DNA from: a virus
Taxonomy: Duplodnaviria; Heunggongvirae; Uroviricota; Caudoviricetes
Direction: 5' to 3' (one strand)
Virus record (IMG/VR): IMGVR_UViG_2675903654_000001
Location: 1 to 5,832 of that record
Length of the DNA stretch: 5,832 nucleotides
Shown here: one piece after another, positions 1 to 5,832 of the stretch
Numbering within the stretch: the first letter of the stretch is position 1
How the letters are laid out: the number at the start of each line of letters is the position of its first letter
Made by a program: the position numbers and the translations under genes
Notes under the pieces: generated by a model
What the model saw: the letters and a program-made list of their open reading frames with translations, nothing else
Databases searched by the model: none
What the model was told of the DNA's origin: nothing

Positions 1-5
1 CTGGG

Positions 6-662
6 TTATCGCTCGCCACGGGAATATCTACGGCAGCAAGCCAGTAATGGGTTAAGTGATAACAGGTGTCTGGAAATATAGGGGCAAATCCACTCCCTGA
101 TGCAGTTGTATGTCTTTAGTTTCAGTCGTTCTCTTGTAACTACTATTTTCGGTGCTCTTGTTGGTGTTACTGGATTTTGAGATATACGTCCTTCAACAAT
201 GGCCTCGCGGAACATATCAGATAACACAGAACGCATTGATCCTGCCATCGTGTTTTTCCCTCCTTCAATCCACAAATCAAGAAACTCGGCAATATGGCGA
301 GTGGTTATTTCTGTCAGTAAAACCCCTCCTAATTTTTCTTTTATTGTCTCCAGTTGATTTACCCGAATTTTATAAGTATTTCTGGACACTTTTCTCCTTA
401 TAAGAATCGTTTTGTAACGTTCAATCCAGTCTGCCATAGTAAATGAGTCGAACCCTTTTAGTTTTTCAATTAAGGCAGCAGGAGAGTAGTTTTTGTATAT
501 ATAATGATTTGCTTCAATTGCCTGCGCTACTGCATCTCTTCTTGAAATTTTACCTAGTGTAAATTCTTCTTTCGTCAGAGGGTTGCGCCAGTAATATGCT
601 TTGTCCCTCCTTCGATATGTTAAGTTTTTAGGCAAATTGGGATCGTATTTTTTCCGCTGCAT
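6..662 (-). CDS. intR: Phage integrase, lambda Int family, N-terminal fragment only (arm-binding and core-binding regions; premature stop, catalytic domain absent); probable truncated allele or pseudogene
   Basis: Minus-strand ORF, ATG at 662-660, TAA at 8-6, 218 codons. SD GGAGAAG lies 7 nt upstream of the ATG, inside the xis 3' end. Residues 1 to about 185 align with the N-terminal part of lambda Int as recalled from memory (LPxNL, YYxRxPxTxKEFxLG, AIxAN, WxxRYxxIL, ITTxxIA, EGK, RSxLSDxFREAIxEG, TRAxK). No tyrosine-recombinase catalytic region follows before the stop, and the other two minus frames at 1-120 show no integrase-like sequence. Symbol is by synteny with Rac. Confidence 0.8.
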   Translation of the reverse strand: MQRKKYDPNLPKNLTYRRRDKAYYWRNPLTKEEFTLGKISRRDAVAQAIEANHYIYKNYSPAALIEKLKGFDSFTMADWIERYKTILIRRKVSRNTYKIRVNQLETIKEKLGGVLLTEITTRHIAEFLDLWIEGGKNTMAGSMRSVLSDMFREAIVEGRISQNPVTPTRAPKIVVTRERLKLKTYNCIREWICPYISRHLLSLNPLLACCRRYSRGER

Positions 663-909
663 GTTTTAACTTCTCCAGTAACGGACTGTCTCTCCCTTGT
701 CGCCCATTAGGCTGATGGTGTGTTATATCGGTATCAACCTTATTTGGGTTGATATAGAAAGCTTCCGGAACCACCCTGTAACTCCTCCCGTGTAGTTCAG
801 GTGCAGGATAAATGTTTCCATTCCTTGCCCATCGTCTCAGCGTTGATATTGATGGTGGGTTATCCGGATATCTGAGTTTTCCCCACGTTTTGAGTGTCAC
901 AAGATTCAT
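628..909 (-). CDS. xisR: Excisionase (Xis/AlpA-like DNA-binding protein)
   Basis: Minus-strand ORF directly upstream of int, overlapping the int start by 35 nt as in lambda xis-int. Sequence MNLVTLKTWGKLRYPDNPPSISTLRRWARNGNIYPAPELHGRSY resembles excisionases. Start placed at ATG 909 because SD AGAGG is 7 nt upstream; the ORF-track ATG at 915 is only 1 nt from that SD. The length (93 aa) is longer than I expect for this family, so the 3' extent is uncertain. Confidence 0.7.
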   Translation of the reverse strand: MNLVTLKTWGKLRYPDNPPSISTLRRWARNGNIYPAPELHGRSYRVVPEAFYINPNKVDTDITHHQPNGRQGRDSPLLEKLKHAAEKIRSQFA

Positions 910-931
910 TGCCATACCTCTTACGATATGA

Positions 932-960
932 CCGCCAGTAAATATACAGAATACTGGCGG
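932..960. promoter_or_regulatory. Perfect 9-bp inverted repeat with 11-bp spacer upstream of xis (candidate protein-binding site or RNA stem-loop in the xis leader)
   Basis: CCGCCAGTA (932-940), spacer AATATACAGAA, TACTGGCGG (952-960). Lies about 15 nt upstream of the xis SD on the minus-strand mRNA. No U-run follows in either direction, so it is not a canonical intrinsic terminator. Confidence 0.3.
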
Positions 961-1015
961 GTGTGGTTGATTTTTAATAATCAGCTATGAAGTTATAATT
1001 TGTATATAATGCAAC

Positions 1016-1204
1016 TCACGAGGACAGAAGTTTCTCGCAATTAAAATTTATCAGCTTTACTTTCTGCTCTCTGGACACGCCTGCTTCTTTTTTCCCTGAG
1101 AGCATTTTTTCGCATTCTGATTTCGTTAATTTAGATTTTGAATATCTTGTCCAGTTAGTAGGAGTGCCACCTTCTTTTTCAATAGTGGCAGTTATTTTAT
1201 ACAT
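1016..1204 (-). CDS. ydaC: Small prophage protein of unknown function (YdaC-like)
   Basis: Minus-strand ORF between xis and ralR; stop TGA at 1018-1016. Start chosen at ATG 1204 (MYKITATIEKEGG...) because a strong SD GGAGGTG sits 5 nt upstream. This ATG overlaps the ralR stop (GTTCATGTATAA), suggesting translational coupling. In-frame alternatives at 1216 and 1276 lack an SD. Identity is by position and memory of Rac gene order; exact length uncertain. Confidence 0.55.
   Translation of the reverse strand: MYKITATIEKEGGTPTNWTRYSKSKLTKSECEKMLSGKKEAGVSREQKVKLINFNCEKLLSS
1017..1200 (+). ncRNA. Candidate cis-antisense small RNA opposite ydaC and the ralR 3' end (possibly the RalA antitoxin sRNA); boundaries approximate
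   Basis: Plus-strand consensus -10 hexamers TATAAT at 994-999 and 1005-1010 (weak -35) in the xis-ydaC gap. A weak terminator-like structure lies downstream: 6-bp stem TGCCAC/GTGGCA (1165-1170 / 1185-1190), 14-nt loop, then GTTATTTTAT (1191-1200). The implied RNA is about 180 nt. A roughly 179-nt RalA antisense antitoxin next to ralR in Rac is known, but I do not reliably recall which end of ralR it overlaps. Confidence 0.2.
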
Positions 1205-1403
1205 GAACACCTCCATTATTATTTCCAGTAGTTCGTTTATTCCATCTTTCGAGTGCTTCTTTTTCACTTCCACCATAGCCAGTTCGGGATTCGCATTCGT
1301 TGCATTTTGCCCGGTAATACCCTGAAATTGCTTTCACCGTAACAGATGGACAACCACAAAACGGACATGGTTTAACATCGTCATATCTCATAATTTTTGT
1401 CAT
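1197..1403 (-). CDS. ralR: Restriction-alleviation protein Lar/RalR (also described as the DNase toxin of the RalR/RalA type I toxin-antitoxin pair); Cys4 zinc-ribbon
   Basis: Minus-strand ORF; the protein ...MRYDDVKPCPFCGCPSVTVKAISGYYRAKCNECESRTGYGGSEKEALERWNKRTTGNNNGGVHV matches Rac RalR/Lar as I recall it, with CPFC and CNEC pairs. Stop TAA at 1199-1197. Start ambiguous: ATG 1403 (MTKIM..., weak GAGA 8 nt upstream) or ATG 1391 (MRYDD..., gives the 64 aa I recall for K-12 but has no SD). Confidence 0.85.
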   Translation of the reverse strand: MTKIMRYDDVKPCPFCGCPSVTVKAISGYYRAKCNECESRTGYGGSEKEALERWNKRTTGNNNGGVHV

Positions 1404-1419
1404 AAAAACTGTCTCACGT

Positions 1420-1440
1420 TGGCGGTGCATTACACCGCCA
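1420..1440. other. Stem-loop in the recT-ralR intergenic spacer
   Basis: TGGCGGTG (1420-1427), loop CATTA, CACCGCCA (1433-1440): 8-bp stem, 5-nt loop, between the recT stop (1448) and the ralR start. On the sense mRNA it sits just upstream of the ralR ribosome-binding region. Confidence 0.3.
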
Positions 1441-1447
1441 GGCTGAA

Positions 1448-2257
1448 TTATTCTTCTGAATTATCGATTACACTGTATTCCCCGGTTAATACAGAGGAGT
1501 CTGCCGGATCGATTGTCAGTGGTTCCTTTTCATCCATTGATACTGCACGCTGGATTTCAATTGAGACAGGCAGGTATTTAAACAGGCGACGAATAGCCGT
1601 TTTTTTTGCCATTTCTTCCCAGTGAGTTACCCATGGCCCGTTATTACCAGCCTTACTCTGGCTGCGCACCAGTTCAATCTGTTTGCGCGTCATAACTTCA
1701 AACTGAGTCCCTCCGTCTTTCAGTCTTGCGACAGCATAGACGTGGGTCACTGGTGCATCTTCGTTTTCTCCCGGGCGGTGTATTAACTTTTCATCAAGGC
1801 CAAATTCAAAACTAAACTCGTCACCTTCACGGACAACACGGGCTGACAGGCTGGCGATTTGACCAGAACGGCGAGCCAGATCAATCATGCCGCGATAACC
1901 AATGATTAGCTGAACGTTCTTTTTACCGCTCTTTTCGTTTTTATTACCAAAAGGCAGTAAATATGCGTGGCCGAGGGCGCTACCTGGCTCAAGGCCGAGC
2001 TGTGAACACTGAACGATCGCACTGACAAAACTCATGGTGTCACAGTTTCCTAGCGCCGGAACCTTACGAATTTCTGTGGTGGCGATACGTATCATTCGTT
2101 CAGCCGTCATATGGCGTGGGAGAGCTGCTGCCAGTTGCTCTTTCATTGATGGCTGATTAATAAAGCTGATCACGTCGTTATTTTTTACTGCTGCTGGTGC
2201 ACGGTTTCCCTGAGTTTTTTGCAGATCGGCTTTTGCGATTGGTGGTTGCTTAGTCAT
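1448..2257 (-). CDS. recT: RecT single-strand annealing protein (recombinase, RecT/Redbeta family)
   Basis: Minus-strand ORF, 269 aa from ATG 2257 to TAA 1450-1448. Protein [35 protein letters not shown]...[10 protein letters not shown] matches E. coli RecT as recalled. SD AAGGA is 8 nt upstream. The start overlaps the recE 3' end (GCAAATGACTAA). The ORF-track start at 2314 is a 19-codon upstream extension with no SD. Confidence 0.95.
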
Positions 2258-4904
2258 TTGCATATTCCTTAGCCCAGCGGGGCAGTGATAACGTCTTAAT
2301 AGCTGGCCATTCATCGGTATTGAGGCAGTCAGCCAGGGTTCGCAGATTGCGGTGATATTCCAGCTGACCTGCCAGTTTTGCTTCTTCGCCCATCATGAAA
2401 ATTTCAACCGGATAACGTCCGCATTCAATAGTTGTGCTGGCAACCAGAAAAACGAAAGTTGGCTGCACTCCAAACTGTGCTTCATAACCGTCACTGTAGA
2501 ATGCATCCTGAACGTGATAGCGGTAGTCGTAATAAGCGGTTTTGAATCGTTGAATATCCGCCGTAGTTTTCACGTCCATGATCCAGTGAAATTCAGGGAT
2601 AATTTTGTCCGGACGGCACCGACACAAAATTCCTGTTTCAGGATCTTCCCAGTAAATTGATGATTCAGCGTGTCCGGCGCTTTCAACAAGCCATTGCCCC
2701 AGCGGCAAAGCCATAACGCTTTGATACATGAGTTCAATTTTCCGGCCTTCTTCCGCAGTGATAACCGTTTTTCCTGTGCTTGCGCATTCCATCAGAAACG
2801 CTTTCTCTTCTTCTTTTCCGGCGTTTGTACGGCGGTTAAATTCAGGTGCTACGATAAAGCGGTTACTGAATTCTTCCGGTTCAAGTACCCGGCAGTGGAA
2901 AGCGGTTCCTAAATCGAGCGTTTTTGTCTTTGTGGTGTCCACGGGGGCATTTTTACGCCACAAATACAGTGCCGGAGTATCAGCAATGTCGTCGAGCTGA
3001 GACTTACTGACACCGGGACCCGCGTGGTAATTCTCATTCGAAATTCCGTAATAAATACCTGGCTCTATGTCTTCTACGATTACGGGATCTGCGACTTCGC
3101 CAGTTTCATCACTGCAATCGCGATGCGGATCGCTGCCAGCATTCTCATTGTGCGGATGTTCAGCGCCTTCCATTTCCTCCGGATCATTTTCCTTAGCTTC
3201 AACCTGATTCTCTTCACCGAATGTTTCCTGGTATGTTGCGTCGCCCATCACCGCACCACAGTCAGGGCAGTTATCCCCGCCAGTCTGACCGCAGGCATTG
3301 CAGACTATTTCCGGTTCCTGTTGCACTACTGGCTCAGGTTGTTTCACATCCGGGCTGGTTTTTTCCGTTTCTGGCGTGTTTTGTTCCGTTTCTGGCTGGT
3401 TCTGGTACACAGAATCGCGAGTCTGGATCCCCTTAACCCATTTCGGATCGTTCGGGTCGCTAATTCCGTCAACAAATTCACCACGTGATGCAGCAAGCAA
3501 TTTATCGGCATCGACAGGATTTTTTGATGGAATGTTTTTCCGGGCTTCATGGAGTTCTGCCCGCAGTTTCTGATATTTCGCATCAACAGAATTTACCTGT
3601 GACTGAGCATCCAGCGGCTGCGTGTCCTGATGATGTTCAGTTGCGTCCGGTTCCATTGTTTCAGCCTCTCCCTGTTCATCTGCCGTTGTTCCAGTTGGTT
3701 GTGGTTTTTCTTCATCATCCTGTTTTCCTTCTTCTGTTACACGCTGCGGCATCGGGGCAGAGGAGCGACCGCAGGCAATATCCACGATTTCCGGATCAGG
3801 GTTGGCATGATCGGTTTCAGTCAGTACTTTGTTCAGATATTCAGTGACGTGCGCGGGGATGACCTCGATCCCAATTGGTGCTTCTTTCACGGACGCAACC
3901 ACGATGGCGCGTGAATAATCCAGCCCGCCAGGCATGGTGATGAATTTGTCGCGGAAAACAGAAAAGGGCGGTTTATTTTCAGCGATAATTTCCTCGACAC
4001 GTTTAGCGTGTGCCGGATGAAGGTTATAAATGTCCACGTCCATTGAACGAGCCAGTACGCCAGTGGCTACGTCGCGCGCCAGTGACGTCAGATCGTGAAC
4101 GAAACCTTCGCCGCGATCGGTGAGGTTCCCGCCGCCAGCATTAGCGCCGGAAGCCGTGCGCGTGATGCGTGAAACACGATTTCCTTTCATCCACTCTTTT
4201 GTCAGCAGACCACGATCGGTGTAGTCTGCGTCCAGGTATGCTTCGAAAAAAGCAGTCATCAGCCCCAGGCTTGAATTGCCTGGATTAGGGAAAACTCTGT
4301 CAGTATCACGCACCAGTTTGTGGAGATCGCGAATTTCCAGCGGGTCGAGCAGGCTGGTTTTGTGGGAAACAGCCAGGGCAGTAACAGCTGGTAGTTCTTC
4401 AGCTCGTGCAATGTGTAATGCCTGGAGTTTGTCGCGTGAAACGTGCGTTACCGGTTTTTCGCTGCCGTGTTGAGCAAGCCAGCGAATGGGCAGCTCCTGA
4501 CCGGAAATCGGGAGTAGCATATTCTCCTCAATCTCCGTCATGTCTTCGCCATTAACATTGGTATTGTCAGTGCTGGCTGGTTTGTCCTGCGCAGAGGATG
4601 AGGGCGCGATAAATACCATTGTGATGCCATCTTCCCCGCCTTTTTTGTAACGGTTGCAGAATTCCGTATCAAATACGCCTTCTGGTGGAAGGTCATCAAC
4701 AACGGGCAAATTGACGCGAACAGGTTTTTTAAAGTCATCTTCATCGTAGCCAGCATCGTCAATCGCAACAGCACCACGGGATATGGCAATGGATAATTTT
4801 TTCGCTTCAACCCAGTAGAAACCGCCTTTAATACCGAGACGTTTTCTTACTTTGTCATTTTTTGCTTCGTAATACAGTGGGTAAACTTGTTTATCGGTGC
4901 TCAT
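2250..4904 (-). CDS. recE: RecE exonuclease VIII (5'->3' dsDNA exonuclease; C-terminal PD-(D/E)xK-type nuclease domain, long acidic N-terminal region)
   Basis: Minus-strand ORF, 884 aa from ATG 4904 to TAA 2252-2250. SD GAGG is 9 nt upstream of the ATG; the ORF-track start at 4919 is a TTG five codons further up. C-terminal third (...[16 protein letters not shown]...[21 protein letters not shown]...[11 protein letters not shown]) matches the RecE nuclease domain as recalled, including a D-x-K motif in IMDVK. Forms the classic recE-recT overlapping pair. Confidence 0.93.
3363..3404. repeat. Imperfect 21-bp tandem duplication inside recE, encoding a repeated heptapeptide (QNQPETE / QNTPETE)
   Basis: Unit 1 at 3363-3383 (TTCCGTTTCTGGCGTGTTTTG) and unit 2 at 3384-3404 (TTCCGTTTCTGGCTGGTTCTG): first 13 nt identical, 17 of 21 overall. 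In frame, within the P/E/Q/T-rich linker of the RecE N-terminal region. Confidence 0.6.
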
Positions 4905-4973
4905 TGTTTTTAACCTCAACTCAGATTAAAATTACTGCGAGTGATGAATAAATGTCCCAGGTTCTTCACTCAG

Positions 4974-5004
4974 GCCTGCACAGTGTGCAGGCTTTCTTTT
5001 TTTT
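4974..5004 (+). terminator. Rho-independent terminator-like hairpin plus T-run, oriented for plus-strand (antisense) transcription, in the racC-recE intergenic region
   Basis: GCCTGCAC(a g t)GTGCAGGC is a perfect 8-bp GC-rich stem at 4974-4981 / 4985-4992, followed by TTTCTTTTTTTT (4993-5004). On the minus (sense) strand the hairpin is preceded by an A-run and not followed by a U-run, so it would terminate only plus-strand transcripts. Confidence 0.4.
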
Positions 5005-5010
5005 CAGATT

Positions 5011-5277
5011 TCACCCTTTGATTTCATTGCAATCAGAGTTGCCAGAAATTCGGCTTTTTTCTGCGGGCAGATTCTTTCCGATATGCACCAGGCACATTTT
5101 TTTGATGCCTTCGTTAAGTGTTTTAACGTTGCCTGATGGACCGTCGATATCAACCACAGTGAAAGGGGTTTCTTTATTTTCTGTTTTAATCACGTAGCCA
5201 ATACGCTTTCCTTCCAGGCTGACTTCGTGAACAATGTCATCAGTAGTAACAACAGTGGCTTCATAACTGGTAATCAT
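5011..5277 (-). CDS. racC: Rac prophage protein RacC (function unknown)
   Basis: Minus-strand ORF MITSYEATVVTTDDIVHEVSLEGKRIGYVIKTENKETPFTVVDIDGPSGNVKTLNEGIKKMCLVHIGKNLPAEK..., stop TGA at 5013-5011. Strong SD TAAGGAG is 7 nt upstream of ATG 5277. The ORF-track start at 5325 adds 16 codons with no SD. Sits immediately upstream of recE as racC does in Rac. Confidence 0.8.
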   Translation of the reverse strand: MITSYEATVVTTDDIVHEVSLEGKRIGYVIKTENKETPFTVVDIDGPSGNVKTLNEGIKKMCLVHIGKNLPAEKSRISGNSDCNEIKG

Positions 5278-5351
5278 GTTTTTCTCCTTAATTAAGGTTG
5301 AGCGAATCCCTGCCATTGCTGGCATAAATTCAGTTTCGGATAGTCAGTTAA

Positions 5352-5522
5352 TTAAAGTTCGTGTGCCATCTGGTCTTTTTCGGCACAGATTTCACTACAA
5401 TATTTTTTCATTTCCGTCGTTGGTATAACTCCACGCATGAAATGAAGTGGTCTTGTAATGATTTTGCTTTCTTCAATTTCTTTATTGCAAAGGTGATAAG
5501 CACATTTTATTTTCTTAGTCAT
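5352..5522 (-). CDS. ydaE: Small Cys4 (zinc-ribbon-like) prophage protein, YdaE-like, function unknown
   Basis: Not in the ORF track; found by manual translation of the minus strand: [56 protein letters not shown], 56 aa, ATG at 5522-5520, TAA at 5354-5352. SD GGAG is 8 nt upstream. The start overlaps the kilR stop (TGGTAATGACT). Two cysteine pairs (C-x4-C and C-x3-C). Position between kilR and racC fits ydaE. Confidence 0.7.
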   Translation of the reverse strand: MTKKIKCAYHLCNKEIEESKIITRPLHFMRGVIPTTEMKKYCSEICAEKDQMAHEL

Positions 5523-5743
5523 TACCATGACTCCGCCTTTACAGGTAAACCATCACGACCGAGGAAGACTCTAATCATGCAGTCAGAAATGCATGTTTTT
5601 GTAGTCAGGCTACGAATATAAAGTTTTCGCTTTTTAATATTGTTTGCCGAGGCGATATATGTCCGACCTTCATGAAGAACATAATCGCCAGGGGTCACAC
5701 ACTGACGTGGTATTTCATCAGTTCCGAAGTGATGAGCAATCAT
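5522..5743 (-). CDS. kilR: KilR, prophage-encoded cell-division (FtsZ) inhibitor
   Basis: Minus-strand [76 protein letters not shown], 73 aa, matching Rac KilR as recalled. SD GGAGA is 5 nt upstream of ATG 5743; the ORF-track ATG at 5755 has no SD. Stop TAA at 5524-5522. Confidence 0.85.
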
Positions 5744-5832
5744 AATTATCTCCATTTTTACAAATGAATTTTGTCGATGCGGTGCCTGGTGCCTCCAGGT
5801 GACGTTAACCAGTTAACAATTAACGCCGGATA

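Follow-up and report, generated by a model that had tools for sequence, protein, structure and literature searches.

The integrase gene at the left edge of the window (throughout, the whole 5,832-nucleotide stretch analysed, which is the entire 5832-bp draft contig CYFR01000126.1 of assembly GCA_001285905.1) is very probably a lambda-type int, normally 358 codons long, into which a variant of the insertion sequence IS2 transposed, splitting it after codon 190. The junction is observed directly, as is the identity of the sequences on both of its sides, and the open reading frame (ORF) that remains has no catalytic domain. Judged from its sequence, this copy is a pseudogene remnant of the lambda-type tyrosine integrase family, not a working member of it. 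The most likely form of the event would be a simple insertion that duplicated CTCCC (93 through 97) and left the catalytic half of the gene still standing beyond the IS.

Integrase ORF and its break point

The ORF occupies 662 to 6 of the minus strand; it opens with an ATG at 662 through 660, has 218 codons and closes with a TAA at 8 through 6. A preliminary description, made from the letters of the window, had presented it as the arm-binding and core-binding regions of a lambda-family integrase without the catalytic domain, and both parts of that description are borne out. Pfam assigns Arm-DNA-bind_1 to residues 3 through 61 (29.1 bits against a cutoff of 22, E = 1e-6) and Phage_int_M to residues 90 through 169 (40.6 bits against a cutoff of 27, E = 3e-10); the Phage_integrase catalytic domain has no Pfam match in the 218-residue ORF, whereas it occupies residues 180 through 351 of an intact allele. 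The core-binding domain of lambda Int (2OXO, residues 75 through 173) likewise aligns with the corresponding region of the ORF. Residues 1 through 190 are 100% identical at the amino acid level to the intact, annotated 358-residue integrases WP_047085834.1 and WP_001189091.1, with 1 to 3 nucleotide differences, and the ORF is therefore the remnant of a real gene rather than a chance reading frame.

The break lies within the window. Megablast of window positions 1 through 1000 against 5,426 complete Escherichia coli genomes gave a long match in 226 genomes and, among the matches listed, every match to an intact gene begins at query position 93. Aligned to the intact product from GCEC19 (358 residues), the ORF shows 190 identical residues, and all similarity is gone after E190. 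Codon 190 (GAG) occupies 95 through 93 and codon 191 of the ORF (TGG) occupies 92 through 90; the lesion is thus at 92/93, 84 nt upstream of the stop in the coding direction, and not at the stop codon itself. At this site the intact allele reads ...GATCTGCTGC, followed directly across the insertion point by CTCCCTGATG. The preliminary description had recommended alignment to intact Rac int alleles as the way to locate the lesion; alignment to the 358-residue alleles places it at 92/93. The same description had held that the cause could not be determined from the window, which proves too pessimistic: at 92/93, inside the window, codon 190 adjoins the right end of an IS2 variant.

Authentic integrase codons 1 through 190 therefore occupy 93 through 662 on the minus strand and comprise the arm-binding domain, the core-binding domain and some 14 residues from the beginning of the catalytic domain; the catalytic-domain chain of lambda Int (PDB 1AE9) aligns from residue 177 of the intact allele. 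Over its whole length the intact allele aligns to lambda Int across residues 8 through 353 (E = 5e-72) and shares the three-domain layout of that protein (PDB 1Z1G, 1Z1B and 5J0N), namely Arm-DNA-bind_1, core-binding domain and Phage_integrase. The catalytic residues of lambda Int, R212, K235, H308, R311, H333 and Y342, map on the intact allele to R212, K235, H313, R316, H338 and Y347. Because all six map downstream of residue 190, the set is missing from the window copy, and the earlier statement that the Arg/Lys/His/Arg/His/Tyr residues are absent holds for the full span from R212 to Y347. Unlike lambda Int, the window copy is integrase only to residue 190 and continues as a 28-residue IS-derived tail, without catalytic residues.

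Intact alleles from three complete genomes translate to 358 residues (WP_047085834.1 and WP_001189091.1 among them). The intact integrase gene is found in 228 of the 5,426 complete E. coli genomes, always at a coverage of at least 80%, and among the matches listed, 39 single-piece gene rows span 1076 to 1077 nt. Since the alleles are 358 residues long and the gene has at least this coverage in all 228 genomes, the family does not naturally end at residue 218, an outcome that the preliminary description had named as one that would overturn its reading. As to the length of roughly 410 residues quoted there for the Rac integrase, the number is sound (IntR of K-12 has 411 residues), but IntR fails as a full-length reference: BLASTP shows no significant similarity between it and the window protein (best E = 1.3), it carries Arm-DNA-bind_2 rather than Arm-DNA-bind_1, and the true full length of the interrupted integrase is 358 residues. 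What IntR (b1345) does share is its position in the gene order of K-12 Rac, beside an excisionase and upstream of rcbA, ralR, recT, recE, racC, ydaE and kilR.

The partner of the broken integrase is an intact excisionase gene at 628 through 915 on the minus strand (a 95-residue ORF, called as 93 residues), which overlaps the integrase start by 35 nt. It matches Pfam Exc (PF07825, E = 6.5e-14) and is annotated in relatives as the excisionase WP_001311878.1. An overlapping xis gene upstream of int is a further likeness to lambda.

The IS2-variant terminus

Positions 1 through 92 (plus strand) are the right end, that is the last 92 bases, of an IS2-variant element of the IS3 family, and the contig ends inside this repeat. 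The 92 bases are 100% identical to elements annotated "IS3 family transposase" in many E. coli records, chromosomes and plasmids alike. Matches of at least 99% identity occur in 1016 records, and at lower identity there are 19,017 places in 4,333 genomes; the number of IS2-type places in a genome has a median of 3 and a maximum of 41. In frame 1, positions 1 through 81 (plus strand) encode the last 26 codons and the TAG stop (79 through 81) of the IS2 OrfB transposase. The 41-bp right inverted repeat (IRR) follows at 52 through 92, with one mismatch to the K-12 IS2 IRR and the dinucleotide CA at 91 through 92. The terminus thus reads ...GGGGCAAATCCA, which is the canonical IS2 end ...CAAATCCA-3', in keeping with the published IS2 IRR, which is 41 bp long and has CA-3' as its last dinucleotide (PMC3299598).

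A complete copy whose last 92 bases equal window positions 1 through 92 is present in strain 720632 (L003:1262-2592). It is 1331 bp long, starts with TAGACTGGCCCCC, ends with GGGGCAAATCCA and is flanked by the duplication ACAAT; its transposase CDS ends at the position that matches the stop in the window (L003 2581). The copy has the full IS2 structure, with a left repeat and with orfA and orfB linked by a programmed frameshift. The OrfB of this copy has rve domains and scores 707.5 bits on the NCBIfam model NF006918, "IS2 transposase TnpB" (cutoff 597). Set beside IS2A of K-12 (insC1/insD1; IS3 family), the complete copy has the same length of 1331 bp, the same sequences at its termini (TAGACTGG... 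and ...GGGGCAAATCCA) and, likewise, a target duplication of 5 bp, the IS2 left end being TAGACTGGCCCCCTGAATCTCC. Unlike IS2A it is a sequence variant, at 97.6% identity overall and 93.5% over the last 92 bases. The 5-bp duplications at the IS2-type copies are ACAAT in strain 720632, ATTAC at K-12 IS2A and TAATG in the element of strain Z1323CEC0002 (L013), which is described below. By analogy with these copies, CTCCC at 93 through 97 of the window is predicted to be the right-hand copy of a 5-bp target-site duplication.

Positions 6 through 92, read on the minus strand as the reverse complement of the IS2 end, supply 28 read-through codons, WICPYISRHLLSLNPLLACCRRYSRGER, and the TAA at 8 through 6. 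The tail WICPYISRHLLSLNPLLACCRRYSRGER is the opposite-strand translation of the IS2 right end and no part of integrase, and the TAA is a chance stop within the IS. The preliminary description had remarked that the last residues look only weakly integrase-like, and rightly: the last 28 are translated IS2 right end, with no integrase sequence among them. The 218-residue product is deposited as CTZ64679.1, "integrase [Escherichia coli]", and an exact look-up returns this single record. The entry is thus an IS-disrupted pseudogene fused to 28 IS2-end codons, and neither a functional recombinase nor an unusually short one.

The outward-facing side of the terminus was also read by eye for a hybrid promoter. 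With TGGAAA at 71 through 76, which we assigned as an outward -35-like element, the flank CTCCCTGA contains no -10-like hexamer at a spacing of 16 to 18 bp.

The event at the junction

In the proposed sequence of events, an IS2 variant (IS3 family, 1331 bp) inserted into int; its transposase gene lies convergent to int, and its right inverted repeat accordingly stands against codon 190. Translation from the intact int start would then run 28 codons into the end of the IS and stop at a chance TAA. Its product would retain the arm-binding and core-binding domains and none of the six catalytic residues, and would neither cut nor rejoin DNA. With the catalytic residues gone there should be no strand exchange, and the prophage's own excision function should therefore be lost; the prophage would not be excisable by its own integrase. 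Loss of excision, and hence the grounded prophage proposed in the preliminary description, is a reasonable inference from the loss of the catalytic domain, and a related integrase supplied in trans could conceal any such loss. Passages of a study of O157 report that defective prophages with disrupted integrases are common there and that other prophages, by interacting with them, can still mobilise them (PMC2669165).

If the insertion was simple, the far side of the element would read yebY ... int codons 358 to 191 ... GCTGCCTCCC, then directly TAGACTGGCCCCC, with CTCCC standing before the IS2 left end. The window stops short of this, 92 bases into the element, because IS2 is multi-copy and the short-read assembler stopped there. 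The other edge of the contig (5713 through 5832, just beyond kilR) lies in multi-copy prophage sequence, for which the number of places in an E. coli genome has a median of 2 and a maximum of 10. Both ends of the contig are ordinary repeat-induced breaks, and the leftward extension by about 1 kb that the preliminary description recommended has no sequence to draw on in this record.

It is unlikely that the IS2 element abuts codon 190 as described but that a more complex event, such as IS2-IS2 recombination or a deletion or inversion that the IS caused next to itself, took away or moved the catalytic half and possibly the attachment site by yebY. Elements this numerous, with a median of 3 and a maximum of 41 places in a genome, offer ample substrate for recombination, and for the source assembly neither the left IS end with its target duplication nor the catalytic half of int was found. 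The latter was sought by exact look-up of the predicted C-terminal fragment proteins, with three possible starts and nine alleles. Four fragments were present in the collection, and the contigs of three were examined, all of them from other samples; fragments of the integrase gene fold into one cluster of 1584 members. Against a more complex event, however, this failure reflects a limit of the method and is not evidence of absence, the C-terminal alleles being too diverse for an exact look-up to succeed.

The only fully assembled IS2-type case in int also speaks for a simple insertion. In E. coli Z1323CEC0002 (NZ_CP148498.1; L013) the integrase gene, at the yebY-side locus, is split by a 1331-bp IS2-type element, and the prophage has the order xis-ralR-recT-recE-kil, as in the window. 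The assembly there covers the two junctions as well as the two halves of the gene, and the insertion is clean, with a 5-bp duplication (TAATG) and both halves retained. It differs from the insertion in the window in lying after approximately codon 54, in the opposite orientation, and in an IS that is 96.4% identical to the window variant.

An assembly chimera, in which int is intact in the organism and an IS2 end was wrongly joined to it at the contig edge, is very improbable. The contig is a draft short-read product that ends in a repeat, and the junction rests on this one assembly: it is absent from the complete E. coli genomes, an exact search for the 38-base junction across one genome per species gave no match, and no other record contains it. 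Yet the final nucleotide of the IS2 inverted repeat (CA-3') is precisely where the join falls, as transposition predicts. A mis-join has no reason to break at the exact terminus of an element, and around the join int and IS2 have no sequence in common by which an assembler might have been misled. Because the junction coincides exactly with the IS terminus, we attribute it to transposition and not to mis-joining.

A point nonsense mutation, a frameshift or a family that naturally ends near residue 218 can be given practically no weight, and all three are excluded by the junction alignments and the gene coverage: identity falls from 100% to none at one nucleotide position, the DNA beyond is 100% IS2 variant, coverage is at least 80% in 228 of the 228 complete genomes with the gene, the three translated alleles have 358 residues, and nothing was found in favour of any of them.

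Interruption of int by a transposing IS2 variant accounts for the lesion, and a consequence beyond loss of function can be imagined. The remnant, residues 1 through 190 plus the 28-residue tail, might still be made and might bind attachment-site DNA without cutting it, competitively locking this or related prophages in place; lesions at the domain boundary (IS2 here, IS66-family ends in five other samples, a frameshift at codon 190 in another) would then be favoured and hence recurrent. The remnant has lost neither its own start codon nor the overlap with xis. The apparent clustering of lesions near codon 190 is, however, largely explained by the way in which the lesions were found, since the look-up used an ORF starting at Met203, and we regard such a role as highly doubtful.

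Other lesions of the gene and the surrounding prophage

Inactivation of prophage genes by IS insertion is already well known, and the present case is nothing new in kind. Passages on the lambdoid prophages of O157 Sakai describe defects that comprise frameshifts, deletions and IS insertions, with the integrase disrupted in Sp3, Sp11 and Sp12 (PMC2669165). These are different prophages that have followed the same general route of decay; the type of the integrase lesion is left unstated in those passages. The case in the window has little import beyond correct annotation. It does carry a caution for scans of draft assemblies: an ORF that terminates close to the edge of a contig should be inspected for an internal IS terminus before other causes are considered.

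Many other isolates carry lesions of the same integrase. In five other samples (L016:1-30, L017, L018, L020 and L021:1-75) an IS66-family end (...GCGTTCATATAG) abuts the integrase just before codon 191, no more than approximately 2 nt from the point where IS2 joins it in the window; these were found through the biased look-up with the ORF starting at Met203. The coincidence may be due to chance or to a local insertion hotspot. Among further independent lesions, the ends of foreign elements adjoin codons 199 and 203 (L008:1-28 and L009:1-28), the prefix in L009 resembling an IS600-type end. One-base frameshifts occur at approximately codon 190 (L014:1896-2971, int of 1076 nt) and approximately codon 178 (L015:1894-2971, 1078 nt).

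The complete genome of 98E11 and some others align over 1076 rather than 1077 nt of the integrase gene. Alleles of 1076 nt were considered as frameshifts near codon 190, and this interpretation was rejected: the 98E11 gene is annotated as an uninterrupted CDS of 1116 nt and 371 codons (L022:261-1376) and is not truncated there.

The 218-residue product itself groups with 229 integrase fragments, most of them partial and N-terminal, and many of them from Shigella sonnei, S. boydii and S. dysenteriae. This composition suggests that in IS-rich genomes the gene is frequently disrupted or falls across the ends of contigs.

Compared with K-12 Rac DNA, the window is homologous only from position 966, with 95.6% identity over 966 through 4566 (rcbA, ralR, recT and recE) and 88.4% over 4897 through 5822; the stretch with int and xis, 93 through 965, has no homologous DNA in K-12 Rac. 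The contig itself contains no chromosomal flank. Prophages that carry this int adjoin yebY in four complete genomes, whereas K-12 Rac lies at ttcA. The prophage is a mosaic, in which an int-xis cassette of lambda type is joined to a Rac-like early region (rcbA, ralR, recT, recE, racC, ydaE and kilR), and it is not Rac itself.

Within the Rac-like region, Rfam identifies a full-length RalA antitoxin sRNA at 1020 through 1198 on the plus strand (219 bits against a gathering score of 170). It is antisense to a DUF1187/rcbA-like ORF and adjoins ralR, as in K-12 Rac. The recE gene is an 889-residue ORF with a TTG start (called as 884 residues). Positions 4567 through 4896, part of its N-terminal region, have no blastn match to K-12 recE, between flanks of 95.6% and 88.4% identity, and it looks as if a variable segment of the dispensable recE N-terminus lies here.

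Follow-up and report, generated by a model that had tools for sequence, protein, structure and literature searches.

The window, which is the whole 5,832-base stretch of DNA that was analyzed, comes from a Rac-type lambdoid prophage, of which it forms the left arm. Its long genes all lie on the minus strand, and Pfam matches or alignment with the annotated K-12 locus identify them as a truncated integrase, an excisionase, ydaC/rcbA, ralR, recT, recE, racC, ydaE and kilR. The prophage is not that of K-12. From position 966 to the right it shares 95.6% identity with K-12 Rac; the int/xis module on the other side is of a different type. The closest complete genome is that of strain PK8241, with 99.7% identity across 900-1500. 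Positions 1-92 are the terminal inverted-repeat end of an IS2 element (ending ...GGGGCAAATCCA), which is inserted in a lambda-type integrase gene (93-662) and shortens it to approximately 190 codons. Since the integrase is truncated, excision of the prophage on its own is probably impossible. The junction between IS2 and the integrase gene was found at high identity in none of 5,426 complete E. coli genomes.

The excisionase ORF (628-915, minus strand) is separated from ydaC/rcbA by a spacer at 916-1015, which holds two TATAAT hexamers. The ydaC/rcbA gene (1016-1204, minus strand) has 62 codons for a DUF1187 protein (Pfam E = 6e-38), is annotated by PGAP and is preceded by a GGAGG-N5-ATG ribosome-binding site. 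The adjoining ralR gene (1197-1391, minus strand) is an ORF for a 64-residue endodeoxyribonuclease toxin of the Lar family, which was identified by Pfam (Lar_restr_allev, E = 1e-14) and by the RefSeq annotation of a 99.7% identical locus. The toxin ORF next to the RNA gene discussed below is intact, and 97% of its residues (62 of 64) are identical to those of K-12-type RalR. A GC-rich minus-strand hairpin, GGCGGTG-N5-CACCGCC, separates the stop of recT from the start of ralR at 1421-1441, and a short way upstream of it TTAACC-18-GATAAT at 1460-1489 is the sole minus-strand promoter-like site called in the region. These two elements may represent the ralR promoter and leader structure.

Several other elements were observed toward the right of the window. 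The racC-recE spacer, where all genes are on the minus strand, contains a strong terminator-like element on the plus strand at 4972-5002. It has a 10-bp stem and a 3-nt loop followed by UCUUUUUUUU (-16 kcal/mol, z = -4.3), and the hairpin is retained in K-12 with a compensatory A-U to G-C change. A weak Rfam match to OmrA-B (22.5 bits, E = 0.69) reflects this hairpin only. The Rfam family STnc100 gave a 5'-truncated match in the leader upstream of kilR (5738-5832, minus strand), which at 21.4 bits (E = 0.17) falls below the gathering score of 47; a different sRNA, KilS, is annotated in K-12 just past the end of the window.

When the window was searched with every Rfam family, a single significant match was obtained, to RF02694 (RalA, "RalR antitoxin"), on the plus strand at 1020-1198. 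The score was 219.2 bits against a gathering score of 170 (E = 3.4e-53), and the match covers model positions 1-179 of 179. In RefSeq, K-12 ralA (b4714) is annotated at NC_000913.3 1413556..1413734 on the plus strand, and it aligns to window 1020-1198 without gaps and with 8 substitutions in 179 nt (95.5% identity). The geometry is also that of K-12, in that the gene is convergent with ralR, lies antisense to ydaC/rcbA and shares 2 nt with the ralR stop codon. The 5' end of K-12 RalA was placed by primer extension at a G 62 nt upstream of a 16-nt repeat, and the 3' end was predicted from a terminator with a 5-bp stem, a 14-nt loop and 4 U, for a total of 179 nt (Guo et al. 2014, PMC4041452); a review also describes the 3' end as predicted (PMC4147584). 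A +1 at window 1020 puts T63, G64, G81 and G83, which were changed in the T63C, G64C, G81C and G83A mutants (PMC4041452), on the right bases. Judged by homology, window 1020-1198 is very probably ralA, the gene for the 179-nt Hfq-dependent sRNA that serves as type I antitoxin of RalR, in a Rac-type prophage of a non-K-12 E. coli. As such it is the orthologue of an annotated, Rfam-curated sRNA gene and is already known. Among 5426 complete E. coli genomes, 1922 carry the same module with this gene.

The first-pass annotation of this DNA had proposed a possible RalA sRNA opposite ydaC/ralR, and both the full-length RF02694 match and the alignment to K-12 ralA agree with that proposal. The transcript that it implied, 1017-1200, lies within 3 nt of the annotated 1020-1198 at either end, and the length of about 180 nt that it gave fits the 179 nt of the K-12 annotation. 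Its comparison of choice was the annotated K-12 ralA sequence, which aligns at 1020-1198, so ralA maps here. It had also allowed that RalA could instead overlap the 5' end of ralR at 1390-1450. This location was rejected: there is no Rfam match there, K-12 ralA sits at the other end of ralR, and the pairing target is instead inside the ralR coding region at 1254-1269.

The two TATAAT hexamers were described correctly as plus-strand sequences in a gap among minus-strand genes, and both are exact matches, hexamer 1 at 994-999 and hexamer 2 at 1005-1010. TATAAT occurs three times in the window against an expected 2.5 occurrences, and as bare motifs the hexamers and the hairpin near the end of ralA are no better than chance. 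The significance of the feature comes from homology, in the form of the full-length Rfam match, rather than from motif statistics. The original caution that the -35 was weak and the hairpin marginal was well placed, as promoter and terminator scans call neither. The sigma-70 scan did not call a plus-strand promoter near the hexamers because the -35 is poor (best match 2-3 of 6 positions). A correctly spaced TG is absent at the probable ralA -10, and TTGATT at 967-972 was rejected as a -35 since its spacing of 21 or 32 nt is too long; sigma-70 promoters have 16-18 nt between the two hexamers.

The hexamers were compared in two sets: 22 loci that were taken from complete genomes, from phages and from GTDB genomes, and 81 IMG/VR sequences (80 loci plus the window). 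The expectation that both would be conserved across Rac prophages held for hexamer 2 and failed for hexamer 1. Hexamer 2 reads either TATAAT or TACAAT in all 22 loci and in all 81 IMG/VR sequences (33 plus 48), and its T1, A2 and T6 are invariant across both sets (approximately 100 loci), though it lies in a non-coding spacer. Hexamer 1 reads TATAAT in no more than 4 of the 22 loci and 3 of the 81 IMG/VR sequences; otherwise it is TTTAAT, TCTAAT or TCTCAT. Hexamer 1 was rejected as a conserved promoter because most loci lack the key A at position 2. Since hexamer 2 is kept in all loci and hexamer 1 is not, hexamer 2 (TACAAT in K-12) is the conserved and probable ralA -10. Hexamer 1, from these comparisons, is probably not the ralA -10 and would be at most a lineage-specific second promoter. 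The double consensus is peculiar to this lineage and may give stronger or tandem initiation. Hexamer 2 ends 10 nt before the +1 mapped in K-12 (PMC4041452). The start is given here as 1017-1020, as a canonical start from hexamer 2 would be near 1017 and the reported +1 corresponds to 1020. The distance of about 180 nt to the hairpin given previously is right for the length of the transcript (1017/1020 to 1198) and too long for the gap between hexamers and hairpin, which is 155-171 nt.

The short hairpin at 1165-1190 and the T-rich tract after it are present as first reported. The predicted intrinsic terminator of RalA (1165-1198, plus strand) has a 6-bp stem in which UGCCAC (1165-1170) pairs with GUGGCA (1185-1190), a 14-nt loop and a tail, GUUAUUUU, at 1191-1198 that contains 4 U; the same element was predicted in K-12 (PMC4041452). 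The hairpin and tail fold with -9.8 kcal/mol (z = -2.1), and 7 of 200 shuffles fold as well. A consensus terminator scan of the window did not call this hairpin because its loop of 14 nt exceeds 8 nt and its U-tract is short. The stem is broken by G1187A in O157:H7-type loci. For example, the locus of E. coli O157:H7 F6321 has the G to A change in the terminator stem as well as a change of the first base of the ralR target from U-A to U-G, and the annotation gives its ralR as a pseudogene that contains an internal stop. The fold of RalA as a whole is not unusually stable (z = -1.3). Double-sided change was seen in 0 of 48 pairs, and most of the natural variation breaks pairs. In the consensus fold 95.8% of cells are paired, with a score that is not above that of shuffles in a family too shallow to judge. 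The 5' stem-loop that has been proposed to stabilize RalA folds in K-12 (-5.5 kcal/mol), and in the window U7A and U36C lose two pairs and the stem does not form.

The 16 nt of complementarity to ralR that had been cited as reported is found here between RalA nt 63-78 and ralR codons 41-46, with one pair fewer than in K-12. The pairing region of RalA (UGCUUCUUUUUUCCCU; 1082-1097, plus strand) fits the published T63C and G64C mutants (PMC4041452). Its direct DNA repeat in ralR, TGCTTCTTTTTCACTT, is at 1254-1269, and the ralR mRNA is consequently complementary to RalA at this site (minus strand, mRNA 5'-AAGUGAAAAAGAAGCA-3', codons 41-46, G-SEKEA). The duplex consists of 11 contiguous Watson-Crick pairs followed by G-U, a mismatch, C-G, a second mismatch and U-A, in that order. 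The pair that is missing relative to K-12 is an A-U pair, lost because position 1094 is C rather than A (RalA A75C). A perfect run of 11 nt was reached by 15 of 1000 dinucleotide shuffles, and with G-U pairs allowed the run is not above chance (469 of 1000). These values come from an analysis of ungapped runs, as RNAduplex of full-length RalA against the ralR mRNA (-69.4 kcal/mol against a shuffle mean of -68.9) is uninformative because the whole molecules zip together.

The ralR target at 1254-1269 is invariant or pairing-compatible in all loci sampled. Both copies of the repeat encode Lys-Glu-Ala with the same codons, one in YdaC and one in RalR. Three kinds of change in the repeats were seen: in locus L023 both sides carry the same T-to-A change, O157-type loci change U-A to U-G, and locus L101 has a change in RalA alone. 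Natural covariation between the 16-nt repeats was rejected as anecdotal, with all of the sites at synonymous third positions. In addition, two IMG/VR viral contigs (L060 and L070) carry an 8-nt deletion equivalent to 1082-1089, which takes out the first half of the RalA pairing region and would shift the reading frame of ydaC; ralR is intact in both.

Several of these results could be taken to mean that there is no dedicated sRNA gene at all, so that the hexamers and hairpin would be incidental in an AT-rich spacer and antisense strand and any plus-strand RNA would be pervasive antisense noise. The motif counts are at chance and the promoter and terminator scans silent, the fold is without covariation support, hexamer 1 lacks conservation, O157:H7-type loci have a broken terminator stem and two loci have a deletion in the pairing region. 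Set against this, every locus keeps a valid -10 at hexamer 2 despite its position in non-coding DNA, the gene is curated by both RefSeq and Rfam, and in K-12 there is primer extension, qRT-PCR and genetic evidence for the RNA (PMC4041452). We therefore regard the absence of an sRNA gene as highly improbable.

With 1020-1198 read as ralA, the mechanism described in K-12 is the best-supported one for the window because all of its sequence prerequisites are present. By homology, transcription would start at approximately 1017-1020 from the -10 TATAAT at 1005-1010, with a poor -35, and the RNA would end at the weak hairpin and U-tract at 1165-1198. The product would be an AU-rich RNA (37% GC) of approximately 179 nt. 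From what has been shown in K-12, RalA should then bind Hfq, its nt 63-78 should pair with codons 41-46 of the ralR mRNA, and the amount of RalR protein, though not of ralR mRNA, should be lowered, so that the DNase toxin is neutralized as in type I toxin-antitoxin pairs. In K-12, RalA supplied in trans from pBAD-ralA with an early stop codon abolishes RalR toxicity, a mutation in either 16-nt repeat kills the effect and matched mutations in ralR restore it, Hfq is required and RalA is bound by Hfq in EMSA (PMC4041452). RalR protein falls in K-12 and its mRNA does not (PMC4147584). The functional evidence in K-12 comes from one laboratory and from overexpression plasmids (PMC4041452). A literature search combining RalA with RIL-seq found nothing.

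RalA is also antisense to ydaC/rcbA along nearly its full length, as it spans ydaC codons 3-62 and is fully complementary to them. Of the 29 variable sites in the RalA region, 19 fall in ydaC codon position 3, and the conservation of the RalA sequence is thus explainable by coding constraint on ydaC. A ydaC ORF is kept beside ralR homologues in Citrobacter braakii and in a soil MAG, with approximately 60% amino-acid identity. By these comparative measures, namely the DUF1187 match, the ribosome-binding site, the codon-position-3 variation and the Citrobacter ORF, ydaC/rcbA behaves like a real protein gene. The 2014 study states that ydaC encodes no protein (PMC4041452), and the comparative data are at odds with that statement.

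The antisense arrangement raises the question of whether RalA acts mainly in cis, by forming an extended 179-nt duplex with the 3' part of the ralR-ydaC mRNA, with the 16-nt pairing in trans being secondary. As ralR and ydaC overlap and are probably co-transcribed, RalA would then control either the translation of ydaC/rcbA or the stability of the whole transcript. Support for a cis role comes from several directions. First, the geometry is suitable, since RalA covers ydaC codons 3-62 and has a 2-nt overlap with the ralR stop codon, and an interaction of overlapping 3' ends has been raised in a review (PMC4147584). Secondly, ydaC looks like a real gene (DUF1187 E = 6e-38, a ribosome-binding site that is strong, codon position 3 holding 19 of the 29 variable sites, and approximately 60% amino-acid identity in Citrobacter). 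Third, the 16-nt complementarity is absent in the distant ralR-ydaC loci, where the best runs are 7-8 nt. However, K-12 RalA expressed from a second plasmid neutralized RalR made from an mRNA without ydaC, and matched compensatory mutations in both 16-nt repeats restored activity (PMC4041452); ralR mRNA levels were also reported to be insensitive to RalA (PMC4147584). The published trans-complementation argues against the cis role as the sole mechanism, and the geometry and an apparently coding ydaC are compatible with it. We consider a mainly cis-acting RalA unlikely. A combined function is a tentative suggestion that we hold to be rather unlikely: ydaC/rcbA would be genuinely translated and RalA would have two roles, acting in trans as the antitoxin against ralR and in cis as an antisense regulator of rcbA. 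If this were true, ralR-rcbA-ralA would be a three-component module, and RalA, the RcbA protein or both would account for the "double-strand-break reduction" phenotype that has been reported for rcbA.

The distant loci also bear on how far the trans antitoxin extends. The Citrobacter braakii locus scores 35 bits and the soil-MAG locus 29 bits against the Rfam RalA model, and we read this similarity as probably reflecting the conservation of YdaC coding sequence. Neither locus has a TATAAT-like promoter element, and in them a downstream ORF that overlaps takes the place of the promoter spacer. Complementarity to ralR in these loci reaches 7-8 nt at best, which is the chance level. Conservation of RalA outside E. 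coli was rejected on the basis of these 35- and 29-bit matches without a promoter or extended ralR pairing, and for the same reasons RalA function looks confined to the E. coli/Shigella Rac lineage.

The identification of ralA in this prophage matters little beyond correct annotation. It does show that motif reading without tools, together with the earlier literature, placed a curated sRNA gene to within 3 nt. Natural ralA alleles vary in the strength of the -10, the integrity of the 5' stem and seed pairing, and they are ready-made test variants of the published mechanism. Lastly, the view of ydaC/rcbA as non-coding is contradicted by the comparative data.

Compared with K-12 RalA (b4714, RF02694) of Rac, the window RalA has the same locus, strand, length (179 nt) and neighbors at 95.5% identity, with the same 11-nt perfect pairing core and the same position of the terminator hairpin. 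It differs from K-12 by 8 substitutions and in the following respects. First, the window hexamers are TATAAT and TATAAT whereas those of K-12 are TTTAAT and TACAAT. Secondly, A75C (1094) costs the duplex one A-U pair. Third, the 5' stem-loop has two pairs broken, by U7A and U36C. Lastly, the closing pair of the terminator is U-A rather than the U-G of K-12, which is one better pair. The surrounding prophage also differs from K-12 Rac, as its int/xis module is of another type and its integrase is interrupted by IS2.

Among other type I systems, RalA resembles IstR-1/TisB, OhsC/ShoB and OrzO/ZorO in its short (16-21 nt) imperfect pairing and block of translation; those systems are divergent or trans-encoded, and pairing is by an adjacent, non-overlapping part of the sRNA (PMC4041452). 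Unlike them, RalA has a target in the coding region rather than in the 5' UTR, needs Hfq and neutralizes a soluble DNase, whereas the toxins of the IstR-1/TisB group are small membrane peptides (PMC4147584). RalA also resembles RatA/TxpA and SR4/BsrG of Bacillus subtilis, in which the genes are convergent and the antitoxin RNA reaches or overlaps the toxin gene's 3' end. However, in RatA/TxpA and SR4/BsrG a long 3' overlap is the site of interaction and promotes degradation, whereas RalA overlaps ralR by 2 nt only and its long complementarity is to the downstream ydaC.

Follow-up and report, generated by a model that had tools for sequence, protein, structure and literature searches.

Two phages provide examples of small antisense RNAs of this general build. 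In lambda, OOP is a 77-nt antisense RNA transcribed from the promoter pO and complementary to the 3' end of cII and to the cII-O junction; it promotes RNase III cleavage of the cII mRNA. In P22, the 68-69-nt antisense RNA sar is produced from the arc-ant intercistronic region and represses ant. The genes of concern here, recE and recT of the Rac prophage, constitute a classical cryptic recombination pathway and the source of RecET recombineering, and the silence of this pathway is only loosely understood. Two further RNAs are useful for comparison. The lambda RNA LPR1 (PreS) is an early-left sRNA that ends at the intrinsic terminator tL2a (bioRxiv 10.1101/2024.10.31.621285), and the candidate sRNA t29 comes from E. 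coli K-12, where it lies between recE and racC; Romero et al. 2014 (PMC4681348) list it in their Table S5 and credit it to Raghavan et al. 2011.

The DNA analysed here, referred to as the window, is a stretch of 5,832 nt from a tailed-phage record, and it contains an RNA of a known family:

1020-1198, plus strand: RalA, the Rac type I antitoxin sRNA (Rfam RF02694).

The RNA described below, from the racC-recE spacer, resembles RalA in belonging to the same prophage, lying on the same strand and facing the same operon. It differs in that RalA measures 179 nt and targets the mRNA of the ralR toxin by base pairing, whereas the spacer has no toxin-like ORF, and the two sequences are unrelated. With LPR1 it shares a position in a lambdoid early-left region and an intrinsic terminator at its end, but LPR1 is an operon-sense, lytic-cycle, Hfq-bound RNA that acts in trans on host genes (bioRxiv 10.1101/2024.10.31.621285). 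As identities for this locus, LPR1 was rejected for its sense orientation and its end at tL2a, HnrS for its place among late genes, the Pas sRNAs for theirs in late or lysis regions, and KilS for lying upstream of kilR, outside the racC-recE spacer.

A one-way terminator and a putative promoter block in the racC-recE spacer

The genes and the spacer between them are arranged as follows:

2250-4904, minus strand: recE (exodeoxyribonuclease VIII), 884 aa counted from the ATG at 4904.
4905-5010, minus strand: spacer between racC and recE in the early-left operon; its geometry makes it the presumed cis target.
5011-5277, minus strand: racC, 88 aa.

As the recE start is at 4904 and the racC stop codon at 5011-5013, the spacer measures 106 bp, the length given in the initial annotation. 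Neither a terminator nor a promoter was found on the minus strand of the spacer, which together with the gene order suggests that racC and recE are co-transcribed. A search for minus-strand ORFs of at least 20 aa returned none inside the spacer; the hits were the ends of recE and of racC plus a single ORF within racC. The recE SD is GAGG, read on the plus strand as CCTC at 4913-4916.

A complete unit of promoter, RNA and terminator lies inside the 106-bp spacer on the strand opposite to the operon:

4904-4909, plus strand: -35-like hexamer TTGTTT, its first T being the complement of the A in the recE ATG.
4927-4932, plus strand: -10 hexamer TAAAAT, assigned from the sequence, the K-12 start mapping and the TAGAAT of allele C (described below).
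4940-5000, plus strand: predicted allele A RNA, non-coding and about 60 nt long; by transfer from K-12 it would start at 4939-4941 and end at 4999-5003.
4939-4971, plus strand: 5' hairpin from about +1, stem GAGUGA.GAAU / GUUC.UCACUC with an 11-nt loop, from predicted folds.
4972-4994, plus strand: intrinsic terminator hairpin, 10 pairs including 6 G-C, loop AGT.
4995-5004, plus strand: U tract TCTTTTTTTT after the stem; its K-12 counterpart contains the 3' end mapped by Term-seq.

The core of the terminator hairpin is an 8-bp stem (GCCTGCAC/GTGCAGGC, 4974-4992), extended to 10 pairs by a G·U and an A-U pair and followed by the T run TTTCTTTTTTTT (4993-5004, 11 T out of 12); stem and run were both found where the initial annotation had placed them. 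Under a strict definition of a terminator (8 or more stem pairs, 6 or more of them G-C; a loop of 3-8; T at 7 or more of 8 positions), the hairpin at 4972-4994 with its T run was the sole instance on either strand of the window, and 300 dinucleotide-preserving shuffles, scanned on both strands, yielded none. The terminator is far beyond chance, and it had rightly been singled out as the solid part of the unit. For the 76-nt plus-strand segment the folding energy is -26.6 kcal/mol (z = -3.8). Read on the minus strand, the hairpin leads into CUGAGUGAAG instead of a U run, and the terminator therefore works in one direction.

The hexamers TTGTTT and TAAAAT, with the 17-nt gap that had been reported between them, are present in the sequence, and the caution with which they had been called was appropriate. 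They match 8 of the 12 consensus positions, one below the scan threshold of 9/12, and 14 sites equally good occur over both strands of the window, so that from the sequence alone the promoter does not rise above chance. What supports it is conservation, together with start-site mapping in K-12, and not the hexamers themselves. The -35 block is almost invariant among 138 related loci, and allele C, from otherwise unrelated sequence in Stx phages, has TTGTAT at the -35 position and TAGAAT as -10 at an unchanged distance from the recE ATG; the distance between the hexamers is kept there even though 7 of the 8 positions from the SD to the -10 differ. As the -35 block overlaps the recE start codon, conservation by itself cannot single out a promoter role, and the recE SD and start codon, both inside the promoter block, could explain part of its conservation. 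An SD-sequestering fold of the sense leader was rejected as the cause of the invariant block, being weak (z = -1.6, -1.0) and missing in allele C.

The orthologous spacer of K-12 produces a 64-nt RNA

The K-12 spacer has the same promoter block except for one extra T between the hexamers, which makes the gap 18 nt versus 17 in the window. A plus-strand dRNA-seq start of class I (TAP-enriched, with a step increase in coverage) is recorded there at U00096.2 1415447, which corresponds to 1417423 (a G) in U00096.3, since fnrS fixes the offset between the two versions at 1976. This start is 8 nt past TAAAAT, within the 5-9 nt expected of a sigma-70 promoter. Term-seq places a strong plus-strand 3' end at 1417486, within the U tract and 5 nt after the stem, and start and end together therefore define an RNA of 64 nt. 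A plus-strand RNA of 55-65 nt had been proposed in the initial annotation, with a 5' end near 4940 by dRNA-seq and a 3' end near 5000-5005 by Term-seq as the check; the K-12 length agrees with that proposal, and the counterparts of both ends are found in the K-12 data.

The Term-seq table has one sheet per growth condition, and the locus matched three times in it, by coordinate as well as by gene name. Two of the matching rows give read counts of 185,664 and 146,140 for 1417486, and among the rows listed only 6 of about 77 have higher counts. In K-12 the RNA is thus plentiful under ordinary growth conditions.

This direct evidence of a transcript belongs to the K-12 allele. What that allele shares with the window is limited to the promoter block, the stem of the terminator and the overall architecture, its transcribed body being different. 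The ends were transferred by the K-12 spacing (start 8 nt after the -10, 3' end 5 nt after the stem), by which homology the window RNA would span from about 4940 to about 5000, and allele A of the window is probably transcribed like its K-12 ortholog. With existence and ends taken from that ortholog, the spacer of the window probably carries a separate gene of its own for a small non-coding RNA, about 60 nt long and antisense to racC/recE.

Between t29 and the window RNA, the spacer, strand, promoter block and two-hairpin build are common, the terminator stem is homologous and the length is similar. The body of t29 is nevertheless another allele, with matches at 20 of 43 positions over the 5' part and at 22 of 33 over the terminator, whereas the flanks of the RNA body match at 34/35 and 34/37 positions (92-97% identity). 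Since the body is dissimilar while the flanks match, the window holds a different allele and not t29 itself. The length listed for t29 is 143 nt (Romero et al., PMC4681348), compared to the 64 nt obtained from Term-seq.

Rfam searches of the whole window and of the spacer gave no family at gathering threshold in the spacer, and the MG1655 RefSeq annotation has no RNA gene in the K-12 spacer; thus, both Rfam and the K-12 reference annotation miss this gene. The best Rfam score for the spacer was that of OmrA-B (RF00079), 22.5 bits versus a threshold of 40, others reaching at most 17 bits. OmrA-B, MicC and other Rfam families were rejected as identities, as their scores are below threshold and their matches rest on the terminator. 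Full-text literature searches on racC with sRNA, and on t29, found nothing relevant. The prefixes 14173 and 14174 were absent from the Cappable-seq and SMRT-Cappable-seq supplements, an uninformative result given that only U00096.3-style numbers were searched and the tables may use older coordinates; among the entries listed in an EDL933 Cappable-seq supplement, the promoter sequence found no match.

Two coding interpretations were also rejected. A small plus-strand protein is contradicted by the ORFs themselves, as those from 4941 and 4952 cross the terminator without a stop and are absent in allele B, and no ORF on the plus strand of the RNA ends ahead of the terminator. A role as the antitoxin RNA of a type I toxin-antitoxin pair was discarded because the opposite strand of the spacer contains no toxin-like small ORF.

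Three unrelated RNA bodies share position and fold

The RNA body exists in three unrelated versions (alleles A, B and C), which occupy a common place in a common orientation, with the same promoter geometry and the same fold of a 5' hairpin plus terminator. Among 5426 complete E. coli genomes, allele A was found in 268, B in 1594 and C in 66, A or B being carried by about one third. Allele C, that of the Stx phages, is a positional analogue of unrelated sequence. Divergence between A and B is restricted to the transcribed segment, and the three alleles are swapped exactly over that segment, the promoter and the racC end being unchanged. It is unusual for the body to be exchanged while its flanks stay as they are, and this pattern deserves explanation. 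In alleles B and C the RNA also opens with a hairpin adjoining the terminator, and the T run on the plus strand is kept across alleles. Promoter and terminator are co-present in A, B and C and co-absent in one case, a recE spacer that lacks the terminator and also a good -10 hexamer.

Natural variation within the hairpins points to the plus-strand RNA as the folded molecule. Two natural variants of the 5' hairpin change C to U opposite G, and the pair survives only in plus-strand RNA. Over 16 distinct variants of the terminator stem, 96.9% of the cells pair as plus-strand RNA and 92.5% as minus-strand RNA, or 100% and 93% without the loop-closing pair, counts that represent few independent events (about six for the plus strand and one against) because the compared sequences are closely related. 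All stem substitutions outside the loop-closing pair give G·U in plus-strand RNA and C·A in minus-strand RNA. In four pairs of the stem both partners have changed, and the loop is hypervariable.

A proposed cis-antisense role and its alternatives

The reading that we favour, with a probability of about 0.5, is that the racC-recE spacer holds a sigma-70-promoted gene for an RNA of about 60 nt which most likely acts as a cis-antisense RNA, damping recE/recT in the repressed prophage. Action in cis is to be expected from an RNA that lies wholly within the racC-recE junction and reads against the early-left operon. Moreover, conservation of position and fold without conservation of sequence fits a cis-antisense RNA, as complementarity to its target is automatic. 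The promoter TTGTTT-17-TAAAAT, of sigma-70 type, would fire plus-strand transcription from about 4940; the RNA would fold into the 5' hairpin (4939-4971) and then the terminator (4972-4994) with its U tract, and be released at about 5000. It could then pair with early-left transcripts reading from racC into recE, at their racC-recE junction and in the manner of OOP and sar, giving a perfect duplex of about 60 bp that would be a typical RNase III substrate. The convergent promoter could additionally interfere with oncoming early-left transcription. By either route, expression of recE/recT would be damped during prophage repression, and we infer that the effect on recE is negative. Counted from the recE ATG, the stretch that the predicted RNA could pair with runs from about -36 to -96, leaving the SD outside the pairing; as it covers neither the SD nor the start codon of recE, a direct block of translation is unlikely.

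The RNA may instead be an Hfq- or ProQ-dependent sRNA acting in trans on mRNAs of the host or of other phages, its position opposite the recE leader being incidental, a possibility that we regard as unlikely. Its build (5' hairpin, terminator, long U tail) resembles that of many sRNAs, other prophage sRNAs such as HnrS and lambda LPR1 work in trans, and the K-12 RNA is plentiful in normal growth, a state in which little sense transcript is expected, so a job elsewhere also fits. Several sRNA models, OmrA-B best among them, match it weakly over its full length on the plus strand, but every one of these matches falls short of its gathering score and depends on the terminator. Alleles A, B and C have no common sequence able to act as a seed, and in the predicted fold the 5' end is paired and no single-stranded stretch separates the hairpins. 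Complementarity to neighbouring prophage DNA reaches 9-12 nt versus 9-11 nt typical of shuffled RNA, and trans targets there were rejected, nothing exceeding the shuffled controls. The string racC is also absent from the RIL-seq-derived supplements of Bar et al. 2021, which counts as a weak argument.

Rather unlikely, in our estimate, is that the terminator serves mainly as an insulator, keeping antisense transcription that begins at promoters within recE or farther upstream from entering racC, ydaE and kilR, the short RNA being a functionless by-product of a fortuitous promoter. The terminator acts in one direction only, against the operon, hexamers of such quality are frequent in the AT-rich DNA here, and weak class II plus-strand starts do exist inside K-12 recE (U00096.2 1414535 and 1415269). 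The start that lies 64 nt before the 3' end belongs, however, to class I and is not background, and allele C keeps the -10 hexamer and its spacing despite differing flanking bases. The joint presence of promoter and terminator in the three alleles, with their joint loss in one spacer, speaks against a fortuitous promoter, as does the retention in all three of a 5' hairpin that insulation does not need.

Little credence is given to a role of the hairpins on the sense mRNA, as a processing site, a 3' stabiliser of racC mRNA or an SD-sequestering fold of the recE leader, with the plus-strand features incidental. The same hairpins are possible in sense RNA, the 126-nt sense leader has a z of -3.7, and a 9-bp A/U-rich stem can join the recE SD to the complement of the -10 region. 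Yet the G·U pairs of the stem, in the consensus as in natural variants, become C·A mismatches in sense RNA, the T run is retained on the plus strand in all alleles, and it is the ends of the plus-strand RNA that have been mapped experimentally in K-12. Chance juxtaposition of promoter-like and terminator-like sequences, to which only the non-significance of the hexamers taken alone lends support, is already contradicted by the absence of terminators from all 300 shuffles, the compensated stem changes beside hypervariable loops, the mapped K-12 ends and the recurrence of the arrangement with unrelated sequence in Stx phages.

If the RNA does damp recE/recT in cis, the exact swapping of its body allows a more speculative extension, to which we attach a low probability: the body might be a swappable specificity cassette, by which a resident RNA would silence recE/recT only on transcripts that carry its own allele, among them transcripts from related phages that enter the cell or reside in it alongside the prophage, and some of the classical activating sbcA mutations might disable it. 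The gene tables list sbcA as a synonym of both racC and recE. Were this true, it would represent RNA-based, allele-specific control of phage recombination functions. Lying exactly at the racC-recE junction, an abundant and constitutively made antisense RNA offers a concrete candidate, open to experiment, for controlling recET post-transcriptionally or by interference.

Comparison with OOP and sar

Like OOP, the window RNA is a small RNA with its own promoter and intrinsic terminator, placed antisense within a lambdoid early operon and complementary to the junction between two genes. OOP, however, belongs to the early-right operon and the window RNA to the early-left, the sequences are unrelated, and the target of OOP is a regulator of lysogeny whereas the presumed target here is a recombination gene; RNase III dependence has been shown for OOP and is predicted for the window RNA. 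The likeness to sar lies in a transcription unit of about 60-70 nt contained wholly in the intercistronic spacer of a phage operon and read in the opposite direction. Their sequences are also unrelated, and sar covers the ant ribosome-binding site whereas about 20 nt separate the window RNA from the recE SD.

Sequence features of the racC-recE spacer

All genes of the window, which belong to the early-left region of a Rac-like prophage, lie on the minus strand; ydaE and kilR are to the right of racC. Its closest match among complete E. coli genomes shows 99.4% identity and adjoins copD and yebY, and K-12 Rac is only ~87% identical to the window from the recE start through racC. The features relevant to a putative plus-strand RNA gene opposite the recE leader are the following:

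1448-2314, minus strand, recT
2250-4904, minus strand, recE (ATG at 4904; 884 aa)
4904-4909, plus strand, -35-like hexamer TTGTTT
4905-5010, racC-recE spacer (106 bp), site of the RNA unit
4927-4932, plus strand, -10 hexamer TAAAAT, 17 nt from TTGTTT
4972-4994, plus strand, terminator hairpin of 10 pairs (8-bp core at 4974-4992, extended by a G·U and an A-U pair)
4993-5004, plus strand, T run (11 of 12 T)
5011-5277, minus strand, racC

The hexamers, hairpin and T run had all been placed correctly by the initial annotation. Its caution that the hexamers alone make a weak case was borne out, as TTGTTT-17-TAAAAT matches 8 of 12 consensus positions, was not called by a promoter scan and is equaled in quality by 14 sites in the window. 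Under a strict definition, the hairpin at 4972-4994 with its T run was the only terminator site on either strand of the window, and none was found in 300 dinucleotide-preserving shuffles; a loose scan yielded 6 sites versus 6.6 in shuffles, which is chance level. Seen from the minus strand, an A run comes before the hairpin and CUGAGUGAAG after it, so that only plus-strand transcription would be terminated. Read as RNA, the plus strand forms two adjacent hairpins (-26.6 kcal/mol, z = -3.8). Weaker plus-strand terminator-like hairpins, detected only by the loose scan with its chance-level yield, lie at 2925-2949 (antisense to recE) and 5576-5595 (antisense to kilR).

Several other observations concern the surrounding region. 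The RecE N-terminal segment of the window (884 aa) is unrelated to that of K-12 RecE (866 aa), and the annotation of strain AH19B041, the closest complete genome, lists both ralR and the racC homolog as pseudogenes with frameshifts (L001 2472-2659 and 6306-6580). The motif GAATCCCTGCCATTGCTGGCA, upstream of racC (5300-5330), also occurs directly upstream of recE in phages without racC, a recurrence that delimits where racC was inserted or lost. A full-length RalA antitoxin sRNA (RF02694; 219 bits, gathering score 170) is encoded at 1020-1198 on the plus strand, antisense to the ydaC/ralR region, with a perfect TATAAT just upstream (~994-999). The prophage sRNA family STnc100 (RF02076) gave a partial match at 5738-5832 on the minus strand, cut by the window end and below the gathering score (21.4 versus 47 bits); this stretch contains UCACCUGGAGGCACCAGGCACC and overlaps the kilR start and proximal leader, and it is distinct from KilS, located 176-273 nt upstream of kilR in K-12. 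Finally, Rac-like racC-recE sequence with 93-96% identity appears in records (PP818812.1 and loci L006 and L010) titled Actinobacillus phage vB_Apl-pPE4, Candidatus Nanosynbacter MAG and Proteobacteria MAG, probably as E. coli contamination or through wrong labels.

The K-12 counterpart is a mapped 64-nt RNA

Except for one extra T, K-12 and the window have the same sequence between the recE ATG and the -10 hexamer. In K-12, Romero et al. 2014 (supplement, PMC4681348) report a class I forward start, defined by TAP enrichment combined with a stepwise rise in coverage, at U00096.2 position 1415447, and their Table S5 lists t29 between recE and racC (<- -> <-), 1415447-1415590, credited to Raghavan et al. 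2011 and carrying no database letters. The offset of 1976 to NC_000913.3, fixed by the fnrS start (1407153 in the old numbering, 1409129 in the new), places this start at G 1417423, 8 nt past TAAAAT. Supplementary file 1 of Adams et al. 2021 (PMC7815308), which has one sheet per growth condition, places a Term-seq 3' end on the plus strand at MG1655 1417486, classed as "antisense racC"; the prefix 14174 and the name racC each occur three times in the file, and two rows supply the read counts of 185,664 and 146,140. According to the printed sequence (...CATAGCCTGCGCCATACGCAGGCTATTTCT before the end, TTCAGATTTC after it), termination occurs 5 nt past the K-12 hairpin, and on the first page of the table only 6 of ~77 rows have higher counts.

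These two ends delimit an RNA of 64 nt and establish that the plus-strand unit predicted by the initial annotation exists in K-12, with its termini where expected. The element itself is real. MG1655 RefSeq annotation, which does include ralA and kilS, has no RNA gene in the recE-racC spacer, and no Rfam family reached threshold on the spacer of the window. The K-12 ortholog had been detected in three high-throughput studies and, as far as the literature examined shows, was catalogued but never characterised.

Transferring the K-12 distances, the window RNA is predicted to start at about 4940 (an A, with G at 4939 and 4941) and to end at about 4999-5003, giving a length of ~60 nt. The window has a longer U tract than K-12 and a hexamer spacer of 17 instead of 18 nt, both changes being in the favourable direction. 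The shorter spacer reflects a T run between the recE ATG and SD (4907-4911) with one T fewer than at most other surveyed loci, a few variants in this comparison having substitutions or an insertion there; the SD-to-ATG distance of recE is also reduced.

Allelic variation is confined to the transcript

A promoter-core pattern search, together with loci fetched via RacC and RecE, yielded 138 loci with 41 distinct 160-nt stretches and two RNA-body alleles: A, the window type (268 of 5426 complete E. coli genomes), and B, the K-12 type (1594 of 5426). A second sample, chosen by the RecE C-terminus and hence free of promoter-pattern bias, contained 55 B, 16 A and 8 other loci; three of these 8 lacked both racC and the RNA unit, and the remainder were rearranged or had a mis-called start. 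Divergence between A and B is limited almost exactly to the transcribed segment (window 4934-4999 versus 4036-4108 of L002, the K-12-type locus compared): the flanks match at 34/35 and 34/37 positions (92-97% identity), the 5' part at 20/43 and the terminator at 22/33, as though a cassette exchange had replaced the RNA body. Moreover, the RNA alleles reassort with at least three recE N-terminal types, implying recombination inside the conserved promoter/RBS block.

Both alleles fold alike, with a 5' hairpin from +1 and an adjoining terminator. No core pair varies among the 16 distinct terminators compared, the loops are hypervariable, and four pairs are altered on both sides (e.g. A-U to G-C, A-U to U-A). 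Pairing was retained in 96.9% of cells as plus-strand RNA versus 92.5% as minus-strand RNA, or 100% versus 93% without the loop-closing pair. As the G·U pairs amount to ~6 independent changes favouring the plus strand versus 1 opposite, this strand preference is suggestive, not proven. The allele A loop (4982-4984) reads AGT, GTT, ACT, ACA, GTC or TGA; that of allele B occurs in both orientations, CCATA and TATGG (loci L142 and L161 exemplify loop variation), which suggests inversion of the hairpin tip.

A third body, allele C, was found in the Stx phages POCJ13, 75/02 Stx, PhiR5_2 and phiSTEC1589 and in 66 E. coli genomes, at loci where a gene other than racC precedes a recE-type exonuclease. 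The arrangement on the antisense strand is the same, and the promoter (TTGTAT-18-TAGAAT) keeps its distance to the recE ATG. POCJ13 shares with Rac the start codon together with the -35, as well as the SD and 5 of the 6 -10 positions, and differs at 7 of the 8 positions between SD and -10. The body, ~70 nt long and unrelated in sequence, folds into a 5' hairpin plus terminator (z = -4.2), and its T run ends just ahead of the stop codon of the upstream gene. The allele C stem, too, has a U·G pair, which reads C-G in one variant. A Qin-like recE spacer had neither terminator nor good -10. As far as the literature examined shows, the distinct allele of the window, the coincidence of divergence with the transcript and the Stx-phage positional analogue of unrelated sequence are new.

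Possible function of the antisense RNA

What is conserved is position, orientation and fold, and not sequence; the function therefore most likely lies in antisense complementarity to the racC-recE junction, or in transcription across it, and not in a seed sequence. Established are a strong one-way terminator, a promoter block kept in position, a plus-strand RNA fold that is also kept, and an abundant 64-nt RNA in K-12. One rival reading makes the terminator a simple insulator and the promoter an accident of sequence. The hairpins could instead act in the sense mRNA, but the fold that would sequester the SD in the sense leader is weak and unconserved. A trans-acting sRNA is a further rival; complementarity in trans nearby was no better than chance. 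No toxin-like or conserved small ORF was found in the racC-recE spacer.

As the RNA stops short of the recE SD (4913-4916), it is unlikely to occlude the ribosome site directly. Under the cis-antisense reading, the RNA would instead pair with read-through early-left transcripts into a ~60-bp duplex, a putative RNase III substrate, and convergent transcription may add to the effect, so that recE and recT would be kept low in the lysogen. In a gene table, racC and recE both carry sbcA as a synonym, which associates the classical activating mutations with these two genes. Lambda OOP and P22 sar are cis-antisense RNAs, and the most economical model for the unit would be a cis-antisense sRNA of a temperate phage operon of the same kind.
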